Positions 1-64,000 of a DNA stretch of 64,000 nt are shown one piece after another. The notes under the pieces were generated by a model. The model had not been told where the DNA came from. It ran no database searches and saw only the letters and a list, made by a program, of their open reading frames with translations. Where the stretch lies: assembly GCA_028023455.1 (NCBI GenBank), contig JAQFVV010000005.1, positions 10,850,001-10,914,000 on the forward strand, given 5' to 3'. The DNA is from Epiperipatus broadwayi. Its lineage: Eukaryota; Animalia; Onychophora. Position 1 is the first letter of the stretch, and every line of letters begins with the position of its first letter. A program made the translations under genes and the position numbers.

Positions 1-385
1 ACTTTCTAGCATCAGTTGATTATTAGAGCTGTTTGCTGTTTTAATAGCTTGCATGATCATATAGAAAAGATGGTCATGTAATGTTGTAGTGGTTTAATAC
101 CAATCGTAGTCAAAGAATAGATGTTACTGGTTACTAAAAAACCAAAAATGTCAAAATATATAGATACTAAATTGACTTCAGATCTTTAGCTTGGATTGAA
201 TGTGTTTTCAATTTGTATAGATATTATAGTTAACCAAAAAAGTAAAAGATGAGTGCTGAGGAGATGCATAAGATTAAAAGAACTACATGCTCAGCGCTCA
301 GATCTAAGGTTCCACTGGTGAAAGCCATAATCTAGAAATTAAGATTTTGAATGGGAAAGCACTGAATAAACTTTATTGTATCTAT
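1..385 (+). repeat. Degenerate copy (about one unit) of the ~454-bp hammerhead-bearing repeat family
   Basis: Collinear with the reverse complement of 6686-7170 and 40304-40915 (gatggtcatgtaatgttgtagtggtttaataccaatc; gctcagatctaaggttcca). Decayed core ctggtga-a-agccataatct-a-gaaa at 315-338. Confidence 0.7.
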
Positions 386-429
386 TAGTTACTAAAGCAT
401 ATATTAGGTGGCATTGTGTTGTAAATTTT

Positions 430-957
430 TGCTACTAGTATGGAAAGTAAAAAGAGTTTAAATATATATAGAAGTAAATGGAACATTGGGTGCAAGTTAA
501 TTTATGATAATAGCAAGGAAAGTAGTTTATTGTTCAAGTCTTGAGCGGGATCTTGAGCAACAAGAGAATGTACACATAAATGAAAAAATATGGGTGATTT
601 AGTCTGCAAATTATGTAAGGAAGACATAGAAAATATTAGGCATCTGTTAATTAAATGTAAATGCTTGAAAGCAGAAAAGCTACAAATAATGAAGTTATGG
701 AAGAATAAATATGAACAAAGTGATTATACAGAAATTGGGTTATTGGTTTTTATGCTGGGTTTGGGAAAAGATAAGGATTTAGATATGAAGGCCATGGAGT
801 TGACAAAGATTATGTTGTGGAAATGGGATGGAGCAGATTATGGGAAAGCTTAGGATGGGGAATGGAAGGGGAAGGTAAAGTGGCTAACAGGTTTTTTTGG
901 GCATGGTTGCTGAGAGATTCCTGACTTCGTCTAAGGAGAAGTCACAGTGCATCACAT
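430..957 (+). mobile_element. 3' end of a non-LTR retrotransposon (decayed ORF2 C-terminus with CX2CX8HX4C zinc knuckle, plus 3' UTR and catca tail)
   Basis: ORF 590-853 contains CKLCKEDIENIRHLLIKC. Upstream reads MESKKSLNIYR...YDNSKESSLLFKS with stops. The 3' UTR (877-957) recurs at 58944-59025. Confidence 0.7.
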
Positions 958-1395
958 TACTGATTCAAAATCTGCAGTTGTGACGATTATGAAGTAGTAT
1001 ACATATATATATATATATATAATAAATGTTAATGTATAAAGAATTGTTTAATAAAATCTAGATATTGTTTCTTATAACTTTTTCTCTCTGTAGTTAAAAG
1101 ATGTGAAAATATTTTTTTGATACATTATAATAAATTTTGTTACCTAAAACTAAGTTTAATGTATAAAATTCTTATTCTTGTCTTTCTTTCATTGTGGACT
1201 TAAATAATTTATGTTTTTGAGCATGCTTTGTTTGTAAATAGATCACTATATTATCATAGAAAGAAAGACATTATAGCACGAGGATATTATTTTATCAAAT
1301 GTTTTTCAGTAATAGAAGTATTATTCTAAGTATATTCTAATTATAAATGAAACTGTTAGATTGTCTGACTATTAGTCGAATTCTCATTCAGATAA

Positions 1396-1859
1396 TGGAC
1401 CACCCTCTTCTTGTTAAATTCTCTGTCTTGTATTTACGATCTGATTGGTTGTTGAATAGTAATAAGTGCGAGAGGTTTGCAGTTTCAATTTAATTTCAAT
1501 ACTGTTTGCGCTTTGTAAAATAAATATTATTTACATACGTTACTGCAAGTTATAACATCTAAAAACTACTGCGTAGTAAATTGTAGGATTTCATACTGTA
1601 TGTTTGTAATATAGACTCAGTGAGTTAAATGTGAAGATATTTAAAGTTTCATGCTTTAAGATCTAAATACTTCAGACTGGCTTGGATATGTAGAAAGACA
1701 AGTAAAAAGGAGGGTGGACCGCCCTCTTCTTGTTAAATTCTCTGTCTTGTATTTACGATCTGATTGGCTGTTGAATAGTAATAAGCACGAGAGGTTTGCA
1801 GTCTGTCAATTTAATTTCAATACTGTTTGCGCTTTGTAAAATAAATATTATTTACATAC
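1396..1859 (+). repeat. Direct repeat pair of ~143 bp (1396-1538 and 1715-1859)
   Basis: Both copies start tggacc(a/g)ccctcttcttgttaaattctctgtc and end aaataaatattatttacatac, with only a few differences. Confidence 0.9.
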
Positions 1860-2199
1860 AGATAGTTGTAAATTGATAATCGGAAATATAACTTGGGTTT
1901 TTTTAAGAATACTTCAGTATAATTTTAACAAAAAGAGAAATATGTAGTTTTATTGTCATTATCATCCTAATTACTAATTGAGATCTGAATTTAGGTTCTC
2001 TGTGTTTAATAAAATATTTAATAACTTTTTAGTGCCCATACATAAATGATGAATAACATGCCATATGATTTAAAATATAAAATTTATGCATGTAATTGCA
2101 AGCTTTGTATTTCATAAAATAAAAAAATGATAGTATTGGTAGCCTGCATTTCCTAAAAAAAAAAGCGAAAGATGAATTGTATAATGATTAAACAAAGTA

Positions 2200-2550
2200 A
2201 TCTGTGAACTCTTAAATATGTCCACATACTTTAAATGCTGGTCTTTTAATCTGGTAATTTGATATTTTGCAATTGCTGTTGTTAATTTTGTCGAAAATTT
2301 GTCTTCATGAAAACTACAAAATTTGGCATTACAAATATCCAATCATTTCTATCCTCATATATATCTTTTCAAGGGCAATAGTCAGAATTGTACTTTTTAA
2401 GTCTCTTTGAGGCAATCTTTATAAGGAAAATGAGGTCTATCAATTCCACAAAAATTTTCTTCAAGTTTACCATAAAACTTTTTTTCAGGGTCTCTAAATC
2501 TTCATCCATTCCATATGCCTAACCAAATACATGTAGATAATAATTTATTC
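2200..2550 (-). mobile_element. RTE-clade LINE C-terminal remnant
   Basis: Minus-strand translation with frameshifts gives GH(V)xRM-like, PEKxFYGKLEE, RPHFPYKDCLKETLK-like and DRNDW motifs typical of RTE ORF ends. Confidence 0.5.
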
Positions 2551-4899
2551 ACTATCATAACACAACCATGTTAACAACATATTGACTGATTTCATAATTT
2601 TGCCATCATATTTTCAAAGTACTGAAAGATATGGTTAAATTAAATATTGTTATTAATTTTTGACATGTTAGTAAAGAGTTATCTATTTCCATACTATAAA
2701 TGAATTTGGCAGAATAACTACCCTATGTACAAGTTACTTGGTTTATTTAGTTAGATCCATATGAAAAATATCTTGTGTAATAATACTGCAGCATTCAAGT
2801 AAAAGATAATAGATATAGCATTTGTGACCAATATATTACTGTTTCATAGGTAAAGCCAAAAAATTATTTATCTTGTTAAAACAATTTAGTGTACAACTAG
2901 AAAATAATTATTATTTTTTATTGACTTGGATAACAATTTGTTAAAAGTTTATAAAAATAATATTAGCATTATTTAATCATATATCATGAAGATAACTTTC
3001 TTTTGTTCAACTATTCTACACTACTTTGAATTGGATGTAAATTTGAGTAGGATTGAATATATTTTGAACAAATCTATCATAATTGTATTTAGTCAAATAC
3101 CAGTTGTGGTTCTAAAATAGAATTTAAGGTGTATGACCTAAATAGTTATTGAAAATTTGTGATTTTTATAAGTTTTAACCAAATCCTTTGAAACATAGCA
3201 TAGTATGTATTTTAAAACTATTTAAAGTATGAATTCCAAAATATCAAAAATTAGTGAATACCATAGAAAGGAAGGCAAATTACATTTTAATCATGAATTA
3301 AAACTTTTGTTTTGATTGATAAAAGTCTGAAGCTAGGAGACAATTGTTATATTATGGTCTTGAAAAATGCCTCTTTGTATATTATTTTTAATTGCAAAAT
3401 TAATTCTAGATTGTGAGACAAAAATAAAATCCAAGTGCTTTTGTGCAAGATGATTGAAAGAAAAATATAGTTTTTTTTCATTTAAAATATTTTTCCCACA
3501 CGGAAATACATAAATATGATTGTCTCATAAAGTATGAATTACAAAACCTCATAAGTTTATATTTATGTAAAGCTTCTGTAACAAATATGGAAAACATAAT
3601 CTTGTTTAAATATTATTGCTTACATAATATGCACAGTTTCTATATGTATAATTGTGGATTAAGATTGGTATTTTTAATAAACTTTGTGCTTACATGTTTC
3701 TGATTACTGAAAACTTCATAAATGATATACTATATCTGATCTAATTGAATTATCTTCATATGGTTTATTGATGGTTATGTTTTCTTAAAATACCTTATTG
3801 GGTTTTCATGCTTCTCTGTGATATGAAATCAAGCATATTTCTCTTGTGTTTTTTTATCTATATTTTCTATATGATCCATTTTAAAGATCTTAATAGATTG
3901 CTTTTAATTTTCTCATAAATAACGAATCAGAAAGTTCAATAGTTGAAGTAACTGAACAAATGAAGGTTGTTCATATTGCTTACATGCCAAAAGTAAATTG
4001 TTGATTAATAAATTTCTTGCTGATAACTAAACTAACCAACTTGTCTATTATTTTTATTTTAATCACTAATTACATTAATAGATCTTATTATTGCTCTAGT
4101 TTTATTGGTATTTAATTATTTCTTTATTCATTTGATTGTTTTTTAGTTATTATTGTTTCTTCTATTTAATGTTTGTATTTTGAATGTACTCCCAATTTTT
4201 AATCTGATTTTTATTATATTTACCAGATGTACCTGGCCTTGGCCATCATTTTGATATGTGAATTTGACATCAAACAAAAGATTTGAATATTATATAAATA
4301 AATGTGAGAAATGTATATGGTCTGAAAGTCCATTTTTTGTAATTAAATTTTTTTTTTCCATTTTACAATTGCGAAATTTGACAGCAATTTTGTAATAGTT
4401 TTTTTAATTATTGCATATGGAAAGGTTGTTGTTTTTTAACATGGTTGCTTTAACAATTTTTTTTAATATTTAACATAAATTAAACAAAAGATTTTAATAT
4501 TACATTAATAACTGTGAGCAGTGTATTCAGTCTGAAAGGCAGTCATTACTCATATGTGAATTTGTCATTGTAAAGTACAACTATATATAGTACGATTATT
4601 TACTGGAAGACCCACTGAATAAAAAAAATGTCTTGAAAGGCTGTTGTTTTTATAATATTATTATTTACTGAATGTAAATATAGTGCTATAGCATCAATTT
4701 TTTTTTACCATCATGAAATATCATATTTCAAACCTGAATTTATGTACTGTAATCACATTTTCTCCATGATTTAAATACTATACCTTTGCAATTCAAAGCA
4801 TCTGTACTGATTTTTTTTCTGATCATTGTTTATTAATGGCAACTTTCTTCACTTAAACATAATAATAAGCAAACCAAAACTAAGTGTAAATGCAGTACT

Positions 4900-6685
4900 A
4901 CAGCTTCTATTTCTTTCCTTCACTAAATATCACATTTCACCCATGAATTAAATACTATTTTGGCTATTCTCTTTCCATCTATAAATTGCACTGTACCAAA
5001 TATTTTCATTTTGCTTTTTGCATCTCTCATATATTCAATCTTGACTATTCAATCTTGACTATCCCATTTCTCCTTGAGTTACCTCTTTTGCCATGTACAC
5101 ATCTGCGTCCAGTGCATGTCTTTGTACTTTTTCTAATTAATCTAATATCCCTTTACTAACACACAATGCATAATTACTATATGTTAACCCTGCTACTGCT
5201 ACTGCCACTCTGTTCCATTATAAATTAAAATTTGACTGCCACTCTGTTCCATATAATTCTTACTACATCATATTTATTATATGACAACACTTTTAATTTC
5301 TTTATCAATCTCTTTTCTTTGCTTTATTTATCAATTTTTTTTCTCATTTATTCAAGCAATTCTTCTGATTACTTAAGACTATTCACAAATAGTTATACCT
5401 ATTGACCACATTTAACTTTATAATCCCCCCAAAAAAATTCTTCTTCTCTTTTCCCAGCATTTATTATCATTATTTTTTATTTTTCTTCACTAAATTTGAT
5501 CTCAATCTCTTTTCCCACCCTTGCGTAAATCACAACTTCCATATCTTCCCAACTTTCTGTGCACAAGAAAATATCAGAAAATAATAGATGTGATGATATA
5601 TACACTCCCTTGCATCTATTAATGGTATCTTTACTTCTTTTCCTATTCTTTATTTTTCTCCATTTTTTTTCAAATATAACAACAAAATAGATGACATAGG
5701 ACATCCTTGCCTTAGTCTCATCCCATTTTTAACTCTAATTCTATATTTCATAATTGAAATATAGAATTATTTTCAGACAATCTCTTAATAAGATCGACTA
5801 AAACTCCATTCATTTCAAATTTACTGAACTTACCCATAATCTCTTTCTATTTACTCTATCATATGCCTTTTCTATGTCTATAAAAACCATATCTCTCTAT
5901 CTGTATTCCTATTCATATCTATAAGTTGTGTGACTACAACTAAACTCGAATATCTGTTCTAAAACCTTTTTGTATTTCTCCCACTATATTATTTTTGTCC
6001 ATCCATTTTGCCATTCTTTCATCCACCATATATACAAAAATTTTATATAACACCGACATTACTGCTACCAGTTTATAATTGTTTATCTATAGTTTTTACT
6101 CTTTGCTTTAAATAATAGCTTCACACATATTCTTTCAACTCTTGAGAGATCTGTCTTCTATACCATCTTATTAAAACATGATAGATAGATTTAATTTTAC
6201 CCTATTTCCCAAATTCATCACTTCTCTGTGCTGATTCATCTAAAATTCTTGTTTCCACTTTTCAACTTTTTCTCTGCGTCATTCAATTTATTTTCTGTAA
6301 AACTATTATTTCCATTACTAGGTGCTTTTATATTTATCACTCTCTCCTTCACATTTAGTCTCTCATTCTTCTCTAGATCTACACTCTTTCTTCTCACCAT
6401 TTAGTAATACTATTTCTCTCTCCCTACATTCCTTCTTTAAATATACTTCCAAATTTTTTTACTCCCATCTCTTCCACTTTTATTAATATTCTCCATTAAT
6501 TTAGTATTTAATTTTATTCTCTCTATATAATTATCTATTTTAGCCAACTGTTTTTATTTAAATAGTTTCCCAATTTAATATTAACATTTTGTTCACTTTC
6601 TTTATTTTTAATAGCACATTTATATTCTCTGCATGTTTTCTTTTTCTCTTTTATACTTTTACTAATTCTCATTTTTCTATTACTT
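4900..6685 (-). mobile_element. Decayed LINE ORF2 reverse transcriptase region
   Basis: Minus-strand motifs NNYKLVAVMSVLYKIF (~6050-6090), FIDIEKAYDRVNRERLW (~5840-5890), LRQGCPMS (~5695-5720) and HLLFSD (~5575-5590). Many stops and frameshifts. Confidence 0.85.
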
Positions 6686-7350
6686 TTATTATTAAACAAA
6701 GCAAAACTCTCCATACAGTAGTGCAATCCTGTGCCAACCAGAGTAATCAATGGATGCCAGAAGGCTTGTGCATAAAATCCCTATCTAGTGCCTACTCATC
6801 GAATATTCCCAGACTAGTTTCTGGTTTGTGGCCTTCGTCAGGGAGGAGCCTTGGATCTGAGAGCACTGCACCTAGATCTTAGGATCTAATGCAACCCTCC
6901 AGCAGCCACCTTTTAACTCTACTTAACTACAAAACTATGAGAATGAAATTGAAAACAATATTTTTAATCTAAGCTCAATAGCTTATATAGTCATATGGGT
7001 CTGAACTCAGTTCAACACCCATACATTTTGGTGTCTTTGGCTCTTTAACAACCATAGCCACCACTATCCTATTAGGCAGGATTGGTGTTAAACCACTAAA
7101 CATCACATGATCACTATCTCTTACACTAATGCATAATTGTTATTAAACAAGGCAAAACTCTCCATACTATTTTCAATCCAAGCTCATTAGCTTATATACA
7201 CTAGATGGATTTTATACACAAGCCTTCTGGTATCTATTGATTACTCTGGCTTGCACTGAGTGGCAATACATATAGAGTTTTGCCTGTTTTAATAAGTTTT
7301 AAGCAAGCATAAGAAATGGTGATCATGTAATGTTTATTGGCTTAATACAT
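6686..7350 (-). mobile_element. ~451-bp hammerhead repeat-family copy (6686-7170) followed by an inverted partial copy (~7205-7350), nested in the LINE
   Basis: gcaaaactctccatac occurs at 6701 and 7152 (period 451). Highly similar to 40304-40915. The segment 7205-7350 is the reverse complement of family sequence. Confidence 0.85.
6805..6848 (-). ncRNA. Minimal type-I hammerhead ribozyme, degenerate copy
   Basis: Minus strand reads ctcctcc-CTGACGA-aggccacaaacca-GAAA-ctag-TC-tgggaat. The core is intact, but helix I position 1 and helix II carry mismatches. Confidence 0.65.
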
Positions 7351-7394
7351 AATCTAGTGTGTGAAATATATTATTTCTAGATTGTGTATTGCCA

Positions 7395-7872
7395 CTGCTC
7401 AAATTCACCCTGACAAAAATTTTTCTAAAGCTGTTCATTCTTGTTATCCAAGCCATCAATTTTTTCAATATGTTAATTTATATCCCCTATAAACATTATT
7501 TTCTTCCTCTTTTTTTTTGAAACTCTGTATATTCTTAAATAGGCATTCATATATACTACTGTTCATCTCCAGTGGCTATATACACTATAGCTACCATCCA
7601 TTCTTATCTTTCCTAATCTTATTTCAAATCACAAATGTTCTTGAAACTTTAGTCTTTAAATTTTTTTTTACATAACTCCTGCACCAAAATCTCTTTTTTT
7701 CTTTTCTATTTATGTCCTGCCATATCAAATTTTGCAGTGTAGGTTCTTCTCTTAGATGTATTCCTACTTCTGTTAATACCTCAAATCTTTCATTTTTAAC
7801 TGCTTCATTTAATTCCAACCACTTTTCTGGTCTTTTACCACCTTTATTCAAATATCCAATTTTAACATTTTT
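7395..7872 (-). mobile_element. Decayed LINE apurinic endonuclease domain (ORF2 N-terminus)
   Basis: KIGYLNKGGKRPEKWLELNE...VLTEVGIHLREEP, and downstream IMFIGDIN*HIEKIDG (GDFNAH-like motif). Confidence 0.75.
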
Positions 7873-8051
7873 TTTTTTTACTTTCCTTATATAATTTTTT
7901 TCTTCTTTCTTTCTGGATCAGTACCCTTCCCATGAATTCTTAACCTTCTTTTTTGATAATACTGTAATTTAAAACCCCATCATCCTTTATAAGTTTTCTG
8001 AACTATATTTATCATAAATCAAACCTTTAATGCTTTCACTTTCTTGTCTTG

Positions 8052-8760
8052 CTAAATGCAATCCATCTTTACTAATAAAAAAATCCCACCACTCCACAAG
8101 TATATTATTTTTTCCACATAAATTTTTTCAATCTCATTTATAGAACATGCCCTATCTAACATATACCTATTGTCAAATCTTGGTAGGTATCTTACTACTC
8201 CTACTCTTACTTTAACATTATTCAAACTACTAAAAAATTCTTTGTACTCATTCATTACTCTCTATAATAACTGATAAATTATTTGTCTTTATCATAACAT
8301 AAATATTCTTACCTGTTTATTTACCTTTAACATTCCTAATTCTAACTCCAAGCAAACATACTTCTACATACCTATCTCTATTTTCCTTTGCAATTACATC
8401 TCCACATCCTCTAATTAGCAAGTCTCCTATCAAGACTTTCTCATAGTTCATTTTCCCTAATTTATCTTTAACATTCTTTTCAACTTTCTGAACTTCTTTA
8501 CCTATTTCTTCCTTATTGTTTTTACTCATTTATTCCTTAATCTGCTCACACTTAATATCTAATACTTTTAATTTTACTTCTACATTCTTTACCTCTTCCT
8601 CTATCTTACTTATTCTTTGTCCTAACCCCATTGCATTTTTTTTGTCATCCATATCTCTTGTCACTCTACTAAATATATATACTCCATTCTATCATCCTAA
8701 TCTACATTTTCCTCCAATTGTCCTGACTTCTCTTTAAATTATTTATGCTTAAGAACCATG
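8052..8760 (-). mobile_element. Decayed LINE ORF1 with SGNH/GDSL esterase-like domain
   Basis: KVLIGDLLIRG (GDS block), VCLLGVRI (PGAR-like), VGVVRYLPR, RACSIN and KMDCI (DGxH-like). It lies directly upstream of the endonuclease on the same strand. Confidence 0.7.
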
Positions 8761-11700
8761 TTCTTCACTTCTCATCACATTTATATATAATCTACAGAAC
8801 CATATATCTTTTCTAGTCTTATTTAAGCACACTTTTGGTGGCTCTACCTGGTGTGTACAATGAATATGCAACCAGTATCAAATTTTCTTATTAACAAATC
8901 TAGGCAGACTTACAATTTGATTCAAAAAGTTGATGCAGAACATTAGATATTAGAGGTCATCGCATTATCTGGGGAAAATAGAGTACTTTTTTACATTTGA
9001 ATAAGTTACAGAATAACATTTTGCCCTTTTTTATTATAGTTAATATTGGGATAGAAAACAATGATGTTTTATTAAATCATAACTTGTAAAAATGCAATTT
9101 TTTAAAATTAATTAAAATGTCCTGTTTATTCATAATTTATATAAAAATAACATATGTATGAACTTTACATTTTATGAAGCATCTCCAAATTTAAATGCTA
9201 AAATAATCTTAAGGTAATATTAAGCAATTACTAACTGCATCAACAAAAACTAAGACCTTTTGTCTGGTTATACTGACTGCATGTATTTCTTCATTGCTGG
9301 TTTATTTTTTGCTAATTTTTAAATTTCTAATAATTTTTCTAATAGTATTTTCAAAACTGAATAAATTATGCACTTTCTAAGATAAGGGATATTTTTCATC
9401 TTTTATGTTATGTTTATATTATCATGCATGCATTTTATTAAATATAAAGAAGAAGCAAAATTTCTTTTACATTTGATTGGTTCAACAAAAATTGCATGAA
9501 AATCAATAAATATTGGGAATCAAATTCATACAAGAATAATGTTTGTCCAGTAGCATAACAACCAATTTGCAATATTTACTATTTTATATATAGTTTAGAA
9601 TAAATAATCAATGCATAAATATTAATATTGTATTATTTTTAATATATATATTGTAACCCCTCTCACCTATCACTAATATTAATAATTACCCAGGGCGCCA
9701 ATTCTATTAATCATAGAATAAAATATTCATTTAATTTTACTTAAATTTACTCATGAGGCTCTTAATTAAAGATTTACCTAACCTAACTCAGTTGAGGGAT
9801 ACAGAGGTGTATGAAGTGTACAATGTACCCTAGATGTGGGAGAAAATAATTATTAATAGGAATAAACATCTATTAATTTCTCTTCTAGAAAAATAATCAA
9901 TTAGTAAATTCTACCAGCTAAATTTAATTTAGTAATAATTTATATCTCACCTCCTCCCATTATCCATATACACTGGACAACCTCTAACACATTATACAAT
10001 TAACTAATAACTAAAATAAAATAAAAAGTAATATTTCAGAAATTGTAATGTATAACTCATTATAATTTAAACTTATTAAATCCATCATTAATAAACCTTA
10101 ATTACACACTAATCTAGTTAAATGAACTTATTGTTTAATCTAAATGCTATATTAAAGACCTCAGGGAATTAATTCATAGTATGGCTTGATTTGATATTTC
10201 TGTACTCAAATTATTACTTCAACGCTATAAAATAATATTATAAATCAAACAATACCCTAACTAAATATTTACAGTTAGATAATGAAAGAAATAGGGTACA
10301 TTTTGATTTCAATTCACCATCTAAACAAAATTAAATAACAAAACCCTTTTAAAATGATCAGTAGGCAATAGGCATCTCATATAGTGCTTGAATCAAGGAA
10401 ATCAACATCATCATCTTGAGATTTGTTATCATTAAATAAAATACAGTTATATTTTATTAAATAAAATAAATGTGTAAACATGTGTGGGGATGTAGAACAC
10501 GAATGAATGTTAAGAAGAAATTCCAAAATACAAACTTAAATAACAAAACTTTTATTAATCAATTAACACAAAAATATATATATATATAGTAAATCAACAT
10601 TTATCTTTTGTTGATACTGACACAATCCAATAAAGGACTTAAGATCCTTAGGAATAACTCATACATAGTATGTAACATTATATAACCCATTAATTTTATA
10701 TATCTGCCACACTTATTCTTTAAAGTAATTAATAACTTGATAACATTGGTCTAATATGTTAAATGAATTCAATAAATTCCTATTATCTATTGTGACCACT
10801 GGCCATTTAGCTATTATGGATTACTGGTGGACTGTTACAAGATAAACTAATAAATTTGCTTTACACTTTAATGACTAATTACCAAAATTATCTTTTTATT
10901 CAACATTTATTGAATAGTAATTATTTTTCCAACTAAATTTTTTAACAACATAATTACCATTCTAAAGATTACATAAGCTAGGATTTTGCATTGTTATGTT
11001 TAATTATATGAAATAACTCAAAATAAGGGGATTTTCCTGGAATAATCTGAAATCATCTTACCACAAAAAAAAAATAATACTTTTGTTAACCAAATGCAAT
11101 TTTGCTTTTAAGTAAAATATACTATTAAATTTAGATTTTGCTTTGCCAAATATAAATAAGTCTTGGTGCTCACCAACCAATACCCTGTCCTTGATTAATT
11201 ATTTATACAATTATAATCTAAGAATAGAATAAATGAACTAAAATTTAAATAACTATTACAAATATTTTTCAATGATAAGGGAAAAATTCTGCATTTAATG
11301 ATAAAAATTTTTTTTATATTCAATTAAATTTAATACTCTGTGCATGTATCTGTCTTATACAGTGTGTCAAATACTATAATTAAGTAATGTCAATAAATCT
11401 CATCGGTTTGCTTATGATGTATTAACTATAATCATAATACGGTTGGAAGTGAAGATCGACCAATTTTATTCATCAACTATAACACAGTTGTTTTATAAGA
11501 CATCATACTTTCCTTTTATTCTTCCTTTTATCACAAACTATTATACACTAGGCTATAGCATGAGCTGGAAAACATCCAATACTCATATGGGATCACAGAT
11601 TTATAACTCAAATAGATAAATATAACAACCACTACCAAGTCTATCTTTCATACTAAATAACTGGTGGAACAACACATCACCAAATGAAAACTGTGTGGAT

Positions 11701-14700
11701 ACAACAATAACTTCATATATGTTTGACTCAATAATTGGTGGAATAGTTCATCACCAAATTAAAAACTGGGAAACTGACATCTCTATAGCTTCATCCACAT
11801 TTAATTCTATATCAAATATAAAAGGAGGACTTAATCCACTCCTATCAAAAATATGCTCCAATACATGGAGAAGAAAAGGAATATTCAATTCAATACACTA
11901 CATTGCTCTACACTAGATAAATTATCCACATTCAATACTCATCTAACAACTATAACGACTTAATCCCATAAAATATTTATAAATATTGCAAAACTTTACA
12001 ACATATAGCCACAAAAATACCTATCATTTTGTCACAACAAAGAAATAATAATTCTCTTTTGAACAACAACTGAATTCTCCAAAATGATCGATCATCCGAT
12101 TCCTCCCGAATCCGATTGATCTAAAGACGTTTTCAATGGCAATTACACAATCATAAATAACTTTAATAATAGACACACACATGCGTATAAGCATACGAGA
12201 TACAGATAGTTTAAAATTGCAGTATACAAAAAAAAATCACTATTAAAGTATTAATGATTACTGCTAAAATTGGTAAAAATAAATATCTCACATCTGATAA
12301 CATTTCAGATTTGGTAATGTTTAAAGGTTCATTTGAAAATAAGTATTAACTACTGAGCAAAACAAGACGAATAATTTCTTTTTTTTTTTTAATATAATAT
12401 AATGCATTTATATTGGCCCAAATCAGTAATTAAATTCAGCATAAGTAAATAATGAAATTGTACATTATAAATAAAATAGCTGTTGAAAATAATTATTTAC
12501 TAACTAATAAACGAAATGCCTTCGGTAAGATTTGATATAATTAATTTTTTTATAACTAATTGTTCACCCCTTTTTGAATGGATTCTCCCATTCGTTTATT
12601 GTGTGCAAGAATTATCAACGCACACGCGACTAAACTTATATTATTAAAACAATAATGATAATAAAAATAAATTACCAGCATAATACATCTCTTATTATGC
12701 TATTTGGAGACGTTCTGGTTGAAAATAATACCATAAGGATACATGTGATAAATATATTTGATAATAACACATTTTTTTAAAACTAATACTATATACTAAA
12801 TATACCGTTACATAAAATAAAGTTCTCTTCTTTTTCCTTTCTGAATGAAATGAAATATAAGTTCATAAAAGTTTTCACACGACGATCCTTGTTATATCTC
12901 CAAAGAGCAAAAGAAAATAAGTAAACTGCACAAACGAATATAAAACAGTAAACACGAAGATAAATATACTGATGCATCAAATAAAAAACTTCCTGCAGGA
13001 GAAATAAAATAAGATTTGTTAACAACGTAAAAGCATACTCAATGTTTTTAGTTTTCACTAATGAATTGCAATTAACGTTTAAAATAATAGACTTCCTTAA
13101 TGAACAATATATTTTCTTTTTTTTAAAATGCAAGTAAATTATAAGTTGATATTTTATTCCTAAGATATCCGAGATATTCAATTACACTTTTATACAGTCA
13201 GTCATAAATAGGTATGAGAATTAATCACATTTACTGACACAAACTTGTCATCAGTATATATAAAAGCGTCACTTTATTTGTTTTGATAATTTCTTTCCTG
13301 TCACTATTTAAAAAGCACATAATTCTTAAAATATACTTAATGATACTTAATTTTATATCCTTCATTTCAATGATAAAACATAGGCAATTTAGGTGCTAAT
13401 GAAGATATATGATAATAAGGTTGCATATTTCCTGCATTTACTTTAATTATTAATTTTTTTTATATACTTAACGTAAAATTGACTTTTAACAGTTTTGATA
13501 ATGTCTAACAAAAGTTCATATTTTTTCAATATATACCCGCAATACGCAGTAAATTTTCTTTTCCTGTTATAATTAAAGTCTTTATACTTAATTGTAATAC
13601 AATAATTAAATCTCATTTTCTCCTTCCCAGTTAACGTTACATTTAAATGAAGCAATTTAAAGGTTAGATTAAGTTTTTCCATTTTTCCCTAAGTAAATAA
13701 TAATTTTTATTGAACAATTAAATAAACACTTACATGTATTTTGGCCTGCGTTAGAATAGTTTAAACCTTCAGGTAGGAGCGAACTAATGTATCTTCTGTT
13801 GTTTACGTGCACATTTCGTGAATAATAAAAGCAATTAAAATTTTAAATTGCTCTTTGGAAGAGAAATATACAAATTTGCAATTAAACTTTGCTAATAATA
13901 ATTTAGTTATAGTTATACTGGTTTACTATAACTTTTTTTTTTTTATATAAAGTTTTAATTAACCGCCTTTCGAAGTAATAATGAAATGCCCACTTGAAAG
14001 GTAATAGTAGAATGTCCTCTTCAGTGATAACAATGGAATGCCCCCTTTGACAGTAGTAAGTACCGACTTTTATAACCTTTTAGAATAATAATTACATCAT
14101 ATTTATCCTCCAATTATTCACGACAATGTCACATCAATAAAGAAATGATTGTCAATTTCGCCACCTACCGCCTAAACTCATTATATATGCAAAAAGAAAC
14201 CAGACAGTAAACAAAAAAAAAAAAAAAATGGTAAAAAAAAAAAAATCATTTCGTCTTTTAAATAAATGAAAGATAAAAATATTACATTAATAACTAAATG
14301 TTTTTAAAGCAGCATAACAAAATTAATGACAATAGCTTTAATAAATAAAATATTGGTCATTATTTGTCATAATATAATTTACTTGTCCATAATTTATTTA
14401 TACATCTAAATGTAATTAAATTAGTTTGTTTTAAACACTGTTATTGCTATAATTAAATATTTGAATGTAATAATGAAACACGTGAGCTAAAAATAAAGTT
14501 GGATAATGCATAAATGTTTTAGTATTAATATACTATAAGTATTATCCTGATACTAATTAAAATAATAATGGGAATAATGATGAGTAAATTATATCCTGCT
14601 GTTTATGCTATATGTTTTAAATGTATATAACAAATGGACCAGAAAATTATTCTAATAAAATGATTACTGCCCTAAGAGCTGATAAACCAAGTAAATGTCA

Positions 14701-14956
14701 ACCTAGACTGTATTGACGATATACGAAACAAACCAACCCTCTACCCTATTAATGGCTATATCCTAAAATAAGACCAAACATAAAAAAAAATCTTTTGATT
14801 ACATCTGCACCTTCCATTGAGTATATTTTTAAGTAAGAATAAAAAGTTTTTAAAATTTCACGTTATTTCATTTTTTTTCAAAAGGGATTATACTAGATAT
14901 TATTTATATACTATTACACTACTACAATGACTACTTCTGGTGTCACACCAGAAGTA

Positions 14957-15456
14957 NNNNNNNNNNNNNNNNNNNNNNNNNNNNNNNNNNNNNNNNNNNN
15001 NNNNNNNNNNNNNNNNNNNNNNNNNNNNNNNNNNNNNNNNNNNNNNNNNNNNNNNNNNNNNNNNNNNNNNNNNNNNNNNNNNNNNNNNNNNNNNNNNNNN
15101 NNNNNNNNNNNNNNNNNNNNNNNNNNNNNNNNNNNNNNNNNNNNNNNNNNNNNNNNNNNNNNNNNNNNNNNNNNNNNNNNNNNNNNNNNNNNNNNNNNNN
15201 NNNNNNNNNNNNNNNNNNNNNNNNNNNNNNNNNNNNNNNNNNNNNNNNNNNNNNNNNNNNNNNNNNNNNNNNNNNNNNNNNNNNNNNNNNNNNNNNNNNN
15301 NNNNNNNNNNNNNNNNNNNNNNNNNNNNNNNNNNNNNNNNNNNNNNNNNNNNNNNNNNNNNNNNNNNNNNNNNNNNNNNNNNNNNNNNNNNNNNNNNNNN
15401 NNNNNNNNNNNNNNNNNNNNNNNNNNNNNNNNNNNNNNNNNNNNNNNNNNNNNNNN
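14957..15456. other. Assembly gap (500 N)
   Basis: Run of N directly visible. Confidence 1.
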
Positions 15457-17478
15457 CTGTGGAATCAAATCTGTCAACAACTATACAAACCACCATGCTT
15501 TGTAGCTTTCCAGAGTTATGCTATTATTCAATGTGTTATGATTTATTGATTGTTGAAATATTGCTTATAACAAAAAGATGATGATCAATATTGATTTAAC
15601 TCAATTTTAGGTAATTTATGATTATACTTGTGTGGTAAAAAATAACATTGTATTAATCTAATTATATTTATAATATATAGTTATATTTTATTTAAAAAAG
15701 TGATATTATTATTAATTAGAATATTTGGTTAAGCAATTATTCTATTTTCTTTTATGTAATAAAGTAGGGATATTTGAAGAAATCATGTACACATATCATA
15801 TAATTAACAGATAAAAGTTTAAGCCAGTATTTATATAAATGTATCTAATTCATATTACAGTAATTATAAAACTAATATACATTGAACTCTTACCTTTGTT
15901 TGTTTTCATTCAAAACTGGTTGTTACTTTATAGAAGGAAACTCTCTAAAAATATAATACATTTAATTTGTTTATATATTTATTTTATTAATAAACAATGA
16001 GTCTATGATTTGAATATCCTTTTTCTTTGTAAAACAAGTTTATATTAAAAAATATAATTGCATTATTACACTATACTACAGTAACCTAATGTATATTATA
16101 GTTTTCTTAAAATTTTGCAACTCCCTGATATATCCCACTTGATATATCTAAATATTGTTTGATATTATTTATATTATTTAATTAATTTCCAATTATAAAC
16201 AATCTGTGATACCCATGTTTATCCTAATTTTATTTATAAACTTGTGAATTGTCATATAAATATTGACTGTAATATAATATGCATGTTACATTTACAATAT
16301 CTCAATTACTTTACATATCATTTCTTAATATTATAAAATATATAACTAAGGGTGTACACAATAATATTTGCTTCATTTAAAGGCCAATAATAATAAACAG
16401 ACATTCATAAATACGACTATTCCAATTACAAAATGAAAAAAAAAAAAAAGAATATTAAATATAAATATCTAAAAATAATCCCCTTTAATATGTTACTTTT
16501 AACATATTAAAAATCTCTACAGTTAATTATATTTTTAAACATTAAGAAGAGATTATTCATGAAACCAATTTAAACTGCATCTCATTATCAAGCTAAACAT
16601 CTGTTTTAATCTACCTAAGGTCATAACCGAAGCTAATTGGCTTGAACATGTAAACATATATATTTCATTGTTTACAATATGTCTTTGTGAATATATTTTA
16701 AATGTATTTTTTATTTTACAGAATTATACATTTACAATTAAAAATGATTAAATAATGAAATATTGAAAGAATTGTACAATTCTTAATTAGATTCAAATTA
16801 ATCAAAAATTTGAAAGAATTATGCAATTTATGTCTTTATTTAAATATTATTGGAGCAAGATAGCAAGGATGTATTTTAAAAAAGAGATTCTTATACATAT
16901 ATTGAGAAAGTATAGTTTCCAGTAATAAGGTTGCTTTCATAAAACAACTTACAAAAGACATCAAGCTATCTCTTAATGTATTGCATATTTATAATGTAAC
17001 AAAATTATATTTTCACATTTCAATTAACTCTGTTTATTCTCTTATTTTAAACATTATTTTTATGAAAGTGATATTTTGTTTAATAATAATAAAAAAATAT
17101 GTTACTTGCAAAAATACAGATAAATAAGGAAAAAAGCCTTGTAATAACAGAGCTAGTTTTTAAGTTTTTTTAAAAGTTCTAAAAAAACATAAATGATTCA
17201 TAATGTTATTCATATGGAATTAAAAATAATGAGAAACTTGAATGCATGAAAGATTTATTTGATCAGTGAAATGACATCTTTAAGATTTCTGGATCTATTA
17301 ACTTTTCTGTGATTTGATCATCACACAGTATAAGTTGTAAAGTGTTTGAAATTTTTTTCTATGACATAATAAGATAGTCTTTACTCAATGTCTCTGCATA
17401 AAGAAATTGATTACTTTTCTATAAAAATAAAAATCCCACAATTACATGAAGGCATTTCTAAAAAGTGACTACTAAATT

Positions 17479-18324
17479 ACAATTTATTTAAAGTAGATAT
17501 CCTATTTATTAATTAAATCTAAATCACTTGAAAACTTGAGTTTAGAATTAAATTTGTAGTCTTAAGTAATTGCAGTAGCAATTCTTATAGTTAATTATGT
17601 AATAAAAAGTGTATATTCGAAGTGTAATATTAATTTTAGATGTCCAAGAAAACATTTTTCATTATATTTTATTTAATTGCTGTTAAGTTTCTGGCTGAAT
17701 ATTTTATGTATTAATTTCATAAAATTTGATTTAAGAAATAATCTCAATTATTCTTTAGTTAGTAGTCTAATTAAATTTTAGCTTTTTCTTAAACTGTTTT
17801 TTTTTCTAGTAACTACAACTCCAAATATTATTAACAAATTATGATCAATGGCTTTGTTTGAGTTTAGTACAACACTGGTTAATTTTTCCTCTAAGTTGAG
17901 CTGTCACACACGACATAGTGTGTAGATGTCTATAACTAAATATTTGGAAACAGAAACATTTATTTCTATGTCACTTATCTTCCATAAAAGCATTTTCATT
18001 TATTCTCCAATCAATTTCAGCAAAAATGCATAAGTTAAGATTTAACAATATTAAAAGAAATACTTTAAAAGTAAAAAGCAAAAAGAAAGAAAAATCAAAA
18101 TTGAATAAAATCATAGAAGTTTTCTATTTACATAATAAATATGAAATTACAATAGAAATGAATTAGGAAAGTCATAAAACATGACTGTAAACACATGCCT
18201 GTTAATCAAATATAGTAATCAATTATTGACCAAAATATCCAGAGTTCAATTATTTACCAGTGGTATAACTTAGTAGTTAAGAAAAATTCCTTATCAGAGT
18301 ATGTTTTCCATAAGCATAAATATA
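17479..18324 (+). repeat. Copy 1 of a ~0.9-kb diverged direct duplication
   Basis: Collinear blocks shared with 24429-25363, e.g. ttaagtaattgcag, aaaatttgatttaagaaataatctcaattattctttagtta, tctataactaaatatttggaaa, aaatgaattaggaaag, aagcataaatataa. Confidence 0.85.
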
Positions 18325-20779
18325 ATTATTGTAATGAACAGCAAGCACCTAACATCCATCATCAGAAAGTGCTTTCCATAGGTGTATCCTCACACATATA
18401 TATATAAAATAACCTCTAAATCACGGAAAGCAGATTCCTGGTAACTAACAATTAGCAGAGCTAATAACAATAAACAAAATGCTGAACAAATCTAACAATC
18501 AATAAAAGAAAGTTTATTAACAATTCAACAATAAATATAATATACAATTCAATTGAGTTTAAATACCAGAGTTATTCCAACATAACAATGTTGGAATATC
18601 AAGTAAGTCTTTTCAATAAGTAGATAGTGTTTTGACAGCTAATAGTTTTAATATTTTATTATACTTCCCTAAAGAATTTTAGTTAAAATAGAATTCCTAA
18701 AGTTTAATGACTTGATAATTTCCAGATGTATGTACATATATATTTCACACTTGCAATAAACAAAAGCATCAATAATAATGGAGCCCTACTTTACTATATG
18801 TTCACCCATGCAGGAAATTTCAAAAATCAAGCCTACATGCATTGCATTAAACCAACCATAGGAAAAAACAAGTAAGATATGAGAATAAATAGGCCCCTTT
18901 AATAACCCATGTCAGAAAGCAGTAAAACTATATAGATAATCATAGGAAAGTCTCTTTACACATTGCAAACAAGTGGAACTCATGGGAAGAAAGGTCACTT
19001 TACTCAATGCAACAATATTAATAACCACAAATATATCAAGTGGTAATCAGAATAAGAAATCATAGGGGCCAAAACACGTGGTGTATAAATATCTGGGGTT
19101 ATTATATGCAATGTCCACATGTAAGTAAAACAATTCCCTTATTTTTAGACTTGTGTGATGTAATAATCACAGCATACAATTAAAACTGCTAACAACAACT
19201 TATACATGTATGCATGCTCACATTGTCAAGTAATCATATATAAATGGTTTCAAAAAAAATCTTTAGAGAATTATTAATGATTACATATAAACTATAATAT
19301 ATGAAAAAAAATCTAAGTCGTCTAAACTTTCTTACTTTTATTTTAAAGGAAAAAAATCATTCTCTTTTCAAAGTAACATGGATTGTACTTAACAATTGCA
19401 GAAATGATTTTTTTCTTTTAAAACTTTGAGGGGGGGGGGGGATTGTCTTAATTTTTTTTCAGAAAAATATCTTTTACAAAGAGAAATAAAAAGATTAACT
19501 TTAAAACTAGACTGAAACTATCAGCTGTATCAGATACATATTAATGTTTAACACAGAAGCATTAATAATATTACTATCAAAATTTTTTTTATAAAACAGA
19601 TGATATAAATATAAAATTAAATCATTTAACCTATATATCATTGGCTAAAATGCTATGTCTTTGTAAAACAGTTTATAAGAAAAGTTTACTTTAAGTCCAG
19701 AGAAAAGATGGTAAAGGCCATACTATTTTCCAAAAAGTTGATTTAGATTAATGTACATATGTGCAAATGTGAATAGTAATTTCCTTGTCATTTTACTGGT
19801 TTTGTTGATCTGGTAGAAGGAGTATATCTCTGAATTGCTTCTTGCATATTGAGAAGTGCATTTAATTATATGACATATTTGAAGATAGTGGTGGCCTGTG
19901 TTATTGGCCAGTGAGCAACGTTAAACATTTTATGGCTACAGGCTATATCTGGAGATTAAAGCTCATTTCCTGGTACTTCACTTGTTCATATTTTTTAACA
20001 TGCCCACTGGAAGAAGTTCTGGATATGATATGCTAAGCAGTCAGAATAACAATCCCATAAAAAATCAGAATCATTGCAGAATATCAGCATAGCACATAAA
20101 CCTTAATGTCATCTTTCAATAAATATCACCAACTAATAGAAAGGTAGAATTATTACAACTCTTATCAGATTATGCAAATATATTTGTTTATTGTATGAGA
20201 CAGCCACAATACCAAATTTGTTCTGAGCAAAATTGATATATTCTAAGTATTAGAAGAAATTAATTTCTGTTTAATGACATTTTAATTACAGTAAGCTCTG
20301 AAATATCATTACATCAAAGACTAATAGTCAGGTAAATAAATTAATTGCTTCATTGCTCAGGAGTTCATATAAAGTTCAAATGCTTGAAGAGTCAGAACAG
20401 AAACTGATTCAAACATGTTACTCTCTTGAATTTGACATTGATTGCAGTTAATTATGCAATCATGGTATGTTCTAATGCAGTGGTGGAGTGTTAAATTCTG
20501 TGGTCTTGTATAATTAAATACATTGACAGACTGAAGTACTCTGGGCTTCTGTGTGGTTTAATACAGTAGTGGAATGTCAGATTCTGGAACACGAGTTTCT
20601 TGGATCAATTCCATTCTGAGTCTTCCAGCACTCAAACTTCATATGAATGCTCAACCAATAAAGCTCTTTGATTATTTTATTTCATGCAATCAAATAAATG
20701 TAGAATCAAAATCATGGATGATTATTGAGGTATATTAACCATCTTGAAAAAAGTGTGACTTGTTAAAATATGCTATCAC

Positions 20780-21400
20780 ACCAAAAACTGCCAAGGAATT
20801 CTAGAACCTTCTCACTTTGATGAATTACTTAAATTCTTTTATGAAATTTGTGAAACATTTATACAAACTGCTTTCAGAAAATGGCACTTGGTGATATTAT
20901 AGGAAGATGTGTTCAAAAAATGAAAATACTCTCAAACAAGTTTTTGGTATGTTTGGGCAATACTAAAGAAGTACAGCTAATTAGTATAGATACATCAAAA
21001 TGTTTTTTAGGCATATGTATTAATTCTTTTAGTTTTAATGATAAATCTTGTATGCTATTTTACAAGCTCTTTATCAAAAGCTGTAACAATATTAATAAAG
21101 AAGTGATAATTGTAAATTTGAACTCAAAAAAATATGTCAATACCTTTCTAATGAGTATTTTCATATAATGAGTGGACTATAAACAATTATTGGGGATACT
21201 ATCTTGTGACAAACTATTGCTAGATTTTGAACTCATATGTTGAAGTCAAGAAATGTTTTAGCATCCTATTGCCATCTGATATATAATCAAGCAAAAATAT
21301 TAATGAGAGAAACATTGCTCAGGAATCCTGATAGAAGGAATATCAGAATTAAGAAATCATAATAAACTACATTGAGGTTCTACAGCCAAACTAGACAAAA
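20780..21400 (+). mobile_element. Old LINE RT remnant
   Basis: NYRPISL-like aattctagaaccttctcactt (~20798) and KEVQLISIDTSKCF (LDxSKAFD-like) in ORF 20881-21168. Confidence 0.45.
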
Positions 21401-22600
21401 AAATAAAAGGTTACCAGTGACTGATACTTTATTTAGTATATCATCTTTAGCAATTTGGTAGAAAAATGTATTTAAGTTAATATTGAAGAAAATTTAGGAT
21501 TCATTTCTTTTAAGACAATAGTAGCTGAGCAGAATGTTAAATATTAAAACATATAAAAGTTTCCAATTAATCAGCCTACTAAAAAAGTTCACAAAGACCT
21601 ACACATTACTGGCTTAATGCAAGTGTTTATATAATAAACAGTTACATTCTCTAAAAAGGCACAAGTTTATTTTCTACCAAATACTTACATATTATCACCT
21701 AATGATACAATGCCATAACAAAGAGTTCATATAATAAAAAAGTAACATTCTCTAAAAAGACACAAAAATTTTTTGATAAAAAAAGAAGTGGTGAAAACAC
21801 TATAAAAAAACGTTATGAAATAAATATTCTCACAATGCAGACTGCTGGAAGTAATTATGTCAAAAAATGATATGAAATTCATGGAAAAAGAATAGAAGAA
21901 TAATTCAGTGATGAAAGCATCGAACATTTATATAACTTCTTAACAATGTGAGTTAAATAGGGTAGTTGAAAACATGTTATAACAACTTAAAAGTCAAATC
22001 ATAAATTCTGAAAATAATAAAATTCAAAATATCCTATAAATGATCTTAGTGCATCAAAACATCACACCAATAATAACTACAGTAAAATCCCTGTAGAATT
22101 GTTGATAGAATGTAAATTAAAAAGTATCAATAAGCATTTAGTACAAAAAAAGCAATTGAGTTTTCAACACTGAAAATAAAAATATAAAAGAAAAAAATCA
22201 TTATATAGTATACTTTAAACAAAAAGTGAGTAAAGGTATAATCTCAAAAAGATTATCAAATAAATAGATGTTATGCAATTAGGTGAGGTGGAGAATGGAC
22301 TATGGAAGAAACTAAATGACCAGAATTTTAATACCAAATAAAGGATAAATTTATAGAGTGAAGAACAAGAAAAAATTATATAATGATTGAGATAATTGAG
22401 CTGCTTCTATAACACCAGACAGCTGAAAAGTACAAAATGGAATTTTGAAAAATAAAACATCAATCAGCCCAAAAGAGATGCTGCCGGAAAATAAAATTTC
22501 ATAATAACAGAAAATGATGAAGAGGATTGAAATGTATAAGTTATTAAAAAATATTTCCTCCCCCATTTCACAAATATATAGTAAAATTTAAAAATATAAA

Positions 22601-23375
22601 TATATTTGCAACATTTGATTTATTGGCAAATATCATTAAATGTAAATGATCAAAATACACAGCTTTTCATTATGAAAGTCAATCCTATGGTTTTAAAAGG
22701 ATTACATTTGGGTATGATTTTTTTAAAACAGTTAAAAAATATATATATAATATATATGGATGATATTGTCAATACTTTTAAAAATATTGTACAGCATCTA
22801 GAAAATTTGTAATTATTTCTCCATGAATGTTCTATCAACAATATAAAAATAAATTTAGAAAAATATACTATAATTGCAACAAAAATTACACTTTTGGGCC
22901 ATTTAATTAATGAGCAGGGGATTAAACCCCACCCTGACAAAATAGCAGAAATTCAAAATTTTCTTATACCCAGGACTAGAAAACAAAATCATTCCTAGGT
23001 TTATGTAACTGTTATCATAAATTTTATAAAAATATTGCCAGTAATACTATTTATCTGTCACTATTATTAAAAAAGTGTGAGAAATAGAAGTGGAGTAATA
23101 AGCATATGTTTGAATTTGAAAAAGTTAAAGCTATCTTTTTAGAGGAAATAATTTTATCCTATCCTGATTTTAAGAAAAAGTTTTATCTCTAATCTTCTAG
23201 TAGTAAATATGGTTTAGGAGTAGTGATGTTTCAACTTAATAAATTACAAGAGCCTCAAATTTTATATTTTTAAAATAGACATTTAAAAGAGGCTGAGCTT
23301 AACTATTCCATAACTAAAAAAGAAGCTTTAGCAGTTGTTTGGGCTTTCCAAACACTACATCAGTTTTTGTTAGAG
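22601..23375 (+). mobile_element. Ty3/gypsy LTR-retrotransposon pol fragment (RT plus RNase H), decayed
   Basis: FATFDL, YMDDI (22753-22767), LLGHLINEQGIKPHPDKI, FLGLCNCY, LSYPDFKKKFYL, YGLGVV and ELNYSITKKEALAVVWA. Stops and frameshifts present. Confidence 0.9.
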
Positions 23376-23891
23376 CCAGGCTGTTGTTCATGTTCTAAGA
23401 AAAGAGATTTATATTTGGGAATGTTTTTCACACATGTGTATAAGTAGTACTTATATTACAAGATTTTTCCAGAAATATTTTCATGAGACTTTCTATAATA
23501 TACGAACTTACAAAAATCATTATTGAATTCAATTTTATGAACGATCTGGGAGTTTGATTCTGAAATATTTTATCCTTTATATTATTTAGTAGTCATATAA
23601 TATATAATAATTAAGTTATTATCTTATTTTTTTAGTTTACATAAATCTAAAAGGTACACTATAATATTCAATTACAATTTGATAAATTCATTTAAGTTAC
23701 AAAAATGGTAATGAAATAATATACACAGCCGCAATAGCATAAATCACTGCCACCCCTATTGCTGAAATGTTGAAATAGATATTATCGAGAATTGACTACT
23801 TTAGTTATACATTTAAATTTTCAGTCTTTTTTTTTAATTTCCACTGAAGCATAAACACTAAAAGAAACAGAAACTTTAACTATAAAATCAA

Positions 23892-24261
23892 AAACATCAC
23901 ATGATCACCATCTCTACACTAGCACATAATTGTTGTAAACAAAGGCAAAACTCTCCATACAGTAGTGCCACCCTGTGCCAGAGTAGTCAATGGATGCCAG
24001 AAAGTTTTGCCTTTGTTTACAACAATTATGTGTTAGTATAGAGATGGTGATCATGTGATGTTTAGTGGTTTAACACCAATCCTGCCTAATAGGATAGTGG
24101 TGGCTATGGTTGTTTAAGAGCCAAAGACACCAAAATATATGGGTGCTGAATTGAGTTTTCAATTTCATTCTCATAGTTTTGTAGTACAGTTAAAAGGTAG
24201 CTGCTCGAGGGTTGCATTAGATCCTAAGATCTAGGTGCAGTGCTCTCAGATCCAAGGCTCA
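23892..24261 (+). mobile_element. Truncated hammerhead repeat-family copy with fold-back 5' inversion
   Basis: 61-bp inverted arms at 23892-23952 and 24003-24063. The segment 24003-24261 matches the reverse complement of the 6686/40304 family and stops just before the ribozyme core. Confidence 0.85.
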
Positions 24262-24428
24262 TTACAAAATTAAACACTTCATATTGTAAGTACAAATTGA
24301 AAAACAAACTTAAATAGAAATAGACAATCAGAGATTTTATTAATATCCAGTGTGGGCTGAAAACTTCCTACGATTCCACTCTTAAAAAAGTCAAATACTA
24401 AATCTTAAGTTGTGAACAAGATAATTGA

Positions 24429-25363
24429 ACAATTTATTTAAATAAGTTATCCTGTTTGTTAATCAAATTAAAATTACTTGAAAATCTGAGTTTAAAATTA
24501 AATTTGTGGACTTAAGTAATTGCAGCAGTATTTCTTATAGTTATGTAAACAATAAAAAAAACTCGGCCTGTTATAATTGTTTAATTTCAAATAAAAAGTT
24601 TATTTTCAAAATATAATATTAATTTTAAATGTGCAAGAAAAAATTTTTCATTGTATTTTAATTAATTGCTGTTAAGTTTCGGTCTGAATATTTTATGTAT
24701 AAAAAATACAGTATTTTATAAAATTTGATTTAAGAAATAATCTCAATTATTCTTTAGTTAATAGCCTAAATAACTTTCAGCTTTTTCCTAAGGTATTTTT
24801 TAATTTAACAGCTGTACTCCAAATATTATTATCAAATCCTGATGGTCATTATTAAACTCCACACATTGGATCACCTTACATAACAGAACATAAAAGATAA
24901 ATATGTCATAACTGCCATTATTTGTGTATGATCCTGGCTAATTTAAGCACTAAGTTGGACTCTCATATATGACAATCTGTGTAGATATCTATAACTAAAT
25001 ATTTGGAAAAAGAAACACTTATTTAAAATGCCACATATTTTCAATAAATGCATTATCATTTACTCTCCGGTCACACTCAGTGAAAATGCATGAGTTAAGA
25101 TTAAACAATGTAAAAAGAAATATTTTTAAAAAAAAAAAACAATAGAGAAAAAAAACTCAAAATTTAATGAAATTCATAGAAGGTACATTAAAAATGAATT
25201 AGGAAAGCCATAAAATGTTGCTATAAACATATGCCTATTCTTTAAATAATATAATTAATAATTGACCAAAATATTTAGAGAGTTTAATTATTTTCCAGAG
25301 GTATATCTTATAACTTAAGGAAAATTCCAAGGAGTGAATTATTTTCCACAAGCATAAATATAA
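24429..25363 (+). repeat. Copy 2 of the ~0.9-kb diverged direct duplication
   Basis: Collinear with 17479-18324, with indels. Confidence 0.85.
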
Positions 25364-26577
25364 ATATCCAGTACAATTTTATATAGAGACTTACTTAGCA
25401 TCTAACAAAGTTAACTACTCTCATGGGTAACCATTTGCTTGATATAAATGCATATATTATTTTTATTATTACAATGTTTTATTGCACAAATGATTCTTCC
25501 AATATAAGAAAGTAAATTACATTTTTAAATATTTTTTGAACAATAAAATCAAATAATTGAATTTTTAAATAAAATAAGTAGTAATTCAAATTCAATATTT
25601 TTAATTGAAATGCATTCTCAATGTCAAACTCAGTTTTTAAACGTAGATTTAATTCCAAGAAAATGTTCAATTTTTAATTGCTTTTATTTCTTGTTAATAA
25701 AACTTGTCCCAGATCCGTTTAAAATGATTTTTCTATTTTTCATATATTAAAACACTGTACTTTTGTTTCATTTACATGAGTATGGAATGATATAGAAAAT
25801 TTTTAGGACTAACTAAGAACAGTATTTCAACCACTCCTATGCTTTTAAATGGTATTAAATTGGAAGGATTAAAAATACTTTAATAAGTATTAATTATTCT
25901 ATTAATTATGTGATAATAACTATTAGAATCACTAACATTTTTTTTCTTACTTTGATTCATCATTAATTTGATCAGTTTGTTATAATTAACACATAATGTG
26001 TGTTCATAAATGAAATAAATACCTTTCTCTTTGCTTATATGTGCAGTCCATCTTGAGACCATGGAAATCATTCTAATTCAAATTTTACCTATTCTGTTAT
26101 CTGAACAATAATTTATATGATGTTTTAGTGTATACAATTAAGATCACTAAATATAACAATCCATAAAAGTAATATTTATTAATTTTTTATGACAAAATTA
26201 CAAATAAAATACAATGAGGAAGATTTCTTTGGTCAGATGGTGCATAATTACTAAAAAAAAATTCATGTACAAATGGATTGTATGTTCCTTTTATTGAATA
26301 ATAAATTTTAACTTCTGCAGTTCCTTCTTTAGTAGAAATTATTTCTTTTCTAAAGAACAAGTTCTAAAAATTTCTATGACATTATTCTCTGATTGTGCTC
26401 TGTCCACTAAGTGGCTCCATTAATAATGCTTTTTTATTAGCTTTTTATTAATATTTACCAATCTTATAGACATGGTAAAATTATGACAATCCTTTTGTTA
26501 AGGTCGATTTTAGTAATTCCCCTGTTACCACTTTTAAATTTTTTTCATTTCCTTTAACAAAAATATTTTTTACATTA

Positions 26578-28338
26578 TCACATAAATTGTATAAGAATTT
26601 CTATAGTATAATCAGTGAAATGACTAGCTTCATGCTTATCAATTATACATTTCTCAATGTCTTTATAATCACACAAACAACACATGAATACATCAGTACT
26701 ACAATTATTCTCCACGTTCTTTACATTCTTCTTAATCTTCAGAGAAGATACATCAAAAGTACACATTTTATGGTTTACCAAAATACTTTGAGAAATTAGT
26801 TTGCTATTAAGTTTTATTTTTGTATGCAATTTTTCATGTTGGGTTAATCTATTTTTTAAAGTAGTTTTATAATCACATAAACTGCATTGCAATATTTCTT
26901 CTCTTTTATGTTTTATTCTATGTAAATTTAAATTCCATTCTGTAGTTGTCTTGTAATTACATAAATCGCAATGGAAAGTTTTTTCATGTGCATGTTTTCG
27001 TTCATGCAACTTTAAGTTTTGTTTAACAACAGTTTTATAATCACAGAAGTTACAATGAAAAGAATATTTCCCCATATGGATAGCTTCATGCAATTTCAAA
27101 CTCTGTTTTAATGCTGCCTTATATTCACAAAATCGACAGTGAAAAGGTTTTGTTCCTGTATGTCTTACTTCATGCAATTTGAGATATTCTTTTCTAGCAC
27201 TCTTATAATCACATAAGTTGCAGTGGAATGGCTTTTCACCAGTATGTGTTTTACTATGTAGTAATAAATGTTTTTTGTTACCACTACTATAATCACACAA
27301 GGGACAATGGAAGGGCTTTTCTCCTGTATGGATTCTTTCATGTTCTATTAAATTCTGTTTTGTAGCAGACCTTAAATCACAGAATCTACATTGGAAAGGT
27401 TTATCACCTGTATGTGTTCTTTCGTGCACTTTTAAACTGTGTTTTACAGAACACTTAAAATCACACCATTTACAATGGAATGGTTTTTCTCCTGTATGTG
27501 TTCTTAGATGGATTTTTAAGCCTCCTTTTATAGCAGACTTGTAATCACAGAATTTGCAGTGGAATGGGTGTTCTCCTGTATGTCTTTTTTCATGCAAGCC
27601 TAAGTTCCTTTTTACACCAGTTTTATAATCACATGAACTACAGTGGTAAGGTTTTTCTCCTGTGTGTTTTCTTTCATGTTCAACTAATTGCCCTTTATAA
27701 GTGGCATTATAATTACAAAAATTGCAATTGAAAAGATGTTCTCCTGTATGTGTTCTTTCATGCACTTTTAAGTTTTGCTTGGTAAAACATTCATAATCAC
27801 AAAAGCTACAATGGAAAGGTTTTTCACCTGTATGCCTTCTTTTATGTTCTATTAATCGACTTTTTTGGGTGGTATTATAAATACAAAAATTGCAGTGAAA
27901 AACTTTTTCTCCCGTATGTGTCCTTTTATGGATTTTTATGGTTTCTTTTGCAGTAGATTCATAATTGCACAATTTGCAATGGAAAGGTTTTTCTCTAGTA
28001 TGTTCTTTTTCATGCAACTTTAAATTTCTCTTGGCAGCAGTTTCATAATCACACAACATACAGTGGAAAGGCTTTTCTCCTGTGTGTTTTCTTTCATGTT
28101 CAATTAATCGTAATTTCCTTGTGGTATTATAATTACAAAAGTTGCAATGGAAAACTTTTTCTCCTGTATGTGTTCTTTGGTGCATTTTTAAACTTTGTTT
28201 ACCTAAGGTCTCATAATCACACAAGCTGCAATGGAAAGGTATTTTCTGTATATGTTTTGTTTCATGTTTTATTAAATTTGTTTTAGCAGTAGTAGTGTAT
28301 TTACAACAGTTGCATTGGAACATTTCTTCTTCAGTCAT
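26578..28338 (-). CDS. C2H2 multi-zinc-finger protein (586 aa; 18 tandem fingers plus 1 C-terminal finger), likely transcription factor
   Basis: Intact ORF of repeated F-x-C-x2-C-D/N-Y-x7-L-x2-H-x3-H units with TGEKPF linkers. No KRAB, ZAD or BTB domain recognisable in the ORF. Confidence 0.93.
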   Translation of the reverse strand: MTEEEMFQCNCCKYTTTAKTNLIKHETKHIQKIPFHCSLCDYETLGKQSLKMHQRTHTGEKVFHCNFCNYNTTRKLRLIEHERKHTGEKPFHCMLCDYETAAKRNLKLHEKEHTREKPFHCKLCNYESTAKETIKIHKRTHTGEKVFHCNFCIYNTTQKSRLIEHKRRHTGEKPFHCSFCDYECFTKQNLKVHERTHTGEHLFNCNFCNYNATYKGQLVEHERKHTGEKPYHCSSCDYKTGVKRNLGLHEKRHTGEHPFHCKFCDYKSAIKGGLKIHLRTHTGEKPFHCKWCDFKCSVKHSLKVHERTHTGDKPFQCRFCDLRSATKQNLIEHERIHTGEKPFHCPLCDYSSGNKKHLLLHSKTHTGEKPFHCNLCDYKSARKEYLKLHEVRHTGTKPFHCRFCEYKAALKQSLKLHEAIHMGKYSFHCNFCDYKTVVKQNLKLHERKHAHEKTFHCDLCNYKTTTEWNLNLHRIKHKREEILQCSLCDYKTTLKNRLTQHEKLHTKIKLNSKLISQSILVNHKMCTFDVSSLKIKKNVKNVENNCSTDVFMCCLCDYKDIEKCIIDKHEASHFTDYTIEILIQFM

Positions 28339-31300
28339 TATATGGATTTTAAATTATTTTACACTAATCTTGGGATCAGACAAATTGGAAAACATTTTTT
28401 CCTGTATGAATCTTTTCATGAATTTTAAAACCATTTATTTCTTGTGCAATTTTCTAACTGCAAACATTAGAATGAATTATTTTACATAATTTTAAATAAT
28501 TTCTAACATTAATGATATTATACAATTGGTCTTCAAGTTTTTTTTTGTAATCACTTTTTTATCCAATTTCAAGTACTTTAAGATTCTCAGACTACATTTT
28601 GTTTCTATAGATTTATTTATGAAATGATACAGCATTTTATAGCATTCTTCCTTACAAAAAAAAATGTTCTAGTATTTAACATATATGAATGGCAATCAGA
28701 AAACTTACAAGTATAAATTTGGAAACACTACATTATGAGTTTCAGATTAATAATGTACCTTAAAATAGTTAATCAACTGATGTAAATATCAAATGGAAAA
28801 CAAGTTATAGTTATGATGATGCACTTAATGGTATATTTACAAAAAAAAAAATTATGATAAAAAAATCACAATGTTGGCAAGAATTATGACTGTTTTGCAA
28901 AGTAGAATGGAAGGCATAGGCACATCTGATTTGAGAACTATATGGATAGAATTGTAAACAGTGATCATCATTCTATATTTCATTGTTGCCTGTTAAACAA
29001 TTTTAAATTGTTTTCTTTTATGTTATTTTCATAAAAAAGCATTCAAAAAGATATTTATTTACTCTGTTAACAATAATTATAGCTTACAATTCGCAGTAGA
29101 AAAAAATTAAACTGCATATCTTTAAATGTAACTTTTGGAAAATAATAAAGAACCATTATAATAGTAGTAATATCTTATAGTTGTATTTCTTATTTACATT
29201 CTTTTACATAATTGTAAAAATTATTTTCACATCATAATAAATATATAAGTAACATATAATTGGTAATGTCAACTTGTTTTGTGAATAATAAAATTCTTAG
29301 TAATTATCAATACTTTCCACAGCAGATAATAAGATATAATACTATCACTTTCATATAAATCTTACATAATGTTCAATTCAACATTTCTTTATTCTTTTAT
29401 AATAGTTACTTTGTTTGTAATCTTGTGAATGAGTGATTAATAATTTGAATTGGTAAACAGGTATTCAATCCTAAGTTTATCATTTCAATCAGTTTTAAAT
29501 TCAATTATTTCTCAATATTTTTTCTATTTTCTTACAATATGGATAGCCAGATAGTTTTTTTTATATATATAAAATTATTAGACATATATATATAATCAAC
29601 CCATTTTATGCTATTTGTATATCATTTTTCTGACTGAGAAATTAAATTGTACAACTATTTTTAAATTACCATATATAGAAAGTCAGTTTTGAAAATAAAG
29701 CACATTTTTATCAGGTGTTTTTTGATGACAGTTAGTGTTTATATTTCTTGATTTAATAAAAGCTCACAATCCTTTGGTTCAGAACACTTCTGATGAAAGA
29801 ATAACAAATCATTAATGGCAATTAATCATATTTATTGATGTGAGTGATGGTATTCATTTCATAGATTATTGAATCAAGACATGATAAGATTCCAATGATC
29901 CTGGAACTGAAGGTGGCAGACTGCATCAAACTTCTAAAGACTTCTTAAGTAATAAAACCACTTGATTATTTTACTTGAAAGGGTAGAGAGTCAAGGACAT
30001 CTTGAAAATGAGGCTGGACAAACTTCTCACAATGGATCATAGTAATTCATTGATTATACCTACATCTTTATAAAACTTTTTGAAGTAGCTTCAAGGATGA
30101 AGTGGTCATAATGATCATCATATTTACCTTGAGATATTTGAGAATTGATTTTTTTTTTGTTTCAAATAATTTCCAACCTAAATATAAAAAAATAATACAA
30201 ACATAATTATGATTTTTGATAAATGATGGTGTGTTAATATCTTATGGTTATTTATATATACTGGGGGGGGGGGGGAAATGTTTAAAGAAATTTATAAGTA
30301 TTAAGCATTAAATATTTTACTTTATTCTGAAAGACTTTAAAATTGTCTGAAGATCTAATCTTCAAATAGATAACTTAAAATCAAAGAAGGCAAGAAAGAA
30401 TAAACAAGAAAAATACACCAATTCATGCAAAGTAGTTGATATAACCAAAAGAGTAGATTTATAAAGTTTATATGATGCTTGTGATAATAATTTTTCATTT
30501 GTGATAAACATAAAATTCTAAAATTATATATGTAGCAAGTAGAAAAGTCAATTAGGGCAAAAAATAAACAAAATATGTAATTAATTTCTTAAGTAATATA
30601 ATTAAAAACATAAAGTAAAAACTTGATAAAAACAAGATTTAAAAAATGAGAATGGATGCAAAACATAAACATCAACATTTGCATAGACATAATGCCAATA
30701 CCTAAGATATATTCAGAAATGAATGAATTGGTAAGTCATACAATTAAACACTAAGAAAACTAGTAGAAGAATGAGATCTTTTATAATTAGCAATTAAAAT
30801 AAAATTAAGAGACAACTTTATTCAGTTATCAACAAGTAATCTATTAATCAACAAAATATTGTTGATATAAAAGTATTTACTGATAAAAATAAGCTTCATT
30901 TTTTCAGTTGTTTCATTCACAGATCTTTGTCTGATTTGTATATTATAAAGAAAGTCAACAAACAATGAAAAAAAAGTGTATTAAGACCTTTAAACTACAA
31001 TAATATATATAAAAAAGAAAAACTAGACATATAGAATATATAAAAAAAAGGTTATTTAAAAACATGAAGCCCCCACCCAAAAAAAACCAGCAGCAAATCA
31101 TATAAAACTATATCAGTTAGGTTAGAAGTAGTATATAATTTATGGAACTCTAATTAATCAGATCATATAATTATACCTATGAGAAGATAAACAATTTCTT
31201 TAAATGTGTTTATCTTATGTTGACAGTTATGCACATAGATTCTATGTACATGTAAGCATGACACTTTACATGCACAAATGTACACATATTTGTTACAGAA

Positions 31301-31804
31301 CTTGTATACAAGAATAAAAACATATCAGATTTTGCAACTTATACTTTATGTTAATTGATTCAATTTAATATGGAATATTCTTTATTATTTATAGTTATAT
31401 AATGATTATATATCTAGATATAAAAAAAATTAAATTGGATGCAAAAACATATTTTTATTCAATTATCTTTGAAAAAATAGTGCTATGAATTTTATTTAAT
31501 GTCACTCAAAAATTAACTTACCACAGTTTTAAAATAACATGATACATTATATGTAAAATGTATGACTAAAAAATTAAGTAGAAAGTTATCATTCTTCTTC
31601 TAAACTATAACATCATGGTTATCTGCCAAGTTTTAGTTTTTAAGAATTAGAATAATTGTTTCAATTCATGGCTAAATAAAGTTCATCTTTCTGTTGTATT
31701 CAATAATAATTTTAATTACCATTTTAGAATTTATGATTTAAAATTTGAAGATTTTCTATCTGAATATAAAACTGAGCACTGATTATATATATATGTAGCA
31801 GATG

Positions 31805-31861
31805 ATGATCTGGATAACTGATGAGTGCTGATTCAACATGAAATACGTATATGGAGATCAT
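31805..31861 (+). ncRNA. Degenerate minimal type-I hammerhead ribozyme (third family)
   Basis: atgatct-ggataa-CTGATGA(31818-24)-gtgct gattc aacat-GAAA(31840-43)-tacgta-T-A-tgg-agatcat. Helix III palindrome ATACGTAT; distal helix I atgatct/agatcat. Confidence 0.55.
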
Positions 31862-31898
31862 TTCTCTTTTTCATGTCCGATCATGTGTATCAGTTATA

Positions 31899-31948
31899 TG
31901 GAATAGATTGGATAACCGAAGAGAACTTGAAAGTCTGTGTTCAAATCC
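31899..31948 (+). promoter_or_regulatory. Possible Pol III A/B boxes (tRNA-derived SINE head remnant)
   Basis: tggaatagattgg (A-like, 31899-31911) and gttcaaatcc (B-like, 31939-31948) at tRNA-like spacing. Confidence 0.3.
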
Positions 31949-34900
31949 CCTATATTAGGTTTAAATGTTTATAATGCAAGTTATGCTAAATCACTCTGCA
32001 AACTCATGTTTATCACTTAAGCATATCATGGATAAATGGCATAATAATATTTCTTTTTCAATTATTATTTAAACTACATATAGAATCTACTGTTTTGGTA
32101 GTCCAAATAACAATTTTGGTAAAAATCATATTTTTATAGATATATCCTAATCAAAAAAGCATAAAATATTTCATCATAAAAAATAAGTATCCATATTTGC
32201 AATGCCATATCAAGTTATATAATGTAATATTCACACACAGAAGTATCACAATTATTTTTGTACACTTTGGAATAAATTGTAATTAAATTATAATCAAAGG
32301 TTTTTCTTTATTAGAATTATTTTTTAAATGTATATATGAACCAATATCAAGACAATCTAGTACATCTCAACATTCTTAATTTGGAATTTGTGTTCATTAC
32401 AAATTTCAACTTGCTTCTGTTGCATTATAACAAATTAAAAAGCAGAGTATTTTTCATAGTGATATAACTATTTCAATTAAGCAAATCATATGAGAAGTTA
32501 TTTTGCCAAGGTAATGGTATGGTAAATGGGATATAGATTATTATCAATAAATAACAATATCACTGAAAATACTTCATTCAAATTTTGTTGTCTTGAACTG
32601 ATTGCAAGATCATAAATCAATCAGGATGGTATATAACAATTGTTTGAAATGATTGCATTGAATCAACTATTGAAGGATATACTTGAAAGTAGGTATCATG
32701 AAATATATTTAACAAAAAAAGAAGTTATAATGATGCAATAAGGAAATTTGTTCAGTGGTTATTAATAGAAATTGAAAAATGTCAAAGAAGCAAATTAAAT
32801 GAATAATATCTAACATATGTGGACATGTACAATGTTCCTAATTAGTTTGTGTACTCATTATTTGTCTTATTCTTTTTTTTTTCTGGAGATGTAATAGTCA
32901 TACCCATGAAATATAACATTTTTCTGCAAATTACAAAATACACAACTGTGTAGCTACATCAAATTTACAAATAAAATATATACAAATTTATATTACGAAT
33001 AATTATACAATGTGACTATTTTGCCATGCAAAAAATAATTTTGTTCTTATTCTATTATTTAATTTTATAAAAATATAACAACAAAAATGCACATAAGAAT
33101 TGTATAATTTTTGTAATGTATGTAAATATTAAAGTGAAAAAATAATAATTACGTAAATAAATGATTTTAATGGCAATGAAATTAATAGAATTATCATTCC
33201 CCATCTTTCATTCTTACATTAAATGCATTAATTAACATTTAATCACTGATTTAGATAACTTATTTAATTTTTTTATTCAGATATCAGAGAAAAATAAATT
33301 CTGAAATGCTTTCTTTTTCAGATCTTGTAGCATAGCTAAAGCTACTGTTTGTTCTGATTGGTGAATTGGTTTATAAAGTAATGTATACTTAATCAGTTAA
33401 TTGAAGTTATATATAATAATAGACATTTCAACAACCATGCATTATTAAACAAGTCCAAAAAGCAGGTAACTTATATACAAAAATGGATAATTCAAAAAAC
33501 AAAATACTGCACTGACTATAAAATATAAAGCAAGTCGAAGATAAAACACATTACTTTTTTCCAACATTTTATTCTGTGAAAAATAGTTTGAAATATGTTC
33601 AAAATATACCACACAACATTGGAAAAAGCTAATTTATTTATAAAATATCTAAGTGAAAGTACAAAAAGAAGAAAAAATAAATTGTTAAGAGAAACATTAG
33701 CAAACTGTCTTTACCATTACCAAGTGAAAATGGAAATGTAGAATATCTAAATATAAATCTAAGTGGCCAGCATCAACATAACATCATCTCTATAAAGATG
33801 ACTGGCACAATCAAGAAGCATGTTGCAACAAAATCAATAAAACTAAGATATTATTGTTTAAGATATTTTCGTATAATTTTAAAAACAGTAATTTAAATGT
33901 GTATAAATAAGACTTATTTTCACAAATTCTAATGTGGCTCTCTCTAAAATATATAGGATTTAAAAAATAACTAGCTGTACAATTTCTATATTGTAACTGG
34001 TGATTATTGAGAAAAATATAATTCTATAAAACAATTCAGCAGATGCGTATTCATGGATTATTTCAATACTTTATAAAATATATTATGAAACAAAACTTTG
34101 TTCTATTATACTAATTATATATTTTTTAATATAACGCATGTAACAAATATAAATACAACATAAAAGGAAAAAATAAATTATCAAACGTTTCATAACTGTA
34201 CAACAAAAATAAATCATGTAAGTCTTGAGCAATAAATTGAAGATATTTATAGTGTAGATTGCTTTCTTTTAAAGGCAGATATAATAACTACACATCAAAG
34301 TATTTATCCATGGTTGGAGGGACATTTGCCAATGCGTAGCATCCTTTAAACACTAACTTATTCTAGTATTTAAAATTTGGAACTATATTACAAAATAATG
34401 AAACTCAATGCATCATTAAAAGGCGAAGCCCATTAATGCATTATTTTTAATTAAAATAAAAGCTTGCATTATGAATGAATAAGACGTTTTATATGACGTT
34501 AAAAAGATGCTTTAAGTCAAGCCGGGTTTCAAAACATTATTTTACAGCTTAATGTAAGGTGAAATAATAATAATAAAAAGTGATATATTTTGTTTTTTAA
34601 CTCACCAAAATCTAAAAGTGATTCTATTATATTTGACTGGTTACTATTCAGGAAATAAAATTACTGTGTATATAATAATATTGTAAAATACGCAGCCGCA
34701 AAGTCCAAGTGGAGACCTCTATTTTCGAAATATCGAAGTCAATATTGGTTGAATTAAAGATATCAGCAGCCGATAAATTTTTAATTTTTATGTTATTATA
34801 TTGTTAATAAAAAAAATTTATTTGCATTGATATATAAACACTAATCATATAAGAAACATCAACAGCATTTAAAAATTTTTTTTTAAATGCACATTAATTA

Positions 34901-35869
34901 AGAACTTTATTTTTAAGCATCTTGCCATATGTTATTTACATCCATATAAACAAATCGGGTTTTTTTTTCTTATCAAACTTAATATTTGTCCTGCTTCCAT
35001 TGCGTTAAAGTAATAAAAAACATTGATAAAAGTGATTATTTAGAAATAGTAGTTCAATTAATCAATGTTAATATTTGTAGAAATGAAAAAAAAATTAAAT
35101 AGAATTTTGGAAGAATTTGTCAAAAAGGAAATTGTGATCAAAAAACGACAAATGTAATAGGCCAAGTATCAAACCGATGCTCAGAAAATCACATGTGCAA
35201 GTAATTGTAACATGTTTCCTTTTATTTCTGTGTGGCTATTTAATAAAATTCGCATTTTTATCATCAGAGCTTCGGTGAAAGCAAAAAAACTAGCGTTATA
35301 TATTATGTTAAGATTTATAATCATGTGATAGACATTCTTGTCTATCAAATAACAACTCAAAATATAAGCATTTTTTATAAGAAAAATATCAATTTCAATA
35401 TGACTTACAGTTTCGGAATCAATCACTACTTTTCTATCTTTAATTATCATTAATCTGAAAATATATATCGTTGAAATACTGTAATATTCATCTCACCAAG
35501 TAATACACATACTAATTACTGACAATTAAAAACCGACTATGAATGTAAGTAAATGAAATGTTTGTAAAAGATAATGTATAATGCAATTAACTACATAACT
35601 GGCGAATGTGCTTGATTTGGACAATGTATAATAAGCTAAATTAAGAATCAAATCAGATAAGAATTCAAAAGGCAAGTTAATATTTCAGAGACTAATCATG
35701 GAGCTCATGGCCAGTATGAATGTCATGTTTATATGTGTGTGATAAAATAAATAGACATATAAAGCTAGAAAACAGTTATAAATAATTGTGGGTTGTATAT
35801 ATATGTCTGAGTATATGTGTGAATATTTTTACAATAGATATATACAATCATGACAGTCAAAAATAAATC

Positions 35870-36700
35870 ATGGCCCTTATTCCCAGGAGGCTGTAAAGTC
35901 ACCAATCAAGGCAGCAGTTGGTGACCGAAGGCGGAGAGTGCTAAGAATCCCCTGATTGTGGACTCAAGCTGCCATTTGATGATGACTTTTTATTTAGGTT
36001 CTTACAACTGCAGATCACTTTCAAGTGAAGAAAGATTGTAAGATTTAGAAGAACTGTCTTATATTAAATAGGACATTATTGGACTTTGTGAAGTTAGAAG
36101 AAAAGTTGAAAAGACAATTGATTTAAAAAGTAGACATGTGCTCTACTATAAAGGCACAAATATTGGAAATATAAGTGGAGTAGGATTCATTATAAATAAA
36201 AAGTGGAAGAACAACATTGTGGAGATTGATAGTGTATCAGATAGAGTGGCAAAATTAGTTATACAATTTAATAGCAGATACCAAATGCAGATAATATAGG
36301 TTTATGGCCCAACAAGTTCCCATAGTGATAAAGTAGTAGAAAATTTTTATATGGATCTACAAAAGGCTTTTGATCAGAGTAAACAACATTTTAAAATTAT
36401 GGGAAACTTTAATAGTAGAATTGGTAAACAAATGAAAGTGCTGTAGATAATTTTGATTATGGTAATAGAAATGAAAGAGGACAAAGGCACTTGTGCAGTT
36501 TGCAGAAAAATAAAAACTTTATATTATGAATTCTTTTTTTGAGAAAAATGTTAAAAGGACATGGACATGGAGGCATCTAAATAAAGGTATAGCAGATTTG
36601 GATATTTCGACTAACAGAAAATACATATTTCAAGATTGAAATGTGTTAAAACATTGCAAATATCATTATAAAACAATTAAAATGAAGTTCGTTCTTAAAC
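35870..36700 (+). mobile_element. RTE-clade LINE 5' part: UTR plus endonuclease, decayed
   Basis: From 35982: MTFYLGSYNCRSLSSEERL*...DIIGLCEVRR...SGVGFII...VYGPTS...MGNFNSRIG, with in-frame stops. Confidence 0.9.
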
Positions 36701-36822
36701 ATTTTGAAATCTAATAAGAATTATCCATCATTTCAAATGAAATGTATAAGATTCTCAAGAGTATGAGGATAATTGACATGATTTCATTTATGACATTCCA
36801 AAACATTTTTTCTCTGTAAATT

Positions 36823-38330
36823 TCATCATCATTTTCAATCAATATCAAGCCACTGCAGGTAAAAGTCTGTCCAAGTTCAATAGTTTCTCTGTTCTCCAGC
36901 TTCACTTGACCCAACACCCTTCTTTATTCATTCATCCATCTCATGTGAATGGCCTCTTTCTAGTTCTTTAACAATCTCAAAATCTGGTTTAAGATTTCAA
37001 CTATCCATCTATTATCATTTCTTTTAGCAATATGTTCAGCCCAATTTCATATGTCTTTTAATTCTTTCACTGATAATCAATATCAATTTATTTTCATGTA
37101 TTTTTTCAAACCCTCTTTTTATTATTACTAACATATATCTCTTTATACTTAATCTCTCTATTGCTCTTCTGTTAAGTAACCAATATTCATATCTATAAAT
37201 ATGAATTGGTATAACACATTTAAACCTTTCTTTTCAAACACATAGGCACTTATTTCTTTTATTATTTCTACTGAAAGCATTCCAAGTTTAATTCTATGTT
37301 TAATTTAATCTATTGTTTCCATCTGTAATAATAATCTGACCAGGATATTTGTGGTTGTTAATGTCTTTTAACTCATCTTTATCAATTATTTTCTTTCTTT
37401 GAGAAAAAATTTTAACATTTACCTTCCTTACTTACATACCGATAACTCTTGCAACATTTCCTGAAAACTTTGAAGCATTATTTGCAAAAACAATTTATTC
37501 CACAAAATATTTCTTGAAAAACTGCTGTAAAATGTTTTGGAGATAGTCTCTCTATCATATATTAATCTCAATGTTAATCGTCCTAGTATTATTAGGTAAT
37601 CTAATTGTTGCTGTGGTCGTTTTATAAATCTTCTTTAGAATGACAATATTCTGGGCCTATACCTTAATGATCCAATGCTTTAATCACTGGGGAAAAGCTT
37701 ATAGAATTTCATAATTTAAAAATCCAAAGCTTAATGGCAATTCATATTCATTGGTCTTTCTATAACTTATCTTAATGTTTGATATGATTTACTATACTAA
37801 AATCACTTTTGAATCTTGTTCTTTTGGTTGAGTAAAATCCAAACTTTGCTAAAAATGAGTTTTAATTATCTTGATAAAATCAATTTATATTGAACTGATA
37901 AGACTAATAAATTTGTAATTTTTAATATCTTTTTTATTATCTGTTATATCTTTATCATTTAAACATTTGGTATATAACTTTGCCAAACATTTTTTTATTC
38001 CCTTGCCTATTTTTTTAAAGAAATCAATTATAATTCCATCCTTATCTGGAGATTTTCTCTTCTTCATAGATTTAATTGTAATTCTCACTTCTTTTTTCAA
38101 AATTCTTTATTGTTATACAATTCTTGATAGAACTCTTCTACACATTTCATGTTATCTCTTGTTTTAGTAATAGTTTCATCATTTTTTCTTATTGCAGAAA
38201 TGTTTCATACCAATATGAAGATGTTGTTACATCTTTGAGATTTTTACTCTTTTCTATAATTCTAATTTGCTAATTCACAATTATATTTTATATCAATAAT
38301 TGTATTCAAATTCCATATGATATGACATTT
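36823..38330 (-). mobile_element. RTE-clade LINE 3' part: linker, RT, C-terminus and (tga)n tail, decayed
   Basis: VEEFYQELY, KSPDKDG..., NYKFISLIS, DTISPKHFTAVF-like, WAEHIAKRNDNRW and FYLQW*, followed by a tgatgatga tail at 36823-36831. Confidence 0.88.
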
Positions 38331-40414
38331 ATGCAGCTAATCATTCAATAATGCTTATTACTTGAAGTGATGATTATTTCGTTTTTTATTTTAAATGCAT
38401 ATAATTGATTTCTATATATTAAGAATGTATATAGATTTATATTTGAAATGATTTGACATGAAAATTCTTATGTGAAAGTTCTTATTTGAACAATGATGCT
38501 TTATTGTGTATTTTCAATTTTATAAATTACAAAATTTTCTATAAAAACAAAAAATGTTAATCTGTATGAATTAATCTTTCAATATATATAATTTAAATTA
38601 ACTAATCAAGATTAATTTAACTAAATTATATGAACACAGACAGAGTTTAAAAGATTTTAGATGTATCCTTATATATATATTGATTTGTATATTTGCCATT
38701 CTCAAATTAAAAAAAATCACGGAATTACAATTATAATGCATATCAAGTTACCTGATAAAAGACTTTTTCAGCAAATAATATAATACAGCTTATTATTGAT
38801 AGTTTACCACACATAAACTAAATAACCATTAACCTAGTATTATGAAGCTAAATAATAAACATTAATGAAATTCTTATCCTTACAATAAAAAAATAAAATA
38901 TTCATTAACTTTATCTCATTAGACAGTAAAATGAATATCAGTTTACTATTTGTAAAAGTATTTTAGAATGATGAATAAAGCTATGTTGACTATTGAGCTC
39001 ATAACAAGAAAAGGTGAAATCTTGATTAAATATAGAAACTCCTATATAACTTCAATTTTTTAAAAAAAATTATCCAGTCTACTAGTATCCAATATTAGCT
39101 ATTTATGGTAGAGTAAGTCAATGACTTAATTAAAATAAGCCTTACTAACAGATAAAAAGTTTAGTGAAGAAGAGGGACATAAGAGGTCATTGCCTTAGAT
39201 TGATAATTTGTATAAATTATTTTTTATTTTCTTTCTCAAAGAATTGTTCAACTAAACAATCTGTAAATTAAAAACAAATTATATTGCAGAAGAAAAAATA
39301 AAATTAACAAAATGATAGCTGGCTAGGTTATTATAAAAAAATCAGTACCCATATCTATTTTTACTTGGCACCTTTCAAAACCTATATATTTATTTTTTGC
39401 TACTTTATGTGATGACATCTTAATTATTTAGGTATTCCAGATAGTTACTACCATTTATAAAATGGTATAATATAATGCCTAATTTTTATGTTACCCATAT
39501 TTTTTGTATCAGTTATCCTAAATAAATAAAAGTATCATAAAAAATAAATAGAAATAAATTCTTTCTAGTTCTCATTGCATATAGAATATGCACACAGAAT
39601 TATATTTGTCTTAAAAATATTCTACTATCTATTTTGCAGCTGGGAATCAAAGATTGCAAATATAAGATTATTATTATTAAATAACTGTAAATCAAGATTT
39701 TCAACAAATAAGTTTAAAAAAATTTTATTATCAATAAATAGCAATCTATATCTATGATATATTAAAATTCATAGAAACAATAACTAAGTAATTCATCAAA
39801 TTACAAACAAGTTAACTTACAATATATTAGTGCAGAAATACAACTTTATAAAAAGAGTGACCTGAAAGCCACATCCATAGTAAATATAGTATATATACAT
39901 AAAATGTTTTGAAGAGATCTATCATTTTTTAGATTTAGTAAACACATTAAACAGTAGACAAGATGTGATAATTATTTCATTTCAATGAGAACTATGCAGT
40001 AGTTCATCTTCATTTACTAGAGTATCTATATCAATCTTAATGTTTATAGTTGTCAATTGCAATACATTTGAAAGATTTGTTTTTGGTTTTTTTTAATCAC
40101 TTTCTATGTTGAAAAAGTGTTTACAAAGACATGCTCTCAAACACTGAGCACATCTTGAATCCAATGTTCCTCAATTTTGTATCTCTTGGTAGAAATTTTT
40201 TAAAAAATCTTTTTCATTATTGCAAGTATAAAATGGATCTGCTTGTCAATCACATATTTTCAGTTGAAGATCAGATTTTTCAATTTTGACAATCTAGAGT
40301 TGATAAACAGAGCAAAACTCTCCATACAGTATTGCCACCTGTGCTAAACAGAGTAATCAATGGATGCCAGAAGGCTTGTGCATAAAATCCCTATCTAATG
40401 CCTACTCATCCAAT

Positions 40415-40458
40415 ATCCCCAGACTAGTTTCTGGCTTGTGGCCTTAGTCAGTGAGGAG
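40415..40458 (-). ncRNA. Hammerhead ribozyme copy with G8-to-U core change (probably inactive)
   Basis: Minus strand reads ctcctca-CTGACTA-aggccacaagcca-GAAA-ctag-TC-tggggat. All helices pair, but the core is mutated. Confidence 0.7.
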
Positions 40459-40868
40459 CTTTGGATCTGAGAGTACTGCATCTAGATCTTAGGATCTAAT
40501 GCAACCCTCTAGCAACCACCTTTTATCTCTACTTAACTACAAAACTATGAGAATGAAATTGAAAACAAAAAATATTTTCAATCTAAGCTCAATAGCTTAT
40601 ATAGTCATATGGGTCTGAACTCAGTTCAGCACCCATACATTTTGGTGTCTTTGGCTCTTTTACAACCATAGCCACCACTATCCTATTAGGCAGGATTGGT
40701 GTTAAACCATTAAGCATCACATGATCATATTTCCTATACTAGCACATTAATTGTTGATAAACAGAGCAAAACTCTCCATACAGTATTGCCACCTGTGCTA
40801 AACAGAGTAATCAATAGATGCCAGAAGGCTTGCGCATAAAATTCCTATCTAATGCCTACTCATCCAAT

Positions 40869-40912
40869 ATCTCCAGACTAGTTTCTGGCTTGTGGCCTTC
40901 GTCAGTGAGGAG
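40869..40912 (-). ncRNA. Minimal type-I hammerhead ribozyme (intact core)
   Basis: Minus strand reads ctcctca-CTGACGA-a-ggc cacaa gcc-a-GAAA-ctag-TC-tggagat. Predicted cleavage falls between 40876 and 40875. Confidence 0.75.
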
Positions 40913-41071
40913 CTTTAGGAAATGTGATCATGTGAATCTAGAGTTGAATAAATATTAAAATACCTTTTTCAATTTCTTAAATTATTAAGTTGATGCTTAA
41001 AATCCTCAATGATTTTTTAATATATTGAGATGGTTGTGTCTCATAGCATACAACCATATAATAGTATGTAT

Positions 41072-41103
<32 letters not shown>

Positions 41104-43084
41104 TGTAAAGGGCACATACGCCATTACATTATTTTTTATTACTATTAAACATGAAAAAAATAAAAGTTCGCAAATAAAAACTTCTTTTTTAAGAATTAAA
41201 AATTGAAAATTACTTCTATCTTAAATTTGTATATATATATAAAATTGCACAGATGAAAATAATTATTAAACGAAAACTTTATTAAAGAAAAAGTATTTTA
41301 AAACTAAATTTTCAGTAAAGATAAAAATATATCTAAGTTTGTACAAAACAAATTAATTAATGTATTGAAAAATGGAAATGATTATTTTAATTAGTCCAAG
41401 TGAACTAGCCCTTGGGCACTTAAATGTATAAGCAGCGGTCATATAGGAAAACAATAGAAACTAATAGCCAATGAAAGAAATCCATCGGGAAATCGGATCT
41501 CAATGGAAGGATCATCATCATCGATGACGTAATGTCCATTAAATCTGAAAGTTACATATAAAAGAAAAAGTTTGGAAATAAATTAGGAGTTGGGTGAAGA
41601 AAATTTAAAAGAGGATGGAGATGTGTTAAGTCGGAGAGTTGGAAGTGAAGGGATTGAAAGACGCACTTTCAATTCCTTCAGTGGTTATAAAAAAAAAAAT
41701 AAAGAAATGAAACATCGTTTTTTTTCTATATTGAAGACCACAGGATCATCGGAGGATTTAACGCTGGATTCCAAATGGCAAGCAACGGATAAAGTATATA
41801 ACTAATGAACATTTCTAAAACTGTAAGCACTTTAAGAACTCTAAAATATAAACTTTCCCAGTATTTAATTTATAGAAATAGAAACCTATCTGACCAAACT
41901 AAATTCTTTATTAATTCTTTTTATTTGATGTTTTTTTTTTTTTAAAAAAAAATGATTTCCATTTATTTTTTTTGTTCTTTTAAATTTATTTATGATTTTT
42001 GGTTTTCGTTAAACTAAATTATATGTTAAACTTAAGTCGGGCATGAATGGCTATATAGATTTGTAAAGTTTTATTAGGGGAGGGTAATCTTAGGTTATTC
42101 ATTTCGTAGTTGAATTAGGTCAATGGATTGGATATATTGGTGTAATTAGATGTAGTAAAAGGTTCGCTACATGCAGAATCGAATTATATGCCGCACAACC
42201 CCTTTTGCCTATGGAATGCGATCGTAAGTCGGCAAAAATGACCGCAGTCCCTTCCTATGGAGTTTTTTTTAATTGCTCTTCTCGTCAGATAGATGTAGTA
42301 TTCCTATCTGGATGAGAGTCAATTTCTTCTCTTAACCCTGCTGCTCAGATGTACATTCCTGACAGTATGGTATTTCGTGTTGTCGTATTCGTATTACATT
42401 GAATACATCGATATATCAGATGGATTGAAGTTGGTTTAACTACGAGCTTTTGGCCTAAGGTTAAATAAGAATAGAATATTTTCTTTTCAAATGCAAATCT
42501 ATGTAGTCTATTCATACTCGACACTCTAAATAAAAATGCATTAAATTTAAGTGGGGTATAGACGCTTGCATGGATTCGTTATCGGTTAATTATATTTTTG
42601 GTTTTCATATTTGATCAAAATATAGACATTCGGTAAATAATGATACCTTATGGTATCTAAAATGTATTTATTCGGATGTCTTTAAAGTTATTGGTGTCAA
42701 TACGGCACCTTATAATGAATGCCATTGGGTTTCTTATAAATTTCCCTCTGCAATTCCATCAATGACTTTATATTTTGATCGTTTATGTTTATTTTGAAAT
42801 GTTTTTAACTGTGTAATCTATGTAACCGATCTATACTCAGCATTATAAAATAAACTTTTATAAATCCATCTGTGCGAACTTATAAAAATTAAAATGTAAA
42901 TTAAAATCTAAAATAAAAGTTAAAAGTGTAGTTTATAATGCTAAAGTAAACATACTAAAATAATAATGCTAAATTTTATATATATGTGGTAAATAAATGT
43001 TTTGGTTTAATTTGGGGGGGGGTTTTTTTTTTTTATATATTTAAAAATTATAAATAATTAAAAAATTCCCCGGGGAAAAGGTTT

Positions 43085-44420
<1,336 letters not shown>

Positions 44421-47400
44421 TTTTGCTTGAGTGTAAACTCTATTAGTCATTAATGAATAAAAAAGAGCAATTTATATTATGACTATATTTTCTGAATATA
44501 TTTGTGGGTCATAATACTTTTCATTTGCAAATAGAATTAACTTCACAAATTTAGCCTTGCCTTTATGAAATATGTCTGTTTGGATCACTTCTAGTGTTTC
44601 TAAAAATGTATCCAGAAAACTTAGTAAATAGAACTTTAAATAAATATTTACAAGTACTTTCTTCAACCTGAAGGTTTTAGAAACACATCTTGTAGTGAAA
44701 AAAATTATCATCAAAATTAACAACTTAAAATGTAACTGTTAATAATATTTGTCAAAATTTAAAGCTCAAAAATATTTTTTACATAAAAATGCTAAATTCC
44801 AAATGAAATGTAATTTTTGAATCAACTTTGTTCTATGATCAGCTTAGAAAAATGTCAAATGATTTTACTCTTTTGATGATGGTGAGACAATAAACAACTA
44901 TTACCATCAATTACAATAAATGCAGAATCACTTTGTATAGTTATTATCATCTGCTTAAAATATGAACAAATTTTCTATATTTCATAACTTTTAACCTCAA
45001 GAATATGAATCAAATGTTTTGCTTTAATGCATGTAAATGTGTACATATATTTTTGAGAATATTTTCTTTTAAAAAAATAGGATTTTATTTAGTATTTTTA
45101 ACTATTTTAAGCATTAATACAAATTTAAAATTCAGGTGAAATGTATTTTTAATTTTAAAAACCATAAAAAGAATGCTGGAATGCAAGCAATAAAGTTTAC
45201 TACTATCTGCATCCACAAAAATTCTGTCAACAATGACAATGTAAATACTTAAAGGTATCTAATAAATAGTGTGGCTTTTTACATTATAACTTTCAAATAT
45301 GAATGGAATCTCAATGATCACTCATAATATATTTTGAAATTATTATATCAGATAAGATTACTAGCCAATTTATAAAAGTTTTTATTACCTAATTAAAATG
45401 ACCATTTACTCACACATTAATCATATATTTAAAAATAATTCATTATGGTACTGTCAATGATACAACTTCTTGAAAAGATTGATGAGGGAATTAGTATCAT
45501 ATTTATTTAAGTCACTATATTTAAATTTCAATTAATGAATAACAATATATCATTTAATAAGCTATTAGAATGCAGATATGAGATCAACTTCTGATGCAGT
45601 TTCTCTTCATGGGTACAATCATGAACAAATGAGATGTTTTAAAACAGGAGTTTTTCAGATGAAGTTTACTGCCAACCTAAACAAAACAAAATAATGAAAT
45701 CAGTAACTATATATATAAGGATTGCAAAAAAAAAAAAAATACTGGAAAAATGTTTTAGTAGTAATCCTTATATTTATTCATGACCCAATTTAACATTAAA
45801 ATTTACTACTAAAGCTTACTTATTTTTGTATATTCCAAAGTGCACTATTTTTATAATAATCATAAATTATAAACTGCTGTCCTTTTTTATATTTTTATTT
45901 TATAATAGAATAAATATTAAAATTATCAATTTGTTATCAATAACCTTAAAAAATACAGAATTTTTAATATAGATACATTTATATAAAAACACACAATATA
46001 ATAAATAGATACATAGGAAAAAAGTGGTGATGCAGCAATTAGCTTATCTGCACATTATACCAGAATTAAAAACCTAAACAGAATAAAATTTTGTTCATGT
46101 AGTTGAGGATTTTCAAGTAACTTAGAACTTATTTCAGATTGCCAACTAATTATTCATCAATAAAAGAACCCTGTTTTTTCTTTCTAGATAGTAAATGAAG
46201 AAAATGAAATAATAAAAATGCTCATCAACATATAGTGGATTAAGATTATATGATTTGTTATGCTTTTCTTTTCCAAAGAATACTGATAAAGGCATTTTTT
46301 TATTTTAGATTATTTAAAATTGCTTCAGCATACATGTACATATAAACCATTCTATTCACATCATTTGATTCCAAGCCCACTAGATATTAAAGTTCATGAT
46401 TGGTAGGAAATGCTATATAATAATTTAATGTATATATAATTCTGATATATTTAAAAAGACTACACACTATATACAAATGTATTGTAACTGATACTAATGC
46501 ATGCTAAAATGAATTCTGACTGCTTACTAACTGAATAAGGTTGAGATTAACCTTTGAAACACTTGGGTAGTCACATTATAAGATCCTTGATAATAAAAAA
46601 AATATTTATTTTAAGGACACACTATACAGATGTGTATTTAAAAGTAATAACAATTATATATCAAGGTTCTACTATACAGTAATTTAAAAGTATAACTGTG
46701 GATTTACAAGAATAAATAAATCCTATAACAATCATATATTTGGGCTAGCAAGTTTGTTCTAAGGTTTCTTATTATATAAATTCAATTCAAAGTTATCTCC
46801 GAGTTATAAGTTTTAAGTATAGTAAATACTATTCTTAAAATGTAAAATCTTTAAAATTATAAATTATTATTAGTGATAAGATTAAATAAAAAAGAGCATT
46901 TTATTGTATTTAATTCATATCTTAAACAACTAAATGTTTAGATGAAGATGATGTAAATGTATAAAATAATGAACATTTCTTATAGAGCAGAAAGTCTTTT
47001 AAATAACATATAATAATTATAAAATCATGTGACCATATTATAAAATTAAATGATGAGTATTAATTCATTAATTAAAGACAAAGACTAGAAAATTAACAAA
47101 ATCTAAAATTAATTTATTAACAAAAAGTAATATAAAAAATATTTAAAAAACAAAATAATAATAAGTTGCCCACAATGATTATAAATATTCTGGCAATTTC
47201 TTTAAAAAAATAATTCCTACTCTATTAATAATTAAATGTGTTGTGTATCTTAATGTGATGAAAACAAAACACTTTATTGGTAAGAATTGTTAAGATCTCT
47301 ACTCAAAAGACTTAATTCCAAATAATGAACAAATCAAAAGAATGCTTTATTGTATCATTAGTTAAGTAATAAGATTCACTTTTTCTAAGTATCTGATTTA

Positions 47401-48105
47401 TAAATTTAATTATTTCATACAAGAACAAAACATTATCACAACATATATTACTCTTCCTAAAGTATGGCTTTAATTAATTTGATTCCAATAAGTACTGGTA
47501 GCATTTCATAAGAGGCTTATCAAACTCACAGTATAAATAAAATGAGAATACAATATTATCAGAAGATTAACTCAAGTGAACAATAATATTTATACAAGTA
47601 TCAGTGCCACAAATGTAATTGAATATACAATAAAATCTTTATATAATCTAGAAGAATGCCTATGTGGCTAAATAGGAAGGATAATATTTAGTTACCTTTA
47701 ATTATGGAAACAAGATAAATTAATAGATCAATAAAACATATAACAATGTCAGGCATTACAACTTAATACAAAATAATTATTAATTTTAAATATTAACAAC
47801 TAGTATCTGTAGAACAAAGAATCAATAACACATACTTATACTAAATTGTAATCATAAATTTAATATACTAACTGTACATTCTTTTATTATACCTTGTTTC
47901 TTGTGAGAACTAGATATTATAACAATTAAACAAATATGAGTAGTATAATATATCTTTATAATTTAAAATCTTTTAAAAAGTTCAAAATATTTATTCTGGG
48001 GCAAGCTTTTCAAAATATTTGAAAGAGATTAAATCCCATGACATTTTAGGTTATAAAATCCTGATGGAGGGATAAAACAAAATTTAATCCATATATTACA
48101 ATAAT

Positions 48106-48482
48106 TAGTAATAATAAATAAGATTGCGCTTTGCACAAAAAAGTGAAGCTTGTCTAAAATCTTATAAAAAGTTATATGGCTAAGCACTTTCAGAGAACTT
48201 GAGTCTCCATAATCATAGCCTACTTTTAACTGAAGTTTAGCTGTGGTTTATGTAAAATTTATGCAAATTTTATAACGACCATTTTCTGGAGATTGCAAAG
48301 CACAATTCTTTCCGGTTTATTGCACAATTGTCATTTGCAATAAAGCACGCCTCTTTAGCTTTTCATTTTATATCATTAGGTTCAGTGTATAGTGCTCTTG
48401 CCTTTTAGCCATATAACTTTTTATAAGATTTTAGACAAGCTTCACTTTTTTGCGTAAAGCACAATCTTATTTATTATTACTA
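48106..48482. mobile_element. MITE (~377 bp) with 78-bp terminal inverted repeats
   Basis: 48106-48183 versus 48405-48482 match at about 75/78. The outermost TA may be a TSD. No coding capacity. Confidence 0.85.
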
Positions 48483-48659
48483 CTCAAAGGTGAAGTTGAA
48501 AACTAGTATTTTATTTCAATAATTAGTAATGAATTTTGAGCTTTTTAAATACAATCTAATAATAGTGACTTTAAAATATTCCAAAATTGCAATAAATTGT
48601 TTTACTTTCTAAGTATGAAATAAAATAAATAATCCATTGAATTTAAGTTAGCATTTATA

Positions 48660-49330
48660 AATTATAACTTTTCTCAAAATAGTTATGATGATAAAATCCA
48701 TTAGTTAAATTTTTATTTTAACAATGAAGATGAAATTCCTTATTTAAAATTTGTTTTTAATGATAATTGTCCAATACATAGGTGTTTATCCAGAAAACTC
48801 TAAGTTTCTATAGTAATCACAACATCAGGCAAATATTTGGAAAATACATAAGACAGTAACATGGTTTAAACAAAAATAGCATTCCCAAAATAGTTTCAAG
48901 TTTCCTATTTAAATCCAATTTTTAAAATTTCATTCCATTTAAAATGCATTACAAGATGAAAAACAGTCAAATATTTAGTTCCCCATTAAGAAGTTTTACG
49001 ATACATTTGCCATTAAGGTAAATATTTATCTGGTTCTTTACTCCATTATCATTATATTGCAAGACGCCAATATGGCTAACTTTAAATCCAATACAATTCA
49101 TTTGTAATCAGTTAAAAAAGACTAAATAATTCTGAACACATGGGTGTATTTATAAGCTTGCATCAGATGAGATCATCACTTTCATTCAACATTCTTTATA
49201 CTTTTGGCTTTTTCTGGGAAAATTTTATCATGGTTGCCAGATACAATATGAAGCAAGTGATCTTTGAAAATTTTAAGAATTTGTAGTGACAAATGTGTAA
49301 TGAAATTATTTTTAAAAAATTACAAAATAT
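48660..49330 (+). mobile_element. Possible Penelope-like RT C-terminal scraps
   Basis: IH*LNFYFNNEDEIPYLKF (resembles IKFTxExExDxxIPFLD) at ~48700-48750 and LRICSD at ~49275-49295. Confidence 0.3.
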
Positions 49331-49565
49331 TTCAAATATTCTATTACATTAATTAATAAAAATAAAATATGTATTATTTTACAAATATTTGTATTAATAG
49401 TAATAGTAACAAGTCAGATGTCACATGACTTATATATAGCTTGCACTTATAAATATGTAAAATTAAGAGCGTGCTAATAGCTCTAAACAAGCTTTTTTTT
49501 TTTATTTATGATAAATGCTACTACAAGAGAAGGCATTCAAATCATTTTTATTTTAAATGGTCCCC

Positions 49566-49608
49566 ATCCCCAGACCGGTTTCGACCTATGGGTCTCTTCA
49601 GTGAGGAG
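49566..49608 (-). ncRNA. Minimal type-I hammerhead ribozyme (canonical)
   Basis: Exact reverse complement of the motif at 49845-49887. Confidence 0.88.
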
Positions 49609-49844
49609 TTGGGACATTAGATCTAAAAAACCAACTCAAGCAAAGCATTTATCTAAAAGATAATTGTTAGAAGAAGATCTGAAACTTTTAGACATCTACA
49701 TGTCTTTAAAGTCAGCTCTCCAACTGAAAAAATCATATGGGACTGGACTTAATTCAGATGTCTAAATGTTTCAGATCTTCTTCTAACAATTATCTTTTAG
49801 ATAAATGCTTTGCTTGAGTTGGTTTTTTAGATCTAATGTCCCAA

Positions 49845-49887
49845 CTCCTCACTGAAGAGACCCATAGGTCGAAACCGGTCTGGGGAT
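49845..49887 (+). ncRNA. Minimal type-I hammerhead ribozyme (canonical)
   Basis: ctcctca-CTGAAGA(49852-58)-GACC cata GGTC-GAAA(49871-74)-ccgg-TC-tggggat. G10.1-C11.1 present, helix I 6 bp, helix III palindrome ACCGGT, GUC cleavage after 49880. Confidence 0.9.
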
Positions 49888-52800
49888 GGGGACCATTTAA
49901 AATAAAAATGATTTGAATGCCTTCTCTTGTAGTAGCATTTATCATAAATAAAAAAAAAAGCTTGTTTAGAGCTATTAGCACGCTCTTAATTTTAAATATT
50001 TGTATTGTAAATTTTAAAATAAATGATTTTACTTTATTTATTTTTAAGTTCTCATATTTAATATTTTATTACTGATAATAATAAATTTACATAAGTATTT
50101 TGTGGTTGTATCCTTTTACATTTAAAATTTATTCAAGAATTATAAACATTCATGTACACACCCACAAATATTTAAATATTGTTTAAACTTTCTATCCTTA
50201 TTAAGAGTAATTTTAATCTTATATGTACACCAACAAAGTAATTCCTATAACTAATAATAATTTATTTTTATTATTGTTAGTATTATGTATTGTTCTTTTA
50301 AAACTAATTATATATACATGACTTTTTTAATAACTAAATATAAACTGCGATAAAAAAAATTTGATACACATATTTGAAAACATTGTATTTCTAAAATATA
50401 TATGAGAAGATATCTTGGATTAGTTTAATTATTTGCCTTATAAAGTAATATTATCAATAATATTAATATTATTTTAATATTATTTGCAGTAATAAGAGCA
50501 TTAATAAATAGTAGTTACAATATTGATATGCCAATAAAAAATTTTAAATTACGATTATTATTGCCAATTCATATATTAAATTTCATTACAAGATATATAT
50601 ATTTTAACAGGACAGTCTAACTGTGGTATGCACGAAGAGTAAAAAGAGTGTATCTCTATTGTCTACCTTCTTATATTAATTTCATACTTGAGAGAATAGA
50701 AAGATCTTAAACAACTGCTAATTCTACTCTTAACTTGTGACCTATGTATTGTAGTTTACTCCCATTAATCTGGGTTTTAAACTCAGGGAGATGTGTATGA
50801 TCCTCAGACTCAGGGAATGTTTGTATCACCAAGTTCATCATATCTGTAACATGAGTAAATGCCTGTTAATAGGAGTGGGTATAGAAGATTATATACATGC
50901 AAGTAAAGGTCATTATATGTGTATGAGGATATGGCTTAGCAGAATTCAGCCACAGAAAAATAAACCAAGAAACATGTTTTAACATTTTAATAAATGTAAT
51001 AACCATATATAAATGGATTGATATTTGGAAAATAAAGTTTATAACAAGATTACAGGATCTCATTTGGACACCTGTGGTTATACTTCATTTATGTTTGGTT
51101 TATACTAATGTTTCCCATCCTGATCCCTGAAGAACAGCTTCTACATGCCTTGGTTAACATGAACGATCTGAAGGTTTAATAGACCCCCTTGTTATATATA
51201 ATGTATATGCATCAAAAGAGAATTACAAGTTTAACATAAAAAAAAGTATAAGAGATATTAATAATTAACATGAATTTTGAAATAAACAATCAACAAAAGT
51301 GTGTAATGTGTACATATATAAATATGTAATTGACATATATCTTAGATAACATCTTACCTTATCTTTCATTCACAATGATCAATTACTTTATAATCAAGAT
51401 TATATCTTATAAATTTTATCTACCTGTAGTAATGACCTTATCTTTATTATGAATTTTTTAAATTTATATTAAGTTTTTCATCCCTACATTAAAATAAAGA
51501 AAATAAATTATTATATTTAGCATATGAATAACTAATTATCAATGATGTCAACTTTATAGAGAGATTTCATGGTTCAGCTGGAGAATGTTCTCATAGCTTA
51601 TCTTTATAAACCATAGTAATTCCTGTATACATAGCTGAGAATTTGAATATCTGAAGGAAGCCTTTGAACTAAAGTTTTGAAGCGAGGAGTGGGAAAAAAA
51701 ATCAGTCCAGGTGTAGAGAGTTAAAACAATTCCATATTGGCTATGACAATTTCTAGTTCTGTGGATGATGATTTCTCTTCCATGACAGTTTCCTTTTGCA
51801 ATTAGCAACACATTAGTTTTGTCAATAATATATAAAATCTTTTTGGTTGAAATTGGTTGGAATAACATCAATATTTACCTTCCGAAATTTATAGCTATCT
51901 GAATGCTGACTGCTTAAAAGTTCTAACATCAAATCATACCCCACATGATCCGAAACATAAACAGTGGGTGATTACTTCTAGGAAATGATTATATTGCTTC
52001 TAAAAGAAGCCTAATTTTCTTCACTCAAGAGAGTTTAGGGAGAAAAGAAGATAAAAAGGCAACAAGTCAGACAACAACAACACTTTATACATGGTAGTGT
52101 TGTCATAAAATGTTCCAGAAATATCTGCTTCTGAAAGGGTAAAAGCAGATAGTAGCTTTTGTGTACCGATCACACTAATCATTGTTTTAATAAGCCTTCA
52201 GGTCTTTTCTTATTAAGTTGTATTAATCATCAATTATATTGTATTCTAAATATATATGAACTGTTGACTACATTTGTATATTGTATTTAATTATTGATTA
52301 TCAAAAATTAGGAATTATATCTTTGGCATATTCACCACTTATGTTTAGAAATAAAATTGTTTTTAGGAATCTGAATTATACTGATACTCTGTGAATGTAA
52401 ATATATATAAAAATTAATAATAGCAATACAACTGTCTCTGTACTTTTTATTAGTTTTTTATTGAGGCTTATGTGATAAAAGCTGATTTGCTAAAGATTAA
52501 TTGCTAATTAAAGCTGAAACAATACAATTAGCTCCAAAAATCCATGGCTAACATATTCCTGTAAAGGATTATAACCCAAATGGCAGACAATCACATTTTC
52601 AATAGACACTGAATCAAAATGATATTTTGCTTATTGACTTCGCAAATAGATTTAGTGAAATAGTGTTGTGATGCTATTCTGGCCAATACATTTTCAAAGT
52701 ATGTAAGTAGTTTAACAAAATAATGTTGAAATCACAGAGCCACATAAGGAAATTTGTTATAAATGATGTGCAGAATGACCACTACACACATTACATCAAA

Positions 52801-53389
52801 TACTCAAAGATCTCGTAAACATTTCTAATGAAGAAATAATTGAGAAGCTAAATTTGTTTTTCAATCCTTGTCATATATAAAAAAATCAAGGCTTCATTTT
52901 TAGAATGAGCACCAGACCACTAAAAATTAAGATGTCTGTGAAACCTAGCAAAAGATGCCAAATGCAAAAAAATCTTGAAGAAAAATCCTCACTGAACAAT
53001 TATTATAGAGAATGGTCTCTAAAAAGCTCTGGCAATAGATGCTGAGATAGTTTTGAAATAGTTTGTTGCATAAGTCATATAATGTTTGACAATCAGAAGT
53101 CTAAGCTACAATTCCTAATATTTAGTAATAATTTGTCATTTTATCACTGTATTTAAACCATGCAGTGCTGTTTATGAGTAATCCAGTTAATAAGATATTA
53201 ATAATAAAGTAGGAAATAGCATGATTTAAATATAAAAATAAAACATCCATTCACAATATGATAAGAAAAGTGTTCAAAACAAAGTGCAGAAATAGGAAAT
53301 TAACTTGATGTTCCTGAGACAAAAAAGTCTACAAGATTAAAAAAAACTATAAATAAAAAAATGAGGAATGATAACCTGCAGTGCCACAG

Positions 53390-53620
53390 ATCATATTACA
53401 TCCATCTCCTCTAAAAGACTGTAGGGAAAAAAGCAAAAGCTTCTCATAAAATCAAAAAATAGTAAAATAAAATTTTGAGCAAATAATGCCAGATTTAACT
53501 GTTTATGAGATATACTGTAAACCTTAACAGTGAAAGCAGACTGATTGGAATAACATATGTAATTGAAAGCAGAATAGTATTAAATGAAATTGTAAACATT
53601 CCTATTAAAAGTCAATAGAA
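53390..53620 (+). mobile_element. Possible RTE-type 5' end remnant
   Basis: accttaacagtgaaagcagactg (xLNSESRL) resembles the YNxRxLSSEERL endonuclease start at ~36000. Confidence 0.25.
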
Positions 53621-55623
53621 AATATAATACCACCACAATCATCTCCTGCAAATTTCACGAGTCTTGTTTTAAATTTATAAATAGTTACTTAAATTATGCA
53701 GTAAATTTTTATTTTTTTAAATTAAGGACTTCCTCTTTAACCTAGTAAAAATTGTGTTCCCCAAAAACTTCTTTCAGAAAGTAGCCTAACAGTAATAATA
53801 ATAAATTTTTTTATAGAAGTCTTATTAAAAAGTCTACTATAAAAGTATAAAAATGATTATAGGAAATTCAATTAGAAAAATTAAAATTTCTATTAGTTCA
53901 TTGCCTTTACAAGCTTTCTGAAACAGTTTATGTATCTTTAAGATTCCTATAATTCTTTTGTACTGCACTCTACTATATGACTCGTGATTTAGTTTAGCAA
54001 TAAAATGTGAGCATCAAGAATTAAAGATTCCTGAATTATGGCTCAAACTATCAAGATCTCCTGCATAAGTAACCATTCAGTTTTTTTTTTATTATGTGAA
54101 GTGTAATATTAATCAGTTTTTCATGTTATAATTGGTTTCTCTATTTTAAAATTTATCTATGACTTTGCATTTTAAAAGAACTAATATTAGATAGTGCTAT
54201 GACACAAACTGTATATGTAAAAACTCTTGTTCCAACAATAGTTTTATATTTGATTGAATACAAGTATAATTTAGATATTTGGAATTTTAGATGTAAATTA
54301 TAAGGTACATTATAATTTATAATAAGGTTTTAATAAATATTTTCAAATGATGTCAATATCTTTGGTATTTATAAGAATTAATAAAAACTTTTACAATAAT
54401 TTAATTTTGTGTAAATTAAAGTTTCAATACAGAAATTAAAATTAACTATTCAGAATGCTGTTATGTTATTTCAAAAACAGTTAAAACTCAAAGACAGTTT
54501 CAGTAATCACAATAATCAATCAGTAATACCACAATAATAGGCAGTTTACAATCCTTTAATTAACTGACAATTAAATTAATAAATTGTGAATTTTATGAGG
54601 TGTGACATATTAATTATTACTTAAAATATTCATTAAAATTCATTTTATAGATAATAAAAAGAATATTAGCTGGATTTCTGTAATCCAGTTTTTAAAAAAT
54701 ATAGTAAAATAATGAAAAAATGCTTAACATACAATCTTGAATGATTCCAGAAATTTCCATACGATTTCAAAATCCTTAAATCACTGGTCTATTGCCATCT
54801 GATATTGAATGTTAATTGGAGAATAAGTCAATGCCTATAAATAAAAAAACCTCAACAACAAATAGAACATTATCACCATGAAAAAGAGTACCACTCTTAT
54901 AGAGGGGGACATAAAAGTTCTTTGTCCTGCAATACCTATCTTAGATGGCTTTTTTATATTTCTTTTTGTAAAAACACATTTTCATGATTATTTTGAAATT
55001 ACTATATATGTGTGTGTTCTTAAAGAATAGTTTAACTAAATAAATTTCACAGCTAAGGCTAAAATAGAAAGAAAATTGTAATAGACGAGTTAAAACAAAA
55101 TGACAGCTGGCTGATTTATCATAAGGAAGGTGTTATTTAAAATCCACATTCTTATTTTGTGAAAATTTATATGATTTCAATCTTAATTACTTAAGTGACC
55201 CAGAATAGTTATCCCAATATAAAATTCTATAAAGCAGACTTCCTTATTTGTAATTTTATTTAGCCATGATTCAAAAAAATATTACAGATTTTTTTTTTTT
55301 TTAAATAGAAAAAGGATTTTTTTATTTTCTAGTCCATATCACATATACAGTAAGTATACACTTATACATGTATGTGTTAAAAATGTTTATTGATTACAAT
55401 CTGTGATGTGAATTGGAACCAAATGCTGGAGATACAGGAAGTCTACTGTAAAACTGTAAATCAAGACTTTCAAAAAATAAGATCAAAATGTTCTATTTTT
55501 TATTAATACAATCTTATATACTTGTGATGCATGAAAAAATCATTGTAAGACATAATGTAATTCTGACAAACTTATAATGTTCAAGTTAATCTGAAAATGT
55601 AAAATAAAACTAATAAGAAAGTC

Positions 55624-57060
55624 TTAAATGCACTGAACCGCTTTCAGTGGATTGCTGCCAGAATCATAGTTCTGATAAAAAAATTTAAGAGTTTTGTTTA
55701 ATAAATTATAATTATAACCTGATTTAATTAAATCTTTCATATAAATTTCCATATTGTTTCTTCTATCTGCTTCAAACTTACGTAATTTAAAATTTCTATA
55801 CAAAAAACATTTAAATCCAGCTAATTTATAAGAAATTGTAGTAAGAGAAAGATGGTCAATTACACCATGAATACTGATAGGCTTTATAACTAATTTGTGA
55901 ATTTGTATGGTGAATATATATATAAACTTTACACCACCGGATTTATTTTCATCTTCCATAGTCCAAACCAAAGAAGATAAAAGAGAGAATTCATCTTTTA
56001 TATCAATAATTGTTTTCATTTCAGCATTATAAGTACATCATCATCTAAATATATTATATATAAAGGTGATGTTGCTGTAGCAAACTTTTTTGGAATAACT
56101 TCTAATTCAAATTTATTTAAAACTATACTACAAATAATTCCACTTAAAGGTAGTCCCATAGGTCATCCATGTTCCATTGTCTAAAATTCTCCATTAAAAA
56201 GAGCTGTAATATCATTATTCATCCATTTATGAACATCAATAATAACATTTATTTTGTATTTATTAAAATTTAAATTAATTAAAATATTAATAATATTAAT
56301 AGATAATGCTCATGAAACTGAACCATAAAGTTCTGTTATATTTAATGAAGCAAGTTTATTGGTAGGATTATACATTTGGTGAATTTAATATTTGCGCACA
56401 TTCAAATGAAGATTTTATAGCAAATTTTCCAAAACTAACTTGTTCAATTAATCATTCAGCTATTAATTTAGCGCTTTTATAGAAATATGTACTTCCAAAA
56501 TTAATTAAAAGTTTAAGAAGTTGATTTTCTTTATGCATTTTTACATTTGCAAAAGTTCAATTAGATAAATCTTTTATATTCAAATTTATTGATTGCTTTG
56601 TATTGATGTCTTAATGTTGAAACAATGAATTTATCTTTTTCTCTTTTAAAATTATGTTCATCCCTTAATTTAAATTTTAACTTTTTCATTTGGTCATAAA
56701 CTCTATTTTAATAATCCTCGAGATAAAAGAACAAAATCTATTACCTTTATCCTCCTTTAAACATTTAATATTATTATATTGTAAAAATAAATCATTTAGA
56801 TTCATTTAAATTATTATACCAATTATATATATTACTATTCATTTTAAATTGATATAGGCATAATACTTTTGAAATTTTATCAATGTCTTCTCACCGACGT
56901 TTATTTTCATATTATGTTTCAATATCAGCAATAGTTTCTAAATATGAATTTTTCCAATTTCCCCCACAGTAAATTTTGGACTGCAATCAAAAACAAGTTT
57001 AATATTATGTGAAATAGTTAAATTAACAAATTTATCGTTTATTTTATGTAACTATATCTT
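55624..57060 (-). mobile_element. Penelope-like element (PLE) reverse transcriptase remnant
   Basis: Minus-strand motifs in PLE order: FVNLT...SPKF, DKGN (~56745), KMHKENQ (~56530), LASLNITELYGSV, PMGLPLSG (~56150), YLDDV (~56040), WTMEDE..VKFI and DLIKSGY. Multiple stops and frameshifts. Confidence 0.75.
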
Positions 57061-58943
57061 GTTTGTATATATATCTTCAGAAATATATATATATTGAATC
57101 TACTGAAGATTGAGATCAGTTTCAATATGTGGTAAAATGTCAGCCTTTTTTTTTTACTTTCTTGTTTGATTTTGATTATAGATATCTTAACTCCTGAAAC
57201 ACTGAACTGTGTTTCTATGACAATGATCGTATTGATATAAAGAAAAAATTGTTTATTAATTGTATTGTCATAAGTTGTGAATTAACTTTGATCATTGTAA
57301 AAGTGAATAATAAAGTTTATAGCATTGATCTTTCTTTATTACATTCATTACAAATAATATACCTAAATGCTTAATATCTCAAATATATTAATTTATTTGT
57401 ATACTATTATACTGCAAAGATATATGTAAAAAGTTTATATTAAAATGTAGTCTTAATTATTTATGTTGGAGTGAAAGAATCCTATTTGTATTATGAAAAA
57501 TGTTTGTTGTATAATCAATTTTTTATTTGAGAGATGCAGGTTAAAATTGGCTAAAGAGTTAATAAAGTGTTTTGCTATAGTTATTCTGATATCAATTGGA
57601 AAAGTTACAGAGCTGAATAAAAAAAAACTTCTCTATCTTGGCTTCAATAGAAGTAAATCTAAGTTCATTCTTATGATTTTATTTTTAAAAGTATACGATT
57701 GTAAAATAGATAGAATGAGAGCTGAAAGCAATAATGTTCATTCATTGGCCAGACAGGATCATTGAATTTGTGAATGACAGTTTATTGAAATATGAAAATA
57801 CTTAGCATTTCAAAAACGATCTGAATGTTTTATTTTAAAAATGGACATTACTTACTTTTCAATGATGGAGACTAAAAGCTATTAACATAAAATGTACACA
57901 AAGATTATGTTCACCTACTGATATAATTTTATAAGCTTGGTGGATAATTTATACATCATATAAAAATTGGTTCAATTTCCATTTTTCTGGAATAATAAGT
58001 CAGATCACAATTTAATAAATAAGCACTAGAACTATGGTACTATTTTAGAAAGGTCATATTATAAAAACTATTACTCAAATCATTTGCTTATATTTGTCAT
58101 TATTATTGCTATATATTTTTCTCTTCATTTAAAGTGTATAGTAATTATTGATATAAATGGTAATCTAATTTTAGGTCAAGTAATAATAACTATTTATATA
58201 CCTAAATATAAGAGTTAAGTTTTCCTAAGTTTGAATTTTTATCTTGCAGCGTAGTAATTATTATTTTAATTTAAAATACTTTTGTTTCTTGATAATAATT
58301 AACTTCAGCTAGGAGTTAAAAAGGATTATATTGCAATAAGTATTTATTTATTTTGTTCTTTTAAATTTATATTAACATACGATTCATTTTTGTATATACA
58401 CCTGGGTCTCATTTTATGCAGATTTTAATGCAATTTTGAAGTTATGTGATTCATGTTTCTTCTTAATATCTTTCATATTTCACTATATTTATTAGATATC
58501 AAGAAATTTAAATTATTAATAACTTATTTTGACTTGAAATACTTTTTTAAAAAATATATATATATAACGTTATATTAGCAGCTAATGTGAATATGGCCTG
58601 AAGCTGTATTTAGAATTTTAGCTTCTATGTAAATGACCTATTTATACTAATGAATAAATAATAATAATAGACTTATACTTACAAATAAAAATATCACAAT
58701 AAATATTCAAAAAATTTAAACTTTTAAATCGTATTTTGTTATATATAACAGAAATAAATAATCTTTTAGATTTTTAAAATAAAAAATGAAGATTTTATAA
58801 ACTGAAAATAATCTTTCCAATGATAATATATAATCTTTTTGTTTTGATTACGATCTCATTTTTTAAACATAGAAACAGAAAACCATTAACACAACACAAA
58901 ACTAAAAGTGGCACTAGTTGTATATCACATCACAAATAAAAAT

Positions 58944-59025
58944 AAAGTGGCTAACAGATTTTTCTGGGCATAATTGCTGAGAGATTCGTGACATCGTTTA
59001 AGGAGAAGCCACAATACATCACATC
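58944..59025 (+). mobile_element. Extremely 5'-truncated LINE 3' UTR and tail (same family as 877-957)
   Basis: aaagtggctaacagatttttctgggcataattgctgagagattcgtgacatcgtttaaggagaagccacaatacatcacatc aligns end to end with 877-957. Confidence 0.8.
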
Positions 59026-59962
59026 AAATCTGATTTCTTACCAGTTTACAAACGAACGCTAGCGGTAATGATTAAAATATGTATGAAAAATATAAAATTA
59101 AATACTGTAGTTCATAAAAAAAAGTTTATCTTGTATTAATTTTTTTCAAATATTTGAAATTTTTTATTAGTCATACTTTATTTGCTTATTTTTTTAATGC
59201 GAATTTTAAAATAATTTTTCCTTGCTGCTTTGCTCTTATGCGAATTCTGAAAATTACAGAGGATATTTTTATTCTATTGAAAATGGTGACCAACGATTGG
59301 GCTATATTTTCATTCAGATTATATTATAGTTTTCATTTCCCATGGTCATTTTAATTGCAAATGGCTCCCAAATCTGTGAGGCATTAAAAGAAGAGCATAC
59401 TCTCATTTTTATTGTTACTAATGGTGCTGCAATTTGTGGGCATTATCAAACCAGGACCATTCTTTCATAGTCCACATATTTATTGTTACAATATACATAT
59501 AATAAATATATTTTATTACTGTTATATTTATTATTTTTACAATAGTTTTTTTAATAATAACTGTAGTTTATTCCACTGCAGATACACTTTACAGATTGAA
59601 CACTAATTATAATATTCTCCTTTGCAAACAAAAGATAAAGTCTTTTAAACGATAAAATGGATCCACTCTACCCTTTTCACCCAAACTGTATCTCTGATTA
59701 TATTTAATATCTTAAATAAACTTAACTTTATATGGAAATAATGTATTCATTATCTTAAATCACTTATTAAAGACATATAATACATTAATAATGTGCATCC
59801 TTAATAAGAAATTCACCTTCTTAAATAATTCATACTGTAACAGTCAGAATCGTCTATCTCACTAACACACTACAGAATTCAAACCCCAGACATGAAACTG
59901 AACATTCTAGGAGGGGTTGCCTTCTAGATATACTAAGTTTGAATCTAAGGTCCAAATTTCAC

Positions 59963-59975
59963 AGCGCCATCTACG
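59963..59975 (-). promoter_or_regulatory. Candidate CTCF-type site (gtAGATGGCGCt) in a CpG-retaining stretch
   Basis: Matches the AGRTGGCGC core known for arthropod CTCF. This is a motif match only. Confidence 0.35.
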
Positions 59976-60299
59976 TGATAACGCATCTGATGCCACTACT
60001 AGTATAACCTTTGACCGGTGCCTGGTGGTCAGGGAGAAACAAAAGACTCTATACTAAAAGAAGCTTGGGTGGCTAATTAACGTCTATGGATTTACGAAAG
60101 AAATGCAGAAAATATATATATATAGACCAAGACAGTGATAGGAATCAAATAAAATAAGAGATCAAATTTAGTTTTAAATAATTTCATAAAATTTATTTAT
60201 ATAAATTATATATATAATGCCACTGTCTGCTTATATGAGACAGGGACGCGTATTAAATAATTGTTGGCATTATATTCCAATAAAATAAAATAAAATTTT

Positions 60300-60930
60300 A
60301 AAGCAAAGTGATATATTCTATTCCTCGGGCTAATAGCATTACGATAATGTGCTTGATGAAATAGGAACATGTGCGAGGTGCTTTGAGCAATTATACAAGT
60401 TTAAGAAAATGTTTGAAAATTAAGTGTTCTAAAATATTTATTGATTTCGAGAATAGCACGGACAAAAGCTTACTAAGCAACAAAGTGGGAATGTGATCAA
60501 AGCATTTATTTGAGAATAATAATAGAGTTGCATTGGGAGGTCAGTATTGCTGATAATGAATTTATTAAAGTTGGAAGGTGTGACACTTTTAAGTCACGGA
60601 TACTTTGTAAAATAAATATAAAAATAAAACAATATTGAATATCCGGAATGATTACGGAGGGCATATCGCTGCTAACCCGTAGGAAAGTATTTTATGAACA
60701 GCCGAAACTTAGCGACTGGGTCACGATTGCATTTAATTCCTAGGTGTGTCATTTGGGGACACACTCTGCCTGGAAACTGCAATAAGCGAAGAATCCTTGG
60801 AAAATTAAAACAAAGCGGTCTTAACAACCAATTCATTTACCAGCAATACGAGACTAGTGTATATAAAACATACTGAATGGGTTTTACTTGGATTAAGAGA
60901 AATGCCCAATCAAATTCCCTGAAATTCATT
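60300..60930 (+). mobile_element. Probable old LINE RT remnant
   Basis: IFIDFEN (~60435-60455; FIDFEKAFD-like) and FLGVSFG (~60735-60756; YLGV-like). Confidence 0.35.
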
Positions 60931-63900
60931 TAAAAGGGTCCGTACATTCTCGACGTCAATGATGAACTTTGTCATTAAAGTAGAACGCGGTAATTAAAAT
61001 AGGAAAATGCATGTTTGTGGGCTTGAAAAGTAAGTATAGACTTATATACACAATCATGCATTAGGGGACACATTTAATCATTGACCTCGCACATACTCTC
61101 ATATTAGATTAAAATCAATAACATATAGATTTTAAACTATGTGATTATATTATATATTAAAGAAAAGAATCGTCCTCGAACGAGTGATTTGCAAGATAAT
61201 AAAATTGGAAAATTATAAATTTAAAATATGCCTTAATAGCGACATCTTACTTTCAATAAAGGGAATAGTTCACTGGTCAAAGACGATTCTGACACATCAT
61301 AATAAAATAAAAGAAAGCTTTATAAATAGAAAATATTAACGCAAGGATAGAGCAAAACTGTTGATTATATTTGAACACTTTAAAGAAGTACATAATAAAG
61401 TTATGTGAAATTTCAGAAAACAATTTAGAATAGCTATAGCATATTAGTTAGGAATCACAAAAGCTCTTGGGTTAATTTAGGTTACCTCTGGAGACGCATT
61501 TGCAGGTAGATGTTCAGCAGGTTTTATAATTCAGCAGCAAAATCTGAAATGTTCATATTTTTGCAGCAGCAGCAGTTCCGGGGTTCCTTATGCGATAGCT
61601 TCCGATGGTCTGGAGCAGCGGCCGGCTATTCCGAGGGGACATAGCCATCTTAATGCCTCTACTCTGTCATGTCAAGGTTAGCAAATTATTAGAATAGAAC
61701 TCAGAATGATTTCTCTTAGAAACATTAGAAAAAACTCCAGAACAAAAAAAACCATTCTTTTTATAGTAGACTTTAACAATAGAACTGCCCTGGAGCATTA
61801 CAAAAATATATCGGACTTATCAGCTGTAATTAAATCATCCAAAGGAATTCAACATTAATTAATTTCTTTTGTTAATTTCCCTGTCGACATTCGAATTACA
61901 AACTAGATTCAATTAAAAATTACTTTTATTAATTAAAGAACACCTTAAGTGGACATCTGCTGTTTTTAGATAAAACTTATATAATATTCCCTCATTTATT
62001 TTAAAGAAATATTTGGAATGACTTTTATTAAATTAAATGAAAATTATTTTACTTTTAATTTGCAATATTTGAATCTATTTACTAAACGAATATTTACTAA
62101 ATGAATTTTATTTTAAATCAAAATATATTACGACGGTAATATATTTGTAAATAGATTCAAACAAAATAACTTTAACAATTTATAATTTTGATATGTTTTA
62201 AAATGCATATCATAGTGTGTGCGAAATTACGACTTATATAACCTTTTTAATAAATCAAAATTATGTGAACATATACATAATCTATAATCTTTTATTTATT
62301 TGGGAATGACTTATATATATAATACGAGCATTGTACTCGTGGTTTAAAATTAGGTGGGATTTTCGGTATATAAGCGTATTGCAGACACACTACGCTAGAT
62401 TGAGTTCAAACTAAGGTATGACGGTAGGAAATAGGTAAGAAAAGGTGAAACAAAGATCTGCAAAGCAGACCTTACTGTTTCAATACTCAAAAGTATTGCA
62501 GCCATGTGACATATAACAAAATATTAAAAAAATTAATGATAAATTCAATAATTACTTATGGAATAAGAAAAATAATAAGCAAACTATATTACACTTCCAA
62601 GCTCCATATTCAATACTCCATAGCAATCAGTTTCCAAGGTAAACAGGTGAGTGAATTAAGATTTGCATTTACTTTTAAATGATTAATGCATAGTAAATAC
62701 ATTTATGATAGGGAACAATTGAAAATTATAATAATTTATTGTTTTCAATGTCAGCTTAGCTTTGTTTTATCAATAAAGCTGATATCAGTTACTTTTCTTA
62801 GTTATATCACTAGTGCTATATGATTGGAAACTTAATTCTGAATAGACAATCAATGCATTGCCTCACATAACATAAATCTCTCTTGCTGATAATAGTCAGT
62901 AATCATGGATCCCTAACTTCAAAAAATATTGTTTCATATGTTTTATATATACTGTCCACCCATACAACAATCTGTGCTGAACTATCAAAAACAACATTGT
63001 ATTTTTCAAAATATATTTAATGCATGTACAAAGATATTATCTTTAGTTAATCCATTGTTTACAAGTTTCTTAATTACAATTTCAATTAAATTGAACACAT
63101 AAAAATAATATTAGTTACTGCAACTCATTTAATTTGAAATATTTTTTTTAAAAACTGGCAATTTAAATTCTAAAGTTACTAATCTTTATTTTATTAAAAA
63201 ATGTATAATATAATTAGTTTAAAAGTATAATCTATTATTACATATATAAGGGAACAGCAACAGCAACCATTTACAAAGAAATGTAGCCATTTCAATTGCA
63301 AGATGTAAAAAATAACACAAAAAAATAATAACATCAGGTATATACAAACTAACCTGTGAACCATAAATACTTATATGCATACAGAGCAAGGTGACCCATT
63401 ATATTTCTGTGGCAAAATTTTCTTTCTCAAATATTTCAATAGGATGTATAATTGTAGCTCTCAAGTATGTATTCCATCATCAATCCAACATTTCATATCA
63501 ATAAACATTAAACTTCTTTAGAATGTCTTAGAGATCTTTATAATGTAAATAGGGTCTGTCTCTCATTAAATCTATGCTCAAGTTAACAATAAGCTACTAT
63601 GAATTATGCTATCCCTTAGGCTAGTTTATAATTAGAAGGCTAAACTTTCTAGGTCATGGTTTCTTATTTCATGCAGTCTTAAAAATATCAAACTTTAAAA
63701 GTAAATTAAAAATGACTATAAACTCATAAGAGGAAGACTTCACCAGTAATAACAGGTGAAATGTCCTACATCAGAGGCAAACTATGACTATTATTCCATT
63801 ATAATATTTGACACCTCTTCCACCAGTAGTTTGAGACCTTAAACAATATCAGGTTGTCATCTCCCCTATCCATAGTTATAAATGACATCTCTTCCAGTAG

Positions 63901-64000
63901 AATTATGGTATCATCATTGATAAATATGACACCTCTCATGTGGGCTTATGTTCTATCAGTAATGAAGTAGGATCTCTATTTCTAGTGAAGTGTGAGACCT

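Follow-up and report, generated by a model that had tools for sequence, protein, structure and literature searches.

What kind of element gives rise to a head-to-head palindrome with a hammerhead ribozyme (HHR) in each arm, and how are its two arms made? Such a palindrome lies in a 64,000-nt stretch of the genome of the onychophoran Epiperipatus broadwayi (GCA_028023455.1, contig JAQFVV010000005.1, positions 10,850,001–10,914,000), here called the window, whose own coordinates are used throughout. An original prediction, made from the sequence, placed the palindrome at 49458–49994 and regarded it as a young insertion derived from a Penelope-like element (PLE) or a retrozyme. We find that the palindrome is not a unit of its own but part of a single insertion from a ~424-nt tandem-repeat family, and that the arrangement of this family across the genome bears on how both arms were made.

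One insertion with two mirror-image arms

The insertion is 598 bp long (49396–49993) and represents one copy of a very abundant non-coding HHR repeat in two mirror-image arms. The predicted feature is real but slightly larger than stated, with the target-site duplications (TSDs) lying outside the arms. The features, with monomer positions numbered from the HHR cleavage site, are as follows.

49383–49395, no strand: left TSD copy, 13 bp, AAATATTTGTATT, directly adjoining the element
49396–49458, minus strand: one-sided 63-nt tail, monomer 180 down to 118, present in the minus-strand arm only and ending outward at the long (L) start site
49396–49759, minus strand: inverted arm, 364 nt, monomer 180 to 1 and then 427 to 241 (BLAST with the monomer)
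49560–49615, minus strand: minus-arm HHR motif, bounded on both sides by distal helix I and scored at 31.0 bits by Rfam Hammerhead_1 (49567–49607)
C complementary to 49573, minus strand: predicted cleavage 3' of this base in the minus-arm HHR
49698–49755, minus strand: non-palindromic 58-nt centre, within the minus-strand arm
49756–49759, no strand: inversion junction, a 4-nt microhomology (AGAT) common to both arms
49756–49993, plus strand: plus-strand arm, 238 nt, monomer 303 to 427 and then 1 to 116; its end is the short (S) start site
49838–49893, plus strand: plus-arm HHR motif, with cleavage predicted 3' of C49880 and a score of 31.0 bits from Rfam Hammerhead_1 (49846–49886)
49994–50006, no strand: right TSD copy, 13 bp, perfect, immediately outside the plus arm

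The near-identical arms of ~240 bp are borne out by alignment: 49459–49697, reverse-complemented, differs from 49756–49993 by 1 mismatch and 1 indel in 238 nt, the indel being a run of A10 versus A11. A repeat search and direct reading delimit an inner inverted repeat of 204 nt (49494–49697 and 49756–49959) with a single mismatch (49686 versus 49767), and the repeat search adds an outer one at 96% (49448–49502 and 49950–50004). The arms are 0.4% apart and the nearest other family copies 0.8%, in keeping with the youth ascribed to the insertion. The 58-nt centre was considered as a separate spacer and rejected, as it is the ordinary continuation of the minus-strand arm. Contigs of the family whose loose ends lie at 49759 and 49395 run on into the next tandem unit.

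The original prediction also named inverted pseudo-LTR (pLTR) arrangements as typical of PLEs. The link to PLEs is supported, as described below, but a pair of inverted pLTRs is not: the arms are an inverted 5'-truncated arm and a sense arm from one event, and do not flank a lost ORF.

The hammerhead motifs and their repeat family

Every detail predicted for the HHR cores was matched when the sequence was read. Both arms contain CUGAAGA, GAAA, the A/U pair and GUC (C17 is 49880 in the plus arm), with a helix II of GACC/GGUC and a CAUA loop. Proximal helix I has 6 bp (49846–49851 with 49881–49886, including one G·U) and is followed by an internal loop (AAC/UG) and the distal gtccc/gggac helix (49838–49842 with 49889–49893). 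The topology is type I: the chain enters and leaves via helix I, there are three helices and G10.1–C11.1 closes helix II. Helix III consists of only A15.1–U16.1 around a palindromic CCGG in each arm, which agrees with the minimal type-I form that had been proposed, and it is absent from the minimum free energy fold of the single motif, which points to instability in cis. The 29-nt core CTGAAGAGACCCATAGGTCGAAACCGGTC lies at 49852–49880 on the plus strand and 49573–49601 on the minus strand, where 0 occurrences are expected (100 shuffles).

Rfam Hammerhead_1 (RF00163), the model named for checking the prediction, detects both HHRs at 31.0 bits, slightly short of the gathering score, which is 34 (E = 1.4e-5 over 851 nt and 1.1e-3 over the whole window). 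Rfam at gathering thresholds gives no match in the window, and the HHRs surface only under E-value thresholds. The shortfall is due to helix III, in which the model sees only a 2-nt loop; in the cmscan alignment the core columns C3–A9, G12–A14, A15.1–U16.1 and H17 all match.

Metazoan type-I HHRs whose helix III has 1–2 bp and a palindromic loop work in dimeric form, and pairs of HHRs on opposite strands occur 100–700 bp apart (PMC4209133). The HHRs of the window correspond to this dimer-dependent metazoan form (PMC4209133, PMC7229834). They resemble the satellite HHRs of newt and axolotl (HHR_Amex1 type; PMC7229834, PMC4209133) in having a helix I of 6 bp, a helix II of 4 bp and a helix III of one base pair capped by a palindromic tetraloop, whereas the unit sequence is unrelated and the host animal different. 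With such a helix III, efficient cleavage would be expected only when the HHRs of adjacent units join in a double hammerhead. RNAcofold of the two HHR segments cannot represent a loop–loop double hammerhead, and its result was set aside.

Counted by the exact 29-nt core, the family has ~5,000 copies (4,953 occurrences in the 5.6-Gb genome, 0 for the reversed control), which supplies the genome copy number called for by the prediction. A related species carries the family as well. Its tandem monomers are 419–427 nt long (~424 nt) with one HHR per unit, and two loci hold arrays of at least 12 units with an HHR in every unit. Units differ by 0.7% within an insertion versus 2.6% between insertions, and one array has an alternating A/B pattern of units. 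The longest stop-free stretch of the unit is 64 aa, its GC content is 32.6% and the fold predicted for its RNA as a circle is highly structured (−109 kcal/mol, z −5.6).

In a conservation profile based on the majority base and used solely to measure variation, the HHR exceeds the remainder of the unit in conservation only modestly (it ranks 21st among the 427 windows of the profile); the whole unit is conserved and the HHR not singled out. The copies are very alike (median minor-allele fraction 1.3%), too much so to give covariation evidence. A related family at 40291–40947 (~60%) has A-U to G-C and C-G to G-C changes in helix II and CCGG to CUAG in helix III, together with A·A at 10.1/11.1 and, in one copy, G8 to U.

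Animal retrozymes are tandem HHR repeats of 150–450 bp (PMC7229834, Cervera and de la Pena 2020). The family shares with the animal non-LTR retrozymes of that study a short AT-rich non-coding tandem unit with one type-I HHR each, thousands of copies, TSDs of more than 4 bp and a structured unit RNA, predicted in our case. Those retrozymes have linear and circular unit-length RNAs, whereas the window family is known here from genomic copies. By these features the family belongs with the animal non-LTR retrozymes, a known class of which the window copy is a clean example, and the class is not new. However, inverted arms, a one-sided tail and fixed tips, all present in the family, do not appear in PMC7229834 (the word 'inverted' occurs 0 times in its text).

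Architecture of the family and alternative origins

The arrangement of the window copy was compared with that of 45 fetched insertions, 35 two-armed and 10 one-armed. The arms of the two-armed insertions diverge from the centre in 35/35 cases and converge in 0, and junctions between neighbouring copies in the first 100 genomic places are divergent (−+) 14 times and convergent (+−) 0 times. Outer tips fall at two fixed monomer positions 63 nt apart, ~117–123 (S) and ~180 (L), within clusters of ~112–130 and ~168–190, respectively. Tip pairs of the two-armed insertions (n = 35) comprise 24 L+S, 1 S+S and 0 L+L, with 7.3 L+L expected, and the tip is L in 9/10 one-armed insertions. The usual L+S pair accounts for the 63-nt one-sided tail. 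Arm length ranges from 0.1 to 11 units, with some insertions of up to 11–13 units inside one TSD pair. The inversion junction differs in position between loci, with overlaps of mostly 1–6 nt. TSDs are 11–14 nt long in 8/8 non-microsatellite loci, compared with a maximum of 7 nt among 56 mismatched flank pairs used as a control, and the target is (TA)n in 7/15 loci. We also considered the tips as the mark of a site-specific target or of a longer composite element, and rejected this, given that the flanks of 15 loci are mutually unrelated.

Foldback elements look broadly like tandem-unit inverted arms with TSDs. Under a DNA-level origin the palindrome would be either a DNA transposon of the foldback or MITE type, its long inverted arms composed of tandem subrepeats, or a piece of satellite that replication template switching or recombination had inverted, and the long inverted repeats built from tandem units, the locus-dependent arm length and the presence of TSDs all fit. 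However, the two tips are not mutual inverted repeats, one arm has 63 extra nt, and identical terminal sequences on both tips of most copies, which would support such an origin, are not seen. TSD length varies from 11 to 14, the junction is at a different position at every locus and one-armed 5'-truncated copies have the same L tip. The 35:0 orientation, with HHR-sense 3' ends outward, is predicted by target-primed cDNA synthesis and not by recombination. We therefore consider a DNA-level origin very unlikely.

Could the palindrome instead be false, produced in assembling a highly repeated family? The summed contig depth of the family reaches 10^4–10^5 in DNA runs, depth dips in the junction bin, and none of the contigs listed bridges 49756–49759 with 31 nt on each side. 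Despite this, a perfect 13-bp TSD lies immediately outside both arms, the same architecture is found in 35/35 two-armed loci on many different contigs, and the window copy obeys the L+S tip rule. DNA contigs from this organism extend over the unique flanks, and one of them (49335–49420) crosses the left boundary without a difference. An assembly artefact is exceedingly unlikely on this evidence. Two independent insertions of the family that came to lie head to head, by chance or by nesting, would be favoured by thousands of copies, a preference for AT-rich and (TA)n targets, and closest unrelated copies only 0.8% from the arms. Yet the arms are 0.4% apart, a single TSD pair encloses them with no TSD at the inner junction, and neither the 14:0 and 35:0 orientation bias nor the L+S coupling can arise independently, which leaves this explanation with next to no probability.

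A transcript of 49396–49993 is predicted to fold into a near-perfect ~240-bp hairpin at −426.5 kcal/mol, and the dsRNA anticipated for any transcript through the locus is thus reproduced by the fold model. The palindrome could be an exapted hairpin-RNA locus kept for family-silencing small RNAs, siRNA or miRNA-like, made from its transcript, a role compatible with the insertion origin. Apart from the predicted hairpin, this idea can draw on matches to plant MIR models (E 1e-7 to 1e-8), but these are generic hairpin matches far below the gathering scores (52 bits versus cut-offs of 140–211) and were rejected. The element, though not its flanks, is present in two runs taken to be RNA; these are short contigs, possibly DNA, in which RNA ends are not visible, and they give no sign that this locus is transcribed. 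The youth of the arms leaves no basis for judging retention, and an integration mechanism explains the same architecture at every locus. Exaptation is highly unlikely in our view.

Proposed Penelope-like integration and its significance

In PLE insertions, a 5'-truncated copy lies alongside in inverted orientation, just one end carries a tail, and microsatellites are favoured as targets (PMC8557442, Craig et al. 2021). A PLE protein nicks and extends both DNA strands, and reverse transcription starts at two adjacent internal sites, the interval between which is the PLE tail (PMC11167929, Frangieh et al. 2024). Retrozymes are related to PLE pLTRs (10.64898/2026.07.22.740005). This published insertion signature fits the family, whose arms always diverge, whose tail is one-sided, whose tips fall at two fixed positions and whose targets lean towards (TA)n. 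Further points in common with PLEs (PMC8557442, PMC11167929) are partial tandems, the position of the inverted 5'-truncated copy on the 5' side, variable TSDs, two discrete start sites of reverse transcription and extension of both strands; the tail is 63 nt in the family versus 30–40 bp reported for PLEs. Together with the retrozyme unit layout and the 13-bp TSD, this supports the proposed PLE-derived or retrozyme identity.

Unlike a PLE, the element has no reverse transcriptase (RT)/GIY-YIG ORF and can therefore only be a non-autonomous passenger. The genome holds 10,244 GIY-YIG candidates at first look, with open frames up to 901 aa. One 561-aa ORF has a C-terminal GIY-YIG domain (Pfam on the C-terminal piece), and its nearest Atlas clusters carry RVT_1 and GIY-YIG; with two PLE ORFs submitted as whole proteins, Pfam gave no match, and RVT_1 was not recovered. 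Two PLE ORFs gave no tblastn match to the window or the 45 retrozyme loci, and no PLE ORF was found adjoining any fetched retrozyme locus. Among >10,000 candidate GIY-YIG loci, the 30 compared yielded no meaningful match, and thus no autonomous PLE with this HHR, the 3' region or a homologous pLTR. The nearest PLE protein clusters are commonest in Mollusca, an observation that serves as a lead only.

We consider it likely that the palindrome is the product of a single retrotransposition of a non-autonomous non-LTR retrozyme, integrated by a PLE reverse transcriptase/GIY-YIG endonuclease. Tandem transcripts of a source array would let neighbouring HHRs pair via the palindromic ACCGGU into an active double hammerhead, releasing ~424-nt monomers that tRNA ligase could circularise. 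The RNA template would be multimeric or circular, given that other insertions hold up to 11–13 units between one TSD pair. After a staggered cut, both 3' ends of the target would prime cDNA synthesis on HHR-sense RNA, one cDNA starting at an obligatory site near monomer 180 and the other near 117–123, and the two cDNAs would be joined at 49756–49759. A snap-back origin, from a self-primed hairpin, predicts equal tips and near-equal junction coordinates, whereas the family shows unequal tips (L+S) and variable junction offsets; two-sided priming is preferred over it, although not proven.

L1 'twin priming', which Ostertag and Kazazian are said to have described in 2001, reportedly uses a second primer that anneals at variable internal sites, with inversions in a minority of insertions. 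The family resembles it in having one TSD-bounded insertion with an inverted 5' part, sense 3' ends outward and junction microhomology. In contrast to L1 twin priming, the second start site of the family is fixed (~117–123) and inversion is the rule; the template, unlike that of L1, is a repeat unit, hence the palindromic arms.

A wider reading, which we hold tentatively and rate slightly short of probable, is that the family is a natural genome-wide record of animal retrozyme RNA being integrated by PLE machinery via two-sided target-primed reverse transcription. The obligatory start at ~monomer 180, and a further fixed one (~117–123) lying 63 nt upstream of it, would then each serve one DNA strand, and the multi-unit arms in one TSD pair, the near-identical units and the A/B alternation in one array would stem from circular RNA, monomeric or dimeric, that was reverse-transcribed by a rolling-circle process.

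The window copy has one sense HHR per transcript direction and is therefore most likely dead-on-arrival; the locus alone is probably an inert, ordinary repeat copy. For annotation, palindromes of this type are to be expected in the genome, and should not be taken for miRNA-like hairpin genes or assembly errors. The family is useful as data, with thousands of young copies, sharp tips, a one-sided tail and always-divergent arms. In the retrozyme papers compared, the link between retrozymes and PLEs consists of HHR similarity and pLTR phylogeny only, and the questions of start sites and of this link have so far rested on one in vitro study and phylogeny. If two-sided PLE integration is true, it constitutes structural evidence for the link. 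The family could reveal how reverse transcriptases of the Penelope-like type initiate on the two DNA strands, and could test whether animal retrozymes depend on PLEs and on RNA templates that are circular or multimeric.

A single insertion with two inverted arms

A repeat search of the window returned inverted-repeat arms at 49494-49697 and 49756-49959, separated by 58 nt, and outer inverted arms at 49448-49502 and 49950-50004. With positions in the repeat unit (the monomer) numbered from the cleavage site of the hammerhead ribozyme motif (HHR), the 58-nt 'centre' is a mere continuation of the minus arm because of the monomer coordinates of the two arms.

Features of the window copy and of a related family in the same window
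49396-49759, minus strand: minus-strand arm, monomer 180 down through 1 and 427 to 241
49396-49458: one-sided tail of the window copy
49756-49759: inversion junction, 4 nt (AGAT) common to both arms
49756-49993, plus strand: plus-strand arm, monomer 303 through 427 to 116
49838-49842 with 49889-49893: HHR distal helix, outside the internal loop
49846-49851 with 49881-49886: HHR proximal helix I, internal loop beyond
49880, plus arm: HHR C17
40291-40947, minus strand: second repeat family, ~60% related, 454-bp period, 164-nt direct repeat at 97%

When 49459-49697 was reverse-complemented and aligned with 49756-49993, the element-only arms showed two differences in 238 nt, a substitution (49686 versus 49767) and an indel within a run of A, a result that bears out the original prediction of a real inverted repeat. 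DNA contigs from the sequencing runs are present over both unique flanks, with one crossing the left boundary; no contig bridging the inversion junction was found among those listed.

Both arms constitute one insertion bounded by a target-site duplication (TSD), not two. They are directly abutted by a perfect 13-bp direct repeat, AAATATTTGTATT (49383-49395 and 49994-50006), and an abutting duplication of 11–14 nt is present in 8/8 fetched two-armed loci with non-microsatellite flanks, against a longest common string of 7 nt in 56 mismatched left/right flank pairs. Seven further loci are located within (TA)n tracts. The insertion site is a zinc-finger gene region, with ORFs composed of numerous C2H2 zinc fingers at 26578-28338 (minus strand, 586 aa; Pfam zf-H2C2_2, E = 1.7e-94) and 43410-43868 (minus strand, 152 aa; E = 6.7e-28).

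A transcript through the window copy is predicted to form a hairpin of ~240 bp (-426.5 kcal/mol), in agreement with what had been expected of any through-transcript. As also expected, each transcript direction holds only one sense HHR, and the window copy is probably inert.

The hammerhead motif and its repeat family

Each arm carries CTGAAGAGACCCATAGGTCGAAACCGGTC (49852-49880, plus strand; 49573-49601, minus strand), which is expected not at all in shuffled sequence. Read from the sequence, the motif has the core CUGAAGA, helix II GACC/GGUC closed by CAUA, the GAAA element and a helix III of A15.1 and U16.1 flanking CCGG. Together with the cleavage site, helix I and the distal helix, this anatomy matches the predicted one base by base. 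In the Hammerhead_1 search proposed as a check, both arms matched the Rfam model over its full length at 31.0 bits; the shortfall of 3 bits from the curated cut-off is due to helix III, which is shorter than the model requires. Metazoan type-I HHRs that have a 6-bp helix I, a 4-bp helix II and a 1–2-bp helix III with a palindromic loop, and that act as dimers, have been described (Cervera and de la Pena, PMC4209133), as have dual HHRs on opposite strands, 100–700 bp apart (PMC4209133). The axolotl HHR_Amex1, with a single-pair helix III and a palindromic tetraloop, shows efficient cleavage only when the construct is a dimer (PMC7229834).

The only comparative signal for the HHR comes from the family at 40291-40947, whose HHR-like motifs have helix I and the core in common with the window element's family. 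The changes in helices II and III are all pair-preserving (A-U to G-C and C-G to G-C in helix II, CCGG to CUAG in helix III). This second family further differs in an A.A mismatch at 10.1/11.1, the base of helix II, and, in one copy, in a core mutation, G8 to U; Rfam at E ≤ 1 did not detect its motifs. A relaxed scan returned a loose HHR-like string at 31818 (plus strand), with CTGATGA, a 3-bp helix II containing a G.U, GAA and palindromic ATACGTAT; helix II is poor, as is proximal helix I, the string is absent from the Rfam matches, and it is probably due to chance.

With one arm as query, many copies at 85–97% identity were retrieved from the 5.6-Gb genome to which the window belongs; when mapped, they lie head to tail and repeat every ~424 bp (units of 419–427 nt when a tandem array is cut at successive HHR cleavage sites). 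The copy count suggested in the original prediction gave 4,953 genomic sites for the exact 29-nt core (2,563 forward and 2,390 reverse; reversed control pattern, 0). The unit has a GC content of 32.6% (window, ~26%), its stop-free stretches do not exceed 64 codons, and a strong structure is predicted for it as a circle (-109 kcal/mol, z = -5.6 versus shuffles). This layout is that of animal non-LTR retrozymes, which are AT-rich tandem repeats of 150–450 bp with one type-I HHR each (PMC7229834).

Units differ on average by 0.7% within an insertion versus 2.6% between insertions, and within the family the HHR is only slightly more conserved than the remaining unit. The most variable HHR positions are two CpGs (monomer 417-418 and 423-424; window 49870-49871, 49876-49877 and their mirror sites), with C to T and G to A changes in 4–9% of copies, which fits methylation-driven decay of repeats. 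Inside one two-armed insertion (locus L031, G000:C1243:1-10000, ~2196-6015), two unit variants alternate with a higher-order period of ~849 bp, units i and i+2 differing by 0–1 gap and units i and i+1 by 4–7 gaps; the pattern would fit either a template in dimer form or a source array with higher-order structure. Of four runs guessed to be RNA, the two that were examined show the element without flanks, in short contigs that could be DNA, and no run holding the stretch is recorded as RNA. A second, presumably related organism (runs X7 and X5) carries the family, and one of its contigs, 109 nt long, matches window 49620-49728 exactly; the family is thus either common to more than one species or a recent exchange between them.

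Divergent architecture and a proposed route of integration

For the first 100 sites of the HHR core in the genome, neighbours closer than 2 kb were oriented (+,+) in 15 cases, (-,-) in 8, (-,+) in 14 and (+,-) in none. The fetched loci contain 45 complete insertions, 35 two-armed and 10 one-armed, and every two-armed insertion (35/35) reads (-)n(+)m with the HHR-sense 3' ends outward. The inversion junction lies at a different unit position at every locus, usually with an overlap of 1–6 nt, and the outer tips cluster at monomer ~112–130 (class S) and ~168–190 (class L). Tip pairs in the two-armed insertions were L+S in 24, L with an atypical tip in 8, S+S in 1 and L+L in 0, where independent tips would give 7.3 L+L; an L tip is also present in 9/10 one-armed, 5'-truncated insertions. 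There is thus exactly one L tip in almost all insertions. From that tip it is usually another 57–63 nt inward to the start of the second, inverted arm, and so a one-sided tail is left. The family thus has its sense strand outward on both sides, fixed tips and a variable junction.

Insertions of Penelope-like elements (PLEs) are 5'-truncated partial tandems (Craig et al., PMC8557442), and reverse transcription begins at two adjacent internal RNA sites, the interval between them being the tail (PMC11167929). In a 2026 preprint, co-occurrence and phylogeny are used to trace animal retrozymes to PLE pLTRs (10.64898/2026.07.22.740005); tails and inverted arms are not among its topics. The retrozyme unit layout, TSD, tips, tail and divergent arms support the reading of a young PLE-derived or retrozyme insertion, and the original observation as a whole is confirmed.

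The genome is rich in PLE machinery: a first look with a GIY-YIG profile gave 10,244 candidates across it, the longest open frame among them being 901 aa. One 561-aa ORF has its GIY-YIG domain at the C-terminus, and its nearest Atlas clusters, which combine RVT_1 with GIY-YIG, occur most often in Mollusca; this taxonomic hint is no more than a lead. Many GIY-YIG matches lie in close -/+ pairs (in the window's own genome, for example, C6351:2388234(-)/2388918(+), C12559:1182506(-)/1183311(+) and C6470:489409(-)/489953(+)), and coding PLEs therefore appear to have the divergent inverted architecture of the retrozyme family. An autonomous partner PLE was not found among 30 GIY-YIG loci examined or beside the fetched retrozyme loci.

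In the mechanism we propose, HHRs of adjacent units in source arrays would pair via ACCGGU and release unit-length RNA. A PLE endonuclease would make a staggered target cut, both 3' ends would prime cDNA synthesis on HHR-sense RNA, one at ~180 and the other at ~117–123, and the two cDNAs would be united through microhomology. The template may be a multimeric transcript or else a circle that was copied repeatedly, because the arms can contain many near-identical units. The window locus itself is ordinary; as a natural data set on PLE integration, the family is a good one.
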